DNA from: Candidatus Babeliaceae bacterium
Lineage (GTDB): Bacteria; Babelota; Babeliae; Babelales; Babelaceae
Length of the DNA stretch: 64,000 nucleotides
Assembly (NCBI GenBank): GCA_019744895.1
Contig: JAIETV010000002.1
Span: 6-64,005 of the forward strand
Reading direction: 5' to 3'
Part shown: piece by piece, positions 1 to 64,000 of the stretch
How positions within the stretch are numbered: position 1 is the first letter of the stretch
Layout of the letters: each line of letters begins with the position of its first letter
Program-made: the position numbers and the translations under genes
Notes under the pieces: model-generated
Databases searched by the model: none
Seen by the model: only the letters and a program-made list of their open reading frames with translations
Told to the model about the DNA's origin: nothing

Positions 1-950
<950 letters not shown>

Positions 951-1040
951 TCACACTATAAATTTTATTAACGATAAAAAATTATCTTACTTTGCATTAC
1001 AAGTATTTCAAAGCATAAGTTGAAATTTTGGTTTTAACCA

Positions 1041-1179
1041 TTAAAGATTTCCTGGTGCGTATAGTTGTGGGGTCACACCCGTTCCCATTCCGAATACGGC
1101 AGTTAAGTCTACAACGTCGATGATACTTACCTGGTAACGGGTTGGAAAAGTAGATAGTGCCAGGATTAAATTTAAGCTC
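1041..1179 (+). repeat. Direct repeat copy A (5S rRNA plus ~10 nt leader and start of terminator)
   Basis: TTAAAGATTTCCTGGTGCG...GTGCCAGGATTAAATTTAAGCT recurs at 1804-1943. The 5S part reads identical by eye, with a single 1-nt indel in the trailer. Confidence 0.9.
1051..1166 (+). rRNA. rrf: 5S ribosomal RNA, copy 1
   Basis: About 116 nt with the 5S hallmarks CCCGTTCCCATTCCGAAC-like (CCCGTTCCCATTCCGAATAC) and a terminal helix CCTGGTG / TGCCAGG. It lies ~100 nt after the 23S end. Ends are accurate to about 2 nt. Confidence 0.93.
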
Positions 1180-1208
1180 CAGCTCAAAAAAGCTGGGGCT
1201 TTTTTTTT
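1175..1208 (+). terminator. Rho-independent terminator after 5S copy 1
   Basis: 10-bp stem AGCTCCAGCT / AGCTGGGGCT (one G:U), loop CAAAAA, followed by T8. Confidence 0.8.
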
Positions 1209-1283
1209 AATTGATATAGTTTTGGGTGTATGGTTACGTAATGGTCAATTAATTATAGTAAGTATCTATAGGGTCTGTGTGTT

Positions 1284-1745
1284 ATGAAAAAAACTCTTTT
1301 TCTTTCGTTATTTTTTGGACTGTTTGCTTCATTTTGCCTTTCTGCTCAGGTGCAGCAGGTAATGTCTGCAAATTTAGAAAATCAAATTCATTTACCAACA
1401 GGACGACATATAATTGCAGATCTATGGGAATGTGAGAATTGTGATTATCGGACTGACATAGAAAAAGTACTGCGTGAAGCTGCCGACAAAGCCGGTGCTA
1501 CCGTGCTTAATATATATGTTCATAAATTCGACCCTAGCGGAATGACCGCAACTGTAGCCCTTTCAGAATCGCATATTACTTTTCATACCTGGCCTGATGA
1601 TGGTGGCTTTGTAGCGTGCGATATTTTTACCTGCGGTACTAACGCGTTACCAGAAAAAGGTTTAGAAGTTCTTATAGAATACTTTAAGCCTAAAAAACGT
1701 ATTATACGCATACTCGGGCGTGGACAGGCTGCAGAAAATAAATAA
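1284..1745 (+). CDS. speH: S-adenosylmethionine decarboxylase proenzyme (small pyruvoyl class-1 type) with N-terminal signal peptide
   Basis: GRHIIADLWEC, the LSESHITFHTWP self-cleavage motif (E-S) and DIFTCG match the small Thermotoga/Bacillus-type AdoMetDC. The N-terminus MKKTLFLSLFFGLFASFCLSAQ looks like a Sec signal. Confidence 0.8.
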   Translation: MKKTLFLSLFFGLFASFCLSAQVQQVMSANLENQIHLPTGRHIIADLWECENCDYRTDIEKVLREAADKAGATVLNIYVHKFDPSGMTATVALSESHITFHTWPDDGGFVACDIFTCGTNALPEKGLEVLIEYFKPKKRIIRILGRGQAAENK

Positions 1746-1803
1746 GTACTTCCGGTTTTATTAAAAGCAGTTATACTTGAAGAATAATTAGATTTCTAAA
1801 TTT

Positions 1804-1943
1804 TTAAAGATTTCCTGGTGCGTATAGTTGTGGGGTCACACCCGTTCCCATTCCGAATACGGCAGTTAAGTCTACAACGTCGATGATACTTACCTGGTAA
1901 CGGGTTGGAAAAGTAGATAGTGCCAGGATTAAAATTTAAGCTT
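1804..1943 (+). repeat. Direct repeat copy B (5S rRNA plus leader and trailer)
   Basis: Second copy of the 1041-1179 segment, 763 nt downstream. Confidence 0.9.
1814..1929 (+). rRNA. rrf: 5S ribosomal RNA, copy 2
   Basis: Reads identical to the 1051-1166 sequence. Confidence 0.93.
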
Positions 1944-1970
1944 CAGTAATAAAAAACTGAGGCTTTTTTT
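1939..1970 (+). terminator. Rho-independent terminator after 5S copy 2
   Basis: 9-bp stem AGCTTCAGT / ACTGAGGCT, loop AATAAAAA, then a T-run. The stem differs from the copy-1 terminator by a compensatory C:G to T:A change. Confidence 0.8.
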
Positions 1971-2103
1971 GTCTTTTGTTTATACTTAAACCCAGATTAC
2001 TTAAAAATTATTAAGGTAAGAGTATGTATAAGTTACAAGTTAGTACTCTTTTGCTCTTTGTGGGGTCTTTTATGTTTTTATTAGCAGAAGTTAAAGAAAG
2101 ATA

Positions 2104-2123
2104 GGGGCTTAAGAACAAGCCCC
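2104..2123. terminator. Hairpin, probable bidirectional terminator
   Basis: GGGGCTT AAGAAC AAGCCCC with T-rich flanks on both strands. It sits 6 nt beyond the stop of the minus-strand gene ending at 2130. Confidence 0.55.
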
Positions 2124-2129
2124 TTTACA

Positions 2130-2483
2130 TTATTTCTTATTTTGATTGATCATAGCAAGTAGCTTTTGTGCTGCTGATTTGATTTCATGATTATGTTTAT
2201 TGCCAGCCTCTTGCTCAGCGGCTATTAAACCGCTTTTGTGCAAAACACTAAAATCACCATAAGGATAAACGTATTTATCTTTACTATTTTGATCTGCATC
2301 GGTATCGATCCCAAGAAACCATAGGCCATACTCTTTTAATGAATGAGTATTTAAAAATTGAGCCATTTCATTAACGTCCGGTTTAATTTCCTTCCAGTTT
2401 GATGTTTCATGTTCAACTTCAAGACCATTTTTAATGATCTCAAGAGCGTGTTCATAGCCTTCTTTATTTATCTTGATAGTCAT
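2130..2483 (-). CDS. Hypothetical protein
   Basis: Start moved to the internal ATG (MTIKINKEGY...), which is preceded by AAAGGAGATAGTT. The longer ORF start lacks an RBS and overlaps the upstream gene. No family recognised. Confidence 0.6.
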   Translation of the reverse strand: MTIKINKEGYEHALEIIKNGLEVEHETSNWKEIKPDVNEMAQFLNTHSLKEYGLWFLGIDTDADQNSKDKYVYPYGDFSVLHKSGLIAAEQEAGNKHNHEIKSAAQKLLAMINQNKK

Positions 2484-2485
2484 AA

Positions 2486-2953
2486 CTATCTCCTTTCTTT
2501 GCAGTTGCATGAACAGATATGTTCGCATCCGCACATTTTTGACATCCAAACGGCAAAAGCGGTAATAATGGCACAAATAAAAATGCCCCAGGCAATATCA
2601 TAACCTATAATTTCTGTAGGCCAATTAGGTAAAACCGCATAATTAGTTAGTTCGTAGGTCCCATAAACTATAAGGCCATATATACCGCCCTTTACTAATG
2701 CGTACCAATATGAACCATGCGTTCGAGGAAGCACAAAAAGAATAATTCCTTTAACAATAAGTGCCCAGACTGCGATAGCAGCAAGAGTTTTAAGGTCTAA
2801 TATTCCTGCGCTCCCCATGTTAGAAACCACTCCAAGCTTTTCTTGATACATATCTTTCATAAAGAAAAATATCCAGAGGCAGTCCAGAGCAATGAATGCA
2901 CCTAGTGACGTAACATACAGTTTGAGGGTTTGCCAATTTAAACAGTGAAACAT
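2486..2953 (-). CDS. Integral membrane protein (DUF2177-like) with Cys-rich C-terminal tail
   Basis: Four predicted TM segments. The YGTYELTNYAVLPNWP motif resembles the DUF2177 membrane family. The tail is KMCGCEHICSCNCKERR. The stop is 2 nt from the downstream gene start. Confidence 0.55.
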   Translation of the reverse strand: MFHCLNWQTLKLYVTSLGAFIALDCLWIFFFMKDMYQEKLGVVSNMGSAGILDLKTLAAIAVWALIVKGIILFVLPRTHGSYWYALVKGGIYGLIVYGTYELTNYAVLPNWPTEIIGYDIAWGIFICAIITAFAVWMSKMCGCEHICSCNCKERR

Positions 2954-3434
2954 TTACACTCCTTTTTAGGTAGTACGGGTTTTAAGATATTTTCTTAAAA
3001 GTTTACGATATAAGTAATCTAACAGTTTTTTGCTAGTGATTTTCAAGAATTTATACTAGAGATGGCCTAAATATCTTTATCTATAAGCTCTAAATTGCAA
3101 GACAAAAGGATTTTCATTTATAAAAAAATGTCCAAAAATATGATTAAGCTTTACATATTCCGATTCTTTCGCTTTTTCTGATAAAGTGTAAGGTCCGAAA
3201 AGCGCCTATTTAGGCGTGTTTTAATAATTTTTTATCAGAGCATTTACATTTAAAGCATATCGAATGCGTGATTTTATTTTCAATAATCTTTCATTTCTAC
3301 CAAATGTATAGCGCATCGCAAACATAAGCGAATGTATATTGTGACACACTCTTTTTTAGGCACCCCTAAAGATGTTACAGTTATAACTAGGGATAAAAAA
3401 ATAGTACATTAACTGTACAAAAAAGGGGGGCGCT

Positions 3435-4367
3435 ATGAAAAAAGCATTAGAATTTTTTTTATTTATATTAGTATTTTTTTTAAGCAAGTCGTATATTTTT
3501 TCACTGGATAATTTTATTGCTCAATATCAGCGGCCTATTACGGTACTGGAGATTACGGACTCTCAAGAGTTTTATACGCTTCGATTTGCCTCGCGCCAAA
3601 AAGGAGTTTTTGTTTTATTATCGCAAGCAGAAAAAATAGATTCTATAAAAAAAAGAGCTCAAGATTATAATAATATTGTTTTGCTTAATCCAAAGAAATT
3701 TACAACATCTTCTCTTGTTGAATTGGCTTCATGCGAACATTTTGATGTTACTTTGGTCCATGATTGGGCTATGTTGCAAAAAAACCCTTATATTGTGAGT
3801 GCTCTTTTGGCTTTGGGAGATTATCTTATTTTAGATGTTGCAAATACCTATGTTGATAAAATTTTATCTGAAGATCAAAAAAATAAAATTGTATGGAAAC
3901 ATGAGTTGCAATATGGCAAACAAAGAATCTGCCTAAAGAATTCTAAAACTTCCTTGGGTAAGGCACGTTGGGTTATGAGTTCTCTGGCGATTTCTCGTCA
4001 GCCATCGTATACCATTTTAAGTACGTTTACAGAAAAGAAATTAGTTAAAGGAGCGCATAAACAAACATCAGATTGGGTGGCTGGCATAAACCTCGTTTCA
4101 GCAATTATGCTTCATGTACAATTCCCAAATAATGAAATTTTACGTGAGAATATTAAACAATTTATGCAGATTAATCACAATGATCCTGTAATCGGTAACA
4201 TGATTGTTCAGGGAAAAAAGGTTAAATTGATAGATTTTGCAGATTCGCGTCGAAATGCTAATCAAGAAAAGTGCATCAAGGCAGCATTAAAGCTTTTTAC
4301 ATGGATGCATAGACCCAAAGATCCTTATGCTACTATCGAAAAGTACTCATACTATGTGAATAATTAG
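3435..4367 (+). CDS. Signal/anchor-bearing protein with C-terminal protein-kinase-like catalytic motifs
   Basis: GGGGG RBS upstream. Hydrophobic N-terminus MKKALEFFLFILVFFLS. INHNDPVIGNMIV...KLIDFAD fits HxDxxxxN ... DF(G/A) of the kinase-like fold (APH/choline/LPS kinase type). The N-terminal half is Rossmann-like (VLEITD...DVTLVHDW). Confidence 0.5.
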   Translation: MKKALEFFLFILVFFLSKSYIFSLDNFIAQYQRPITVLEITDSQEFYTLRFASRQKGVFVLLSQAEKIDSIKKRAQDYNNIVLLNPKKFTTSSLVELASCEHFDVTLVHDWAMLQKNPYIVSALLALGDYLILDVANTYVDKILSEDQKNKIVWKHELQYGKQRICLKNSKTSLGKARWVMSSLAISRQPSYTILSTFTEKKLVKGAHKQTSDWVAGINLVSAIMLHVQFPNNEILRENIKQFMQINHNDPVIGNMIVQGKKVKLIDFADSRRNANQEKCIKAALKLFTWMHRPKDPYATIEKYSYYVNN

Positions 4368-4374
4368 TAAAAAA

Positions 4375-4406
4375 GCCCTACGTAGCTTTCACTGCGTAGG
4401 GCTTTT
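4375..4406. terminator. Bidirectional rho-independent terminator
   Basis: AAAAA GCCCTACG tagctttcactg CGTAGGGC TTTT, between convergent genes ending at 4367 (+) and 4452 (-). Confidence 0.75.
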
Positions 4407-4451
4407 ATATTTCTAAAGCTAAAGTGCTGTAGAAAACAAAATCACTAATAT

Positions 4452-4862
4452 TTAATAGCGATCTTTGTTTCCACGGAAACCGCCGGTAGAACCTGAACGG
4501 AAGCCAGAACCAGGCGTGCGTTCGCGTGAACCGCCAAAACCACCTTGTGAACCGCTGCTTCTATAACCGCCTTGGCCGCCGCCATTGCTTCTAAAACCGC
4601 CTTGACCAGGTGTGCGGGGTTGTGGTGGACGTGCAGTATTAACACGAACTCTCTGTCCTTCAAGATCAGAATTATCAAGTGCATTAATAGCTTGTTGTGC
4701 TTGCTCGTCATCTTCCATGGTCAAGAAAGCAAAACCACGTGGCTCTCCAGTAAACTTGTCGGTCATGATTTTAACTGACGAGACTGCGCCAAATGCTTCG
4801 AAAAGCTTACGTAACGCGTCTTCAGTAACTGTGCGGGAGAGGTTCCCAACGTAAATATTCAT
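4452..4862 (-). CDS. RRM-type RNA-binding protein with Gly/Arg-rich tail
   Basis: RNP-2 IYVGNL and RNP-1 RGFAFLTM. The C-terminal tail is rich in RGG/GGF repeats. Confidence 0.85.
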   Translation of the reverse strand: MNIYVGNLSRTVTEDALRKLFEAFGAVSSVKIMTDKFTGEPRGFAFLTMEDDEQAQQAINALDNSDLEGQRVRVNTARPPQPRTPGQGGFRSNGGGQGGYRSSGSQGGFGGSRERTPGSGFRSGSTGGFRGNKDRY

Positions 4863-5020
4863 AAAAAACTCACTTAAAAAAAATAAAACAATTTGACTTT
4901 AAAAAAACTAGAAAGATTTTTTAGAGACTTTACCATCTTACCACAATTTACGGTTTTTACAATATAGTGTAAACTGACCTTTATCGTTAATCTATAACTT
5001 TATAACTCCAAAGCGTATTT

Positions 5021-6196
5021 ATGAAACAATCAATAATTCAATCATCTATCCTATCTGTCGCATTGGCAATTTTTGCTATGCTTTTTGGTTCAGGTAATAT
5101 CGTTTTTCCTCTCGGTCTTGGGCGTGACATGGGTACTATGGCACTCTATGCTATGATTGGCTTTTCTTTAACGGCGGTTTTAGTGCCCTTCCTAGGTATT
5201 ATGGCCATGACGCTTTATGGGGGTAGCTATGATTTATTTTTTGAAACTATTGGTAAAATACCAGGGAAAATAGTAATTTTTTGCTGTATGCTTCTGATTG
5301 GACCCTTTTGTGTCATTCCGCGGTCGATTGCTGTTGCCCATGGTTCTTTGAGTTGGATGTTTCCACAACTTTCCATTTTTGCTTTTAGTTTAATAGCAAC
5401 CATGATTCTCTATTCACTTACAGCTCGTCAGTCGGGGCTGTTGAATATTTTAGGTAAAATTCTTGGGCCTTTAAAGCTTTTCTTATTGAGTGCTATTATT
5501 ATTAAAGGTTTTTTTGTTGCAACTAATCCCGCAAATTGCAGTTTATCAGCAGCCTCTGTGCTTACTAAAGGTGCTTTAGTAGGCTATGGAACTTTAGATC
5601 TTCTGGGAGCATTTTTCTTTACTAATATAATTCTTATTGGACTTAAGCGTAAAATTGATGATAAGCAACTTACAAATAAGCAAATTTTTTCTATGACTTT
5701 ACAAGGCGGACTTCTGGGAAGTTTGCTTTTAGGGGCAGTTTATGCTGGATTTGTTATTGTTTCTTCTTTCCAGTCAATAGTTTGCCAAGGTGTTGATGAA
5801 AAAAAATTATTAAGCGAGTTAGCATTCCAGTTGCTTGGGCAGGCTGGTGGAGTTCTTGCTAGCATTACTATCGCAGTTGCGTGTTTAACTACTGCTGTCG
5901 CGTTGACCACCGTGTTTGCAGATTATCTTTCAAAAGATTTATTAAAGAAATCGATTTCTTACCATATGGCTTTGTATGTGACATTATTAATAACATTAAT
6001 CTTTGCAAATTATGGTTTTGAAACTATCATGAGTTTGGTTGCACCCGTAATAATGATTCTTTATCCTGCGCTTATCGCATTAGCTCTTGCAAATATAATT
6101 CGTAAGATTTTTGATATTAATTTCAGTAAGTTAGCTTTTTACGGTGTATTTGCGCTTACACTTTTGATAAATTACTACCCATTATTTTTCAGGTAA
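5021..6196 (+). CDS. brnQ: Branched-chain amino acid transport system II carrier (LIVCS family)
   Basis: Polytopic membrane protein. The N-terminal FGSGNIVFPLGLG matches the BrnQ signature FGAGNxIFPP. Confidence 0.7.
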   Translation: MKQSIIQSSILSVALAIFAMLFGSGNIVFPLGLGRDMGTMALYAMIGFSLTAVLVPFLGIMAMTLYGGSYDLFFETIGKIPGKIVIFCCMLLIGPFCVIPRSIAVAHGSLSWMFPQLSIFAFSLIATMILYSLTARQSGLLNILGKILGPLKLFLLSAIIIKGFFVATNPANCSLSAASVLTKGALVGYGTLDLLGAFFFTNIILIGLKRKIDDKQLTNKQIFSMTLQGGLLGSLLLGAVYAGFVIVSSFQSIVCQGVDEKKLLSELAFQLLGQAGGVLASITIAVACLTTAVALTTVFADYLSKDLLKKSISYHMALYVTLLITLIFANYGFETIMSLVAPVIMILYPALIALALANIIRKIFDINFSKLAFYGVFALTLLINYYPLFFR

Positions 6197-6202
6197 TACA
6201 AC

Positions 6203-7480
6203 ATGCATTCTGAGTTTCTTGTTCTTGAAAAATCACCAGCTTTATGCGGGATTTCAGATTTAAATGGTGCGAAAAATGCCGTTTTAGTAATTATGGCATC
6301 TCTTATTTTAACATCGGGAAAAAGTAAGCTTTGTAATGTCCCTTTTTCTCATGATGTTTTTCAGATGATTGCATTATTAGAATCTTTAGGGGCTGGCGTG
6401 GTTATCCATGAAGAATCCCAATCGCTTACTATCGATACAACAACTATCATCAAGCATGCTGTAAATGCTGAAATCATGAAAAAAATGCGTGCATCAATAT
6501 TGGTTATGGGGCCTCTTTTAGCACGTTTTGGAAAAGCTGCAATAGCACTTCCAGGAGGGTGTCTTATAGGAGACCGCCCTGTCGATATGCATTTAAATGC
6601 GTTTGCGCGCATGGGTGCAGAAATTTCTCTTGACGGTTCATGCGTGTACGCCCAAGCAGTACACCTAAAGGCGCAAAAATTTATTTTGGCATACCCGAGC
6701 GTCGGAGCCACTGAAAATATAATGATGGCAGCAACGCTTATACAAGGTAAAACAACTATCGTTAATGCCGCATTAGAACCTGAAGTTTTCGATTTGGCAG
6801 CTATTCTAAAAAAAATGGGTGCACATATTGATTTGTTGCCTGCGGGTGTAATTGAAATCGTTGGTGTGCCAGAACTTAAGCCGGTAACACATACTATTAT
6901 TATGGATCGTCTAGAAGCCGGCACTCTATTATTAGCAACCGCAGTTACTGGTGGGGAAATTGCCTTACCTCAAGGGCCTGGCCATTCACTCGAGGTATTT
7001 TTAGAAAAACTTTGCGAAATGGGCCATTCTGTCGACACCGGCATAGATGGTATTGGTATTTATTTTAAGGCTACCAAATCGCCCAAGGCTGTATCTTTTA
7101 AGACTATGCCCTACCCTGGGTTTCCCACAGATTTACAGGCGCCCATGATGGTTGCTCAGTGCCTGGCTGATGGGACTAGTACCGTAACAGAAACGGTTTT
7201 TGAAAATCGTATGCTACATGTTCGCGAATTACAAAAAATGGGCGCGCATATTGAGCTTGAAGGAATGATTGCCAAAATTAAAGGGGTTGATCGACTTTAT
7301 GGCGCACATCTTATAGCACCCGATATACGTGCATCTGCAGCTTTGGTTATTGCTGGTATTGCAGCTCATGGGTCATCAACGTTATCTGGTATCCATCATT
7401 TATTGCGAGGATATCAAAATCTTTGCGGAACGCTACAAAAGCTTGGCGCAAGAATTATCTACAAATCAGAAGCTATCTAG
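6203..7480 (+). CDS. murA: UDP-N-acetylglucosamine 1-carboxyvinyltransferase
   Basis: GAKNAVL, the active-site loop PGGCLIGDRPVDMHL, FPTDLQAP and the overall length. Confidence 0.95.
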   Translation: MHSEFLVLEKSPALCGISDLNGAKNAVLVIMASLILTSGKSKLCNVPFSHDVFQMIALLESLGAGVVIHEESQSLTIDTTTIIKHAVNAEIMKKMRASILVMGPLLARFGKAAIALPGGCLIGDRPVDMHLNAFARMGAEISLDGSCVYAQAVHLKAQKFILAYPSVGATENIMMAATLIQGKTTIVNAALEPEVFDLAAILKKMGAHIDLLPAGVIEIVGVPELKPVTHTIIMDRLEAGTLLLATAVTGGEIALPQGPGHSLEVFLEKLCEMGHSVDTGIDGIGIYFKATKSPKAVSFKTMPYPGFPTDLQAPMMVAQCLADGTSTVTETVFENRMLHVRELQKMGAHIELEGMIAKIKGVDRLYGAHLIAPDIRASAALVIAGIAAHGSSTLSGIHHLLRGYQNLCGTLQKLGARIIYKSEAI

Positions 7481-7693
7481 ATTATTTTTTTGAAATGGTC
7501 TTATGGTGCAGCTTGGATGATAGCTTGCATAATTAATTCAAAGTGTCTCACGTAACGAAATGTTGCCTTGTAACCTTTGTTTCAGCTAACTATTTTAGAT
7601 ATGTATCACTTTATATTTAGGTATTCGGCACCATTTGTTCGATAATCATACCGTTGACTTTGAAGCATACGTCACCCATTAATTATCTATGTA

Positions 7694-8518
7694 TTAATAA
7701 ATCATTGCGCTAGAAAGCTCAGTAAGTTCTTTAGTAACTTTTGCTTGACGAATCTTATTGTATTCTAGTTTCATCTCGGTTAATAGATTTTTTGCATTCC
7801 GCGTTGAATTATCCATGCTGAGTGCGCGCGCGCTATTTTCTGCGCGTAATGATTCTAGTAGCGAGTAATAAATCCTATTTTTTAAAATTAAATTTCCAAT
7901 ATTTTCCACAATTTCTGAAATAGGTTGTTCTAATTCAAATATCTGTTCTGCAGATTTTGAATCTGAATTATAATGTAATGGCAAAATTGTTTTTTCTGGT
8001 CGTTGTAAAAAGATCGATGCATTGTAGTTACCAAGTATCACCACAGAATCATAATCATGTTTAAGTTGACTAAGTATATTAAAAATTATATCAGTTTTTT
8101 CTGAAAGGTTAGTCAGCGAAAAGATTATTTTATCATGTAGAATAGGCATCTTTTGTGCTTTGCAAAAATCATGGGCATATGGTCCTAATGCGATGCATGA
8201 AAAAGTTTTAGGTTCCTTTTTTTGTAATTCTTTTATAAAATTAAAAAGTGTTATATTAAAACTTCCACAAAAACCTTTTTGAGAGCCGATAATAAGATAA
8301 AGCGGTTCTTTTGTTGATCCAGGTACCAGTGTCAGACCCAACTCTTGCATAAGAATTTCTAGCTGCTGAGTATAAACTTGTAGGTTTTTTTTCTTAATCC
8401 CAAGGCGTGAAAGAGTTGACATAGAAATAAGTTGCATAGCATGCGCGGTCTTGCGTATATTTGTAATGACTTTAATGCGTTCAGCGATGGTAATAAGTTG
8501 AGGCATACGCTTGCTCAT
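7694..8518 (-). CDS. atpG: F-type ATP synthase gamma-subunit-like protein (divergent, not next to other atp genes)
   Basis: N-terminal IKVITNIRKTAHAMQLIS, GFCGSFN, and C-terminal ENSARALSMDNSTRNA...EYNKIRQAKVTKELTEL match the AtpG terminal helices. Confidence 0.7.
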   Translation of the reverse strand: MSKRMPQLITIAERIKVITNIRKTAHAMQLISMSTLSRLGIKKKNLQVYTQQLEILMQELGLTLVPGSTKEPLYLIIGSQKGFCGSFNITLFNFIKELQKKEPKTFSCIALGPYAHDFCKAQKMPILHDKIIFSLTNLSEKTDIIFNILSQLKHDYDSVVILGNYNASIFLQRPEKTILPLHYNSDSKSAEQIFELEQPISEIVENIGNLILKNRIYYSLLESLRAENSARALSMDNSTRNAKNLLTEMKLEYNKIRQAKVTKELTELSSAMIY

Positions 8519-8564
8519 AGGTTAAAAATTTAAGTTTTTTTGAGTATACTAAAAAGAAATTAAG

Positions 8565-9140
8565 ATGAATATATTTATTGATGCCTATAACCTTTTAAAG
8601 CAGCTTCATGCTGTTAAGCTGGTTTCTGCCCACCAAAAAAACACATTTATTGATGAGCTTAAACAATTTGCTCGGAACAAGGGACACCACATCTATTTAG
8701 TTTATGATGGGGGAGAATCTTTCCGTCCAGAATCTGACCATATTGGCCCGATAACTATTATCCATTCAGGGCATAGATTAAGCGCAGATGAAGTAATAAA
8801 ACAAAAAATCTTAAATTTTGCCCATGAACATACTATACTTGTTTCAGACGATCGGCAATTGTGTGATTATGTGGCAATGTCTGGTTTTGCTGCCTTGGGC
8901 ACGGCAAACTTTTATAAACTTATCAAAGCCGATATTCAAAAAGAACAAAGAGCCTTTATTGAAAAAAGCATCGCCCATAAAAATCCATATTATTCGAGTA
9001 ATCCCGAACTTGATGAGCTTATGCATGAAGCCGGTTCTGTTGGTTATTATAAAGATATTGAATTATGTGAAGAATCGCATCATCCTCAGCGGTTATCAAA
9101 AAAAGAAAAAAAATTAAAAAAATTAGTAAAAAAACTATGA
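8565..9140 (+). CDS. YacP/Rae1-like NYN (PIN-like) domain protein
   Basis: The pattern IFIDAYNLL ... YLVYDGG ... IIHSG..SADEVI ... ILVSDDRQL parallels B. subtilis YacP. The C-terminus is Lys-rich. Confidence 0.6.
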   Translation: MNIFIDAYNLLKQLHAVKLVSAHQKNTFIDELKQFARNKGHHIYLVYDGGESFRPESDHIGPITIIHSGHRLSADEVIKQKILNFAHEHTILVSDDRQLCDYVAMSGFAALGTANFYKLIKADIQKEQRAFIEKSIAHKNPYYSSNPELDELMHEAGSVGYYKDIELCEESHHPQRLSKKEKKLKKLVKKL

Positions 9141-9577
9141 ATAATACCATATTTTACAATCTTAACAATTTACCAACAATAGTTGCAGAGCTTAAAGAGC
9201 TTATGAAAATATATCGCATTTTTGCATTCACAGGATCTCTGGGTGCAGGCAAAACGACACTCGTGCGCAGTTTGCTGCAAGCATGTGGCGTAACGGGGGT
9301 TATATCAAGTCCTACGTTTACTTATATAAATATTTATATAAATGCAAGCGGCAAAAAGTTTTACCACTTCGATTTGTACAGAATAACAAACCTTCAAGAG
9401 TTCATTGATGGAGGATTCGATGAATATCTTAATGATCAGAATGCATATGTTTTGATCGAGTGGCCTGAGATAATTATGCCGTTGTTAAAAAAGAATATAT
9501 GCTTTATTTCACTTGAATATATTGATGAAGAAAAAAGATCTCTTTATATATCCTGTCATCAGAAAGGGTATGTATAA
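9137..9577 (+). CDS. tsaE: tRNA threonylcarbamoyladenosine biosynthesis ATPase TsaE
   Basis: GSLGAGKTTLVRSLL, SSPTFTYIN, YHFDLYRI, IEWPE. There is a 4-nt overlap with the upstream gene. Confidence 0.88.
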   Translation: MNNTIFYNLNNLPTIVAELKELMKIYRIFAFTGSLGAGKTTLVRSLLQACGVTGVISSPTFTYINIYINASGKKFYHFDLYRITNLQEFIDGGFDEYLNDQNAYVLIEWPEIIMPLLKKNICFISLEYIDEEKRSLYISCHQKGYV

Positions 9578-9657
9578 TAAACTCTAAGGCAGCTTTTTCT
9601 TGAAAAATATCTAGGAAACGATCAAGAATAATGCACTTACGTTAGTTGCACAGATAT

Positions 9658-10182
9658 TTAGTATTTTCCGGTTTGTATGGTTGTGAGCATCGCGTGTGTA
9701 ACACGTGTGTTGTTTTCATCGATGTATTCTTTTTGAACCGGCAACTGCTCCTTAATATATAATATTTTATTATGAATATCTGCCAATTTTATATATAGAG
9801 GATGCTTTTCAAGACTGAAGTTACGTAGACCTTTAAGTGCATAGGCCATATCATTAAGATCACTCTTTAATATTTCTTCCATTCTAAAAATCGGTGTTGA
9901 CTTGCGGGTGTTCCAAGAAAACCAATTAAGAAATAAAATATCATAAAATAATTCGAATCCAGTTCGGTCGCGATGTACTCCTAAAACACGTAGTTCTTGC
10001 AGTGCTTCTGCACTCATTGGTTTAAGACTTATTAATTTTGAGTATCTCATTTTCATTGTATTATATGTTTCCTGAGCATGGGTTAGTGCTTGATCAGGTG
10101 TAGATGGCCTTTTTGCGCATGCAGATATGAGAACTATGCCTATTAATCCCATAGTTAAGTGAAATGAGAATCGCTTTTTCAT
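9658..10182 (-). CDS. Putative lipoprotein, function unknown
   Basis: Signal sequence with a lipobox-like LISAC. No family recognised. Confidence 0.55.
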   Translation of the reverse strand: MKKRFSFHLTMGLIGIVLISACAKRPSTPDQALTHAQETYNTMKMRYSKLISLKPMSAEALQELRVLGVHRDRTGFELFYDILFLNWFSWNTRKSTPIFRMEEILKSDLNDMAYALKGLRNFSLEKHPLYIKLADIHNKILYIKEQLPVQKEYIDENNTRVTHAMLTTIQTGKY

Positions 10183-10353
10183 AAGAATCCGTTTGGTTAT
10201 ATTTTTTTATATTATGTAATAATTTTATCAAATATTATAAAAATGTCAATTTGGTTATAAAAAATTTGAGATTGATTGAATGTTGAGGTTGAAATTATTT
10301 AAAAAACCCTTACACTGTATCTATTGAAAAAATAACTACATGCAATATAATAA

Positions 10354-10439
10354 GGCGAGATTCCCGAGCGGCCAAAGGGGACGGACTGTAAATCCGTTGG
10401 CATACGCCTTCGAAGGTTCGAATCCTTCTCTCGCCACCA
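10354..10439 (+). tRNA. tRNA-Tyr (GTA)
   Basis: Acceptor GGCGAGA/TCTCGCC, anticodon loop CTGTAAA, long variable arm, CCA encoded. Confidence 0.92.
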
Positions 10440-10560
10440 TCTTGGGTTACTCAAGCCAGATCTAATGCCATTCTAAAAGTATTTTTTAGAATAGCGTTAC
10501 GAAGTAAAAAAATTTGTTGCTTACCTGTTCTTAGAAAAGTACGGGAGAATTGAAATTAAC

Positions 10561-10636
10561 GCGGGAATAGCTCAATTGGTAGAGTGGCAGCCTTCCAAGC
10601 TGTAGGTTGCGGGTTCGAGTCCCGTTTCCCGCTCCA
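10561..10636 (+). tRNA. tRNA-Gly (TCC)
   Basis: Acceptor GCGGGAA/TTCCCGC, anticodon loop CTTCCAA, GGTTCGAGTCC T-arm, CCA encoded. Confidence 0.92.
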
Positions 10637-10651
10637 GATAATAATTTAGGC

Positions 10652-10727
10652 GCTGGCGTAGCTCAGTTGGTAGAGCAGCTGATTTGTAATCAGCAGGTCG
10701 TCGGTTCAAATCCGACCGCCAGCTCCA
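10652..10727 (+). tRNA. tRNA-Thr (TGT)
   Basis: Acceptor GCTGGCG/CGCCAGC, anticodon loop TTTGTAA, CCA encoded. Confidence 0.92.
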
Positions 10728-10811
10728 TACAATTTCATGCAATTTGAAGTTGTTTTTTGTTATTTTTTCGATTAATATTAATACATTAAGATCAAAAAGA
10801 TAAAGACCTTT

Positions 10812-10888
10812 GCCCACGTAGCTCAGTTGGTTAGAGCACTTCCTTGGTAAGGGAGAGGTCACCGGTTCGAATCCGGTCGCGGGCTCCA
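10812..10888 (+). tRNA. tRNA-Thr (GGT)
   Basis: Acceptor GCCCACG/CGCGGGC (one mismatch), anticodon loop TTGGTAA, CCA encoded. Confidence 0.88.
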
Positions 10889-10927
10889 AAGGCTTCTTAT
10901 TAAGAGTTTTTAACTACGCAGGTTGCC

Positions 10928-11086
10928 ATGGCAAAAGAGAATCGAATCGTTATTAAGCTTAAAAGCTCGGAAAGTCCTCACGTATACTGGACAACCAAAA
11001 ATAAAAATAATACCACGGGTCGCTTAGAAATTAAAAAATTTGACCCGGTAGTTCGTAAGCATGTGGTATATAGAGAATCTAAGTAG
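10928..11086 (+). CDS. rpmG: 50S ribosomal protein L33 (Cys-less form)
   Basis: Not in the ORF track because it is 52 aa. My translation is [52 protein letters not shown]. The YxTTKNKxNT...LExKKFxPxxRKHxxxxExK pattern is L33, and the position upstream of tRNA-Trp/secE/nusG is classical. Confidence 0.88.
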
Positions 11087-11096
11087 AGTATCATGA

Positions 11097-11172
11097 AGGC
11101 CAGTAGCTCTAACGGCAGAGCGGCAGACTCCAAATCTGCGGGTTGGGGGTTCGAATCCCTCCTGGCCTGCCA
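11097..11172 (+). tRNA. tRNA-Trp (CCA)
   Basis: Acceptor AGGCCAG/CTGGCCT, anticodon loop CTCCAAA, CCA encoded. Confidence 0.92.
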
Positions 11173-11245
11173 TACTTTTTAATCTTGGCTGCAGGCTTCC
11201 TCATTGAAAATTACTCATAGGTTGATAAGATAAAAGGCGCATAAA

Positions 11246-11437
11246 GTGAAAAATTTAACAAAATTCTTAAGTGAAGTCCGTGTAGAGCTTTCTCGAGTAG
11301 AATGGCCCACATTAAACGATTTTATAGGATCAACCGTTGTTGTTCTCTGTATAGTTGCAATTTTTGCGGTCTTTTTTGGGATAGTTGATAAAGGACTTTC
11401 TACTGTTGCCCAATATATTTTTTCTTTAGGTAAATAG
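11246..11437 (+). CDS. secE: Preprotein translocase subunit SecE
   Basis: 63 aa, GTG start, FLSEVRVELSRVEWPT followed by a single TM. Lies upstream of nusG. Confidence 0.9.
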   Translation: MKNLTKFLSEVRVELSRVEWPTLNDFIGSTVVVLCIVAIFAVFFGIVDKGLSTVAQYIFSLGK

Positions 11438-11453
11438 TTTTTAGGTGTAATGC

Positions 11454-11975
11454 ATGAAACGTTGGTATGTCATTCAGATTTTTGCAGGGTATGAAGAGGT
11501 GATTAAGGCAGATCTTCAAAAACGCATCGAAGAAGCTGGCATGCAAGATTATTTCGGTCAAGTTCTTATCCCTTCAGCTAAGATGAAACAGTTTTTTGAC
11601 GCAACTGATGCAATAAAGGATGAGCAGCTTTTTCCCGGTTACATGCTTGTTGAAATGGAAGTGCTTCCTGAGGCAATTCGTTTAGTAACAACGGTTCCGC
11701 GCGTTACACGTTTTCTTGGTGGTAAAAATCCCGTTGCACTTTCCCAAAGAGAGATAGACCGGATTATCGCCCAGATGAAGGGTGAGGTTAAACTTTCTGT
11801 TGAGCGTCATAATTTTGAAGTAAATAAAGAGGTTGAGATCGCTTCAGGCCCGTTTACGGGCTTTATGGGAATTATCAATTCCATTGATGAAGAGAATGAA
11901 AAGCTTTCGGTTATGGTAAGCATTTTTGGAAGAATGACACCGGTCGAATTGGGATTTGATCAAGTTAAACATTAA
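11454..11975 (+). CDS. nusG: Transcription termination/antitermination factor NusG
   Basis: KRWYVIQ..GYEE NGN start. FPGYMLVEM. KOW motif EVEIASGPFTGFMGII. Confidence 0.95.
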   Translation: MKRWYVIQIFAGYEEVIKADLQKRIEEAGMQDYFGQVLIPSAKMKQFFDATDAIKDEQLFPGYMLVEMEVLPEAIRLVTTVPRVTRFLGGKNPVALSQREIDRIIAQMKGEVKLSVERHNFEVNKEVEIASGPFTGFMGIINSIDEENEKLSVMVSIFGRMTPVELGFDQVKH

Positions 11976-11996
11976 AAAAGTAGGTTTTCTAAAGCT

Positions 11997-12419
11997 ATGG
12001 CAAAAGAAATAAAAGCACAAGTAAAATTGCAGATCCCCGGTGGAGCTGCAACGCCTGCGCCACCAGTTGGTTCCGCATTAGGTCAGCATGGCGTAAATAT
12101 TATGGACTTTTGTAAGCAATTCAATGCAAAGACTGCTGATAAAAAAGGCCAAACCATTCCGGTTATTATAACAATTTATAAAGATAAAAAATTTGATTTT
12201 ACTATTAAAACACCTCCAACATCAGAGCTGATTAAAAAGAAGATAAATCTCTCAAAAGGCGCTTCTAAGACTGGTTCTGAAAAAGTTGGAAAAATATCTT
12301 GGAAGGATATTGAAGAGATAGCAAAGATCAAAATGCCTGACCTTAATGCTGTAGGTATTGAACAAGCTAAAAAAACAATAGCCGGTTCAGCTCGCAGTAT
12401 GGGGCTTGAAGTATTTTAG
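11997..12419 (+). CDS. rplK: 50S ribosomal protein L11
   Basis: [32 protein letters not shown]. Confidence 0.97.
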
Positions 12420-12442
12420 TTAGTCGTAAAGGAACGTGCAGT

Positions 12443-13132
12443 ATGACTCATCAAGGTAAAAAGTATACAAAAGCGCACGAAGCACTGGGGCAAAAGAAAG
12501 TCTTTTCCCTCCAGGAGGGTGTCGCCAAGCTCAGAGAGCTTGCATATGCCCGGTTTGATGAATCTGCCGATGTTAGTGTTAATCTCGGGATTGACGCTGC
12601 AAAAGGCGATCAAGCTGTTAGAGGTTCTGTTTTGATGCCGCATGGCAGTGGCAGGATTATCAAAATTTTGGTATTTGCAAAAGGACAATACGCAGATCAG
12701 GCTGAAAAAGCAGGTGCTGACTATGTTGGTGCTGAAGATCTCATCGAGCGTATAGAGTCTGGATGGCTTGACTTTAATTATGCGATTGCAACACCTGACC
12801 TTATGGGTTTGGTAGGTAAGGTTGCGCGTATATTGGGTCCACGAGGTCTTCTTCCGAATAAAAAAACCGGAACGGTTACCTTTGACATTGCTTCGACGAT
12901 CGCTGATTTGAAAAAGGGACGATTGTTCTTTAAAAATGATAAAGCGGGAATAGTACATTTTTCTTTTGGTAAATTATCGCAGGGCAATGAAAAGCTTGCT
13001 GATAATTTAAAAGCTTTTCTTAAAGTGCTTGCGACAAGTAAGCCTGCTGCATCAAAGGGAAAGTTTATTCGCAAGATAACCGTTTCTTCTACAATGGGGC
13101 CCGGCATTCCTGTACATGCTGAAGAATTATAA
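12443..13132 (+). CDS. rplA: 50S ribosomal protein L1
   Basis: DESADVSVNLGIDAAKGDQAVRGSVLMPHGSG and LGPRGLLPN. Confidence 0.97.
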   Translation: MTHQGKKYTKAHEALGQKKVFSLQEGVAKLRELAYARFDESADVSVNLGIDAAKGDQAVRGSVLMPHGSGRIIKILVFAKGQYADQAEKAGADYVGAEDLIERIESGWLDFNYAIATPDLMGLVGKVARILGPRGLLPNKKTGTVTFDIASTIADLKKGRLFFKNDKAGIVHFSFGKLSQGNEKLADNLKAFLKVLATSKPAASKGKFIRKITVSSTMGPGIPVHAEEL

Positions 13133-13160
13133 GTGCTAGGATAGAGGTAAAGGTATAACC

Positions 13161-13679
13161 ATGAATCGTCAAGAAAAAAGTTCAGCTATTGAAATACTCA
13201 AAAATGAGTTTCAAAGTAATGAAGCAGCCTTTATTGTAGGCATGCAAGGAATGACGGTCGCTCAAGTTGAATCTCTTAGAAAAGGTGTTAGGGCGCAGGG
13301 AGGCAAATTTCAAGTTGCTAAAAACTCTTTATTGCGCATGGCAGCAAAAGATATCCCAAGTGTTGAAAATCTTTCACCTTATTTTAAGGATCAAGTTGCC
13401 GTTATTTTTGTTTCTAAAGAAGCATCAAATGTAGCTAAACTCATTTGTAATGCAACTGCGGAAAATGAGCATTTGAAAATCGTAGCTGGTTGCTATGAAT
13501 CGCGAGTGTTTGACCAGGATATGGTTAAATTCTTAGGTTCGCTACCGCCTAAAGAGATTTTAGTTGCTCAATTGTGTGGTCTTCTCAAGGCTCCAATTGC
13601 TCAACATGTTGGTTTGTTGAATCAAATTATCGTCCGGTTGTTATATGTTTTAAAACAAGCATCGGAAAAGCAAAGTTAA
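13161..13679 (+). CDS. rplJ: 50S ribosomal protein L10
   Basis: Position between rplA and rplL. GMTVAQVESLRKGVR...KFQVAKNSL pattern. Confidence 0.93.
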   Translation: MNRQEKSSAIEILKNEFQSNEAAFIVGMQGMTVAQVESLRKGVRAQGGKFQVAKNSLLRMAAKDIPSVENLSPYFKDQVAVIFVSKEASNVAKLICNATAENEHLKIVAGCYESRVFDQDMVKFLGSLPPKEILVAQLCGLLKAPIAQHVGLLNQIIVRLLYVLKQASEKQS

Positions 13680-13721
13680 TCGTCGTTTAAGGTATTATTT
13701 TTAGTATTTAGTGGAGACATT

Positions 13722-14111
13722 ATGTCAAAGTCTATGGAAAATCTCGTAAAAGAAATTAGTGGTTTAACTGTTCTTGAACTTGCAGAATTAACTAAAGCCT
13801 TAGAATCAGCTTTTGGTGTTTCTGCAGCTATGCCTATGGCAGCTGCAATGCCAACCGCTGCTGGTGAAGCTCCTGCAGGTAAAAAAGAAGAAGAAAAGAC
13901 TGAGTTTAAAGTTGAATTAGTTGATTCTGGCGCAAATAAAATAAATGTTATTAAAGCGTTACGTCAAGTAAAAAAAGATCTTGGTTTAACCGAAGCTAAG
14001 AAAATGGCAGAAGAAACTCCTTCTGTTATTGCTGAAGCGGCTTCTAAAGATGAAGCTAAAGTTATGAAAGAAACACTTGAAGCAGCTGGTGCTAAAGTTA
14101 AACTTTCATAA
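13722..14111 (+). CDS. rplL: 50S ribosomal protein L7/L12
   Basis: LTVLELAELTKALESAFGVSAA, an Ala/Pro hinge, KINVIKALRQV..LGLTEAKK. Confidence 0.97.
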   Translation: MSKSMENLVKEISGLTVLELAELTKALESAFGVSAAMPMAAAMPTAAGEAPAGKKEEEKTEFKVELVDSGANKINVIKALRQVKKDLGLTEAKKMAEETPSVIAEAASKDEAKVMKETLEAAGAKVKLS

Positions 14112-14192
14112 TTGCCTAAGTTGTTACTTAGCTTTTTTAATATAGCGTGTTGATGGTTGCATATAATTTTTTGTAGTACAAGGAGCAGCTTA

Positions 14193-17100
14193 ATGTCTAG
14201 CCTGCGCACGGGCAGCGAAACTGTTCGTAGATCTTTTGGTAAGATCAAAGATATAGTTCCCGTTCCTAATCTTATTGAAGTTCAATCAAAATCATTTAAT
14301 GATTTTGTTCAGTTAGATTTTCTGCCTTCAGAACGTCAACTGATCGGCTTGGAAAAGGTCTTTAGGGATGTTTTTCCTATCGATTATAATGACAAAATGT
14401 CTCTTGAGTTTGTTAGTTATGAACTCGGATCCTGGGCATGCACCTGTGGTAAGGTCACGGGTATAACGCAGAGGTATGCATGGAGCTGTTCATCTTGTAA
14501 AAAATCAGATTGTTCACGATTAAATGATGATTTAACCTGTACATTTTGCAATAAAAACACCGCACGCTATAAAAAGTGTTCTAACTGTTTATCCAGAGTA
14601 ACGGTTCAATTGCCGTTATCTCTGGATGAATGTCGTTCAAGCGAGCAAACATTCTCTATGCAACTAAAAGTCAAAATGCAGCTTATTAGTTGGGATGTTG
14701 ATGCTCAAGGTAACAAAATTATTCGCGATATCAAAGAACAAGAAATTTTCTTTGCCGATGTTCCTGTAATGGGCGATTTATACGAAGAAGATGGTCGTTT
14801 TAAATTAGGTAATCTTGGCACCTTTTTGATTAACGGAGTCGATCGTGTTATTGTTAGCCAATTACACCGTTCGCCAGGTGTTGTTTTTTCGCAAAGTAAA
14901 AAGTCCAAAGACTCTCGCGGAAAACCATATTATTTAGCACGTGTTATCCCAATGCGTGGCTCATGGATCGATTTTGAATTTGATAGCAATGATCTTTTAT
15001 ATGTTCGTATTGATAAGAAAAAGAAATTACTCGTTACAACCTTATTGCAAGCTCTTGGAGTAGCTCGTCAGAGCATCGTTCCATTTTTCTATAAATTCGA
15101 CCAAATAACACTACAAGACGGCGTTTATCTTCAACTATTAGATGATACCGTTATCGGTTCGCGTATTGAAAAAGGTATGCTCGGTATTAAAGATGAAGTA
15201 GATTATATCGGCAGACGCATCAATCAAGAAATGCTTGCAAAGCTAAAAAAAATCGGTGTCGAATCTCTTATGCTTCGTAAGAACTCACTAATAAACAGGT
15301 CTATTGGTGCAGATATTATTGATCCTCAAACTGGAGAAATTCTTGTTGAACAGGGTCAGCTATTTACGGAAGAATTATTCGAGCAACTTAAAAAATTTAA
15401 AAAAATTCAATTTAGCCTTATTGCGACTTCCGGGTATGTTTTACAACCAACTATCCCATTGACTCTAGCTCAAGATAAAAACGCAACAGAAGAAGAAGCT
15501 TTGAAAGAGATCCATACTAAAGTATGGCCAGGGGAAAGCGCGACATTTAAAGAGATTAAAGAGCATTTGGAAGATTTATTTTTCAATCCACGGCTTTATG
15601 ATCTTACTAAAGTTGGTCGCATTCGTATGAACCGTAAACTCGGGTTGACTGTACCTGAAAATATTACGACTTTAACGCGCGAAGATATTTTCGCTACAAT
15701 TCGTTATTTAATAAATTTGCGTGAGCGCGGTGAGGGTTTTCTTGATGATATCGATCACTTGGGCAATAGACGGGTGCGTCTTGTTGGTGAACTGCTTACC
15801 AACCAGTCATATGTAGGTTTATTACGTATCGAACGGATAGTTCGTGAAAGATTTAGAATTCAAGAAATGCATGGCGCATTAATGCCACAAGATTTCTTGA
15901 ATGTTAAGCCACTAAATGCGGTATTACGTGAGTTCTTTGCAACTGGTCAGCTTACTCAATTTATGGACCAAACTAACCCACTATCGGAAATCGCCCATAA
16001 GCGACGCCTCTCTGCTCTCGGGCCAGGTGGTGTTATGAAAGATCGTGCAACATACGAAATTCGCGATGTTCATACTTCACATTATGGTAGAATCTGTCCT
16101 ATCGAAACACCAGAGGGTCAAACCGTTGGTCTTATTTCGTCATTAGCAACCTACGCATTAGTTAATCAGCTTGGCTTTATTGAAACAGCGTACCGCCCGG
16201 TTAAAAATGGTATTATCTTAAATGATGTGGTTTTCCTAGATGCTTTTGAAGAAGCGGACAAATATATTGCACAAGCAGACTCAAAATTACTCAGTAGCAA
16301 AAAAATAACAGGTGATACTGTATTCGCTCGTCATGAGGGTAACTTCATGTATGTCGATTCACAAAAAATTAATTATATTGATCTATCGCCAAAACAGTTA
16401 GTATCTGTTGCTACTGCACTTATTCCATTTCTTGAGCATGATGATGCATCGCGTGCGTTAATGGGCGCAAACATGCAACGCCAGGCGGTTCCACTTATCC
16501 GTATGCAGGCACCGATTGTGGGTACTGGGATGGAAGCTGAAATAGCTCGAGCATCTGGCGCTTGCGTGAACGCAAAACGATCTGGTGTTGTAGAATATGT
16601 ATCTTCTGAAAAAATTATTGTTCGTTCATATGAGCATGAATTTAAGCACACCGAAGATTGGATTTCTCAAGGCGTCGATATTTATTATTTAAGAAAATTT
16701 CAGCGTTCTAGCTTTAGTACCTGGATTCATCAGACTCCATTAGTTGTGGTTGGCCAAGAAGTTACAAAAGGTGAAATGCTTTCTAACAGTTCGTCTATTT
16801 CTCACGGAGAGCTTGCTTTAGGCTCAAATCTCCTTGTGGCATTCATGCCTTGGTATGGATATAACTTTGAGGACGCAGTTATTCTGAACAAACGTTTAGT
16901 TGCAGAAGATGTTTTAACCTCTGTTCATATTGATGAGTACGTTGCAGAGGCTCGTGACACGAAACTTGGCCCTGAAGAGATTACTCGTGATATTCCAAAC
17001 GTAAGCGAAGTGGCTCTTGAAGGTCTCGACGAAGATGGTATTGTACGCATTGGTACTCGAGTAAAAGCTGGCGATATTTTAGTTGGTAAAGTTACTCTTA

Positions 17101-18518
17101 AAGGTGATATTCAATTTTCGCCGGAAGAAAAGTTGCTGCGCGCAATATTTGGTGAAAAATCACGCGAAGTGCGTGACACTTCACTGCGTGTGCCACCTGG
17201 TATTGAGGGTACTGTAATCGATGTAAAAATCTTTTCGCGTAGTGGTATGAGAAAAGATAAACGTTATAAAGACATGGTTGCGCAAGAAACTGCACGCTTA
17301 GAAAATGACTTTATGATGCAGAAAATTACTTTAGAAAAAATGCTTTCTGAAAAAATTGTCGGCATGTTAGACGGTCAAAAAGCTGGGGCAAAAGCGCCTA
17401 GATCTGTTTTATCAAAAGAATTTTTTGCTGGTCAAAAGCTCGCAGAAATCCCATTTATAGAGTTATGTAATCTTTCTATTGCTGATAAAAAGCTTGCAAT
17501 GGCTATAGATCAGTTAAAGGGAACCTATGATAATCAACTGCGCATTTTGCAAGGGTTACAAGAAGAGCGTATTAATCACTTGAAAAAGGGTGATGTACTT
17601 CCTTCAGGTGTTATCAAGATGGTTAAAGTTTATATCGCTATGAAGAGATCAATTCAGGTTGGTGATAAAGTTGCAGGTCGACACGGCAATAAAGGTGTTG
17701 TCTCGACTATTGTTGCTCGTGAGGATATGCCGTTCATGGAAGATGGCACTGCCATTGATATTATTTTAAATCCTGTTGGTGTTCCTTCTCGAATGAACGT
17801 TGGTCAGATATTAGAAACAATTCTCGGTTTTGCAGGTCGTCAACTTGGTGCCCAAGTAAAAGATGCATTAGAAGAAAAAGGTATTAAACATATTAAAGAT
17901 CTCTTGGTTGAATCTTATGGCCAAGAACTTATTGCAGATTATGAAAAGCGCTATGGTGCGCAAGGGCTGAAAGATCTTGCTCAACGAACAGCAGCTCATG
18001 GCGTTCTTTATAGGACACCAGTATTTGATGGCGCATCGTTTGAAAATGATATTCAACCTTTAGTGACAAGTATGCATAATTCTCCATACGGTACCTTCAA
18101 ATTACGTGATGGTAGGACTGGCGAATACTTTGATCAACCTGTTACTGTCGGGTCCATTTATGTGATGAAACTTATTCACATGGTCGATGATAAGTTACAT
18201 GCTCGATCTGTAGGGCCATACTCACTTGTTACGCAACAGCCATTAGGCGGTAAAGCTCAAATGGGTGGCCAGCGATTCGGTGAGATGGAAGTATGGGCGC
18301 TTGAAGCGTATGGTGCTGCATATACTCTACAAGAGATGTTAACTTATAAATCTGATGATGTTTCTGGACGTCATAAGGTGTACGAAGCTATTGTTCGCGG
18401 CGAGAATATTCCAGAACCAGGGCTTCCGGAATCGTTCAACGTATTGATTAAAGAGCTTCAGAGCCTTGGTCTTCGTATTGATTTGTTAAAAAGTGGCAAG
18501 GAGGACGTCGGTGAGTAA
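14193..18518 (+). CDS. rpoB: DNA-directed RNA polymerase subunit beta, with a Cys-rich N-terminal insertion
   Basis: Start set at the ATG preceded by AAGGAG (the track ORF begins 36 nt earlier). Conserved motifs: VSQLHRSPGV, HKRRLSALGPGG, GRICPIETPEG, NMQRQAVP, GRHGNKGV, GGQRFGEMEVWALEAYGA. Confidence 0.97.
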   Translation: MSSLRTGSETVRRSFGKIKDIVPVPNLIEVQSKSFNDFVQLDFLPSERQLIGLEKVFRDVFPIDYNDKMSLEFVSYELGSWACTCGKVTGITQRYAWSCSSCKKSDCSRLNDDLTCTFCNKNTARYKKCSNCLSRVTVQLPLSLDECRSSEQTFSMQLKVKMQLISWDVDAQGNKIIRDIKEQEIFFADVPVMGDLYEEDGRFKLGNLGTFLINGVDRVIVSQLHRSPGVVFSQSKKSKDSRGKPYYLARVIPMRGSWIDFEFDSNDLLYVRIDKKKKLLVTTLLQALGVARQSIVPFFYKFDQITLQDGVYLQLLDDTVIGSRIEKGMLGIKDEVDYIGRRINQEMLAKLKKIGVESLMLRKNSLINRSIGADIIDPQTGEILVEQGQLFTEELFEQLKKFKKIQFSLIATSGYVLQPTIPLTLAQDKNATEEEALKEIHTKVWPGESATFKEIKEHLEDLFFNPRLYDLTKVGRIRMNRKLGLTVPENITTLTREDIFATIRYLINLRERGEGFLDDIDHLGNRRVRLVGELLTNQSYVGLLRIERIVRERFRIQEMHGALMPQDFLNVKPLNAVLREFFATGQLTQFMDQTNPLSEIAHKRRLSALGPGGVMKDRATYEIRDVHTSHYGRICPIETPEGQTVGLISSLATYALVNQLGFIETAYRPVKNGIILNDVVFLDAFEEADKYIAQADSKLLSSKKITGDTVFARHEGNFMYVDSQKINYIDLSPKQLVSVATALIPFLEHDDASRALMGANMQRQAVPLIRMQAPIVGTGMEAEIARASGACVNAKRSGVVEYVSSEKIIVRSYEHEFKHTEDWISQGVDIYYLRKFQRSSFSTWIHQTPLVVVGQEVTKGEMLSNSSSISHGELALGSNLLVAFMPWYGYNFEDAVILNKRLVAEDVLTSVHIDEYVAEARDTKLGPEEITRDIPNVSEVALEGLDEDGIVRIGTRVKAGDILVGKVTLKGDIQFSPEEKLLRAIFGEKSREVRDTSLRVPPGIEGTVIDVKIFSRSGMRKDKRYKDMVAQETARLENDFMMQKITLEKMLSEKIVGMLDGQKAGAKAPRSVLSKEFFAGQKLAEIPFIELCNLSIADKKLAMAIDQLKGTYDNQLRILQGLQEERINHLKKGDVLPSGVIKMVKVYIAMKRSIQVGDKVAGRHGNKGVVSTIVAREDMPFMEDGTAIDIILNPVGVPSRMNVGQILETILGFAGRQLGAQVKDALEEKGIKHIKDLLVESYGQELIADYEKRYGAQGLKDLAQRTAAHGVLYRTPVFDGASFENDIQPLVTSMHNSPYGTFKLRDGRTGEYFDQPVTVGSIYVMKLIHMVDDKLHARSVGPYSLVTQQPLGGKAQMGGQRFGEMEVWALEAYGAAYTLQEMLTYKSDDVSGRHKVYEAIVRGENIPEPGLPESFNVLIKELQSLGLRIDLLKSGKEDVGE

Positions 18519-21500
18519 TCAAATGATTAATCGTTTTAGAGAATATATTAACGCGAATCAGTTTAATGCGTTAAAAATTACTATTGCCTCTCCAGAAAAA
18601 GTGCTGTCACTTTCTTATGGCGAAGTAAAAAAAATTGAAACGATCAACTATAGAACGTTAAAACCTGAACGTGATGGTCTATTTTGTGCACGTATTTTCG
18701 GTCCTGTAAAGGATTGGGAATGTAACTGTGGCAAATATAAGCGTATGAAACATCGCGGTATAACGTGTGAAAAATGTGGGGTTGAAGTAATTCAATCTCG
18801 TGTTCGACGTGAACGAATGGGGCACATCAAATTAGTTGCTCCAGTTTGTCACATATGGTATCTCAAAGGTATTCCTAGTTATCTTGGATTACTGTTAGAT
18901 TTGCCAGTTAAAGATCTTGAAAGAATTATTTATTTTGACGCATATATGGTTATTGACCAGGGTAAATCACCATATCCACGCAAGACCTTATTGTCTTCTG
19001 CCGATTATGATAATTACTTAGATTTGCATCCAGAAGATACTTTATTTAAAGCAGAAATTGGTGCGGAGGCAGTTAGATTAATACTGGCAATGTTTGATTT
19101 GCCTTTAGAAATAGCTCAATTGCAACAAGAGTATTCAAAAACTACCTCAGTGGCGGCTCGTCATAAAATCATGCGTCGCATTAAAGTTCTTACTGGACTA
19201 CAACAAGCTGCAATTAAGCCAGAATGGATGGTCATGACAGTATTACCAGTGTTGCCACCAGATTTGCGCCCATTGGTACCTTTAGAAGGGGGTCGGTTTG
19301 CAAGCTCAGATTTGAATGAGCTGTACCGCCGTGTATTGAACAGAAATATCCGTCTTGCACGCCTTATGGAGATTGATGCACCTTCAGTTATTATCAAAAA
19401 CGAAAAACGCATGCTTCAAGAAGCTGTTGACGCTCTTATTGATAATGGTCGACGTGGTCAACCAGTGCGTGGCTCTAACAAGCGTCCATTGAAATCGCTC
19501 AGTGAAATGCTTCGTGGCAAACAGGGTCGCTTCAGACAAAACTTATTAGGTAAACGTGTTGACTATTCAGGCCGTTCAGTCATTGTTGTTGATCCTGAAC
19601 TTAAAATAGATCAATGCGGACTACCAAAAGCAATGGCATTAGAACTATTCAAATCTCATATTTTAGCGGGCCTTTTAGCCAGTGAGTTAGCTCCTAATCT
19701 GCGCGCTGCAAAACGGATGGTTGAAGATTCAGAACCTATCGTATGGGATGTACTTGCAGATGTCGTAAAAGATCAAACTGTTCTTTTAAATCGTGCACCT
19801 ACATTACATAGGCTTGGTATTCAAGCGTTTAAGCCTATTTTGGTTGATGGTAAATCCATTAAGATTCATCCGCTTGTATGTAAAGCATTTAATGCTGACT
19901 TTGATGGTGATCAGATGGCTGTTCATATACCATTGAGTGCGCAATCGCGGGAAGAATCAAAAAATCTCATTCTTTCTACAAAAAACATTCTTTCTCCTGC
20001 CAATGGTCGTCCAATAATGGTTCCTTCGCAGGACATGATTCTTGGATTGCATTACTTGACTAAAGTTCGTTACAACGTTCTTGGAGAAGGTCTTGTCTTT
20101 TCGTCCCCTTCAGAAGTAGTAGCTGCTTACGAACATGAACGCTGCTCATTACATGCGCGCATTAAAGTTCGCCTAGGCGATAAAATTGTTGAGACTACAG
20201 TAGGTCGCATCATATTGTTTGTAGCAATTCCAGAAGGTTCCGATTTTGAATGGGTGAATAAAATTCTTACCACAAGTGATTTATCAAAACTTGTTGAACG
20301 CGTCTATTATCGCTTTGGTAGTGAAGCAACAGTTATTTGTTTAGACAATATTAAAAAATTAGGCTTTAAGCATTCTACTGCTGCGGGTATTTCATTTTCT
20401 ATGAAGGATTTAATCACTCCAGATAAAAAAGAATCGATAATTAAAAAAGCTGAAAAAGAAGTTCAAAAAGTTGAGCAGATGTACCTTGATGGTATTATCA
20501 CCAATGGTGAACGATATAATAAAGTGGTAAGTATTTGGGCGCGTGCAACTACTGATGTTGCCCAAAATATGACAGTTAATCTTTCACAGCAGGATACGCA
20601 AGCATACCTTAATGAAGAAAAAATAAGCCAACCATTTAATTCTATCTTCTTGATGCTTGAATCAGGTGCTAAAGGCTCTCGTGATCAAATCAAGCAGCTT
20701 GTTGGTATGCGTGGTCTTATGGCTCGACCGTCTGGTGACATTATGGAAACACCGGTTAAGAGTAATTTTAAAGATGGGCTTTCTGTTTTTGAATACTTTA
20801 TTTCCACGCATGGTGCTCGTAAAGGTCAAGCTGATACTGCTCTTAAAACGGCAAATGCGGGTTATTTAACGCGTAAGCTAATTGACGTTGCACAGGATGT
20901 TGTTATTACTATGCCAGATTGCAAAACATTAGGCTTTGTTATGCTTGAAGATTTGCAAGAAGGTGGCGATATCATTTATCCACTTGCAAACAGGGGATTT
21001 AGTCGAGTAGTTGCGACTGATGTTAAAGATGAAATTTCTGGGCAGTTGATTTTTAAACAAGGCCACGTTATTCGTCGAGAAGATATTGAAAAAATAAGTA
21101 ATTCAGTGATTTCTAAAATTCCAGTTCGTTCTGTTCTAACCTGCCAGGCAAAACGTGGTGTTTGTGCTGCATGTTACGGCCTTGATATGTCGAAAAACGA
21201 TATGGTTGAAATCGGTTCAACTGTCGGTATTATCGCTGCGCAATCGATCGGTGAACCAGGAACACAGCTTACTATGAGAACTTTCCATATTGGTGGTACG
21301 GCGAGTTTATCAGAGCAATCATCCTTTGTAGCAAAAGCAGCAGGTAAAGTTGTATTTAGCAACTTATATGCTGAAAAAAATAAGGATGGCCAAACCGTTG
21401 TTATGAATCGTAGTTCCAAAATGGCTATTGTATCACCTGATGGCAGAGAGCTACAAAAGCATGATCTTGAATACGGCTCAGTGCTTCTTGTTCAAGAAGG

Positions 21501-22584
21501 GCAAGATGTACTTATTGGCACCAAGCTTGTCGAGTGGGATCTTAATAACAAAGTGATTCTTACTGAAAGATCAGGTAAGGTTCGTTATGTTGATATGATC
21601 GATAACTTAACAGTTCAAGAACGTTATGATGAAGCAACCAGTCGTACAACTCGTATGGTTGTTGACCACAAAGGTGATAAATATCAACCTGCAATTAGCA
21701 TTGTCGATGAAGATGAGAATGAAATAGTTCAATACTACATCCCCACGGGTGCTTATGTTAACGTTGATCAAAATCAGCAGGTTAAAGTAGGCGATATTAT
21801 AGCTAAATTACCTCGTGAAGCTTCTCGAACAAAAGATATTACTACTGGCGGATTACCGCGTATTTCAGAGTTCTTTGAAGCTCGCGCACCGAAAGATCCA
21901 GCAATTATTTCTGATATTGATGGTGAAGTTGTTTTTGGTGGATTACATCGTGGATTACGTAAAGTTTCTGTTACTAACGGCACAGAAACGTTTGATTATT
22001 TTATTCCTCGCTCAAAACAGCTTAATGTGGTTAATGGTGATCGTATTAAAGCTGGTGATTTGATTACTCAAGGAACGCCTATCTTGCACGACGTTCTACG
22101 TATTTCTGGTCCTGAAGCTTTACAGCGATACTTGGTAAATCAAGTTCAAGAAGTTTATCGTCGTCAGGGCGTTGATATTAATGATCGTCATATTGAGTTG
22201 ATCGTACGTCAAATGTCACGTAAGGTGCGTATCATAGAGCCGGGCGATACAGAATTCCTTATTGGTGACCGGGTAGATAGAATTCATTTTAAAGCGGTCA
22301 ATGACGCATTAGTTATTGAAGGCAAACGTCCTGCAGTTGCTAAACAGGTTCTGCAAGGAATCACGTTAGCATCTTTGGGTACTGAAAGCTTTATTTCTGC
22401 GGCATCGTTCCAAGAGACGACACGCATTTTAGCAGAAGCAGCGATATTTGGCCAGACAGATCATCTTTACGGATTAAAGGAAAATGTTATTATTGGTAAG
22501 ATAATACCTGCAGGTACAGGAATTAGTTCGTTTAGAAAGAAATACCATATTAGTCACAAAACGGATACTGTGAAAGTTGTATAA
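18511..22584 (+). CDS. rpoC: DNA-directed RNA polymerase subunit beta-prime
   Basis: N-terminal Zn finger CNCGKYKR...[17 protein letters not shown], and trigger-loop/bridge motifs. The start is uncertain: GTG at 18511 lies 7 nt after AAGGAGG and overlaps the rpoB stop, with ATG at 18523 as the alternative. Confidence 0.96.
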
Positions 22585-22592
22585 TTAATGTT

Positions 22593-22667
22593 AGGCGCGT
22601 AGCTCAGTGGCAGAGCATTGCTTTGACGTAGCAAGGGTCAGCGGTTCAATCCCGCTCGCGCCTACCA
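22593..22667 (+). tRNA. tRNA-Val (GAC)
   Basis: Acceptor AGGCGCG/CGCGCCT, anticodon loop TTGACGT, CCA encoded. Begins 8 nt after the rpoC stop. Confidence 0.9.
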
Positions 22668-22698
22668 AATAAATATTTTGTATAAACAAAGAGATATT

Positions 22699-22965
22699 AT
22701 GATTACTTTAGAAAGAAAAAATAATCTTATTAAAACCTTCAGAACTCACGATTCAGACTCGGGTTCTTTAGAATTGCAAGTTGCTTTACTAACAGAGCGT
22801 ATTAATGAGTTAAATAAACATTTTAGTTTATTCCCAAAAGATAAGCATTCTCGTACTGGTCTTATGAAACTAGTTGGACGTCGTCGTAAATTCTTGGATT
22901 ATTTACACAAATCTGATAAAAATAAATATGAGCACCTTATAGAAAAGCTTAATATTAGAAAATAA
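22699..22965 (+). CDS. rpsO: 30S ribosomal protein S15
   Basis: GSLELQVALLTERINELNKHF..KDKHSRTGLMKLVGRRRKFLDYL. ATG at 22699 was chosen over the upstream TTG of the track ORF. Confidence 0.93.
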   Translation: MITLERKNNLIKTFRTHDSDSGSLELQVALLTERINELNKHFSLFPKDKHSRTGLMKLVGRRRKFLDYLHKSDKNKYEHLIEKLNIRK

Positions 22966-23050
22966 CGTTATTTGCACGTCAATAATAGTTTATTCATTAG
23001 TAATAAGTTCTTAAAAGCCGGTAAAATTAAACATAAAGTAAAGGTATTTG

Positions 23051-25135
23051 ATGGCTATGGAAAAAAAATTTAGCTTGCCAGAATTCGGTTATGAAGTAAC
23101 ATTTGGTAAATTTGCTGGTCAAGCAGACGGTGCAGCATGGTTACAGCAAGGCGGGACAATTGTTCTAGCAACGGTAGTTTCAGCTACGGCATCGGAATTT
23201 CCTGGCTTTCTCCCTTTATCTGTTGATTATCGTGAGTTATTTGCTGCTGCTGGAAAAATTCCAGGTGGTTATTTTAAGCGCGAAGGTAAATTTAGCGATA
23301 ACGAAGTTTTAACAAGTCGCCTTATCGATCGTGCTATTCGGCCACTGTTTCCAGAAAACTTTTTTAATACTGTTCAAGTTATGGCAACAGTTTACTCTGT
23401 AGATCGCGAACATGTACCGCAGCCATTAGCTCTTCTTGCAACATCATTGGCTCTTATGAGCTCCAAGGTCCCCTTTTTAGGTCCAGTTGGCGTAGCTGAA
23501 GTTGCTTTAATTGATGGTAAATGGGTAGCTTGTCCTAAATTTTCTGAAGCTTCTTCAACAACAACAAAAATTACTGTTGCTGGAGACCTTGAAGGTATTT
23601 GCATGGTTGAGGGAACTGCCAATCATATCTCTGAATCAGAATTTATCGATGCTCTCTTTCTTGCGCATGATGTTATCAAAAAGCAAGTTATCTGGCAGCA
23701 AGAGATCATTAAAGAACTTAACGTCGAAAAAGAATCTATTATTGAACAATTTGATATCGCTGCCTGGCAAAAAAGAGCATTTGATGCATTAACTGACGAT
23801 CGCGTTAAACGCATGTTCACATCGGACAAAGTGCAGCGCGGTGAAGCACAAAAAGAATTGAAAGATTACTTTTTCAAAACCTTTGAGGCTGAGGTCGCAT
23901 TAGAGAAAGTTTCAACTGTCTTTTTAGGCTACATTTTTGATAAAGTTTTAAGTAAAAAAATCACTGAGCTCTGCTTTACAGAGAATAAACGTATCGATTC
24001 ACGTGCTTTTGATCAAGTGCGTCAGATAACAAGTCAAGTTGGACTTCTGCCTTATGTTCATGGATCAGCATTATTCACACGTGGTCGCACTCAAGCGCTT
24101 GTAACGGCAACGCTTGGCAGTGGGCAGGATGAAGCAAAAATTGATCGCCTTATGGGAGATACTATTGAAAGCTCATTTATGCTGCACTATAATTTTCCGC
24201 CATTCTCAGTAGGCGAAGCGCGTCAACAGCGTGGACCAGGGCGTCGAGAAGTCGGGCATGGCTACTTGGCGGCTTCTGCAATTCAACAAGTTTTGCCGGC
24301 AAAGGATGAATTTGCCTACACCATTAGAATTGTTGCAGATATGCTTGAATCTGATGGTTCAACTTCGATGGCAACCGTTTGTGGTTCTACTTTAGCACTT
24401 ATGGATGCGGGTGTTCCGATTAAATCTATGGTCAGTGGCGTTGCGATGGGTCTTTTAAAAAGCGAAAAAGGTGAGTTTAGAGTACTTACCGATATTGCTG
24501 GCATTGAAGATGCTTTTGGGTTGATGGATTTTAAAGTAGCTGGTACGGAAAATGGTATTACAGCGATTCAAATGGATATTAAACACAAAGGTGGGCTTGA
24601 GCGTACGGTATTCCAGATGGCTCTTGCGGCAGCACATAAAGGGCGTTTGCATATTATGAACGAGATGAAGAAAACAATTTCTCACCCGCGTTCACAACTT
24701 TCTGCATTAGTTCCTCAAATGATAAGCTTTAAAATTCCTACTGAAAAAATTGGTGCAGTTATAGGTTCTGGTGGGAAAGTTATTAAAGAGATTATTGCAA
24801 AAACAGGTGCTTCAATTGATATCGCAGATGATGGCTTAGTGAAAATCTTTGGTAAAGTCGGCCCTGGTTTAGACCAAGCAGTTTCATGGGTTAAAGTTTT
24901 AGGTGGTCAAATTGAACGTGGTATGAAGTTCAACGGCATCGTTAAAAGGGTTGCAGAATTCGGACTCTTTGTTGAAATTGCTCCTGGGCTTGATGGCCTA
25001 GTGCATGTGTCGACAGTTCCTCGCCAAGAGCAACAAGAATTTGCTAAAAAGTATTCAGTTGGAGCTCAAGCTCATGTTGAAGTACTTGACTATGAACCAG
25101 AGACTGGTAGAATACGCTTGAAAGTTATACAGTAA
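23051..25135 (+). CDS. pnp: Polyribonucleotide nucleotidyltransferase (PNPase)
   Basis: Two RNase PH-like domains (e.g. RxDGR-like RIDSRAFDQVR, GDMDFKV-like LMDFKVAGT). KH domain (IGAVIGSGGKVIKEI). S1 domain (GIVKRVAEFGLFVEI). Classical rpsO-pnp synteny. Confidence 0.96.
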   Translation: MAMEKKFSLPEFGYEVTFGKFAGQADGAAWLQQGGTIVLATVVSATASEFPGFLPLSVDYRELFAAAGKIPGGYFKREGKFSDNEVLTSRLIDRAIRPLFPENFFNTVQVMATVYSVDREHVPQPLALLATSLALMSSKVPFLGPVGVAEVALIDGKWVACPKFSEASSTTTKITVAGDLEGICMVEGTANHISESEFIDALFLAHDVIKKQVIWQQEIIKELNVEKESIIEQFDIAAWQKRAFDALTDDRVKRMFTSDKVQRGEAQKELKDYFFKTFEAEVALEKVSTVFLGYIFDKVLSKKITELCFTENKRIDSRAFDQVRQITSQVGLLPYVHGSALFTRGRTQALVTATLGSGQDEAKIDRLMGDTIESSFMLHYNFPPFSVGEARQQRGPGRREVGHGYLAASAIQQVLPAKDEFAYTIRIVADMLESDGSTSMATVCGSTLALMDAGVPIKSMVSGVAMGLLKSEKGEFRVLTDIAGIEDAFGLMDFKVAGTENGITAIQMDIKHKGGLERTVFQMALAAAHKGRLHIMNEMKKTISHPRSQLSALVPQMISFKIPTEKIGAVIGSGGKVIKEIIAKTGASIDIADDGLVKIFGKVGPGLDQAVSWVKVLGGQIERGMKFNGIVKRVAEFGLFVEIAPGLDGLVHVSTVPRQEQQEFAKKYSVGAQAHVEVLDYEPETGRIRLKVIQ

Positions 25136-25189
25136 GTGCATAACAATATGGTTATGTCACAATGAGTATCTCATAAGAAAGTATATAAA

Positions 25190-25987
25190 ATGTTTAGTAT
25201 GCATCGTGCCGGAAATCGCAATTTTGATCAGTTACGTCAACTTAATGTCACGTATGACATTTATCCCTATGCAGCTGGATCAACTCTTTTTGAGATGGGT
25301 AACACGAAAGTGTTGTGTGCTGTAACGTTGCAAAACGGTGTACCGCATTTTTTGCGTGGAAGAAAAAGTGGTTGGTTAACTGCTGAATATTCACTGCTAC
25401 CGGCTTCAACGCCAGTGCGCACGGTGCGTGAAGTAACTACCAATAAGCGCAGTGGTAGAACTATAGAGATTTCACGCTTGATTGGTCGTTCTTTGAGATC
25501 CGTTGCAGATCTTTCTGTACTTGGTGAGCAGACAATCTTTATCGATTGCGATGTTTTGCAAGCAGACGGTGGCACACGTACTGCATGCATTACAGGGGCA
25601 TATTTAGCTCTTAAAGCGGCGCAAACTCGTTGGCAACAAAAAGGTATAATTATGCAACCATTTTTAAAAGATGAGCTTGCTGCTGTATCTGTTGGAGTTG
25701 GAAACGGTACATTAATTCTGGATATGGATTTTACAGAAGACAGTTCAATTGATGTGGATTTTAATTTTGTTCTTACGCGTTCTCATAAGATTATTGAATT
25801 GCAGGGTTCTGCCGAGCGTGCGCCACTTTCCTGGGAAGATCATGAAAATATTAATAAACTTGCACTCAAAGGCTCAGCTGAACTTTTTGAATTTTATGAT
25901 CAGCATCCGTACGAGTTGCCAGTTAGTCAATTCTATGAAAAATACGTCAGCGCAACACGTTTTTCAGATTTCAACTGCGATATTTAA
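25190..25987 (+). CDS. rph: Ribonuclease PH (with ~25-aa C-terminal extension)
   Basis: DQLRQLNV, AAGSTLFEMGNTKVLCAV, DCDVLQADGGTRTACITGAYLAL. Confidence 0.88.
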   Translation: MFSMHRAGNRNFDQLRQLNVTYDIYPYAAGSTLFEMGNTKVLCAVTLQNGVPHFLRGRKSGWLTAEYSLLPASTPVRTVREVTTNKRSGRTIEISRLIGRSLRSVADLSVLGEQTIFIDCDVLQADGGTRTACITGAYLALKAAQTRWQQKGIIMQPFLKDELAAVSVGVGNGTLILDMDFTEDSSIDVDFNFVLTRSHKIIELQGSAERAPLSWEDHENINKLALKGSAELFEFYDQHPYELPVSQFYEKYVSATRFSDFNCDI

Positions 25988-25989
25988 AA

Positions 25990-26904
25990 ATGTCTGTTTT
26001 TCAGGAATTATTTACGGTGCCGGTCAGTGGCGCTAAAAATAGTATAAAAATTTTATGCACAAAAACAATTCCTGAAAAGCTTATCTCATTTCACCGCACT
26101 ATTTTTCAAAAATTAACTCTTCAAGATTACAAAATTCTATTGCTAGAAGACTGTGATCTTGAAGACCTCTTTATGCAATTATCTATCACATTCTTAGGAC
26201 AAGCATGTATATATGCACTAAAGGATGGTGACATTTCATCTTCAGATCGAAAAAAATTTGATAGTTTCCTAAAAGAATATTCTGGCCCACACACTCTTTA
26301 TTTTTTTACCAATAACCCAGTTTATGAAAAAAGTGAATTGATTATTGAATCAATCATTACAAAAAAACTTTTTCAAGAACTTGCACTTTCAAGCGGGTAT
26401 ATCTCTCTTGCGTCTACGTTTATTGAAAAACTCTTTATGTTAAAATCTTCATATACTTTTGATGAATCACTTTCCTTATTGCAGTACGGACATCTTTTGG
26501 GGGCACGCAACGAAGGGTTCTTTTCTGATTGGGTTGCTCGTATTATTTCAGACGATGCATCGCTTTTTATTTTAAGTAAGTATTTTTTTTCGCAACAAAA
26601 AAGTCTTCTTTTAAAAGAATGGGCTCTATTAAAAAATAGATATCCAGATGAGTTCTGGGTAGCCTTTTTTTCTGAGCAATTATGGCAGGCGATACTTTAT
26701 ATTCAGTATACCTCTATAGGCAAGGCTGCAGAAGCTAAACGTTTTGCTTATCGTTTACCATTTTCATTTTTTCAAAACGATTGGAAACGACAATCTATTT
26801 CACGCCTTGTAGAAGCGCACACCTTGCTTTACGAAGTTGATTATGGGTTGAAAAATGGCTATGCAACAGAAGGTATAGAAATTTTTATTCATACATATTC
26901 TTAA
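25990..26904 (+). CDS. Hypothetical protein, possibly a divergent DNA polymerase III delta subunit (HolA-like)
   Basis: The size and helical C-terminal half, with LLYEVDYGLKNG resembling the HolA LxxxDxxxKxG motif. The match is weak and recalled from memory only. Confidence 0.3.
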   Translation: MSVFQELFTVPVSGAKNSIKILCTKTIPEKLISFHRTIFQKLTLQDYKILLLEDCDLEDLFMQLSITFLGQACIYALKDGDISSSDRKKFDSFLKEYSGPHTLYFFTNNPVYEKSELIIESIITKKLFQELALSSGYISLASTFIEKLFMLKSSYTFDESLSLLQYGHLLGARNEGFFSDWVARIISDDASLFILSKYFFSQQKSLLLKEWALLKNRYPDEFWVAFFSEQLWQAILYIQYTSIGKAAEAKRFAYRLPFSFFQNDWKRQSISRLVEAHTLLYEVDYGLKNGYATEGIEIFIHTYS

Positions 26905-26952
26905 ATCAAAATTTATTTTAATAAAAGATATTATACGTTCATAAACAAATTA

Positions 26953-27837
26953 CTATTTTTGAAGTTCTTGAGCAAATAATGGTAATTCAGTTTGATCAAA
27001 AGATCGTATTAAAAAAAATCTTTTAGCTTCTGGATGCCATTCAAAAATTGTTATCCTTAAAATGGGATTATGTAATGGGTCTTCAAAACACTCGCTTTTT
27101 TTAAGCCATGCAGCTAAATTTTCGGCAAGATAATAGCCATAAGCCTTGGATTGATTATCAACTAGCACTGCTGCTAATCGATAAGGCGTGTCGCTCATTT
27201 CTCTAAAAGTCTCGAGAGTAATAATTTCTTCTTGAGTTATATCAAAAAATTCAAGTTCTTTGTGCGGTAATCGCGGATTTATCAATTCTTTTATACGTCG
27301 AGTAAATGATATCTTTTCCTCCTGCGCATAAGGATCGTTTTCAAACTTATTCTTTAAATACGCCCATTCATTTTTATAGGGTATACAATGTAAACGGTTA
27401 ATCGCATTTATGCGGGGTAATTTCTTCCCGCAAATGTCGCTTATTCGGTAAATAGAAGTATGACCAGGTAAAGAATGAATATTTAAAAGTTCTTTCAAAT
27501 TTTTAAGCATGTCAGGTATTTTTTTCGAAAATGGTGGAGTATTAAAAATAGGCAATCTGCCCCAAGGCGTGAGGAGAGCTCTTGGATACGTTTTATGGGT
27601 AAGGTAAAGACCTCGTTTTGTTTTACATCTATCATCTGGAATAGCATCTTTTATTCTATCTTGGAATCTTATGCCATGATATTCACGAGCAGCTTTTGCT
27701 AGTATAGTTGCAATGATTTTTATTTTTTGTGTGGCGCAAAAAATTCTATACCGTTCATCAGAATCACCCCGTTCTGTCGCTTCTGCACAAGTAACAATAA
27801 ATATCAATGTCCTATAAAAATAGTAAAGTTTTTTCAT
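26953..27837 (-). CDS. Hypothetical protein with a C-terminal U-box-like segment
   Basis: Start set at MKKLYYF, which avoids overlap with the upstream DUF502 gene. The IITLETFREMSDTP...GYYLAENLAAWLKKSECFEDPLHNPI pattern resembles a U-box. See findings. Confidence 0.5.
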   Translation of the reverse strand: MKKLYYFYRTLIFIVTCAEATERGDSDERYRIFCATQKIKIIATILAKAAREYHGIRFQDRIKDAIPDDRCKTKRGLYLTHKTYPRALLTPWGRLPIFNTPPFSKKIPDMLKNLKELLNIHSLPGHTSIYRISDICGKKLPRINAINRLHCIPYKNEWAYLKNKFENDPYAQEEKISFTRRIKELINPRLPHKELEFFDITQEEIITLETFREMSDTPYRLAAVLVDNQSKAYGYYLAENLAAWLKKSECFEDPLHNPILRITIFEWHPEAKRFFLIRSFDQTELPLFAQELQK

Positions 27838-27862
27838 AGCATCGTTCTTCTCTGCGCAATTG

Positions 27863-37024: not shown

Positions 37025-37858
37025 TTAATCGATTTGGCCGAATGATACGGATTTGTCTGGTCCCTTTCCCTTTCCTCCTTTAAAGAACATGCTAATAGCT
37101 TTAAGTGCACGTGTAAACGGTGATTTTCGGTTTTTACTTCGCCAATCTAATGTTTCTTGAGCTGTTTGACCCAAAGTTTCGAGATTTTGACCCGCCTGGT
37201 TATTACACTCCACTAACTCGGTAATTTTTTCATCATGTGGCATAACTTTCAATAGCTCTTGCAAAATTTTATTTTGTTTGATCAGATGGCCTAAAAAAAG
37301 AGTATGTAACGAGCCGATATTCTTTGTAAGAGCTTCTACCTGTTTATCAGATTCCTTTAGATGGATTTTGAAATCCTCTAGTCGCTCTACCATCTTCTTG
37401 AGTTTTTCTTTATTTTCATCCTTAAGTTGGGCTATATCTTGCTTCAGGCCAGCGGTAAAATAGGCCTTTAATGCGGCATACCCTTTAAAGACAATTACGA
37501 GGCTAAAAATAGACCCTGCAAGAGCCGGCAAAATTTTAAAGGCCTCAAAGCTTAAATTGGCTGCAGCGCCTGCAGTAAAAGGGTCAACAAAGCGGGTGGA
37601 ATTATTTTTTAAAATGCGATCACAAGCATTATAAAAAGGTATAGCCGTGCAAGGGGTCAAAATGCCACCAATAATTGCATATTCTGTTGGCGATAAAGAA
37701 TCTTCTTGCGGTTCAGGATCCTTAATTAAACGCGCCTGCTCGCCATGCATGAGAATATAGGTTTGGTATATTATGCTATCTGTAGGGTAATTTTCAGCGC
37801 CAACGACTATAAAGAATAGGGATAGCATAAATATCTGTAAAAAATTTTTAATGCTCAT
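37025..37858 (-). CDS. Membrane protein with paired hydrophobic segments and a long coiled coil
   Basis: N-terminal signal/anchor. Hydrophobic stretches YAIIGGILTPCTAIPF and ILPALAGSIFSLVIVFKGYAAL. Then a heptad-like charged region (LKDENKEKLKKMVERLEDFKIHLKESDKQVEAL). Confidence 0.55.
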   Translation of the reverse strand: MSIKNFLQIFMLSLFFIVVGAENYPTDSIIYQTYILMHGEQARLIKDPEPQEDSLSPTEYAIIGGILTPCTAIPFYNACDRILKNNSTRFVDPFTAGAAANLSFEAFKILPALAGSIFSLVIVFKGYAALKAYFTAGLKQDIAQLKDENKEKLKKMVERLEDFKIHLKESDKQVEALTKNIGSLHTLFLGHLIKQNKILQELLKVMPHDEKITELVECNNQAGQNLETLGQTAQETLDWRSKNRKSPFTRALKAISMFFKGGKGKGPDKSVSFGQID

Positions 37859-38092
37859 GATGAATATTTTTACTCCAAAGTTACTTTTTTCCGAAGGAAG
37901 TTTGTGCTATATGGGCTGCTTTTACTTTTTTAATAAAATGACAAAAAAGCGAAAATGGAATGATAACAGGCCGTGTACGCATCGATTTCCTTTTTTTAAA
38001 AATTAAAGAGTAGAGAACTTTTATTTCTTTTTGTATACTTAAAATAGTAAAGCTTTAAAAATCAAGACTTTTAAACAGCCATTTATAACAAT

Positions 38093-38461
38093 ATGCATTC
38101 AATCTATCAACAGCAAATCATGGATCATTACCATTTTCCTCGCCACAAAGGCGAACTTCAAGCAGATGATTGTCTTGAAACTACGGGTGCCAATCCTTCA
38201 TGCGGCGATCAAATTAAGCTCTTTGTGCGCATTAAAAGTGGCTTTGTTGTTGATGCAAAATTCAATGGGATAGGTTGTATTTTGACTCTTGCAGCAGCAG
38301 ATATGTTACTTGAAAAAATTATTGGTAAATCTTTGGATAATATTAAAACCATATCTGTTGATGATATAAAAAAAATGGTTGGCATAGAAGTAGGGCATAC
38401 TCGTATTAAATGCATTCTTCTACCCTTTGGTGCTCTTAACGATATCTTGACCCATGCTTGA
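38093..38461 (+). CDS. sufU: Fe-S cluster assembly scaffold, SufU/IscU-like
   Basis: IMDHYHFPRHKG, NPSCGDQIKL, GIGCILTLAAADML, TRIKCILLPFGAL (three conserved Cys plus Asp, SufU pattern). Confidence 0.85.
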   Translation: MHSIYQQQIMDHYHFPRHKGELQADDCLETTGANPSCGDQIKLFVRIKSGFVVDAKFNGIGCILTLAAADMLLEKIIGKSLDNIKTISVDDIKKMVGIEVGHTRIKCILLPFGALNDILTHA

Positions 38462-39512
38462 TACTCTCCGTCTTGTTAAACTCATTCAACAGCAGAGTCG
38501 CATACAAAAAACACGTTATCAGGAACAAAAGGATACTGCGCGTTTGCTTTGGGAAAAGATTATTAAAAATACAGATTTACAACAACAACTCTTACAAAAA
38601 AATAATTTCACCTTCAATCTGCCTCTTGGTACGATATATAATGCAAATATGTTTGTGAATGAATATACCGTATGCGGTATCGATGGCTCTCAGATCTATC
38701 CCGACAGGCATGAAGGGTTTTCAGAATATCTTATTAATATTGGAACTGCTCATTTTATCTACAGTTCATTATCGCGCGCTGAGTTAGATACAACGCCCTA
38801 TGTATTTTCTGGTTTTGAAGATGGTGCAGTGGTTACTGCTGAATTGGTTAATGCTCAGCGGACCAATTATGAGCTTGCACATGCAGTTGCCGTTGCCCGG
38901 CATGAAAGTAACCCTATTATTATGTTTGATGGCGCACTTATGTTTTGGCATCTGCAAACACCAATTATGCAGGAGCTTTTTTTGCAGAATTATTTAGAAT
39001 ATTTACGAACTTTGCATAAAGAAAATAAAAAATATTTAGGTTATATCAGCGCCTCACATTCATGCGAGCTTGTTACGCTCTTAGAGAAAGCGGCTCAGCT
39101 TATGGGTATATCTGCAACTTTTGACCATCTTGTTGATACAGATATTATTGAATTTTTTCTTAAAAAAAATCAGTATACTCAGGTATTTAAGCCCACATCA
39201 GACTTAAGTATTATGTATCCTGCTCAATTAAGGCCATGTTTTATCTATCTGCATGTCGGTAGTGAAATTGCTCGCATTGAATTGCCAGAATATCTTACTG
39301 GCGATCAAGATACTATCGCACATTTGGTTGGCTTGATTAGCGATCAAGTTGAAAAGGGTAATGGGTATCCAGTTGCTTTATCTGAAGCACATGAACAAGC
39401 TGTCGTTAAAGCAAAAGATCGTGATTTTTTTTATGCCATGCTACAAATGCATCACCAAAAGAAAATCACGACCTCTTTAAAGCTTTCTAAAAAACGCTCA
39501 GCTGCTCTGTAA
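38454..39512 (+). CDS. NurA-like nuclease domain protein
   Basis: VCGIDGSQIYPD, IIMFDGALMFWHL and GYPVALSEAHEQAVVKAKDRDFF resemble the NurA motifs DGS, DGxL and GYPYxLxxAHxxA. The start overlaps the sufU stop (ATGCTTGA). Confidence 0.45.
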   Translation: MLDTLRLVKLIQQQSRIQKTRYQEQKDTARLLWEKIIKNTDLQQQLLQKNNFTFNLPLGTIYNANMFVNEYTVCGIDGSQIYPDRHEGFSEYLINIGTAHFIYSSLSRAELDTTPYVFSGFEDGAVVTAELVNAQRTNYELAHAVAVARHESNPIIMFDGALMFWHLQTPIMQELFLQNYLEYLRTLHKENKKYLGYISASHSCELVTLLEKAAQLMGISATFDHLVDTDIIEFFLKKNQYTQVFKPTSDLSIMYPAQLRPCFIYLHVGSEIARIELPEYLTGDQDTIAHLVGLISDQVEKGNGYPVALSEAHEQAVVKAKDRDFFYAMLQMHHQKKITTSLKLSKKRSAAL

Positions 39513-39568
39513 AAAAAAGAAACTAAATACTTGTTTTTTATCAAGTGGCACATTAAAAAGCTTTTTAT

Positions 39569-40156
39569 TTAGTATTTTGAATCAGCAAGAAATTTTTTTG
39601 TCTGCCTTAAAGCATCCTTAAAATCTTCATCGGAGGTAAACATAAAAAGAGGTCTTTCAGAGCCATATACGTTAACTAATTTAGCAGACATTTGTGCACA
39701 ACTTTCATTAGGATCACATAGTTTACTGCCAGATTCATGAGCCGTGCGGAGTAATTTAATCAACCTAATATTAATTCTTTCCCAAACCGGTGGTTTTTTG
39801 GAGTTTGCGATATTTGGTTTACTTGTTTCATTTAAAAGATCTTCAATAGCTTTTAGTTGATTGTAAACGTCGCGTACTGCCGGTAAAAAATTTGCATAAT
39901 GCGTTACTAACTCTTCACGGATTTGACTTAACTGCGTTGATTTAAGCCCATCATAAATTTCTCCGGGTTCAGGATTTATTTTTCCTACCGCTAAGTTTAA
40001 TTGTTCTTTAAAAAATGCGACCTTGAGTGCTGTAAATAATTCTTTAATTTCTGAAGTTGTTTCTTTTTTTTTCGTGAGTTCATTGAGCTCTTGAGCTTGA
40101 GCGCTTGTGGTAAGAAAAAGTAATGGTATAAGTAAAAAGTGTATGAGGATTTTCAT
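39569..40156 (-). CDS. Secreted hypothetical protein
   Basis: Signal peptide MKILIHFLLIPLLFLTTSAQA. Helical. No family recognised. Confidence 0.55.
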   Translation of the reverse strand: MKILIHFLLIPLLFLTTSAQAQELNELTKKKETTSEIKELFTALKVAFFKEQLNLAVGKINPEPGEIYDGLKSTQLSQIREELVTHYANFLPAVRDVYNQLKAIEDLLNETSKPNIANSKKPPVWERINIRLIKLLRTAHESGSKLCDPNESCAQMSAKLVNVYGSERPLFMFTSDEDFKDALRQTKKFLADSKY

Positions 40157-40295
40157 GATAATCTCTTTTAACTATGTCTTAGAAGTAATTTAAAAACATA
40201 GTTATTTTATAGGTAACCTATAAAAAAGATAGTATCACGTTAATTTTTTCTTACCATAAATTTTTTTAATAGTACTTGGCCTGCTACTAAAGCCT

Positions 40296-40341
40296 GCGTT
40301 AATTACCCAAAAAATATATTTATTTTTTGGGTAATTAACGC
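40296..40341 (-). terminator. Perfect 21-bp stem hairpin overlapping the dnaJ stop codon
   Basis: GCGTTAATTACCCAAAAAATA tatt TATTTTTTGGGTAATTAACGC. The dnaJ stop TAA lies inside the stem. Confidence 0.5.
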
Positions 40342-41468
40342 AAAAATTTTTTAAAAAATGCGGTAATTGATCCCTGAGCGCCATTAGTTTTTGTGCCAAT
40401 AAGTTCAGAATATTTTTCAAGAGTTTCTTGAGCATCTGAAGGTAATTTTTTAGGAATATCACACTGTGTAGTGATTACCAGATTGCCTCGGCCTTTACCG
40501 CGAATTTTAGGAAACCCTTTGCCGGCAATAATAATTCGCTCACCAATCGGGCATCCACGAGAAACCTTAATGGTTTCTTTTTCGCCATCTAATGTTTCAA
40601 TATCCATTTGACAGCCAAAAACAAGTTGCGGATATGTAAGGGTTATAGTAGATTCCAAATCATCATCAACGCGCTTGAACTGCTTGTGCGGCATGACAGC
40701 TACTTTTAAAAATAAGTCACCATATTCGCCACCAAAGATACCGGCATCACCTTTTCCTGCAATACGCAATTCAGCGCCATCATAAATCCCGGCAGGTATA
40801 TTAACACTTACAGTGTCATATTTTTGAACACGTGACTGCCCTTTACAGGTTTTGCATGGTGAAGGTATAGTATACCCAAGCCCCTGACAATTCGAGCAGG
40901 GCTGCGAGTAAGCAAACATTCCCTGTCTAAACGTTGTCTGGCCTGTTCCATCGCATTCTTTGCACGCATGAGCAGTGGTACCTTTTTCAGCGGCCTTGCC
41001 TTCACAGGTAGGGCACACAACAAAATGGTAATAGGTAATATCTTTTTTAACCCCTTTAAATGACTCTTCAAAAGAAAGTGTAACTTCTTTTGCTAAATCA
41101 TGGCCACGCTTTGGGAGAGGGCCAGATTTTTTACGTTTTTTTTGTTGCGCGCCACCACCAAAGATATCACCAAACATATCAAAGATATTTTCCATATTGA
41201 TATCTTGGCCCTGACTAAATCCGCCAAAACCGTGGGCACCGCCCATGTCAGCACCCGTATGGCCAAACTGGTCATATTGCTTGCGTTTGGTTGCGTCAGA
41301 AAGGACTTCGTAAGCGCTTGAGACCTCTTTAAAGCTCTCTTCTGCCTGTTTGTTGCCGGGGTTACGGTCTGGGTGATATTTTAATGCGAGCTTGCGGTAA
41401 GCGGCTTTTATCTCTTCTGAAGAAGCGGTGCGTGAAACGCCAAGTATTTCGTAAAAATCTTTTGCCAT
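40335..41468 (-). CDS. dnaJ: Molecular chaperone DnaJ
   Basis: J domain (DFYEILGV...KYHPDRN), a G/F region and four CxxCxGxG repeats. Confidence 0.96.
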
Positions 41469-41514
41469 AATTATATTTTTATTTATTTTTTAGGGTATTT
41501 AGTATTAAATTTTA

Positions 41515-42411
41515 CTATAATTGTACCGCTTTTTGAAATTTAGAGCAATCGGCTTGCGAGTGCCTGATGTCGCCTATTCTATCGGGCAGATAACTTATTT
41601 CTCCTGAATAAGCAGGATATTTTTCAAGAAGCTCTTCTAATTTACTCTTTAGAGTAACGCTCGTTCCCGTTGCGATATTAAACGGCTGCCCATTAGTCCA
41701 GCGGTTTGTCAGCATTCCTGCCAAAAGCAAAGACTGGACAACTGTTTCTACCGGCACAAAGTCTCGAGTCTGGAGCCCATCGCCAAAAATAGTTATTGGG
41801 ATATTATTTTTTAATTTTTCATCAAGAACAGCCAAAACGCCACCGTCACCACCTTGGGTATTTTGGCGGCTGCCGTAAACATTAAAAAAACGTAAACTTA
41901 CTGTTTTAAGGCCATAATTTTTTGAGTAAAGTTGACATAGTTGCTCGCCTATCAGTTTTGAATATCCATAAGTAGAAACGGGTGATGGGGGTATATTTTC
42001 TGAGCAAATACCTTCATGATTGCCATATACTGCCGCAGAAGAAGCAAAAATAACTGTTTTGACGCCTTGTGTGCGGCATGCTTCAAGTAAATTATATGTT
42101 CCTTGAATATTTGTTGCACATGTCTGGTACGGATTTTTTTGGCTTTGTGCAACAGAAATTTCTGCGGCCAAATGAAAGACGGTATCAATACCAGCAGTTG
42201 CTGTAAGACAATCCTGCAACGAACATATTGAGCCATTTATAAACTCACTATTCTGTTCTATGTTTTTTATATTATCCAAAGTTCCTGTCCTGAGATTATC
42301 CAGAATACGGATATTTGCATCTATATTAAGCAGTTTTTCGCATAAATGTGAACCGATAAAACCGGCTCCGCCGGTTACAAGCACCGATTTATTTTTATAA
42401 AATTTTTCCAT
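41515..42411 (-). CDS. NAD-dependent nucleotide-sugar epimerase/dehydratase (extended SDR)
   Basis: VLVTGGAGFIGSHL, SSAAVYG and the YGYSK catalytic motif. Confidence 0.85.
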   Translation of the reverse strand: MEKFYKNKSVLVTGGAGFIGSHLCEKLLNIDANIRILDNLRTGTLDNIKNIEQNSEFINGSICSLQDCLTATAGIDTVFHLAAEISVAQSQKNPYQTCATNIQGTYNLLEACRTQGVKTVIFASSAAVYGNHEGICSENIPPSPVSTYGYSKLIGEQLCQLYSKNYGLKTVSLRFFNVYGSRQNTQGGDGGVLAVLDEKLKNNIPITIFGDGLQTRDFVPVETVVQSLLLAGMLTNRWTNGQPFNIATGTSVTLKSKLEELLEKYPAYSGEISYLPDRIGDIRHSQADCSKFQKAVQL

Positions 42412-42497
42412 GTATCATGACTTTGCTTTTTAATCATACTCAGAAGATATAGATTTTTTTTTTACAAAAGTCGAATTTATCGGATTAAAAAAATCTA

Positions 42498-43469
42498 TCA
42501 AAGTTTTTTTAAAGTCTCGCGAGCAAGGCGCCTAGTTTTCCCAGTTACTTCTGGTGAGTTGATGATATCATCAAGAATTTTTCGGGCTTTATCTTTTTTT
42601 TCGATCGCAGGACTTGCGTAAGAAAGTGCTAAATCTATATGATACATAGCTGCTTTTTCTTTATAGTCTAATGTTGATTGATAGGTTCCTAGAAGTATAT
42701 TTTCAAGTGTTTCATGGATTTCATCCAAATCTTGCTCTGGTGGTCCTTTATCAAGCTTTTCATGAATGATTTCAAAGATTCCCTGAAGAGATTTTTTTAT
42801 ATATTCAGGTTTTGTCGGAGAATTTGAATTTATCGCTTGCAAGAAAAGCTCCTCTGCTTTTTCTAGGTCTCTTGTGACATCTGAACCATCTAAGTATCGC
42901 TCTGCGATTTGAACTTGATAATCATAGGCTTGCTTTAAATGACTTGTTTTTATAGGAGCTTGGGCATTGAATATTTTTAAGAGCTCTAGATAGTGCAAAG
43001 CCTTTGTAGGTTGATTAATGCTCGGAGCAAGATAATAGTCTATACTTTTAAGTAACTCCAAAGAAAGTTTATCACGGTTCCTTGATAAAAGGTTTTCTGG
43101 TATAATAAAATCTCTTACAATTTGCAAAAATTGCTCTTCCATCTGCTGAGTAAAATTATTTTCATTTTTTATTTTCGTGATTACTCGTATGATAATATCA
43201 AAAGCTCTTTCTTTTAAATAATGCAACATAGGTTTAGATGTACTCATGATTTCATATAAATGAGTTAAAGAAATTCTAGAGTTTTCTACAAATTGATCAA
43301 TAGACATTTTGCCTTTAGATAAACGGTAGAGTGCATCCAAGTAGATATCCTCAGCATTTTGTATCTGTTCTTGCATATGCTTTATATTTTGTGTTTCGTC
43401 TTCCATACAGACAATACCAGATGACGATACCATTAAAAATAAAATTACGTATTTGTAGCATAAAAGCAT
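42498..43469 (-). CDS. Secreted helical (TPR-like) hypothetical protein
   Basis: Hydrophobic N-terminus. All-helical composition. No family recognised. Confidence 0.5.
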   Translation of the reverse strand: MLLCYKYVILFLMVSSSGIVCMEDETQNIKHMQEQIQNAEDIYLDALYRLSKGKMSIDQFVENSRISLTHLYEIMSTSKPMLHYLKERAFDIIIRVITKIKNENNFTQQMEEQFLQIVRDFIIPENLLSRNRDKLSLELLKSIDYYLAPSINQPTKALHYLELLKIFNAQAPIKTSHLKQAYDYQVQIAERYLDGSDVTRDLEKAEELFLQAINSNSPTKPEYIKKSLQGIFEIIHEKLDKGPPEQDLDEIHETLENILLGTYQSTLDYKEKAAMYHIDLALSYASPAIEKKDKARKILDDIINSPEVTGKTRRLARETLKKL

Positions 43470-43605
43470 AATTAGTCCCCTTTAAATTAAATTGTAGATT
43501 AAATTTAACATTAAAAACAATGGTTGCTTTTTGCAGATTCTCTATGCTATTTTTAATCTGAAATTTTTACGTCTTCTTCTGCGATATTTAATACAAGAAA
43601 GTATT

Positions 43606-43758
43606 ATGAAAAAATTAGTGATTTTACTTTTATTGCCGACTATTTATAAGATTTCTTTTGCAGCCATCCAAAAAAATCCCACACCTGCGGAACGCTATTA
43701 CTTAGCTACTTTAGAGCTTATGCCTGACACAACAATGGCACAATGGCTTGCAAGTTAA
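43606..43758 (+). CDS. Small signal-peptide ORF, possibly the 5' fragment of a decayed gene
   Basis: MKKLVILLLLPTIYKISFA start. The same frame stays open past two TAA codons to about 44001. See findings. Confidence 0.3.
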   Translation: MKKLVILLLLPTIYKISFAAIQKNPTPAERYYLATLELMPDTTMAQWLAS

Positions 43759-43989
43759 GCTCCTCCAAATCCATCGGCTGATCAGCATGACGGCTTTAGG
43801 CGGCAGCTTTCGGTTGTTCAAGAAGAACTACAAGCCCGTCGATTTAAAAAGCTGTTAGACTCTTTAAATCAATATTTTGAACAAAGTTAATTAGAAGATG
43901 CGGGAAATAGCATTTTTGCATGTACTATATTAGCAGGCATAGTGGCATCAGTTTTTGACAATCTTCTTCCTGAAGGGTGGAAACGCGAT

Positions 43990-45309
43990 CTATTTATGTA
44001 GTAAGAATTTTTTAAAGGTAAGCTTTTCTGCAATTTCTTTGCCTTCTAAAAGTGCTTCTTGCATGCTTGAATATTTCCATCGGCCGTATCTGCCAATAGA
44101 GTGTATATTATACTCAGTAAGACGTTGGTGAATTAATGGAAGATTTTTATCGCGCCAGGCATCAAAAATAACATATGCATGGTTGATCGTGATTATTTTT
44201 TCTGTTGCGATTTCACTATCGTCAATTTTTAAAATCTTTTTTGTCTGATTAAGCGCCGTTTGCAATATCTGCCAAACCTCATCGTGGGGTTTTTGCAGAT
44301 ACGAAAATTCACCATAAAGTGACGAATGGCCTTGGGGTGCCATGCTCTCAGCAAAATTATGGGAAAAACCTATTCGATAAAAAGGAAACTTTTTTTCTGG
44401 GTAATAAATCCAATGTTTATCTGAAAGGTTTTCGCGCTTAATGCCAAGATTAAAATTTACCACACTGTTACACAAAAGTTTTTTGGCTGAGCGCGAAAAG
44501 TTACTTGAGCTTGAATCTTTTATGAGGGTTAAAAAGGTATTTAACGGCATCGTGTTAATAAGAGTGGTATAGTGTTGGCATGAGCCATCAGTAAAAATAA
44601 CTTTTTTTTCTTTTATATTTATTTTTGTAACAGTTTTTTGTAGATATACCGGTTGTTTAAGCTGCTCATAAAGTTTTTTTACCCAGAAGAAAATACCATC
44701 TTTTTTTGGATAAAAAAATTGCGCGTTATACCCTATGTGCTGTTCTTGGGGCGGCTGTAAGGCACCTGTAAGCATTTCAGTTAGGCTTGTTTTGGGAACG
44801 AATCTTCCTGTCCATGATGACGAAAGTTTTTCAAGCGGATATGAAAATATTTTTTCTTGATAAGGATAAAAAAAATGCTCGGCGATTCCTTTACCGAAAT
44901 TTGCAAGTACCCATCGTTTAAAATCTTTTGGGACTTTTTTTGTTTGTGGTCGAGTAATAAAGCCTTCGATGCACTCTGCAATAGTTGCAGGCGGTAATCC
45001 AAAAAGATTAACTTGAAAAGGAAAATGAGTATAAATGCCTTGCGAATAAATAAATGAGCGTCGGCTAATAGTATTAAAATTTTCAAAGCCGACTACCGTA
45101 TCAATAAATTTTTTAAAATAGTCGTCATTAATATGTAATAAATGGCCTGTGTAATCAAAAGTAAAACCATCCTGATACACTGAGCGGCACAAGCCCCCGA
45201 CTTCCGATTCTTTCTCAAACAGTTTATAATCAGTAAAACCGAGTTTTTCTAAATGATATGCAGCTGAAAGACCGGTTAAGCCAGCTCCAATAATTACTAT
45301 TTCTGCCAT
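43990..45309 (-). CDS. FAD-dependent oxidoreductase (amine-oxidase / UDP-galactopyranose-mutase-like fold)
   Basis: N-terminal dinucleotide fold IVIIGAGLTGLSAAYHL..EKESEVGG. C-terminal GRYGRWKYSSMQEAL. Confidence 0.7.
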   Translation of the reverse strand: MAEIVIIGAGLTGLSAAYHLEKLGFTDYKLFEKESEVGGLCRSVYQDGFTFDYTGHLLHINDDYFKKFIDTVVGFENFNTISRRSFIYSQGIYTHFPFQVNLFGLPPATIAECIEGFITRPQTKKVPKDFKRWVLANFGKGIAEHFFYPYQEKIFSYPLEKLSSSWTGRFVPKTSLTEMLTGALQPPQEQHIGYNAQFFYPKKDGIFFWVKKLYEQLKQPVYLQKTVTKINIKEKKVIFTDGSCQHYTTLINTMPLNTFLTLIKDSSSSNFSRSAKKLLCNSVVNFNLGIKRENLSDKHWIYYPEKKFPFYRIGFSHNFAESMAPQGHSSLYGEFSYLQKPHDEVWQILQTALNQTKKILKIDDSEIATEKIITINHAYVIFDAWRDKNLPLIHQRLTEYNIHSIGRYGRWKYSSMQEALLEGKEIAEKLTFKKFLLHK

Positions 45310-45379
45310 AATATGCTCCTTTTATAATGCAGAGCAGTTATAAAATGAAATAAAAAAAATGTCGAGAAAAGAGAATTTT

Positions 45380-45637
45380 ATGCGTAAATATATTTTGATG
45401 GCATCTATCAGTCAAGTCTTTATTATTTTACATGCTCAACCAGCTATAAAACCCTTACCAGGCATAACACAAGAGCAAACGCTCGCCTTATATGAAAAAC
45501 TTTTATGTCATGAAGACTTTAAATTAATACAAGAGGCCTTAAAACCAGTCAATCCTCTTGAAGTTTTAGCTTTTTCAAAGGTTGGCGATACAATAAAGCC
45601 TGGCGTTAATCCTCAAGAAATTATGTCTCAACCGTAA
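45380..45637 (+). CDS. Small secreted hypothetical protein
   Basis: MRKYILMASISQVFIILHA signal-like start. The alternative start is at 45359. Confidence 0.4.
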   Translation: MRKYILMASISQVFIILHAQPAIKPLPGITQEQTLALYEKLLCHEDFKLIQEALKPVNPLEVLAFSKVGDTIKPGVNPQEIMSQP

Positions 45638-45643
45638 AGCATT

Positions 45644-46108
45644 ATGAAGAATCTATTATTTTTAAAAACAATAATCACTTTTATGCATATTGTGGCTGAT
45701 GTTCATGCCTTAGATTCCGAGCATCAATTAGACGCCATAGACCCTCGGGTATTTGCTACTGCGTTACGTAGAGTTAGCTTTGAACCACCTTTAACAGTTG
45801 CGCCGCACGATATTATGTTTCAACAAACAGTAATGGTTCAAGAGGCTGATGTTATTGATGCAGGTAGAAAAAAAAAGCAAACTGCGACTAAATCTGACAA
45901 AGTTTATCATCACAATCACCGTATTTTGAGACAATATTCAAATCTGATAATGCATACTATTGCTAATAAAGCTCTAAAGCTGGGCGTTAAACCAGAAGAC
46001 CTTAAAAATTATTATATGTATCTTTTGCGTTGTGACAAAAGACTGCCTGCGCGATTTGAGCTAAGCTCTGAGCATGTCATTAATTTTTTACCTGTCGAAT
46101 GCCTATAA
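45644..46108 (+). CDS. Secreted hypothetical protein
   Basis: Signal-like MKNLLFLKTIITFMHIVADVHA. No family recognised. Confidence 0.45.
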   Translation: MKNLLFLKTIITFMHIVADVHALDSEHQLDAIDPRVFATALRRVSFEPPLTVAPHDIMFQQTVMVQEADVIDAGRKKKQTATKSDKVYHHNHRILRQYSNLIMHTIANKALKLGVKPEDLKNYYMYLLRCDKRLPARFELSSEHVINFLPVECL

Positions 46109-46123
46109 TCGAGTATAATGCTT

Positions 46124-47005
46124 TTACATTATATGGATTCCTGAGCTTTCATCGTAAGAAAATTCAAAATGGCCACTTCCGGCAGGGCATGTGACGCGAC
46201 ATTTAAACGTTTGAGTATGAAAATCTTGACCGGTGCCAGATGGTGGTAATGCTACTTTTTTAATACTTTGTAAAAGATAGGCAATATGTTCATCAAGTGC
46301 GGTGGTACCAGTTGATTTCAAAACTTCTACCGCAACAATTTCACCTTTTTGATTTAAAACCAAGCTTGCGATAATGCCGGTATCAACTGGAACTGGAGAA
46401 TAGTAATCTTTTTTATTTAAACTACAGGCAATTTTTAGAGCAGAAAATATTTTATTGCGGATTCGCCCGTCGGTGATCTCACGCATTTGTGCTGCAACGC
46501 CCTGTTTAATTGCTTGTTCTTTGGTATAAACAGCTTGAGCATGGCGTTTTGCTGCTTGATCTTGAGATATGGCATCCATCAATGTTGCAGCTGTAAAAGG
46601 CTTATCTTTTTCTTCATCAACAGGGCTCGTGCTCTTTTTTGTCCATGCAGAACGCCGTTCTTGTGCTGATCTGCCTTTTCGTAGAGGGTTTACTTCAACA
46701 AGCTGTTCGCTAGGTTGGGCTACTTGTGCAACAGGAATTTCTGAATATTCTGAAGCTTTAGCTGCTGCTGCTTGCTGAATTGGTTGTTCGTATATCGTTT
46801 TACTGCTTTGTGGTTCTTTTGTTGATGGGGCTTTATACCATACCACCCGCTTTTCACTTACTCCTGGCAAATAGTCGCTATAATTTGTTTTTAAAACATA
46901 CAACACATAAAAAACTATCAGAAGATGAAAAATGGTAGTAAGTACCGAACTGATATAGGCACTATGAACTTCAAGAACTTTAAACATAATTTTACCTTTT
47001 TTCAT
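46124..47005 (-). CDS. TonB-like membrane-anchored protein
   Basis: An N-terminal TM anchor and a low-complexity linker. The C-terminal GIIASLVLNQKGEIVAVEVLKSTGTTALDEHIAYLL resembles the TonB C-terminal domain. Confidence 0.45.
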   Translation of the reverse strand: MKKGKIMFKVLEVHSAYISSVLTTIFHLLIVFYVLYVLKTNYSDYLPGVSEKRVVWYKAPSTKEPQSSKTIYEQPIQQAAAAKASEYSEIPVAQVAQPSEQLVEVNPLRKGRSAQERRSAWTKKSTSPVDEEKDKPFTAATLMDAISQDQAAKRHAQAVYTKEQAIKQGVAAQMREITDGRIRNKIFSALKIACSLNKKDYYSPVPVDTGIIASLVLNQKGEIVAVEVLKSTGTTALDEHIAYLLQSIKKVALPPSGTGQDFHTQTFKCRVTCPAGSGHFEFSYDESSGIHIM

Positions 47006-47183
47006 GGTACGGTCCTGTTAGTATACCGTAAGTTATTCTTGATGCACGAGAAAATTTTTTAAAATATTTTTTTTGATAAACCTCTCAATTGTTTTAAATT
47101 ATTTACTTTTTATACGTTTTTTATTTAAAATTAAAAGTAGATGTTTATATATAAAAAATATAATCTATGAAAGTTAATGTTAT

Positions 47184-47876
47184 ATGCGAATTTCAATTGC
47201 TGGATTGTGTGTTTTGCTCGGGTTTTCAAGTACTATTTTTTCGATGCAACCACGATTTAATCCATACAAAACAATTTTTTGTGAAAAAAAGACAGATGAG
47301 CCAACTTGGGTAGAAAGAAGGATCGTCTTAGGTAAATTTCTCAAACATTATCATCCTACGCCAGATCGGTGCCGGCCAATAATTCGTTTAGAAAATGGAG
47401 TACTTGTAAAGGCAGATGACTCTGACTCATTAGTCAGTACAACGCCTAGTGCTACGCTGGCGTGTATGATTAAAGGGTATAAAAATGTTGCTATTGAGAT
47501 GCCTGCTTTTCCGCGATTTAGCCCTGATTTAAAAATGATTCTGTCATCACATGAAGTTTATTACTTGCGGTTTAAAGACAGTGGCTTCACCAATGCAATT
47601 TGGTATACCTCTCAAGGAGAAAAAGATGCATTACTCCTGTTGAAGGCGATATTAAATTTACATGAGTATTCAGGATTTGCTTATTTGTGCGGGCAATTAA
47701 TAGGGTATTTAGAAAAAGACATCTATGCATTTTATCTTTCAACAGATGAAGAAAAATTATTTGCGCCTGAAAAGCAGCAAGCGCAAGCTTGGTTACAGGC
47801 AAATAGAGGTTCTATTGAACAATGGTTTAATGATAATAAAGACAGGCTGGGTATAGAATCAGGCAGGCTGTTATGA
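47184..47876 (+). CDS. Secreted hypothetical protein
   Basis: Signal-like MRISIAGLCVLLGFSSTIFS. No family recognised. Confidence 0.5.
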   Translation: MRISIAGLCVLLGFSSTIFSMQPRFNPYKTIFCEKKTDEPTWVERRIVLGKFLKHYHPTPDRCRPIIRLENGVLVKADDSDSLVSTTPSATLACMIKGYKNVAIEMPAFPRFSPDLKMILSSHEVYYLRFKDSGFTNAIWYTSQGEKDALLLLKAILNLHEYSGFAYLCGQLIGYLEKDIYAFYLSTDEEKLFAPEKQQAQAWLQANRGSIEQWFNDNKDRLGIESGRLL

Positions 47877-48869
47877 ATACGTATTTTTAAAAGTTTTTTT
47901 AATAATTGTTGCTGTATGCTTAGTCTTTTTTATACCCCAAGTTGAAGCAATCCAATGTGTTTTTGATTCTGGTTGCTTGAAAAATCTAAGAATTTCGGCA
48001 AAGAAATTTTCAGTTGGGGTAAAGCTTACTCCTGAGCTGATAATCCAGAGCAATAATATCCTATGTTGTACTACAGGATCATGTTCAAAAAAAGCTTTAC
48101 AATCAAGATGATTGTTATGCATAAGCGATCTGAATTGTTCTTGTGCAATTTTTTCAATAAATTTGTCTGCTTGTTGTAATTGGTCGAGCGCTCGGACAAG
48201 ATTTTCTGTTGCCCGTTTATCAAGTGCGCAATAGGCAGGAACTAAAGTATGTCGGATATTATTGCGCAAAAAATTACTATCTTGGTTTGTTGTGTCTATG
48301 CAATAATGTATACTCTTTTTCTGCAAGTAAGCTAATATTTCTTTTTTACTAATTTCAAGTAATGGGCGAATATATAAACCATTATGCGGTTTAATACCTG
48401 TTAACCCGGAAAGTCCAGAACCACGAATTAATCGAATAAAAAATGTTTCAATAAGATCATCTTGGTGATGCGCAAGAGCTATGGCATCAGCATGACTTTC
48501 AGCTGCAAGTTCTTGAAAAAACGCTCTGCGCGCATTGCGCGCATCTTGCTCTAAAGAGCCAGACAGACGCTTTCCCTGTTTGATGTCGTGCAGCTTTTTT
48601 TCATGATATTCGATACCTAAATCGAAACAGAGCTGTTTGCAGAATGCCGCGTCTTTGGGAGACTCTGTGCGCCAGCCATGGTCAACATGTGCAGCAATAA
48701 GTTTTAAATTATATTTTTTTTGTAAAGCTTTAAAAAAATAAACTAAAAATACTGAATCCGGTCCACCAGACAAGCCGATAATAAGACTTTGATCGGGAGA
48801 AATTAAATTCTCCCGAATACAAAACTGTTCAATTCTATCAAATATCAAGGTTTTTAACAAAGTGCCCAT
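47871..48869 (-). CDS. tilS: tRNA(Ile)-lysidine synthetase
   Basis: PP-loop GLSGGPDSVFL and HHQDDLIET. The ATG at 48869 overlaps the gyrB 3' end by about 32 nt, and a later TTG start is possible. Confidence 0.88.
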   Translation of the reverse strand: MGTLLKTLIFDRIEQFCIRENLISPDQSLIIGLSGGPDSVFLVYFFKALQKKYNLKLIAAHVDHGWRTESPKDAAFCKQLCFDLGIEYHEKKLHDIKQGKRLSGSLEQDARNARRAFFQELAAESHADAIALAHHQDDLIETFFIRLIRGSGLSGLTGIKPHNGLYIRPLLEISKKEILAYLQKKSIHYCIDTTNQDSNFLRNNIRHTLVPAYCALDKRATENLVRALDQLQQADKFIEKIAQEQFRSLMHNNHLDCKAFFEHDPVVQHRILLLWIISSGVSFTPTENFFAEILRFFKQPESKTHWIASTWGIKKTKHTATIIKKTFKNTYS

Positions 48870-51222
48870 TTTCTTCAATAAATGATTTTCTACCGGCAAC
48901 GTCATCACCCATGAGGGTATCAAACCACGCATCTGCCTCTAATGCATCGCCAATAGATACTTGGAGTAATTGACGGCGTTCACTATCCATAGAAGTTTCC
49001 CACAGCTGTTCTGGGTTCATCTCTCCCAGACCTTTATAACGTTGAATAGTCATATATGGTTTGCTGATTTTTGAAATGGCGGCGATGAGTTCCAATATAG
49101 AGCTTCCTGAGATGGTTCTTTCTTTTTCTGAAATCGCCAATGTCCATGGACGGCTTAAAAGAGCAATTTTTTGACCCGCTTCTTCAAGCTTTTCTGTTTC
49201 GAGACTTGTAAAGAAATCAGACGCAACTTCCCAGGGCTTATGCATATATGTTAATACCAGCTGATCAACAGGGATACCTTCGGTATGATTATGAATACTT
49301 ATTTCATATTTAGGCAGAAATGATTTTATTTTTTCAACAAGCTCCGGAGTTGTAAAAGTCTGCCCGCGCACTGCCGGGTAAGCGCTCATGAGCATCATAA
49401 TCTGTTCATAATTGAGCTTAAATTTAAATGAGATAATTTCTAATTGCTCTTCAAAAACTTTCACTAAATCAAGCAGCGCATGCCAAGCAGATATTTCAAG
49501 CGTTTTAGATTCGGCGGTAAGTTTTGTGTTTTCACGTGCCCACTCGATTAAAAATTGCTTAAGTGCTTTTTCATCTTTAAGATATTGCTCTTTTTTGCCA
49601 ATTTTTGCTTTAAATAATGGCGGTTGTGCGATATACAAATAACCAGTCTCAACAAGTGGCTTCATGTATCTATAGAAAAATGTTAATAAGAGCGTTCTAA
49701 TGTGAGACCCGTCAACATCAGCATCTGTCATTAAAATAATCTTATGATAGCGGGTTTTTTCAAGATTAAATTCATCATTAGTTACGCCGCTACCAATGGC
49801 TGCGATAAGTGATTTTATCTCTTCATTTGCCAAAATTTTATCCAAGCGTGCTTTTTCTACGTTTAAGATTTTACCGCGAATGGGCAAGATCGCCTGGGTA
49901 AATCTGTCTCGGGCTTGCTTTGCAGAACCGCCTGCAGAGTCACCCTCAACGATAAAGAGTTCAGTTTTAGATGGATCTTCTGTTGAGCAGTCTGCTAATT
50001 TTCCTGGTAAAATAGTTGATTCCAAAACCGTTTTTCTGCGTGTTAGTTCACGTGCCTTTTTTGCGGCATCGCGAGCCCGCATGGCAAGTTCAGCTTTTTG
50101 TAAAATTTTTCGGGCAATTTGAGGATTTTCTTCAAAGTAGGTATCAAGAAAGGAAAAAACCCATGATTCCACAAGTCCTTTTACTTCACTGTTTCCAAGT
50201 TTTGCCTTTGTTTGCCCTTCAAACTGCGGTTCGGCAACTTTAATATTAATAACACATACAAGTCCTTCGCGAACATCCTCGCTAGAAAACGAGTCTGTAC
50301 CCTTAAGTATATTAAACTCTTGTGCACGTCGGTTGCATGCTTTTGTTAAGGCACCTTTAAATCCTGCAACATGTGTGCCGCCTTCAGAAGTATTAATATT
50401 ATTTACAAACGAATAAAGTTGTTCTCCATACCCTTCATTATACTGCAATGCAATTTCAAGATAGGTATGCTCATCTTCTTTATGCATATAAAGAATTTCA
50501 GGGAAGATAGGCGTTTTTTTTGAGTTTATAAATTCAACAAAGGAAACAATACCGCCTTCAAAATAAAATTCGTGGCTTTTGTTGCTGCGTTCATCAAAAA
50601 TGGTTATGCGCAAACCTTTATTTAAAAAAGCAAGTTCGCGAAGACGCGCAGAAAGAGTATCGAAGTTAAATTCAACCGTTTCTTTAAAAATTTGAGCATC
50701 AGGTTTAAAGCGAACGACTGTTCCGCGCTTAGTGGATGTTCCCGTTTCATTTAACAGTTCAAGAGGATTACCGCGTTGGTAGTTCTGTTCAAATACTTTG
50801 CCATTTCTAAAAATAGTAAGGTGGAGCCATTCAGAAAGCGCATTAACTACAGAAACACCAACACCATGGAGCCCGCCTGAGAATTTATAAGTATCTTTAT
50901 CAAATTTGCCACCGGCATGTAATTTGGTTAAAGCAACTTGCGCTGCAGAGACGCCTTCTGTTGGGTGAATATCAGTTGGTATACCACGACCATTATCTTC
51001 AACAGAGCAGCTGCCATCTTCATGTAATAGTACAATGACAGTATCGCAATAACCCGCAAGAGCCTCATCAACCGAGTTATCTACAATTTCGTAGACAAGA
51101 TGATGCAGACCTTGTGGTCCGGTAGACCCGATATACATAGCAGGACGTTTGCGTACCGCTTCTAAACCTTCTATAACACGAATAGACTGAGCTGAATATT
51201 CTTTTTCGTTTGGGTTGGACAT
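48838..51222 (-). CDS. gyrB: DNA gyrase subunit B
   Basis: Start at MSNPNEKEY preceded by GGAG. GLEAVRKRPAMYIG, HEDGSCSVEDNGRGIP, EGDSAGGSA, PIRGKILNVEKA, MTDADVDGSHI. TGA stop. Confidence 0.97.
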   Translation of the reverse strand: MSNPNEKEYSAQSIRVIEGLEAVRKRPAMYIGSTGPQGLHHLVYEIVDNSVDEALAGYCDTVIVLLHEDGSCSVEDNGRGIPTDIHPTEGVSAAQVALTKLHAGGKFDKDTYKFSGGLHGVGVSVVNALSEWLHLTIFRNGKVFEQNYQRGNPLELLNETGTSTKRGTVVRFKPDAQIFKETVEFNFDTLSARLRELAFLNKGLRITIFDERSNKSHEFYFEGGIVSFVEFINSKKTPIFPEILYMHKEDEHTYLEIALQYNEGYGEQLYSFVNNINTSEGGTHVAGFKGALTKACNRRAQEFNILKGTDSFSSEDVREGLVCVINIKVAEPQFEGQTKAKLGNSEVKGLVESWVFSFLDTYFEENPQIARKILQKAELAMRARDAAKKARELTRRKTVLESTILPGKLADCSTEDPSKTELFIVEGDSAGGSAKQARDRFTQAILPIRGKILNVEKARLDKILANEEIKSLIAAIGSGVTNDEFNLEKTRYHKIILMTDADVDGSHIRTLLLTFFYRYMKPLVETGYLYIAQPPLFKAKIGKKEQYLKDEKALKQFLIEWARENTKLTAESKTLEISAWHALLDLVKVFEEQLEIISFKFKLNYEQIMMLMSAYPAVRGQTFTTPELVEKIKSFLPKYEISIHNHTEGIPVDQLVLTYMHKPWEVASDFFTSLETEKLEEAGQKIALLSRPWTLAISEKERTISGSSILELIAAISKISKPYMTIQRYKGLGEMNPEQLWETSMDSERRQLLQVSIGDALEADAWFDTLMGDDVAGRKSFIEENGHFVKNLDI

Positions 51223-51352
51223 AGCGGCGTCTCCTTCTAAGAGTAAAAACTTGAGCATGAGATAATTTTTTGTTTTAAGCTACTATATTTGTATGCTTAT
51301 TTACTAGTATTCAAGTATACGCTATACTGCAGATTTTTCTAGAAAGAGAAGT

Positions 51353-51604
51353 ATGAACTACGCTGTTGGTTTTTTATATGTAAAAAATTCTGTTCTATTA
51401 GTTCGCCGTTGCAACGCTTCATATGGCAATCGCTTATACTCGTTGGTTGGTGGCAAAATCGAGCAGGGTGAATCAGGCATTCAGAGCATGGCTGGTAAAC
51501 TTATATTAAAAAGTTCTTTTTTTGTTGTAAAATATCCCTTTTTTGAGCGATACTTATTACATTATTTTAACTCTGGGAAAGTTATAGATTATCATGTTAG
51601 TTAA
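51353..51604 (+). pseudogene. Probable NUDIX-hydrolase gene remnant
   Basis: The N-terminus VGFLYVKNSVLLVRR...YSLVGGKIEQGES matches the start of a Nudix fold and box. The REUxEE part of the box is missing and the rest is low-complexity. It overlaps the tadA start. Confidence 0.35.
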
Positions 51605-52070
51605 AGAACAGCCCTATTTTGAGCATGACCTAAGCTACATGCAGCATGCCTACGATTTGTCGCTTAAGGCGTTTGAGTTGAACGAGGTCCCTATAGGCGC
51701 TGTTATTGTAGATCCAAGTGGAAAGATTATTGGTCTTGGGTATAATAGAACCGAGATAGAAAAGTGTCAAAGTGCCCACGCAGAAGTGATTGCCATAAAA
51801 AATGCATGTGAAAACATGAATGATTGGAGGCTTGAGGGCTGCACCCTATATGTAACACTCCAGCCTTGCATGATCTGTTACGGGCTTTCAGCATTAAGTA
51901 GAATCGAACGCATTGTTTACGGGGCTACTTCACCTATTTATGGCTTTCATATTGACTCCAAAGATCTGCCTGGGGTATATACTAAGCACACTAAATTTTT
52001 TTCATCAGGAGTGATGGAAGGTGAGATTAAAGCGTTATTGAAAAGATTCTTTAAGCTAAAAAGAGAATAG
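51594..52070 (+). CDS. tadA: tRNA-specific adenosine deaminase
   Basis: HAEVIAI and PCMICYGL zinc-binding motifs. Typical size. Confidence 0.92.
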   Translation: MLVKEQPYFEHDLSYMQHAYDLSLKAFELNEVPIGAVIVDPSGKIIGLGYNRTEIEKCQSAHAEVIAIKNACENMNDWRLEGCTLYVTLQPCMICYGLSALSRIERIVYGATSPIYGFHIDSKDLPGVYTKHTKFFSSGVMEGEIKALLKRFFKLKRE

Positions 52071-52083
52071 ATAGGGAGAGAGT

Positions 52084-52422
52084 ATGAATAATAATTATGA
52101 TAAAATGAAACAAAGACTCTTAGATCGCAAAAAAGAGCTTGAGGAATTGCTTAAAGGTCTTTCGCAAGAAAAAGTTTCCGATACAGAAGTTCAAGACCCG
52201 GGTGATCAGGCAGCAGCAGCAACTTCTGAAGATATTATGATCTCTATACAGGCAAATGAATACGAAGAATATCGCATGATTACCAAGGCCTTAAAAGCCA
52301 TAGAAGAAGGTACATACGGCGCTTGCATAGACTGCGGTAACCCGATAGCTGAAAAGCGCCTTCTTTTGTATCCGAATGCAACCAGATGTATTACCTGCCA
52401 GGAAGCAGCAGAAGAACGCTAA
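52084..52422 (+). CDS. dksA: DksA/TraR-family C4 zinc-finger protein
   Basis: A coiled-coil N-terminal part. CIDCGNPIAEKRL...RCITCQ. Confidence 0.8.
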   Translation: MNNNYDKMKQRLLDRKKELEELLKGLSQEKVSDTEVQDPGDQAAAATSEDIMISIQANEYEEYRMITKALKAIEEGTYGACIDCGNPIAEKRLLLYPNATRCITCQEAAEER

Positions 52423-52470
52423 GTTTTCATATTGTAGAAAGTTTCCATTCTGATATACTTGAAGGGTGTT

Positions 52471-52546
52471 GCCGATGTAGCTCAGCTGGTAGAGCACCTG
52501 ATTCGTAATCAGTAGGTCGGCGGTTCAAATCCGCTCATCGGCTCCA
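52471..52546 (+). tRNA. tRNA-Thr (CGT)
   Basis: Acceptor GCCGATG/CATCGGC, anticodon loop TTCGTAA, CCA encoded. Confidence 0.88.
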
Positions 52547-52600
52547 GCGAGCCGATCCAGCAGGTAAAAAAGTATATGTTATAAGGACTAAATAAACCAT

Positions 52601-53119
52601 ATGAAAACAACAACCAAGCCATTGAGCAAAAGCTCAACACCAAAAACAGCTTCAGTAAGCACTAAAGTTGCGACTCAGACTAAAACAGCTGCGGAAAAAA
52701 GGGCGCCTGCAGCAAGAAAAAAAACTAATGCTCCAGTATCCCACGCTGTTGGAAGGCGTAAATCTTCAGTAGCACGTGTTTGGTTGCGTACAGGAAAAGG
52801 CGCATTTACCGTTAATGGTAAAGAAGTTCTTTCTTATTTTGATACCGAAGTAAGTCGGGCAAGTGCATTGGCTCCATGGACCATGTTGCCGCATTTAAGC
52901 AAAGAATTTGACATAGAAGTCAATGTTAATGGTGGCGGAATGAATTCTCAAGCTGATGCTGTTAAGCTAGGCGTTGCACGCGCAGTTATTGAGGTTCGTA
53001 ATGATGCTCGTGACGTATTGCGTTCAGAAGGTCTTTTAACCGTTGACTCACGCATTAAAGAACGTAAGAAATACGGCCAAAAAGGCGCACGTCGCAAATT
53101 CCAATTCGTTAAACGTTAA
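52601..53119 (+). CDS. rpsI: 30S ribosomal protein S9 with a Lys/Ala/Thr-rich N-terminal extension
   Basis: GRRKSSVARVWL, GGGMNSQADAVKLGVARA, ERKKYGQKGARRKFQFVKR. About 45 extra N-terminal residues. Confidence 0.93.
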   Translation: MKTTTKPLSKSSTPKTASVSTKVATQTKTAAEKRAPAARKKTNAPVSHAVGRRKSSVARVWLRTGKGAFTVNGKEVLSYFDTEVSRASALAPWTMLPHLSKEFDIEVNVNGGGMNSQADAVKLGVARAVIEVRNDARDVLRSEGLLTVDSRIKERKKYGQKGARRKFQFVKR

Positions 53120-53157
53120 TTGTTGTTATTATACTAGAGTAGTAATAAGGTTTTGGT

Positions 53158-55005
53158 ATGTGTAGTGTTGTAGGGTACAATGGCCCCAGAGTATGTAAAG
53201 ATATAATACTTGAAGGGCTGTCTCGTTTAGAATATCGTGGTTACGATTCTTCTGGATTTGCCTGCATCTCACCTATATCAAAGCTTGTTAGTGTAAAATC
53301 GCAGGGTGGAATAGAGCAACTTTCTTCTAAGCTTGAGCTTCAGCCTGATTTAGTATTAGATAGCACTTTAGCAATTGGACATACGCGATGGGCTACTCAT
53401 GGTGTTTCGTCAGATAGTAATGCGCATCCGCATTATGATTGTCAAAAGACTATCGCTGTTGTACATAACGGTATTATTGAAAACTTTGCTTTTCTCAAAG
53501 AAAAACTCCAACTTGTGGGCCATCACTTTATTTCCCAAACAGATACGGAAGTGGTGGCACATCTTTTTGAAGATGAGCTTAAAAATAGCACCTTAGAAAA
53601 GGCTATTCTTTCCTTAGTTTCTAAGATTCAAGGGGCGTATGCTTTACTCATAGTTTCAGAAAGATACCCTGATTATTTAATTGCCATAAGAAAAAGTTCG
53701 CCACTTTGTTTAGGTATCGGTAAAAATGAAACATTTGTTGCTTCAGATGTTTATGCGTTTACTGATAAAACTAACCAGGTTGTCTTTTTGCCAGATGAGT
53801 CATTTGCTTTAATTTCTAAAGCTGGATACCATGTTTACAATTTTTTTGGCGAACGCATTTTCCCGCCAGTTCAAAAAAATAACTGCACCTTGGCCCAAGT
53901 GGGGAAAGGTAATTATGCGCACTATATGCTCAAAGAAATTTATGAGCAAAAACGTGTTATCATTGACACGGTTAATTTTTTGCGTGCAAGTAAAGCGGCG
54001 GGTATGCATGAACTTAATTTAACCTATGAAACCATCAATGAGCTTCAAAAAATTAATTTTGTTGGATGCGGAACATCGTGGCATGCAGGCTTGATTGCCG
54101 AATATTTCATGCAAGAAGTTGCTCAGATTCCCACCCAATCGTTTTTAGCTTCTGAGTTTCGGTACAAAAAATTATTTACGCATCCAAGAACGCTTACGTT
54201 TATTATTTCTCAATCAGGTGAGACAGCTGATTCACTTGAAGCCTTACGTTTATTGAGTGTTTCAAAACAGACAACGGTAGCGCTTACTAACGTAGCTTCC
54301 AGTTCTATGGTGCGTGAAGCAGATGGTTTTTTACTTACTCAAGCTGGGCAAGAAATTGCCGTTGCCTCAACTAAAGCATTCACTGGGCAAGTTGCTGCAT
54401 TGTATTGGATTGCTTATTGGATAGCTCATATTAAAGGTCTTATTACCACTCAAGCTATCACGCGTGCAGAAGAAGAGTTACTTGTTGCAGCTGAAGTTTT
54501 AGAAAATAGTATTGAACGATATAAGTTTGATATTATTTCACGTATTGCACCACACTATGTACAATATAAAAATTTTATTTTTCTTGGCAGGCATATTAGC
54601 TTTCCTTTTGCGCTTGAAGCTGCTTTAAAGTTAAAAGAGATAGCGTATGTTTTTGTTGATTGTTATCCTGCTGGTGAACTTAAGCATGGTCCACTTGCAC
54701 TTATTGACCAACAAACGCCTGTTGTCTTATTTTCCAGCTTAGATGAGACTATATATAAAAAATTATGCGGTAATGCTCAAGAAGTAAAAGCTCGTTCTGG
54801 CCATTTAATTATCTTCGCATTTGAGCATCAAAAAGACCTTATTGATTTGGCAGACACTGTATTTATATTTCCTAAAATTAATTCACTTCTTGCCCCACTT
54901 ATTATGACTGGCCTTGTTCAATTCTTTGTGTACCAAATTGCCACTATTTTAGAACGCCCCATCGATCGCCCAAGAAATTTAGCAAAATCAGTAACCGTAG
55001 AATAG
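53158..55005 (+). CDS. glmS: Glutamine--fructose-6-phosphate aminotransferase (isomerizing)
   Basis: N-terminal MCSVVGY (Cys nucleophile), HTRWATHG, two SIS domains, C-terminal KSVTVE. Confidence 0.96.
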   Translation: MCSVVGYNGPRVCKDIILEGLSRLEYRGYDSSGFACISPISKLVSVKSQGGIEQLSSKLELQPDLVLDSTLAIGHTRWATHGVSSDSNAHPHYDCQKTIAVVHNGIIENFAFLKEKLQLVGHHFISQTDTEVVAHLFEDELKNSTLEKAILSLVSKIQGAYALLIVSERYPDYLIAIRKSSPLCLGIGKNETFVASDVYAFTDKTNQVVFLPDESFALISKAGYHVYNFFGERIFPPVQKNNCTLAQVGKGNYAHYMLKEIYEQKRVIIDTVNFLRASKAAGMHELNLTYETINELQKINFVGCGTSWHAGLIAEYFMQEVAQIPTQSFLASEFRYKKLFTHPRTLTFIISQSGETADSLEALRLLSVSKQTTVALTNVASSSMVREADGFLLTQAGQEIAVASTKAFTGQVAALYWIAYWIAHIKGLITTQAITRAEEELLVAAEVLENSIERYKFDIISRIAPHYVQYKNFIFLGRHISFPFALEAALKLKEIAYVFVDCYPAGELKHGPLALIDQQTPVVLFSSLDETIYKKLCGNAQEVKARSGHLIIFAFEHQKDLIDLADTVFIFPKINSLLAPLIMTGLVQFFVYQIATILERPIDRPRNLAKSVTVE

Positions 55006-55084
55006 TATTTTTTTATTAAATCTAGACTTTTTTCCTCATAAAATTTTATTTTTATAATAACTTTTATTTTTTTGTAAGGGTATT

Positions 55085-55522
55085 ATGAGAAAAAAAAATC
55101 TATTTGTAATCTCACTGTTGCATCTCTGTTCAATTCACACACAAGAGCTTTCTCAATGCAAAAAAATTGTTCTAGATAAAACTATTGAGCCACGGGAAAT
55201 AATAGAAACCGCTGTTCAAGAGGCTATTTTTTGTCTTCAACAATTGCAGGGGCGTCTTATGGAAGCTGTTGTTCATCGGTGGGCAGAGATTTTAAAAAGT
55301 TATTTTGAAAGATTGCTAGGTAATCAAATTAATATACAGATTGATAGTGAAAATGAATCTGTATCATTAAAAAATAACAATCAATATCCTCATATAGACT
55401 CATTAAGTATTTTATTTGCTGCTATGCAAGGTATGCATGAAATGCATGAAAATCAGATCAAAGAATTAAAAAATCATATTGAATTATTGGAATATAAGAT
55501 TAAGAAACTAGAGACGACCTAG
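55085..55522 (+). CDS. Secreted coiled-coil hypothetical protein
   Basis: Signal-like MRKKNLFVISLLHLCS. Heptad-like C-terminus. Confidence 0.5.
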   Translation: MRKKNLFVISLLHLCSIHTQELSQCKKIVLDKTIEPREIIETAVQEAIFCLQQLQGRLMEAVVHRWAEILKSYFERLLGNQINIQIDSENESVSLKNNNQYPHIDSLSILFAAMQGMHEMHENQIKELKNHIELLEYKIKKLETT

Positions 55523-55575
55523 TATTTTTTTGGTATCCTGAAATGAATTTTTGTTTTTAATCACAAGGAGATATC

Positions 55576-56187
55576 ATGAATGCATGGGCATTATTATTAA
55601 GTTTTTTTAGTTCACTTACCACACCAGGCTTTTGCGCAAATGTCGCTGAAGTTAAAACAGTTCAAACTCACCAACCTGCACAGGTAATTGTTTTGATGTC
55701 AACAGATAGACCAGATAGTAAGACAAACTATGTAGCAGAAAATCTTATGCATGCATATCAACAAGCCGGTTTGAACGCAGAATTGTACCGTGTCACCGAT
55801 TTTGGTCATGAATTTTATCAGCCAACTGCATACATGCAAAAGCCGGAAGCTTTTATGAAATTTAATGATGCGGTTTTAGCTGCTAACCTGGTGGTACTTG
55901 TTACGCCGGAATATAATGCAACAATTCCAGCACCATTAACACGAGTACTAAATTTATTATCTTTTCCAAGTTCTTTTAACGATAAAAAATATGTTATTGT
56001 TTCATTAAGTGTGAGCCCCTATGGCGCTGTGCGTGCGTATGAAGGGCTTAAAAAAGTTTTAACCGATCTGCATGCAGTAGTTCTGAATGATCTTGCTGTC
56101 AAAATTCCTGAAGTTCAAAATGCAACTAAAAGCTCAAGCGTATATAAAGAGCACGCTCTAAAAATTACAGAATTTTTACAAAAATAA
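55576..56187 (+). CDS. NAD(P)H-dependent FMN-reductase-like flavodoxin-fold protein with signal-like N-terminus
   Basis: VIVLMSTDRPDSKTNYVAE and VLVTPEYNATIPAPLTRVLN match the FMN_red family pattern. About 35 N-terminal residues look like a signal peptide. Confidence 0.6.
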   Translation: MNAWALLLSFFSSLTTPGFCANVAEVKTVQTHQPAQVIVLMSTDRPDSKTNYVAENLMHAYQQAGLNAELYRVTDFGHEFYQPTAYMQKPEAFMKFNDAVLAANLVVLVTPEYNATIPAPLTRVLNLLSFPSSFNDKKYVIVSLSVSPYGAVRAYEGLKKVLTDLHAVVLNDLAVKIPEVQNATKSSSVYKEHALKITEFLQK

Positions 56188-56220
56188 AAAAGGGCATAGT
56201 AGTTACTTAACTATACATCT

Positions 56221-56250
56221 AAAAAGGGAGTGATTAATCACTCCCTTTTT
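56221..56250. terminator. Bidirectional rho-independent terminator
   Basis: AAAAA GGGAGTGATT AATCACTCCC TTTTT between convergent genes. Confidence 0.75.
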
Positions 56251-56253
56251 ATG

Positions 56254-57132
56254 TTAAAGCTTATGACCACCAAATAAATGGCGCATGAGCGAAATATATT
56301 TAGTTGCAAAAGAGACACTTCCTTTTTGTGACTCTAAGCGCACCTGTAAAGCATCTTTAATAACTGGTATAGAGATAGCATGTTTTTGGGCATTTTCAAT
56401 GCTCCACCTGACAGTTTCAGTTTCAGCAACTATGCCAGAGGTTTTTTCTAGATTTTTTTCCATAAGTGCGTACTCAGACAAAGCAAGTAACTGCGAAGAA
56501 ATAATTGCGCCCTGGTTCCATATATGTGCAATTTCTGAAAGGTTTAGATCTTTATAATCACCATGCTTAAGAAGATTAAAGCCTTCTGCATATGCCTCAA
56601 GTAAACCATATTCTATGCTATTATGTACCATTTTAACATAATGACCGGCTCCGGCAGGGCCAACGTGCACATAACCATTTTCTTGGGCAAGTGCAGCAAA
56701 AACGGGTTTGCATAGAGTGAAAGTTTTTTTATCACCGCCAATAGTTAAACTATAACCAGTCTCTGCTCCTAGTATGCCGCCTGATGTCCCACAATCAAGA
56801 AACTGAATAGCGGATTTTCTAAGTTCTTCATAGTGCTTTACACTATCACTAAAATGACTATTGCCAGCATCTATAATAACAGTGTGGTGATGCGCATGTT
56901 TTTTTAGAGCTTCAATAACATCACTTACTGCCGTGCCTGCAGGAACCAATACAATAATAATATGTGTATGTGTAGGTAATTCATCCAATGGTACAGCTTT
57001 GCCTCCCTGTGCAGCAAAAAAATTTTGTGATTGAAGCTGAGTATCGTAACCATAAACGGTATATCCTGCATTGAGCAATCTTTGTGTAAAACCAAGGCCC
57101 ATCTTACCAAGACCTACAATACCAATTTTCAT
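56254..57132 (-). CDS. gnd: 6-phosphogluconate dehydrogenase (decarboxylating), short form
   Basis: KIGIVGLGKMG Rossmann start. GAGHYVKMVHNSIEYGLLEAYAEG. ATGA overlap with zwf. Confidence 0.85.
   Translation of the reverse strand: MKIGIVGLGKMGLGFTQRLLNAGYTVYGYDTQLQSQNFFAAQGGKAVPLDELPTHTHIIIVLVPAGTAVSDVIEALKKHAHHHTVIIDAGNSHFSDSVKHYEELRKSAIQFLDCGTSGGILGAETGYSLTIGGDKKTFTLCKPVFAALAQENGYVHVGPAGAGHYVKMVHNSIEYGLLEAYAEGFNLLKHGDYKDLNLSEIAHIWNQGAIISSQLLALSEYALMEKNLEKTSGIVAETETVRWSIENAQKHAISIPVIKDALQVRLESQKGSVSFATKYISLMRHLFGGHKL

Positions 57133-64000: not shown

What the first reader, a model, noticed from the sequence alone, without database searches (positions are those of the whole stretch)
1041..1970. 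Two identical 5S rRNA genes bracket a protein-coding gene at the end of the rRNA operon
The 116-nt 5S sequence, plus ~10 nt of leader and the first part of the trailer, occurs twice (1051-1166 and 1814-1929) and reads identical by eye. The copies are 763 nt apart, and the only thing between them is the 153-codon speH-like ORF.

Each copy has its own hairpin + T-run terminator. The two stems differ by a compensatory C:G to T:A change. That suggests both terminators are functional and maintained, and argues against a recent assembly artefact.

An rRNA operon ending 23S-5S-CDS-5S is unusual. The direct repeats could excise or amplify the ORF by homologous recombination. Read-through of terminator 1 would place the ORF under the strong rRNA promoter.
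Basis: seen in the sequence. Interest (0 to 1): 0.65.

Follow-up and report, generated by a model that had tools for sequence, protein, structure and literature searches.

The report
Protein gene between two 5S genes
At the end of this bacterium's ribosomal RNA operon, a small enzyme gene sits between two working copies of the 5S rRNA gene; the layout is real, old and shared by related amoeba-parasite bacteria (Dependentiae), making it an unusual variant of a known theme and not an assembly error.

Summary
Two 5S rRNA genes (1051-1166 and 1814-1929) are identical, including 10 nt of leader. They bracket a 153-codon AdoMetDC-family gene, and each is followed by its own hairpin + T-run terminator.

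This is not an artefact. The order 23S-5S-CDS-5S recurs in 7 other Dependentiae/Babeliaceae lineages from independent assemblies, one of them a complete chromosome. In all 12 lineages where the upstream side is visible, the gene lies directly after a 5S. Five lineages lack the second 5S, and one has 5S-5S-CDS.

The second copy is old. Its terminator and trailer are orthologous across relatives, and in five relatives it carries a diagnostic T12C that this window lacks. The perfect identity here therefore reflects recent gene conversion (about 1804-1942), not recent duplication. Compensatory changes keep the second copy's 5S fold.

A strong terminator and a conserved promoter-like box separate 5S#1 from the gene. 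No terminator separates the gene from 5S#2. My model is therefore: rrn ends at T1, and the gene plus 5S#2 end at T2. This model is inferred and untested.

The enzyme carries a clade-specific signal-peptide-like extension.

Verdict: a new variant of a known kind (compare E. coli rrnD 5S-tRNA-5S), of moderate interest.

The parts
1..954 (+). 3' part of the 23S rRNA gene (model positions 1976-2925)
   Evidence: Rfam RF02541, 993 bits
955..1050 (+). 23S-5S spacer, ending in the conserved 5S leader ...CCATTAAAGATTT
   Evidence: Nearly identical to relative L099, with 3 substitutions and 2 single-base indels in about 96 nt. The leader AAAGATTT is conserved before every 5S#1.
1051..1166 (+). 5S rRNA gene, copy 1
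   Evidence: Rfam RF00001, 70.2 bits. 100% identical to L099 copy 1. Consensus fold has 34 pairs.
1174..1209 (+). Intrinsic terminator T1: 11-bp stem, 6-nt loop, T9
   Evidence: -18.3 kcal/mol, z -3.95. A hairpin + T-run follows the 5S immediately upstream of the CDS in every relative where it is visible.
1212..1220 (+). Extended -10-like box TGATATAGT, the candidate promoter of the CDS. An alternative -10 is TATGGT at 1229-1234.
   Evidence: Conserved in L006 and L007, with TGATATACT in L087, but degraded in L099, the closest relative (TGATAAAAT). The same motif lies 11 nt upstream of tRNA-Thr at 52471. Function inferred, not shown.
1284..1745 (+). CDS, 153 aa: class 1b AdoMetDC/SpeD-fold pyruvoyl enzyme. 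It has an N-terminal signal-peptide-like segment (MKKTLFLSLFFGLFASFCLSAQ) and a CxxC motif (C50, C53).
   Evidence: dN/dS is 0.09 against L099. Processing and catalytic residues S96, H101 and C117 are conserved.
1746..1813 (+). CDS-5S#2 spacer. It has no terminator-like structure. It contains a conserved -10-like TATACT (1772-1777), 36 nt upstream of 5S#2.
   Evidence: The fold is no better than shuffles (z +1.0). The TATACT/TATAAT box is conserved in L087, L007, L090, L099 and L001, with TGn in front in three of them.
1814..1929 (+). 5S rRNA gene, copy 2
   Evidence: Rfam RF00001, 70.2 bits. Identical to copy 1. Orthologous copies in 7 other lineages.
1804..1942 (+). Inferred gene-conversion tract (copy 1 overwriting copy 2): leader G1809, 5S position 12 (T1825), and the first half of the trailer
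   Evidence: In L099, L087, L007, L090 and L097, copy 2 has the leader AAAAATTT / ATAAATTT and 5S C12. The window's copy 2 has the copy-1 states.
1938..1972 (+). Intrinsic terminator T2: 10-bp stem, 8-nt loop, T7
   Evidence: -13.0 kcal/mol, z -4.2. The 60-nt trailer is 77-87% identical to the T2 trailers of relatives but only 75% to the window's own T1 trailer.
1981..1986 (+). -10-like TATACT after T2. In relatives it reads TGnTATACT and lies upstream of a DUF1653 gene.
2024..2104 (+). 26-codon ORF, a relic of the N-terminus of the DUF1653-family gene that follows T2 in relatives
   Evidence: Window MYKLQVSTLLLFVGSFMFLLAEVKER compared with L007 MYKFLKSNTWLLFLGSYMPLLAEVEVG... (99 aa)

Best explanation
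This is a genuine, vertically inherited layout of the distal end of the rRNA operon in a clade of Dependentiae (TM6; Ca. Babeliaceae and neighbours). The one cultivated member is reported to have a single rrn operon. In this clade an AdoMetDC-fold pyruvoyl-enzyme gene always lies directly after the operon's 5S gene and terminator.

In an ancestor of at least eight sampled lineages, the module 'leader + 5S + intrinsic terminator (+ following -10 box)' was duplicated to the far side of that gene. This gave 23S-5S#1-T1-CDS-5S#2-T2.

The second copy is a functional 5S gene kept by selection. It evolves in concert with copy 1. In the window's lineage a recent gene-conversion event (about 1804-1942) erased the copy-2-specific states, which is why the copies are identical here. 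The copy is dispensable, because it has been lost in several lineages.

Likely transcription (inferred):
- The rrn transcript ends mostly at T1.
- The CDS starts from its own extended -10 promoter just after T1.
- With no terminator after the stop codon, the CDS transcript runs through 5S#2 to T2.
- 5S#2 may also have its own -10 box.
- 5S#2 therefore supplies extra 5S rRNA and also acts as the 3' processing/termination module of the mRNA.

Shown: the anatomy, its conservation, the orthology of copy 2, structural constraint, and purifying selection on the CDS. Inferred: the gene-conversion tract, the promoters, the co-transcription, and the export and substrate of the enzyme.
For: Anatomy.

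Conservation of 5S-CDS-5S:
- L001-5/L008 (L008), L007 (a complete 1.30-Mb Babeliaceae chromosome) and L009, L087 and L090, L099, L097 and L098.
- A 5S lies immediately upstream of the CDS in 12 of 12 lineages where that side is visible. This includes L094 and L095, whose contigs start inside a 5S.
- All four contigs found by a CDS-blind 5S pattern scan carry the CDS.
- No 5S lies within about 4 kb of 76 non-Dependentiae homologues.

Age of the duplication:
- The T2 trailers are orthologous. The window's T2 trailer is 77-87% identical to other T2 trailers and 75% to its own T1 trailer. Its T1 trailer is 90-97% identical to other T1 trailers.
- T12C is shared by copy 2 of L099, L087, L007, L090 and L097.
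- dS is about 1.05 between the window and L099.

Gene conversion:
- The window's copy 2 has the copy-1 leader G and T12.
- Within-genome sharing of lineage-specific states also points to concerted evolution: A86G in both copies of L007 and of L087, and the 'B-type' pairs in both copies of L001.

Function of copy 2:
- Full-length Rfam hits of 68-74 bits.
- 34 conserved pairs, 5 with compensatory changes, including C81U/G90A in L009 copy 2.

Transcription model:
- T1 is strong and T2 is good. There is no structure in 1746-1813.
- Conserved TGnTATA(G/C)T boxes.
- The L009 spacer between stop codon and 5S#2 is only 28 nt.

The CDS is real: dN/dS is 0.09, and SD-like GGAG/GGGG sequences occur in relatives.
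Against: - No expression data exist. The promoters are consensus-level guesses, and TGNTATANT is not enriched in the window as a whole (14 found, 16.4 expected).
- The TGATATAGT box after T1 is degraded in L099, the closest relative (TGATAAAAT). This weakens the case that it is the CDS promoter.
- The conversion inference rests on two or three informative sites.
- Some lineages complicate a single-duplication history. In L001 the two trailers resemble each other more than any orthologue. The L009 copy-2 trailer is not clearly orthologous. L093 has a tandem 5S-5S.
- The CDS is mosaic between lineages (L087 vs L007), and L006 carries a relic of a second paralogue.
- Most relatives were found through the CDS, so CDS-less variants would have been missed. 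The unbiased scan returned only 4 contigs.
- The rrn copy number of this genome is unknown.
Confidence: 0.7

Rival explanations
1. Assembly artefact: the second 5S copy, or the placement of the ORF between two copies, comes from mis-joining at a repeat.
For: The copies are 133 nt identical, which is longer than typical short-read k-mers. Several metagenomic contigs of relatives do break at the 5S: L004, L087, L094 and L095.
Against: The same order occurs in 7 other lineages from independent assemblers and sources. In several of them the two copies differ and so cannot be collapsed or mis-joined: L099 by 3 nt, L009 by about 8 nt, L001 by about 4 nt. One is a complete chromosome from the Microflora Danica series, a project that used deep Nanopore long reads. 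That this particular MAG comes from that data set is inferred from its name. The two copies have different, orthologously conserved flanks. The only alternative path through the repeat leaves a 763-bp circle.
Confidence: 0.02
2. Single transcription unit: 16S-23S-5S#1-CDS-5S#2 is one operon driven by the rRNA promoters. T1 is a leaky attenuator, the ORF is expressed by read-through, and 5S#2/T2 is the true operon end.
For: The CDS is always within 81-134 nt of a 5S. In L093 and L095 only about 30-40 nt separate the terminator from the start codon, which leaves little room for a full promoter. There is no terminator between the CDS and 5S#2. The tight linkage is specific to this clade.
Against: T1 is a canonical strong intrinsic terminator (11 bp, U9, -18.3 kcal/mol), and an equivalent follows the 5S upstream of the CDS in every lineage. 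A conserved extended -10-like box follows it. By established knowledge of E. coli, rrn antitermination mainly counters Rho-dependent termination, not intrinsic termination. That knowledge has not been tested for Dependentiae.
Confidence: 0.2
3. Recent, lineage-private duplication: the second 5S arose recently in this genome, hence the perfect identity. The similar layouts of relatives are independent events.
For: The copies are 100% identical, including 10 nt of leader. In L001 the two trailers resemble each other more than they resemble orthologues. L093 shows that 5S duplications recur.
Against: The window's T2 and downstream trailer align with those of L099, L007, L087, L090 and L097 better than with its own T1. 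The insertion point, the IGR2 motifs (GTACTTCC, TTATACTTAAAG) and the downstream DUF1653 relic are shared. The terminators are only 82% identical while the 5S is 100%. That is the signature of conversion over an old duplicate.
Confidence: 0.05
4. The second 5S is a non-functional relic or passenger, retained only because it carries the terminator used by the CDS.
For: It has been lost in at least 5 lineages without loss of the CDS. There is no direct expression evidence.
Against: It is full length, its Rfam scores equal or exceed copy 1 in some genomes (74.0 vs 72.4 bits in L001), and it shows compensatory substitutions and no indels over lineages with dS of about 1. A neutral 116-nt relic would have decayed the way the L006 paralogue relic did.
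Confidence: 0.1

Closest known systems
E. coli rrnD distal region (23S-5S-tRNA-Thr-5S)
   Same: A second 5S gene at the distal end of an rrn operon, separated from the first by another gene (PMC4696680).
   Different: In rrnD the intervening gene is a tRNA co-processed from the same precursor. Here it is a 153-codon protein gene. An intrinsic terminator precedes it and a promoter-like box follows that terminator. The layout is conserved across a family-level clade that probably has a single rrn operon.
Concerted evolution / gene conversion among rRNA gene copies
   Same: Paralogous rRNA copies are homogenised within a genome while their flanks diverge. Here the 5S and leader are identical but the terminators are 82% identical.
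   Different: The process operates here between two 116-nt genes only 763 nt apart at one locus. Orthologues show when the conversion happened: after the split from the L099 lineage.
Class 1b S-adenosylmethionine decarboxylase (SpeD/SpeH; T. maritima 1TLU/1VR7, B. subtilis type) and its neofunctionalised SpeDA/SpeDC relatives
   Same: Pfam and NCBIfam matches lie above their cutoffs. PDB hits reach 3e-21. The ES|H self-processing site, His+5 and the FTCG Cys are conserved, and the HTWP Pro is retained.
   Different: The protein carries a 35-65-aa N-terminal extension with a signal-peptide-like hydrophobic segment and a CxxC motif. Both are absent from non-Dependentiae homologues. The gene is always glued to the 5S. 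The substrate (AdoMet, Arg or Orn) cannot be assigned from sequence (PMC10407285).
rrnB 5S + T1T2 cassette placed downstream of cloned genes in pKK223-3/pTrc-type expression vectors (from my own knowledge)
   Same: A CDS is followed by a 5S gene plus an intrinsic terminator that ends and caps the transcript.
   Different: The vector cassette is an artificial construct. Whether the natural 5S#2 stabilises or processes the mRNA here is untested.

Membership tests
Bacterial 5S rRNA (Rfam RF00001), both copies | Covariance-model score above the gathering threshold over the full model | tested here: met
   70.2 bits for each copy against a gathering score of 38, model positions 1-120
Bacterial 5S rRNA (Rfam RF00001), both copies | Three-helix-junction secondary structure maintained by covariation | tested here: met
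   RNAalifold on 19 copies gives 34 pairs. Five have compensatory double changes, including changes specific to second copies (L009_2 and L093_2: C81U/G90A).
Bacterial 5S rRNA (Rfam RF00001), both copies | Transcribed, processed and incorporated into ribosomes | not testable with these tools
   No RNA data. Copies 1 and 2 are distinguishable at position 12 in L007, L087 and L099 but not in this window.
Intrinsic (Rho-independent) terminator, T1 and T2 | GC-rich hairpin immediately followed by a U-run | tested here: met
   T1 has an 11-bp stem and U9 (-18.3 kcal/mol). T2 has a 10-bp stem and U7 (-13.0 kcal/mol). Both have z near -4 against shuffles. Both are conserved with compensatory changes in relatives.
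Intrinsic (Rho-independent) terminator, T1 and T2 | Measured termination of transcription | not testable with these tools
   Needs Term-seq or in vitro transcription.
Gene belonging to the rrn operon (co-transcribed with rRNA, like the distal tRNAs of E. coli rrn operons) | No terminator between the last rRNA gene and the gene in question | tested here: not met
   A strong terminator, T1, lies between 5S#1 and the CDS in this window and in all relatives. The CDS is therefore not filed as an operon member. The CDS-5S#2 pair has no terminator between its two genes.
Class 1b AdoMetDC/SpeD (PF02675; TIGR03330) | Profile match above the curated cutoffs | tested here: met
   PF02675: 106 bits against 25. 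TIGR03330: 108.7 bits against 75.65. PDB 1VR7/1TLU: 3e-21.
Class 1b AdoMetDC/SpeD (PF02675; TIGR03330) | Self-processing Ser (T. maritima S63) plus His68 and Cys83 equivalents | tested here: met
   S96 (in LSES|H), H101 and C117 are invariant or nearly invariant in the 18-sequence alignment. Their roles are taken from PMC10407285.
Class 1b AdoMetDC/SpeD (PF02675; TIGR03330) | Pro that separates bona fide AdoMetDC from SpeDA arginine decarboxylases | tested here: inconclusive
   The HTWP proline (P104) is invariant. I infer, but could not verify without the figure, that this is the marker Pro of PMC10407285.
Class 1b AdoMetDC/SpeD (PF02675; TIGR03330) | AdoMet decarboxylase activity, and a partner spermidine synthase in the genome | not testable with these tools
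   Only 64 kb of the genome is available, and no enzyme assay is possible.
Sec-type signal peptide (exported protein) | Positively charged n-region, a 10-16-residue hydrophobic h-region, and small residues at -1/-3 | tested here: inconclusive
   Read by eye: MKK / TLFLSLFFGLFASFCL / SA|Q. The architecture, not the sequence, is conserved in about 16 of 18 aligned homologues. It is absent from the Scalindua, Bacillus and other homologues. No signal-peptide predictor was available.

The most novel reading that the evidence does not exclude
The 5S-CDS-5S unit is a functional cassette, not an accident of duplication. Under this reading, an exported AdoMetDC-fold enzyme, possibly a host-directed effector of these amoeba parasites that destroys or converts host SAM or arginine, is hard-wired to ribosome synthesis by sitting inside the rrn terminus. 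5S#2 then acts in cis as the mRNA's 3' processing and stabilising element. The near-universal 5S arms would also serve as homology arms that let divergent enzyme alleles be swapped between co-infecting lineages. The mosaic CDS in L087 vs L007 and the paralogue relic in L006 fit that idea.
Probability: 0.12. Interest if true: 0.7.

Novelty: new variant of a known kind. Interest (0 to 1): 0.45.

Why it matters
- It documents a protein-coding gene stably embedded between two functional 5S rRNA genes, conserved over lineages whose synonymous sites are saturated. I found no description of this. The Babela massiliensis genome paper speaks of 'one typical rRNA operon', and no paper in the searched library mentions Dependentiae together with AdoMetDC.
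- It gives a clean natural example of short-tract gene conversion between rRNA paralogues, dated by orthologues.
- It warns that 5S copy number and contig breaks at the rrn terminus in Dependentiae MAGs are biological and not purely technical.
- It flags a clade-specific, apparently exported pyruvoyl decarboxylase. This is a testable candidate for host interaction or polyamine biology in an almost uncultured parasitic phylum.
- It does not overturn any principle of rRNA operon organisation.

Tried and rejected
1. The exact-sequence look-up of the window protein found nothing on record. The source genome itself could not be identified. It is not among the GTDB representatives returned.
2. I tested whether the 196-aa gene after 5S#2 in L001 is a diverged second AdoMetDC, which would imply a [5S-CDS]x2 duplication. 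A weak tblastn hit (E = 0.03) was not confirmed by hhalign (probability 1%). Rejected.
3. I looked for a riboswitch or other known RNA in the 5' UTR and spacers. Rfam found nothing at gathering thresholds apart from rRNA and tRNA.
4. I tested window-wide enrichment of the extended -10 motif as support for the promoter calls. It is not enriched (14 found, 16.4 expected). Only positional evidence remains: the box sits before tRNA-Thr at 52471, before the CDS, and is conserved in relatives.
5. The standard sigma-70 scan did not call a promoter between T1 and the CDS at its 9-of-12 threshold.
6. Literature searches for a prior description returned nothing specific. The terms were Dependentiae + 5S/rRNA operon, Dependentiae + AdoMetDC, and two 5S genes + protein-coding gene.
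7. I could not resolve a single clean history for the duplication. The terminator stem types and the 5S 'A/B-type' states are distributed as if copies 1 and 2 had exchanged sequence repeatedly.
Full report
**1. The observation**

The window starts inside a bacterial 23S rRNA gene (1-954). It contains two 5S rRNA genes, at 1051-1165/6 and 1814-1928/9, each scoring 70.2 bits against a gathering score of 38. A 133-nt direct repeat (1041-1173 = 1804-1936, 763-nt spacing) covers 10 nt of leader, the whole 5S and the first 7 nt of trailer. Its only blemish is a 1-nt A indel after the 5S.

The terminator parts are 82% identical. Both are called as intrinsic terminators and both fold far better than shuffles: T1 at -18.3 kcal/mol (z -3.95) and T2 at -13.0 kcal/mol (z -4.2). 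Written pair by pair, T1 (AAGCUCCAGCU/AGCUGGGGCUU) and T2 (AAGCUUCAGU/ACUGAGGCUU) differ by two C:G to U:A double changes, not one.

Between the copies lies one real ORF, 1284-1745 (153 aa). It is a class 1b AdoMetDC-family protein: PF02675 at 1.6e-30, TIGR03330 at 108.7 bits against a cutoff of 75.65, and PDB 1VR7/1TLU at 3e-21. The description is therefore correct at the stated coordinates.

**2. The layout is not an artefact and is conserved**

The protein has only 23 detectable relatives among 5.8 billion protein clusters, the best at 70-73% identity. I fetched their contigs, scanned one genome per species, and located rRNA genes with Rfam and blastn. The lineage is Dependentiae (TM6). L007 is a complete 1.30-Mb 'Candidatus Babeliaceae' chromosome, and L008 is a Dependentiae bog MAG.

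Distribution of the layout among relatives:
- **23S-5S-CDS-5S** is present in L001-5/L008, L007, L009/L089 and L087. L090, whose contig starts in the CDS, shows CDS-5S.
- **A CDS-blind scan** of metagenome contigs with a 52-nt 5S pattern returned four contigs, and all carry the gene. L099 has 23S-5S-CDS-5S, its 5S#1 is 100% identical to the window's and its protein is 80% identical. L097 and L098 show CDS-5S. L096 is the same contig as L003.
- **Five lineages have 5S-CDS with no second 5S** in at least 2 kb downstream: L006, L088, L010/L091/L092, L094 and L095. The last two contigs begin inside a 5S.
- **One more distant lineage (L093)** has 23S-5S-5S-CDS.

The gene thus sits directly after a 5S + terminator in all 12 lineages where the upstream side is visible, and a second 5S follows it in 8 of 14 lineages.

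In several genomes the two copies differ: by 3 nt in L099, about 8 nt in L009 and about 4 nt in L001. They cannot be assembly duplicates there. The MFD-series chromosome belongs, judging by its name, to a deep Nanopore long-read project. The closest non-Dependentiae homologues (Scalindua and other Planctomycetota, Bacillus and others; 76 loci) have no 5S within about 4 kb. The linkage is therefore clade-specific.

**3. The duplication is old and the identity is recent**

- **Trailers are orthologous by position.** The 60 nt after the window's 5S#2 are 77-87% identical to the copy-2 trailers of L007, L097, L087, L099 and L090, but only 75% to the window's own copy-1 trailer. The copy-1 trailer is 90-97% identical to the copy-1 trailers of L099, L087, L007 and L006.
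- **Copy 2 has a diagnostic substitution.** In L099, L087, L007, L090 and L097 it carries T12C, in an unpaired loop, which no copy 1 has. Its leader reads AAAAATTT or ATAAATTT, where every copy 1 reads AAAGATTT.
- **The window is the exception.** Its copy 2 has the copy-1 states at both sites. It also has the copy-1-like beginning of the trailer (TTTAAGCT rather than TTAAAAGCC). Yet its T2 loop, 3' arm and downstream sequence remain T2-type.
- **The window and L099 are far apart.** The CDS shows dS of about 1.05 between them, with dN/dS of 0.09.

The simplest reading is an ancient duplication of the leader-5S-terminator module, followed in the window's lineage by a short gene-conversion tract (about 1804/1809 to 1942) copied from copy 1.

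Concerted evolution is also visible elsewhere. A86G is present in both copies of L007 and of L087. The two covarying 'B-type' pairs (C67:G104 and G79:C92) are present in both copies of L001. In its sister L009, copy 1 has mainly the B-type states (with U92) and copy 2 the A-type states.

The history is not fully clean. In L001 the two trailers are closer to each other than to any orthologue. The L009 copy-2 trailer has no clear orthologue. L093 has an independent tandem duplicate.

**4. Both 5S copies look functional**

All second copies are full length and score 68-74 bits. The consensus fold of 19 copies has 34 pairs, 5 with compensatory double substitutions. These include C81U/G90A in the second copies of L009 and L093. 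A neutral relic would not survive at dS of about 1. By contrast, the relic of a second enzyme paralogue in L006 has decayed to about 25 recognisable codons.

**5. Likely transcription (inferred)**

- **T1 ends the rrn transcript.** T1 is a textbook strong terminator (11 bp, U9), and an equivalent follows the 5S upstream of the CDS in every lineage.
- **The CDS probably has its own promoter.** Three bases after the T1 T-run comes TGATATAGT (1212-1220), an extended -10-type box. It is conserved in L006 and L007, and reads TGATATACT in L087. In L099, the closest relative, it is degraded to TGATAAAAT. The same motif sits 11 nt upstream of tRNA-Thr at 52471. It is not enriched window-wide, and the generic sigma-70 scan did not call it. 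This is a lead, not a demonstration.
- **The CDS is translated.** SD-like GGGG/GGAG sequences precede the start codon in relatives.
- **The mRNA should run into 5S#2.** Downstream of the stop codon, 1746-1813 has no terminator-like structure (z +1.0). The mRNA should therefore run through 5S#2 and end at T2. In L009 only 28 nt separate the stop codon from 5S#2.
- **5S#2 may also have its own promoter.** A conserved TATACT/TATAAT box (window 1772-1777; TGn-prefixed in L007, L087 and L090) lies about 30-36 nt upstream of 5S#2.
- **A third box follows T2.** It lies at 1981-1986 and precedes a DUF1653 gene in relatives.

My model is therefore three adjacent units: rrn...5S#1-T1 | P-CDS-(P)-5S#2-T2 | P-downstream gene. 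The rival, that T1 is leaky and the whole locus is one rRNA-promoter-driven operon, cannot be excluded without 3'-end and 5'-end mapping. The very short terminator-to-ATG distances in L093 and L095 (about 30-40 nt) keep it alive.

**6. The enzyme**

The self-processing Ser (S96, in LSES|H), His+5 (H101) and the FTCG Cys (C117) are conserved. These are the residues essential in T. maritima AdoMetDC (PMC10407285). The HTWP proline is invariant. The same paper shows that AdoMetDC homologues have repeatedly become arginine or ornithine decarboxylases, so the substrate cannot be assigned from sequence.

The Dependentiae proteins are distinct in two ways:
- They carry a 35-65-aa N-terminal extension with a signal-peptide-like n/h/c layout and a variable linker.
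- They carry a CxxC motif (C50, C53).

Both features are absent from Scalindua, Bacillus and other homologues, which start at MEAFGRH. I infer, without a predictor or an experiment, that the enzyme is exported. That would be odd for a SAM-dependent enzyme and interesting for an intracellular parasite.

**7. Comparison with what is known**

[quoted passage not shown] Homogenisation of rRNA paralogues by gene conversion is well established. The new points are three: the intervening gene is a protein gene with its own terminator and promoter context; the layout is conserved across a family-level clade; and the clade probably has a single rrn operon.

On that last point, B. massiliensis is described as having 'one typical rRNA operon' (PMC4378268). 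No paper in the library links Dependentiae with AdoMetDC. I class the finding as a new variant of a known kind.

**8. Verdict**

The locus is real, maintained and unusual, but the copies are identical because of gene conversion over an old duplicate, not because of a recent event. The ORF probably has its own promoter. No recombinational excision or amplification product was seen. Interest is moderate (0.45).

Noticed in passing
window 1284-1400 (residues 1-38 of the CDS) and C50/C53; alignment A2: All Dependentiae members of this AdoMetDC clade carry a signal-peptide-like N-terminal extension with a variable linker, and a CxxC motif. The Scalindua, Bacillus and other homologues start directly at the catalytic domain (MEAFGRH...). 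This suggests an exported pyruvoyl decarboxylase, which would be unusual for a SAM-using enzyme.
   Followed up: partly
L087:262-756 vs L007:4001-4543 (and window 1360-1640): The CDS is mosaic between close relatives. L087 and L007 are 95-100% identical in 5S#1 and IGR1, and 82-92% in the signal-peptide region. They are 88-90% identical at the 3' end and 100% in 5S#2. Across the catalytic core they are only 30-78% identical. There L087 carries the 'short-loop' allele of the window and L006, and L007 carries the allele with an 8-aa insertion (VxVDGxMVQ). This points to recombination between two allele or paralogue types.
   Followed up: partly
L006:1151-1237: About 80 nt downstream of its intact short-loop CDS, L006 carries a decayed fragment (…IDGRLVQGMTGTVIFAEWP…) of the other, insertion-bearing paralogue. 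L006 has no second 5S. This is evidence of a former tandem gene pair or of an allele replacement at this locus.
   Followed up: partly
L093:454-569 and 689-804: A more distant lineage (23S end 82% identical) has two tandem 5S genes before the CDS (23S-5S-5S-CDS). They differ at about 6 sites, including a compensatory pair, and each has its own hairpin terminator.
   Followed up: no
window 2024-2104 (+): A 26-codon ORF (MYKLQVSTLLLFVGSFMFLLAEVKER) matches only the signal-peptide-like N-terminus of the 99-aa DUF1653 protein that follows T2 in L007 (4817-5116). The DUF1653 domain itself is missing from the window. It is either a truncated relic or a small hydrophobic peptide. A bidirectional-looking hairpin follows at 2103-2124.
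   Followed up: partly
window 1270-1275 vs L099:470-500: The window has lost 19 nt of the 5' UTR. In L099, L006, L009, L001, L088 and L087 these bases form a conserved hairpin (CTTTGT-N4-ACAAAG) just upstream of the SD-like GGGG. The hairpin's function is unknown, and it is evidently dispensable.
   Followed up: no
window 955-1210 vs L099:161-415: The 23S-5S spacer, 5S#1 and T1 are almost identical between the window and L099 (about 6 differences in about 255 nt). Synonymous sites of the adjacent CDS are saturated (dS about 1.05). This indicates either strong constraint on the non-coding rrn tail or recent exchange of the rrn end between lineages.
   Followed up: no
window 52451-52459 and 52471-52546: An extended -10-type box, TGATATACT, lies 11 nt upstream of tRNA-Thr(CGT). 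It is the same motif type as the boxes after T1, before 5S#2 and after T2. It may be the common promoter form in this genome.
   Followed up: partly
window 10354-11172 and 62754-63235: There are two tRNA clusters on the + strand: Tyr-Gly-Thr-Thr-Trp, and Val-Asn-Asp. All 10 tRNA genes and the rRNA genes in the window are on the + strand.
   Followed up: no
window 4452-4862 (-): A 136-aa RRM-domain RNA-binding protein with a Gly/Arg/Ser-rich tail. It is syntenic in relative L091, next to a branched-chain amino-acid transporter (5021-6196) and a DUF2177 membrane protein (2486-2953). RRM proteins are uncommon in bacteria.
   Followed up: no

Follow-up and report, generated by a model that had tools for sequence, protein, structure and literature searches.

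Genomic context of speD

The window, a stretch of 64,000 nucleotides from the genome of a Candidatus Babeliaceae bacterium (phylum Dependentiae), carries a speD/speH coding sequence at 1284..1745 (stop codon included) on the forward strand, as are all features described below. The ORF list, the sequence and profile searches identify its product as a class 1b pyruvoyl S-adenosylmethionine decarboxylase (AdoMetDC) proenzyme of 153 residues. The sequence is as quoted earlier, with MKKTLFLSLFFGLFASFCLSA/QVQQ at the N-terminus followed by GRHIIADLWEC, LSE/SHITFHTWP and DIFTCG.

The gene is bracketed between two 5S rRNA copies, at 1051..1165 and 1814..1928 (Rfam RF00001, 70.2 bits each), which form a 133-nt repeat with 99% identity. 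A terminator scan places a hairpin behind each copy, at 1174-1201 and 1938-1965, and the order 5S-speD-5S is also found in L002, L003, L004 and L151. Downstream of the first terminator, a conserved intergenic block (1208..1262) aligns nearly base for base among the window, L150, L151 and L002. This block likely contains the speD promoter, with a candidate -10 element TATAGT at 1254-1259; a consensus promoter scan found no site in it. A Shine-Dalgarno-like AGGGT (1270..1274) lies 10 nt upstream of the ATG at 1284. The neighbors of speD encode a DUF2177 membrane protein, an unknown 116-aa protein, an RRM protein, a branched-chain amino-acid carrier and an exported, weakly kinase-like protein with no Pfam match, and no functional partner was found among them.

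Catalytic domain and fold

The AdoMetDC catalytic domain comprises residues 39-147 (1398..1724), as supported by Pfam, TIGR03330, AlphaFold and Foldseek. Residues 42-147 match the full PF02675 (AdoMet_dc) model, positions 1-107, with an E-value of 1.6e-30 and 106 bits (cut-off 25), while residues 39-147 score 108.7 bits against TIGR03330 (cut-off 75.65). The AlphaFold model has pLDDT >90 across the domain, and Foldseek returned 1TLU, 1VR7 and 2III as top matches (E 4e-13), with a TM score of 0.88 and an rmsd of 1.5 Å to 1TLU. The closest solved relative is the AdoMetDC of T. maritima, to which we aligned the protein using 1TLU/1VR7.

All catalytic residues are kept. The self-cleavage site Glu95|Ser96 (1566..1571) aligns with T. 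maritima E62/S63, and Ser96 would give rise to the pyruvoyl group. The motif His101-Thr-Trp-Pro104 (1584..1595) holds the catalytic His, equivalent to T. maritima H68, and Cys117 of FTCG (1632..1634) corresponds to the catalytic C83. E95, S96, H97, P104 and C117 are invariant in an alignment of 24 sequences, and H101 is conserved. For what S63, H68 and C83 do we follow PMC10407285, which also describes the Pro of HTWPE as fully conserved in bona fide AdoMetDC but not in arginine decarboxylase (ADC) forms. The AdoMetDC family, autoprocessing site and catalytic motifs named in an earlier note, made from the letters of this DNA alone, are thus confirmed by PF02675, TIGR03330 and the T. maritima alignment.

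After Pro104, DDGG is found in place of the usual E-x-G, and the PDDGG variant is common only to the window, L150 and L151. We take the Glu after Pro in HTWPE-x-G to be the counterpart of human Glu247, which binds the ribose of SAM. The subclade of the window also lacks an 8-residue loop insert present in congeners. Both the HTWPDDGG motif, as opposed to HTWPE-x-G, and the missing insert are points against an AdoMetDC role.

Loss of speE, gene content and substrate

The earlier note had pointed out that no spermidine synthase gene is adjacent to speD, and this extends to the entire 884-kb assembly: neither the window nor the whole assembly has a PF01564 match, and tblastn of a congener SpeE against the assembly gave a best E-value of 0.7. 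The genes that flank speE in the congener adjoin on contig C16 of this genome, separated by just a tRNA and about 280 nt that hold no remnant of speE, which rules out that the gene is hidden in an assembly gap. speE has been specifically and cleanly deleted from this genome, the smallest of its genus (884 kb compared to 1.0-1.3 Mb). The absence of an aminopropyltransferase from this genome is another point against an AdoMetDC role.

In four congeners, the SpeD orthologues co-occur with SpeE. A SAM synthetase gene (metK) is absent from four congeners and from the genome studied here. Searches of the present genome for putrescine-forming enzymes found no PF02784 decarboxylase, and there was no PF00491 match for an agmatinase or arginase. 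A PotD/PotC-like importer is present, and speD is the only PF02675 gene. Despite the loss of speE, speD is under strong purifying selection: dN/dS against the nearest orthologues, L150 and L151, is 0.09-0.15 for the whole gene and 0.06-0.07 for the domain. With dS around 1, the branch of the window is the shortest of the three and is not accelerated.

These data can be used to ask which substrate the enzyme acts on. It is conceivable, though in our judgment unlikely, that the protein is exported but neofunctionalised, i.e., that after the loss of speE it became a periplasmic L-arginine or L-ornithine decarboxylase of the SpeDA/SpeDC type, with the Pot system taking up agmatine or putrescine. 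The ADC and ornithine decarboxylase (ODC) forms came to light through a search for SpeD in the absence of SpeE (PMC10407285), no further ADC or ODC is encoded in this genome, and a lone SpeD of the exported type occurs in at least 12 sampled Dependentiae genomes. The changed motif after the diagnostic Pro and the lost loop insert fit such a shift as well. However, the protein still has Pro104, which argues against the ADC type, its central motif SESHxxFHTWP follows the AdoMetDC pattern and matches that of T. maritima, and its TIGR03330 score exceeds the equivalog cut-off. Moreover, a change of substrate does not sit well with the co-occurrence of the orthologues with SpeE in the four congeners, with the lack of an agmatinase to process agmatine, or with a branch that shows no acceleration. 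An ADC type would be expected to have SpeB or AguA/AguB downstream, and the PF00491 search gave no match. We therefore favor SAM as the substrate.

The N-terminal leader

Residues 1-21 (1284..1346; MKK / TLFLSLFFGLFASFCL / SA|Q) look like a Sec-type leader, predicted by rule-based scoring to be either a signal peptide or an N-in signal anchor. The n-region has a charge of +2 (K2, K3), followed by a hydrophobic core of about 15 residues within an uncharged run of 18 residues (residues 4-21), and the best 8-residue Kyte-Doolittle mean is 2.32. Candidate cleavage sites include L-S-A|Q (19-21|22), where Leu at -3 is allowed but uncommon. The basic n-region, hydrophobic core and small-residue site that had suggested a Sec-type N-terminus from the start are therefore all present. 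The rule-based scorer, our sole signal predictor, is lenient and flags 33% of the ORFs of at least 200 aa in this genome, so the specificity of the leader rests on the family-level controls described below.

The leader is followed by a variable and polar linker (residues 22-38; 1347..1397) with the genus-conserved IHLPT at the domain edge. Among orthologues, the linker ranges from about 10 to 45 residues, yet IHLPTGRH is conserved. AlphaFold models residues 1-38 as a separate low-confidence helix, with the leader (pLDDT 57-66) outside the fold. The N-terminal part has no in-frame stop, and the dN/dS of its 39 codons is 0.22-0.51. In alignments of 24 and 7 sequences, the orthologues retain the character of this region, which lies outside the conserved domain, while its sequence drifts; MKK and the hydrophobic core are kept.

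The genome encodes the machinery that such a leader would use, namely SecY (PF00344, E 5.9e-104) and signal peptidase I (TIGR02227, 102.4 bits compared to a cut-off of 47), and members of the Dependentiae have a diderm envelope and export many proteins by the Sec route (PMC6561590). Processing as a lipoprotein by signal peptidase II was rejected, as there is no lipobox and the only Cys of the leader, in A-S-F-C18, has Phe at -1. A few distant homologues carry lipobox-like strings (VIAC, IGAC).

The leader could also remain uncleaved, which would tether the enzyme to the inner membrane with a periplasmic catalytic domain instead of releasing a soluble periplasmic or secreted protein. The uncharged run of 18 residues is long enough for an anchor, residues 8-32 form an unbroken helix in the AlphaFold model, and two SpeD-SpeE fusions have hydrophobic N-termini that lack a small-x-small site. 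Nevertheless, we consider this improbable given that position -1 is a conserved Ala or Cys that falls in the same alignment column in orthologues across the genus, close to a Ser or Leu. In addition, the site is followed by a polar stretch rich in Gln and Glu, as in cleaved signals, and the h-regions of most relatives are shorter (9-16 residues). The leader is probably a cleaved signal peptide, and either form would place the catalytic domain outside the cytoplasm.

Start codon

The earlier note had raised the possibility of a better-supported internal start that would remove the hydrophobic N-terminus. This did not hold up, as the candidate Met27 is absent from the closest orthologues (L150, L151 and L002), whereas MKKTLF is conserved in these three and in the window. 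A G-run (AAGGGGT, AATGGGT, AAAGGAGTG) is found 9-12 nt upstream of Met1 in 7/7 orthologues, the 16S 3' end of congeners reads ...CACCUCCUUUC, and L003 has no other ATG ahead of the domain. An internal start at Met27 was accordingly rejected.

It is therefore very improbable that the leader is an annotation artefact, with translation starting at Met27 (ATG 1362), the T-rich DNA upstream being an open 5' UTR and the enzyme being cytoplasmic. The sequence CAGGTGCAGCAGGTAATG upstream of Met27 does contain the Shine-Dalgarno-like strings AGGTG and AGGT, AT-rich and T-rich DNA readily encodes peptides rich in Phe and Leu, and 33% of the ORFs in this genome score signal-like. However, the AGG strings derive from conserved Gln codons, and the dN/dS of the N-terminal codons is below 1. 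The open frame and its hydrophobic character also persist across SpeD genes from Dependentiae, about 30 of them and divergent, and likewise in SpeE and the fusions.

Leader distribution across Dependentiae and other phyla

As a control, SpeD genes from other phyla were processed with the same ORF pipeline, which takes the most upstream ATG. Only 1/77 of these were signal-like compared to 4/4 in the congeners, and their usual start lies 4-7 residues before GRH. Among family representatives with a short N-terminus, 0/83 were signal-like. In contrast, about 29 of the 36 SpeD-bearing Dependentiae genomes have an exported-type SpeD. Leaders were predicted on 14/21 SpeD, 11/17 SpeE and 4/7 SpeD-SpeE fusions, with two more fusions being anchor-like, and four further Dependentiae SpeD carry leaders. 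Where SpeD and SpeE are separate proteins, their leader status is concordant in 14/16 genomes. The congener SpeE, which scores above the speE equivalog cut-off, has 18-23 extra N-terminal residues, and in a sample of 201 Dependentiae genomes all 23 with a strong SpeE also have SpeD. Judged from these predictions, Dependentiae share the leader as a trait of the whole lineage.

In the tree, built from only 147 columns, SpeD proteins with a leader fall into three or more well-supported clades of Dependentiae on an unresolved backbone, and a single origin of the leader is thus not supported. Outside the phylum, the nearest relatives are found in Scalindua (46% identity), where speD and speE form overlapping operons. 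Several Dependentiae genomes encode a canonical SpeD of the exported type together with a likewise exported-type paralogue of the AdoMetDC fold that lacks the Ser and Cys motifs. A literature search on export of AdoMetDC or SpeE and on polyamines in Dependentiae returned nothing relevant, and we found no published description of an exported SAM decarboxylase of this kind.

That speD is merely the leftover of a dismantled pathway, with speE lost too recently for decay, is hardly credible: the clean deletion of speE at the syntenic site and the smallest genome of the genus would fit, but speD has neither frameshift nor stop and keeps its catalytic residues, the low domain dN/dS has accumulated over a dS of about 1 on the shortest of three branches, and the recurrence of a lone SpeD of the exported type in several further families of Dependentiae speaks for a stable condition.

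Proposed mechanism

We propose, with a probability of roughly 0.58, that the gene encodes a working class 1b AdoMetDC whose catalytic domain lies outside the cytoplasm and whose substrate would be host SAM. After translation from Met1, MKK and the hydrophobic leader would take the unfolded proenzyme through SecYEG. Signal peptidase I would probably cut after Ala21, or else the leader would stay as an N-in anchor; in both cases the domain would end up in the periplasm. There the proenzyme would fold and cleave itself between Glu95 and Ser96 to form the pyruvoyl group. Since this group is self-made and no imported cofactor is needed, such chemistry suits an extracytoplasmic enzyme. A point against an enzyme in this location is that the compartment is oxidising, and Cys117 and three other Cys would have to keep their proper redox state there.

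Host SAM is the likely substrate because the bacterium has no SAM synthetase and because the periplasm of a diderm living inside a cell would be open to small metabolites of the host. The earlier suggestion that an exported enzyme could act on host SAM is strengthened by the absence of metK here and in four congeners. In most Dependentiae that bear the pathway, an exported SpeE or SpeD-SpeE fusion would use the decarboxylated SAM (dcSAM) and host putrescine to form spermidine, which would then be taken up by a PotABCD-type importer. In this genome, dcSAM would most likely feed the spermidine or spermine synthase of the host, or the enzyme may instead drain host SAM, and the resulting polyamines would be imported via the retained PotD/PotC system. 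The intact SpeD with its predicted export signal here, together with the likewise leader-bearing SpeE of relatives, suggests that polyamine chemistry probably takes place outside the cytoplasm on host-derived metabolites.

dcSAM is the rate-limiting metabolite of eukaryotic polyamine synthesis. More tentatively, Dependentiae and possibly other intracellular bacteria might run the aminopropyl branch outside their own cytoplasm, with exported SpeD and SpeE acting on host SAM and putrescine. In lineages with a lone SpeD, the enzyme might then serve as an unregulated source of dcSAM from which the host synthase overproduces polyamines, and the parasite would import these via PotABCD. We regard this broader scheme as a possibility rather than as the expected outcome.

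Significance

Textbooks place both AdoMetDC and spermidine synthase in the cytoplasm. If our reading is true, the compartment switch of this two-enzyme pathway would represent a new parasite route to an essential metabolite, and would hold for the majority of a parasitic phylum unable to make SAM or putrescine. The logic we propose is that host precursors are processed in the periplasm or in the host and that the product alone is imported, which would spare the handling of SAM and dcSAM at the inner membrane. As pyruvoyl enzymes need no imported cofactor, such a scheme is chemically plausible. The lone AdoMetDC found here, with its predicted export, could be an effector that rewires polyamine or methyl-group metabolism of the host. 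Under the rule of PMC10407285, SpeD without SpeE would be taken as a candidate for arginine or ornithine decarboxylase. Our results would add a caveat to this rule, as the host may supply the missing partner enzyme of obligate intracellular bacteria.

Comparison with known systems

The protein resembles T. maritima TM0655 (1TLU, 1VR7) and B. subtilis SpeD (TIGR03330) in having the same fold, with 39% identity over the domain, and it shares with class 1b AdoMetDC the Glu-Ser cleavage site, the catalytic His and Cys, HTWP and a domain of about 110 residues. In known class 1b enzymes, which are cytoplasmic, 3-7 residues precede GRH, whereas the window protein has 38 extra N-terminal residues with a Sec-type leader. 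It further differs from them by a second Cys forming CxxC (C50, C53), by PDDGG in place of PE-x-G, and by a genome that lacks spermidine synthase and SAM synthetase.

SpeDA, an arginine decarboxylase, and SpeDC, an ornithine decarboxylase, were described by Li, Liang, Phillips and Michael 2023 (PMC10407285). Like these, the window protein belongs to the SpeD homologues whose genomes lack SpeE, and canonical ADC and ODC are missing from its genome as well. In contrast to them, it keeps the diagnostic Pro, its congener orthologues co-occur with SpeE, and an agmatinase is missing. In PMC10407285, ODC forms are marked by four diagnostic Gln/Thr/Phe/Tyr residues, and neither signal peptides nor Dependentiae are mentioned.

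By analogy, the pairing in several Dependentiae of an exported SpeD with a motif-lacking paralogue may recall the trypanosomatid AdoMetDC and its catalytically dead paralogue prozyme (5TVM), in which an enzyme is combined with a dead activator. However, the Dependentiae paralogues are single-domain proteins of class 1b size and not class 2, and the genome of the window has one PF02675 gene only. Membrane-embedded spermidine-synthase-like proteins (NF037959 MFS_SpdSyn, PRK03612 type), of which L087-L089 are examples in the searched Scalindua genome, likewise tie aminopropyl-transfer chemistry to the envelope. While these are polytopic fusions of 500-830 aa, with an N-terminal polytopic domain joined to a SpeE domain, those of Dependentiae consist of common soluble SpeD and SpeE domains preceded by one short predicted leader.

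Identity of SpeD

The genome (884 kb, 23 contigs, 94.9% complete), whose nearest relatives are Candidatus Babeliaceae/Dependentiae MAGs, has one PF02675 gene, speD (window 1284-1745, + strand). This open frame of 153 codons translates into exactly the protein quoted in the earlier note, and the assignment to the AdoMetDC family and the domain borders are confirmed. The whole PF02675 model (AdoMet_dc) is covered by residues 42-147 (Pfam search, E 1.6e-30), and the NCBIfam equivalog TIGR03330 (adenosylmethionine decarboxylase, Bacillus type) scores 108.7 bits (cut-off 75.65). The closest solved structures are the AdoMetDC proenzymes of T. maritima and Aquifex. Glu95/Ser96 align with the T. maritima self-cleavage pair E62/S63, His101 with H68 and Cys117 with C83, i.e., the residues named for processing and catalysis (PMC10407285). 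In an AlphaFold model with an input alignment of 24 homologues, residues 39-147 have pLDDT >90 and residues 1-38 form a low-confidence helix detached from the fold; the model superposes on the T. maritima structure 1TLU (TM 0.88, rmsd 1.5 A). Our results show that speD encodes an intact proenzyme behind a conserved export-type leader.

SpeD of the window and its two nearest orthologues (L150 and L151) lack an 8-residue loop insert of the congeners, giving the length of the T. maritima enzyme, and have HTWPDDGG where congeners have HTWPE-x-G. The Glu after the Pro, the putative counterpart of human Glu247, which binds the SAM ribose, is replaced here, and a shift in substrate handling is possible. 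SpeD might even be exported and yet neofunctionalised as an arginine or ornithine decarboxylase, as lone SpeD homologues often are (PMC10407285). However, the Pro diagnostic of true AdoMetDC (PMC10407285) is retained, and we consider this alternative rather unlikely. The nearest relatives outside Dependentiae (Scalindua, 46% identity) have a leaderless speD overlapping a speE gene, which supports an AdoMetDC ancestry.

Start codon and leader

Ahead of the domain, translation could begin at codon 1 (ATG), 23 (GTG) or 27 (ATG), and several observations point to codon 1. The MKKTLF start is shared by the nearest orthologues (L150, L151 and L002, 59-80% identical), 0/3 of which have a Met at position 27, and in L003, another relative, the first ATG is the sole ATG upstream of the domain. 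A better-supported internal start, which the earlier note named as a refutation of the leader, is therefore not found at Met27. A G-run 9-12 nt 5' of the first ATG in 7/7 orthologues is a putative ribosome-binding site; it reads AGGGT at 1270-1274 in the window and AAGGGGT, AATGGGT or AAAGGAGTG elsewhere, and the 16S 3' end in two congeners is the usual CACCUCCUUUC.

The leader comprises two Lys, a hydrophobic stretch free of charge over residues 4-21 and L-S-A/Q, consistent with the Sec-type N-terminus claimed earlier, and orthologues in the genus have the same character. Relatives do keep the extension: the -1 column is Ala or Cys genus-wide, and after it come a polar linker, rich in Gln/Glu and of varying length, and the conserved IHLPTGRH. 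Codons 1-39 have diverged more quickly than the domain and yet are constrained (dN/dS 0.22-0.51, compared with 0.06-0.07). SecY and signal peptidase I are encoded in the genome. A lipoprotein reading was ruled out, as the leader is without a lipobox. By the positive-inside rule, a cleaved signal and an N-in anchor would both place the domain outside the cytoplasm. A membrane-tethered rather than soluble SpeD would hence be a variant of export, not a contradiction, and seems somewhat less probable still than neofunctionalisation.

If SpeD is exported, Cys50 and Cys53 may pair as a disulfide. This CxxC (C-E-N-C, window 1431-1442) lies in the loop after strand 1, and its second Cys, three residues past the family-wide Cys, is present in the genus clade; in cytoplasmic relatives, T. 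maritima among them, the family-wide Cys stands alone. In L150, the closest metagenomic relative, a gene for a 300-aa thioredoxin-fold protein (L150 1326-2228) lies directly downstream of exported speD; it is absent from the corresponding position in the window. Its product might help to keep the catalytic Cys of an exported enzyme reduced.

Leaders in controls and across Dependentiae

Among 77 SpeD-family genes of other phyla, run through the identical pipeline with the most upstream ATG, only one was signal-like, and weakly so; these proteins typically start 4-7 residues ahead of GRH. In a second control of the 150 best cluster representatives out of 1.8 billion proteins, 0/83 with short N-termini were signal-like, compared with 13/49 of those with extensions of at least 25 residues by the rule-based scorer, to which inspection by eye adds about 4. 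Across the whole SpeD family, forms with a leader recur but are a minority. The scorer is lenient, with 33% of ORFs of at least 200 aa in this genome positive, which agrees with Phobius predictions of signals in 44% of Chromulinavorax coding sequences (PMC6561590). The argument for the leader therefore rests on the family-level contrast and not on the raw score, and a false leader appears very improbable.

In our sample of 201 Dependentiae genomes, PF02675 was present in 43 and a strong spermidine synthase (E below 1e-20) in 23, all of which also had SpeD. Most canonical SpeD genes extracted bear leaders by the scorer, and about 29/36 SpeD-bearing genomes have the exported type. Stand-alone SpeE also carries leaders, e.g., MFLIALSCIFSELSA/IQEKKFFFE (L082), MKKMTAHLLLSLIPLAVNA/NQ (L132) and MKYSMRLFSLLCLLSGQSMTA/AD (L129); the congener SpeE scores 300.8 against the speE equivalog TIGR00417 (cut-off 249.55), with the match beginning only at residue 19-24. 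SpeD-SpeE fusions of 447-540 aa (L094, L101, L103, L104, L106 and L118; genomes G182, G097, G036, G193, G110 and G196) mostly have a hydrophobic leader; of the two tandemly arranged fusion genes in G196, one has it and the other lacks it. In a minority of genomes (L092, L093, L097, L100 and L108), SpeD and SpeE lack leaders and are encoded in ordinary operons. Where separate SpeD and SpeE both had readable N-termini, nine genomes had both leaders, five had neither and two, of one genus, were discordant; because of the relatedness of the genomes, these counts are not independent and amount to a pattern, not a test, but they fit a shared compartment for a two-enzyme pathway. Leader-bearing SpeD falls in at least three well-supported clades of a maximum-likelihood tree with an unresolved backbone, i.e., leaders were either gained repeatedly or gained early and then lost.

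A second leader-bearing AdoMetDC-fold family of about 150-165 aa (L156-L164, L166 and L168; genomes G169, G192, G012, G152, G161, G038, G024, G179 and G139) co-occurs with canonical exported SpeD and is absent from this genome. It has QLIETSxISxHF and IFSCK in place of SESHxxxHTWPE and FTCG, with a Cys in another context and no Glu-Ser-His site. These proteins may be dead regulatory (prozyme-like) paralogues or perform other chemistry.

Gene neighbourhood and loss of speE

speD lies at the end of an rRNA operon with a 5S rRNA gene on either side (window 1041-1970); the two copies are almost the same (133-nt repeat, 99% identity), and each is followed by a terminator hairpin. At least four further species of the genus keep the order 16S-tRNA-tRNA-23S-5S-speD-5S, with 5S-speD-5S at L002 5754-6718, L003 730-1649, L004 5758-6631 and L151 12-934; L005 and L150 have the upstream 5S only. 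Further downstream (window 3435-4367, + strand), a single-copy gene encodes a 310-aa protein with a signal or anchor N-terminus, zero Pfam matches and faint kinase-like matches (Bud32, RfaY, GntI; E about 0.005-0.01). In L151, L004 and L005 it is found in synteny, 2-3 kb downstream of speD.

The earlier note saw no speE beside speD, and our genome-wide search for a spermidine synthase was also negative. SpeD is accompanied by an unlinked, leader-bearing SpeE in each of the three congeners sampled and in a fourth, related MAG. In the congener whose chromosome is complete, a GspF/PilC-like gene and an alpha/beta-hydrolase gene flank speE. On contig C16 of this genome, the orthologues of these two genes (71% and 68% identity) are neighbours, and all that the empty site (about 2650-3080) contains is a tRNA gene, 98% identical to that of the congener, and some 280 nt of unrelated, AT-rich spacer. 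speE has therefore been deleted and was not overlooked by the assembler. Despite this loss, speD is still under selection: the domain has dN/dS 0.06-0.07 against L150 and L151 (dS about 1), and the window has the shortest of the three branches, with about 0.025 non-synonymous differences per site, leaving a decaying remnant the least credible reading of all. Exported SpeD without SpeE occurs in at least 12 sampled genomes of several families and looks like a stable rather than a transitional state.

Proposed pathway and comparison with known systems

We found no SAM synthetase in this genome or four congeners, and no PF02784 ornithine/arginine decarboxylase or arginase/agmatinase in this genome; SAM and putrescine must therefore be host-derived. 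A PotB/PotC/PotD-like polyamine ABC importer operon is found on contig C1 (about 185950-189730, L149), with the Pot families as best matches far below equivalog cut-offs. Its PotD-like protein has a hydrophobic N-terminus, and a large repetitive exported protein adjoins the operon.

In the mechanism we propose, the leader would direct Sec export, with probable cleavage after Ala21, and SpeD would self-process in the periplasm and decarboxylate host SAM. In relatives, periplasmic spermidine synthesis and Pot-mediated uptake would follow; here, dcSAM might pass to host aminopropyltransferases, or SpeD might act as a drain on host SAM. Such a pathway is chemically feasible outside the cytoplasm, since neither SpeD, a pyruvoyl enzyme, nor SpeE needs an imported cofactor. 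The earlier suggestion of an exported AdoMetDC acting on host SAM is strengthened by the missing SAM synthetase and extended by the leaders on SpeD and SpeE of relatives and by the deletion of speE here.

Full-text literature searches found no report that AdoMetDC or SpeE is exported, and none on polyamine metabolism in Dependentiae; PMC10407285 mentions neither signal peptides nor Dependentiae. From sequence, SpeD appears to be part of an exported aminopropyl pathway in Dependentiae, here reduced to the decarboxylase alone. It agrees with class 1b AdoMetDC in every sequence and fold feature tested, but its genome lacks the partner SpeE, and the leader points to an extracytoplasmic AdoMetDC that would depart from the known enzyme in location.

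Follow-up and report, generated by a model that had tools for sequence, protein, structure and literature searches.

Bacterial RNA polymerase (RNAP) is usually described with two structural zinc ions, both located in the beta-prime subunit. The beta-prime zinc-binding domain (ZBD), whose cysteines in E. coli are C70, C72, C85 and C88, sits in the clamp, on the RNA exit side. Archaeal and eukaryotic RNAPs and their factors carry other ribbons (the C-terminal one of Rpb2/RpoB, Rpb12/RpoP, Rpb9, TFIIB, and TFIIS), which are small four-cysteine modules with beta-hairpin knuckles. To our knowledge, the transcription machinery of Acidobacteriota and Dependentiae has never been studied structurally.

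The beta subunit is known for lineage-specific insertions such as beta-i4/SI1, beta-i9/SI2, and beta-i11 (BBM2 or "BEAN"), which are in-frame surface domains located between universally conserved segments, restricted to some phyla and not needed for catalysis. An open survey of 2024 described five beta insertion sites, all within uD2-uD5 (PMC11515920). The module described here, found in the RpoB of a member of Dependentiae, shares these general features and is a variant of this class of RNAP insertions, at a site outside the 2024 survey. It differs from them in position, since it is located in the N-terminal beta1 region (beta-uD1), and in fold, a metal-binding ribbon being predicted in place of BBM2/BEAN; no match to the latter fold was obtained, all matches being zinc ribbons. 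A full-text literature search (the insertion catalogue of Lane and Darst, 2010, excepted) retrieved no description of a zinc or cysteine module in a bacterial beta subunit, in Acidobacteria or in Dependentiae.

A cysteine-rich insertion in the N-terminal part of RpoB

The window, which is the whole stretch of DNA analysed, corresponds to 64,000 nt of contig JAIETV010000002.1 from Candidatus Babeliaceae bacterium (Dependentiae, GCA_019744895.1). The rpoB gene (14193..18518, + strand) lies in a standard rplKAJL-rpoBC neighbourhood and is a continuous ORF of 1441 aa, with an ATG start at 14193 preceded by an AAGGAG Shine-Dalgarno sequence and a stop at 18518. Its product matched the NCBIfam rpoB model TIGR02013 (1606 bits) as well as all Pfam Rpb2 domains. 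When used as a query, it matched 53 solved RpoB sequences, none of which covered aa 80-142 (0/53). Alignment with the best-ranked chains, those of E. coli and Thermus among them, split the query into aa 1-79 and 143 onward, only about five residues of the solved chain lying between both stretches in the printed alignments; thus, 7ye1 aligned up to residue 79 and restarted at 85, and E. coli restarted at residue 81. The insert thus adds a net length of about 58 residues where E. coli has its YRLGEP/DVQEC junction, in good agreement with the roughly 60 extra residues that a first, sequence-only reading of this DNA had located there.

The inserted module (14430..14618, + strand) is 63 residues long (aa 80-142, SWACTCG...RVTVQLPL), in frame within the beta1/protrusion part of RpoB, and flanked by ...SLEFVSYELG on its N-terminal side and SLDECRSSEQTFSMQLKVKMQL on its C-terminal side. 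The sequence-only reading had identified the right locus and its quoted peptide, SWACTCGKVTGITQRYAWSCSSCKKSDCSRLNDDLTCTFCNKNTARYKKCSNCLSRV, is an exact in-frame match to the ORF, but its limits of 14427-14615 (aa 79-141) are replaced by those given above. Nine of the 13 cysteines of RpoB (C83, C85, C99, C102, C107, C116, C119, C129, and C132) fall in the insert, the cysteine frequency elsewhere being 0.29% (binomial P(>=9) ~3e-13). Its GC content (0.397) equals that of the whole gene (0.396), and there is thus no sign of foreign DNA.

The insert is genuine. Independent assemblies yielded over 80 different Dependentiae sequences that contain it, so that neither misassembly nor a frameshift can account for it, as already thought from the sequence, and it is absent from all solved RpoBs (53/53) as well as from relatives that have no insert, among them Binatota and Myxococcota (LEFVSYNLDKPKYDVDEC). 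Error-prone assemblies do exist among the database relatives, with truncations or frameshifts beyond the module in some of them (P0049, P0063). However, the frame is continuous, the base composition is that of the gene, and hundreds of assemblies obtained independently across several phyla have the module at an identical site; in addition, intein or transposase signatures were looked for and none was found. An artefact or the remnant of a selfish element (misassembly, frameshifted segment, intein, or mobile insertion) is thus extremely improbable, and we rejected this explanation based on the comparative data.

A second small insertion is present in the same beta1 region, at aa 196-207 (LYEEDGRFKLGN; 14778..14813, + strand), which is also a gap in all solved RpoBs. 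It was recovered in all Dependentiae sequences of alignment A1 and is a gap in those of Acidobacteria, so that it is specific to Dependentiae.

Anatomy of the module and pairing of its cysteines

Eight of the nine cysteines form four knuckles, numbered C1 to C8 hereafter. The first one, C83-x-C85 (C1 and C2; 14439..14447, + strand), is preceded by the invariant W81 and shares with the beta-prime ZBD the motif W-x-C-x-C-G; the fourth one, C129-x-x-C132 (C7 and C8; 14577..14588, + strand), is followed by a conserved (S/T)RV. Both are invariant in alignments A1 and A2. C1 and C2 were kept in 82 of the 83 distinct Dependentiae modules and in all Acidobacteria-type modules (133/133). C7 and C8 were both kept in 83/83 Dependentiae modules and in 132/133 Acidobacteria-type modules, the one Acidobacteria-type exception being a frameshifted fragment. 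The second knuckle, C99-x-x-C102 (C3 and C4; 14487..14498, + strand), corresponds to a predicted beta-hairpin turn between AlphaFold2 strands at aa 96-99 and 105-107. Substitutions have removed it from several lineages of Dependentiae in which C1, C2, C7, and C8 persist. The third knuckle, C116-x-x-C119 (C5 and C6; 14538..14549, + strand), is invariant in full-length modules and deleted jointly with the loss of C3 and C4 in reduced forms. The segment between C4 and C5 is the stretch of the module most variable in length.

The ninth cysteine, C107 (14511..14513, + strand), was present in 51 of the 83 distinct Dependentiae modules, replaced by V, L, S, T, H, or Y in the others, and absent from Acidobacteriota, Nitrospinota, and a Streptomyces fusion family. 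The count of nine cysteines with a supernumerary one was thus correct, C107 being probably a non-essential extra. The conservation of the cysteine pattern in relatives had been set beforehand as a test of the insert, and the eight core cysteines turned out to be invariant across the two phyla of alignment A2, Dependentiae and Acidobacteriota. Beyond cysteines, the RY-W, SRL, and ARYK motifs are conserved within Dependentiae, and W81, G90, and the outer four cysteines are essentially invariant across phyla.

AlphaFold2, used here for the structure prediction that had been proposed as a check, gave a confident and compact small beta-rich module (pLDDT 91-96 over aa 84-133) with five short strands and hairpins at the CxxC knuckles, the strands flanking C99xxC102 and C129xxC132. 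A Foldseek search of this model against the PDB produced no significant match (best E = 0.45); the weak, non-significant ones were all zinc ribbons, Rpb12/RpoP ranking first, together with TFIIE, MCM, and Sir2. The best Pfam match of the module in the window was also weak (zf-C2HC5, E = 0.35). The Acidobacterial version matched DZR (PF12773; 8e-7, 29.5 bits for a gathering score of 27.3) over the whole module, DUF7577 (2.8e-9, 36.8 bits for a gathering score of 28) over C5-C8, and Zn_Ribbon_1 (PF13240; 1.5e-5, at the cut-off) over the same C5-C8 as one unit. Homologues of the module also matched the TFIIB-type zinc-ribbon family, which supports the zinc-ribbon-like character proposed in the sequence-only reading.

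The Acidobacterial versions thus reach or pass the gathering scores of families in the double zinc ribbon group (DZR, DZR_2, Zn_Ribbon_1, DUF7577). In contrast, the module in the window does not match these families, which are free-standing or terminal domains rather than insertions in RpoB, and whose first pair is CxxC instead of CxC. Similarly, the small four-cysteine architecture with hairpin knuckles recalls the archaeal and eukaryotic RNAP ribbons, with a sequence match to the TFIIB ribbon over C3-C6, but no significant sequence or structural match links the module to this group, whose members occupy other subunit positions; moreover, our module is bacterial and consists of a double unit.

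Eight to nine closely spaced cysteines could also suggest a redox- or iron-responsive element, with an Fe-S cluster or reversible disulfides in place of structural zinc, and certain RNAP subunits of archaea and eukaryotes do carry Fe-S clusters. Yet the succession CxC, CxxC, CxxC, CxxC, with knuckles at beta-hairpin turns followed by a glycine, is the signature of zinc ribbons, no CxxCxxC...CP motif is present, and the family matches are all zinc ribbons. We thus consider a redox or iron element very improbable, and metal binding by the module most likely involves zinc.

The probable pairing of the cysteines was inferred from comparative data, covering some 225 distinct modules. Losses hardly ever affected the first (CxC) and last (CxxC) pairs, and repeatedly affected the four cysteines in between. 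In Dependentiae, the inner four had disappeared (0-1 left) from 17 of the 83 distinct modules, through substitutions combined with a small deletion, and this occurred in at least four lineages distinct in sequence. One locus of Acidobacteriota (L031) showed this pattern too. None of the distinct modules compared kept C1-C4 without C5-C8, or the reverse. Nitrospinota/Tectomicrobia have a minimal unit of four cysteines, which is either complete or deprived of all four together, the loop being retained. The retention of the outer pairs and repeated loss of the middle ones favour, rather than prove, a nested layout over a sequential one: C1/C2 and C7/C8 probably form one site and C3-C6 a second, dispensable site. 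At the base of the insert, C83/C85 and C129/C132 would form an outer zinc clasp, which would be the indispensable part of the module and from which C99/C102 and C116/C119 would project as a classical inner zinc ribbon.

The pairing put forward in the sequence-only reading, CxC with CxxC and then CxxC with CxxC, is thus probably not the real one, even if the family matches are compatible with it. It would correspond to two ribbons in series, a beta-prime-ZBD-like finger (C83/C85 and C99/C102) followed by a short ribbon of Zn_Ribbon_1 type (C116/C119 and C129/C132). Several observations fit such an arrangement: the spacing of 12-13 residues between C2 and C3 is that of the beta-prime ZBD, with which the profile alignment reported below runs through C3xxC4; the best Acidobacterial Pfam matches (DUF7577, Zn_Ribbon_1) delimit C5-C8 as a unit and DZR spans the module; and the variable length of the C4-C5 segment is that expected for an inter-domain linker. 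However, C1, C2, C7, and C8 were always the survivors in at least five independent reduced lineages, which would leave half of each site, and the simplest expected outcome, an intact ribbon remaining after complete loss of its neighbour, was observed in no lineage. Furthermore, C3-C6 also match single-site ribbons (TFIIB, GATA, eL43, eS27, Auto_anti-p27). Two ribbons in series are thus possible, but clearly less likely than the nested layout that we favour.

Phyletic distribution and likeness to the beta-prime zinc-binding domain

The module was present in 235 cluster representatives among 1.84 billion searched, and the distribution given here also draws on a scan of genomes with a hand-made degenerate DNA pattern. 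All RpoB hits from Dependentiae that cover the site carry it. In Acidobacteriota, an eight-cysteine version is general and occupies this very site, the cultured Acanthopleuribacter pedis being among its carriers; a minimal four-cysteine version exists in Nitrospinota/Tectomicrobia, an assignment obtained by homologue search. The distribution is limited to these three groups, plus a fusion paralogue in Streptomyces. We are thus dealing with an extra segment between conserved blocks whose distribution is restricted and coherent, as in lineage-specific insertions. The sequence-only reading had proposed such an insertion at a site without known Cys4 module, which holds for all solved RpoBs, but the module is not peculiar to one lineage.

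These versions form a graded series, from the absence of insert in most bacteria to a four-cysteine, ZBD-like finger in Nitrospinota/Tectomicrobia and an eight-cysteine module in Acidobacteriota and Dependentiae, which would neatly illustrate how an essential enzyme accretes a domain. The placement of Dependentiae is still open (PMC4776705), and the eight-cysteine form is a candidate for a rare genomic change common only to this phylum and Acidobacteriota, which bears on this placement. Once the insert was removed, Dependentiae RpoBs showed about 49-53% identity alike to Acidobacteriota, Nitrospinota, and insert-less groups, which is uninformative on common descent.

In sequence, the outer unit is closest to the beta-prime ZBD encoded by the adjacent rpoC gene (18712..18777, + strand), as determined by hhalign and a permutation test. 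The comparison of alignment A2 with the rpoC ZBD segment gave a probability of 85% (E = 6e-6, 28 columns), and shuffles with fixed cysteines gave z = 3.6-5.7, or z = 1.4-4.4 when the tryptophan and both glycines were fixed as well. In an unbiased phmmer search of the PDB, the Acidobacterial module retrieved beta-prime/gamma ZBDs, although weakly (E = 0.3-2.4). The motif reads W81-A-C-T-C-G...x13...C-S-S-C in the window, W-E-C-x-C-G-x12-C-x-x-C-G in Acidobacteriota and Nitrospinota, and D-W-E-C-N-C-G-x12-C-E-K-C-G in beta-prime. The likeness thus concerns both the CxC-x12(13)-CxxC-G spacing, with 12 residues between the pairs of the beta-prime W/Y-E-C-x-C-G...C-x-x-C-G, and positions beyond cysteines; besides, both domains belong to large RNAP subunits encoded by adjacent genes. 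The two differ in location, the ZBD being in beta-prime and the insert in the protrusion of beta, and by the second four-cysteine unit of Dependentiae and Acidobacteriota. As judged from sequences, the outer unit could be taken for a duplicate of the ZBD of beta-prime, whether the likeness stems from homology or from convergence. Our comparisons suggest that its second ligand pair, which may be the counterpart of E. coli beta-prime C85/C88, is C129/C132 rather than C99/C102. The sequence-only reading had mentioned that zinc motifs are normally in beta-prime; the ZBD is indeed relevant, but as more than a contrast.

Possible roles of the module and the Streptomyces fusion

The protrusion, on which Mfd and CarD dock, lies along the upstream edge of the transcription bubble. 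The module is probably a selectively maintained, lineage-specific insertion domain with two zinc ions in a nested anatomy, which would take no part in catalysis and would act as a rigid, zinc-stabilised surface adaptor, offering a contact point to a partner protein, to upstream DNA or to nascent RNA. If this is true, RNAP would have gained two extra metal sites and a new protrusion surface across Acidobacteriota and Dependentiae.

A less favourable reading is that the insertion is tolerated and largely neutral, the zinc only maintaining its fold, with neither a partner nor a regulatory role. The repeated loss of the inner ribbon and the replacement of all four cysteines of the minimal form in some Nitrospinota/Tectomicrobia, where the loop stays, indeed indicate that the module is at least partly dispensable; its surface charge varies from phylum to phylum, and E. 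coli beta-i4, beta-i9, and other lineage-specific RNAP insertions were historically called "dispensable regions" (PMC2939025). However, the outer four cysteines, W81, and G90 resisted substitution in anciently diverged phyla, the non-cysteine motifs of Dependentiae are also well conserved, and the module persists in a fusion protein from which most of beta has been lost. We thus regard neutrality as rather unlikely.

Isoelectric points of about 9.1 were obtained for the module of Dependentiae, 7.0-7.8 for that of Acidobacteriota, and 5.2 for that of the fusion family. Since net charge thus differs between phyla, a general nucleic-acid-binding role is weakened, and we rejected positive charge as a general argument for such binding.

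The fusion mentioned above is a rare, catalytically dead beta-beta' protein of Streptomyces, always encoded beside a STAND ATPase. It is strongly reduced, but the eight cysteines of its module are invariant, which argues for a functional unit rather than filler. Its AlphaFold2 model, obtained with eight sequences, was poor (pLDDT 54.6, pTM 0.35). PADLOC assigned it to no known defence family, and our literature search found no published description.

A far-reaching and improbable scenario would combine several of these elements. The insert would be a transplanted copy of the beta-prime ZBD, later given an inner ribbon, and would provide these polymerases with another finger of ZBD type, on the facing wall of the upstream DNA/RNA-exit side; its eight-cysteine form would be a rare genomic change of Dependentiae and Acidobacteriota; both fingers would be a recognition surface targeted by phage or host factors; and the Streptomyces fusion would be an RNAP decoy or sensor belonging to an undescribed defence system.

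The dead fusion and its STAND ATPase may represent a novel type of cassette, with a role in defence or regulation. The fusion retains the module next to a beta-prime ZBD and was found in defence-island-like contexts of Streptomyces.

Position, conservation and spread of the insert

The rpoB gene of the window (14193-18518, forward strand) encodes a protein of 1441 residues and lies between rplK-rplA-rplJ-rplL upstream and rpoC downstream. When the N-terminal 336 residues were compared with all solved structures, the RpoB matches ranked highest, among them E. coli and Thermus, split the query into residues 1-79 and 143 onward, with about 5 residues of the solved chain between these stretches in the printed alignments, and no match covered residues 80-142. 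Because the matches break at 79/143 and none spans the interval, we delimited the insert as residues 80-142 (14430-14618, forward strand; net ~58 residues), within the beta1 (protrusion) domain. The alignment to solved RpoBs bore out the junction that the sequence-only reading had named (E. coli YRLGEP/DVQEC), and the peptide quoted there matched exactly, in a continuous frame. The insert holds nine of the 13 cysteines of RpoB (C83, C85, C99, C102, C107, C116, C119, C129, and C132; P ~3e-13 against the cysteine frequency in the remainder of the protein), and its base composition is that of the rpoB gene.

A second extra segment, of 12 residues (LYEEDGRFKLGN; 14778-14813, forward strand, residues 196-207), lies close to this module in sequence, between the conserved PVM-D and GTFLINGV. 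It was found in all Dependentiae RpoBs examined and is missing from Acidobacteriota and from all solved RpoBs.

We searched 5.8 billion proteins with the N-terminal 260 residues of the window RpoB. The nearest relatives (60-82% identity) were, where named, Candidatus Dependentiae or Babeliales, and the module was present in every Dependentiae relative covering the site, so that an assembly or frameshift artefact was rejected. All matches listed were at most ~1.7 times as long as the query; full-length RpoBs are therefore not among them. Many of these relatives are represented by gene calls that cover just a short N-terminal piece, even on contigs of megabase size (P0005 and P0006, of 300 and 302 residues on contigs of 1.35-1.37 Mb; also P0009, P0014, P0049, and P0063), several with out-of-frame tails right after A/T homopolymer runs, for instance after IDKKKK. 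They look less like truly split genes than like indel errors from the long-read assembly of AT-rich genomes.

The next-best matches (~45% identity) came from Acidobacteriota (Blastocatellia, “Acidobacteria bacterium,” and others) and carried a cysteine-rich insert at the identical position. In the joint alignment of Dependentiae and Acidobacteriota, eight core cysteines (C1 to C8, all of the above except C107), W81, and G90 were invariant, and C107 was restricted to some Dependentiae. A profile of residues 64-164 gave only 235 matches (E <= 0.001) among 1.84 billion cluster representatives; those listed formed four groups: Dependentiae RpoB, Acidobacteria-type RpoB, a family of ~1250 residues, and two unrelated repeat proteins. 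Scanning a degenerate DNA pattern across genomes, one per species, yielded ~110 true and ~11 chance matches. The former comprised Acidobacteriota from many classes (Holophagae, including the cultured Acanthopleuribacter pedis, Thermoanaerobaculia, Aminicenantes, Vicinamibacterales, Multivorans, and Sulfomarinibacter), Dependentiae/TM6/Babeliales, Streptomyces with the 1250-residue family, and four genomes with a minimal version. With the homologue searches, the insert was thus mapped to Dependentiae, Acidobacteriota, Nitrospinota, Tectomicrobia, and the Streptomyces family. Five bins titled “uncultured Pseudomonadota bacterium” (L064, L069, L080, L091, and L105; third-party-annotated metagenome) have rpoB clearly of Dependentiae type, and the “delta proteobacterium” L030 has one clearly of Acidobacteria type; judging by these genes, all six appear mislabelled.

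The 2010 catalogue of Lane and Darst reportedly took in Acidobacterial genomes, and may already contain the insert as a sequence feature. The literature searched, to which that catalogue did not belong, held no account of it as a zinc domain, as ZBD-like (resembling the zinc-binding domain of beta-prime), or in Dependentiae. The insert is real, conserved, and structurally uncharacterised, and belongs to the familiar phenomenon of beta insertions, of which lineage-specific ones are a well-known class (PMC2939025). Five beta insertion sites, none outside uD2-uD5, were recognised by a 2024 survey, most of them with the BEAN fold, and small unclassified insertions were set aside; in contrast, the present insert lies in the N-terminal segment of uD1 and has a predicted metal-binding fold, neither of which is listed there (PMC11515920). 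The placement of Dependentiae has been described as open, one early tree having put them beside Acidobacteria (PMC4776705); as a candidate rare genomic change, the eight-cysteine insert common to the two phyla is relevant to this question. The flanking RpoB sequence gave no independent support for a Dependentiae-Acidobacteriota kinship.

Predicted fold and cysteine pairing

AlphaFold2, run on residues 64-164 with a 28-sequence alignment, returned a confident model (pLDDT 91-96 over residues 84-133) with five short strands, the C99xxC102 and C129xxC132 knuckles each falling at the turn of a hairpin. Against the PDB, the module gave no significant Foldseek match (best E = 0.45); the highest-ranking weak ones were all zinc ribbons (Rpb12/RpoP, TFIIE, MCM, and Sir2). 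The window's own module had no Pfam match; Acidobacterial modules reached or exceeded the thresholds for DZR, DUF7577, and Zn_Ribbon_1, with weaker matches to TFIIB, GATA, and S27e ribbons.

The pairing of the cysteines was assessed from natural variants among ~225 distinct complete modules. In Dependentiae, C1/C2 were kept in 82 of 83 modules and C7/C8 in all 83, while the middle four cysteines were lost (0-1 left) in 17. These 17 fall into at least four lineages distinct in sequence; in them C3/C4 were substituted and a small deletion removed the C5/C6 hairpin. The Acidobacterial genome L031 showed the same loss, and a clean deletion leaving CxC...CxxC was observed in three loci (L021, L023, and L078) and two proteins (P0153 and P0176). 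Since survival of C1/C2/C7/C8 with loss of C3-C6 is what nesting predicts, the module probably combines an outer clasp (C1, C2, C7, and C8) with an inner ribbon (C3-C6). The serial layout of the sequence-only reading, C1-C4 followed by C5-C8, has in its favour that the best Pfam matches span C5-C8 as a single unit and that the C1-C4 spacing is exactly that of the beta-prime ZBD. It appears less likely than nesting because it accounts poorly for the loss pattern: none of the ~225 modules kept C1-C4 while losing C5-C8, or the converse. The nine-cysteine observation of that reading was confirmed and its zinc-ribbon interpretation supported in part, the cysteine pattern being real but the serial pairing disfavoured.

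Minimal form and Streptomyces fusion family

A further homologue search recovered, at the identical site, a minimal version of ~25 residues (W-E-C-x-C-G-E-[FY]-K-G-L-G-G-x3-C-x-x-C-G) in RpoBs of Nitrospinota and Tectomicrobia/Entotheonellia (L049, L058, L083, and L096; P0247 and P0314-P0330). In four near relatives (P0315-P0317 and P0323) the loop was kept and all four cysteines were replaced together. The neighbouring Binatota and Myxococcota had no insert at the site, their sequence being LEFVSYNLDKPKYDVDEC.

This minimal finger strongly resembles the beta-prime ZBD, which is coded in rpoC, 4 kb downstream of the insert. The insert opens with G-x-W-x-C-x-C-G, and this opening, together with the spacing to the following CxxC-G, repeats the ZBD motif, which starts with D-W-E-C; a profile-sequence comparison aligned the two over 28 columns (85% probability, E = 6e-6). 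Eleven inserts of the minimal and Acidobacterial groups scored z = 3.6-5.7 against the ZBD in shuffles with fixed cysteines and z = 1.4-4.4 when the tryptophan and both knuckle glycines were also fixed. An unbiased phmmer search, run against the PDB from an Acidobacterial module, placed beta-prime/gamma ZBDs among its few weak matches (E = 0.3-2.4). Most simply, the minimal form would be a ZBD-like finger, arisen by duplication or convergence; the extra ribbon would then have been added in the Acidobacteriota/Dependentiae form.

The 1250-residue family is rare (1180-1325 residues; Streptomyces and metagenomes; L001, L002, L040, L043, L067, L072, and L092; P0195-P0204 and P0296-P0302, including P0200 of S. 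chartreusis, P0266 of S. canus, and P0301). Its members begin with a helical region, followed in order by the RpoB N-terminus carrying the module, an Rpb2_6 piece, and the beta-prime N-terminus (Rpb1_1) with its own ZBD; they lack the catalytic NADFDGD and any other DxDxD motif. All eight cysteines of their module are invariant, and it scored 48.8 bits against the Dependentiae profile vs. 35.6 bits against the Acidobacterial one. In all six loci with a visible upstream region, the fusion gene lies directly downstream of a STAND-type ATPase of 426-471 residues with weak Avs1b and STAND_TPR matches (fusion gene 10001-13759 and STAND gene 8712-9992 in L001; 2880-6719 and 1461-2876 in L002). The surroundings are defence-island-like, with integrase-like, pPIWI_RE, Mrr, helicase, and SbcCD genes. 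The fusion protein matched no PADLOC family, no description of it was found in the literature searched, and its AlphaFold2 model was too poor for use. Together with the ATPase, it may form an RNAP-mimic sensor or decoy cassette.

Possible role of the module and the rRNA operon of the window

The beta1/protrusion flanks the bubble at its upstream fork and bears the Mfd-RID and CarD-RID docking surface, whose IKE motif is conserved at residues 180-182 of the window RpoB. The module, in beta1, is distant along the sequence from both the catalytic and the Rif regions and is, by this location, not catalytic. We argue for a functional, putatively zinc-stabilised surface element because the outer site is strictly conserved, the non-cysteine motifs RY-W, SRL, and ARYK are kept among Dependentiae, and the module is retained in a reduced paralogue. 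Against these points, a purely structural or neutral role is a serious rival, if an unlikely one. For a functional surface element, the most plausible task would be docking or contact with nucleic acid. Charge gives no support to a universal DNA/RNA-binding role, since the Dependentiae module is basic (pI 9.1), whereas Acidobacteriota have near-neutral modules and the fusion family acidic ones.

Elsewhere in the window, two 5S rRNA genes (1041-1173 and 1804-1936), a 133-nt direct repeat with 99% identity, lie downstream of the 23S rRNA gene. Between them is an ORF of 153 residues (1284-1745) that matches S-adenosylmethionine decarboxylase (Pfam AdoMet_dc, 1.6e-30); it is unusual for duplicated 5S genes closing an rRNA operon to enclose a protein gene.
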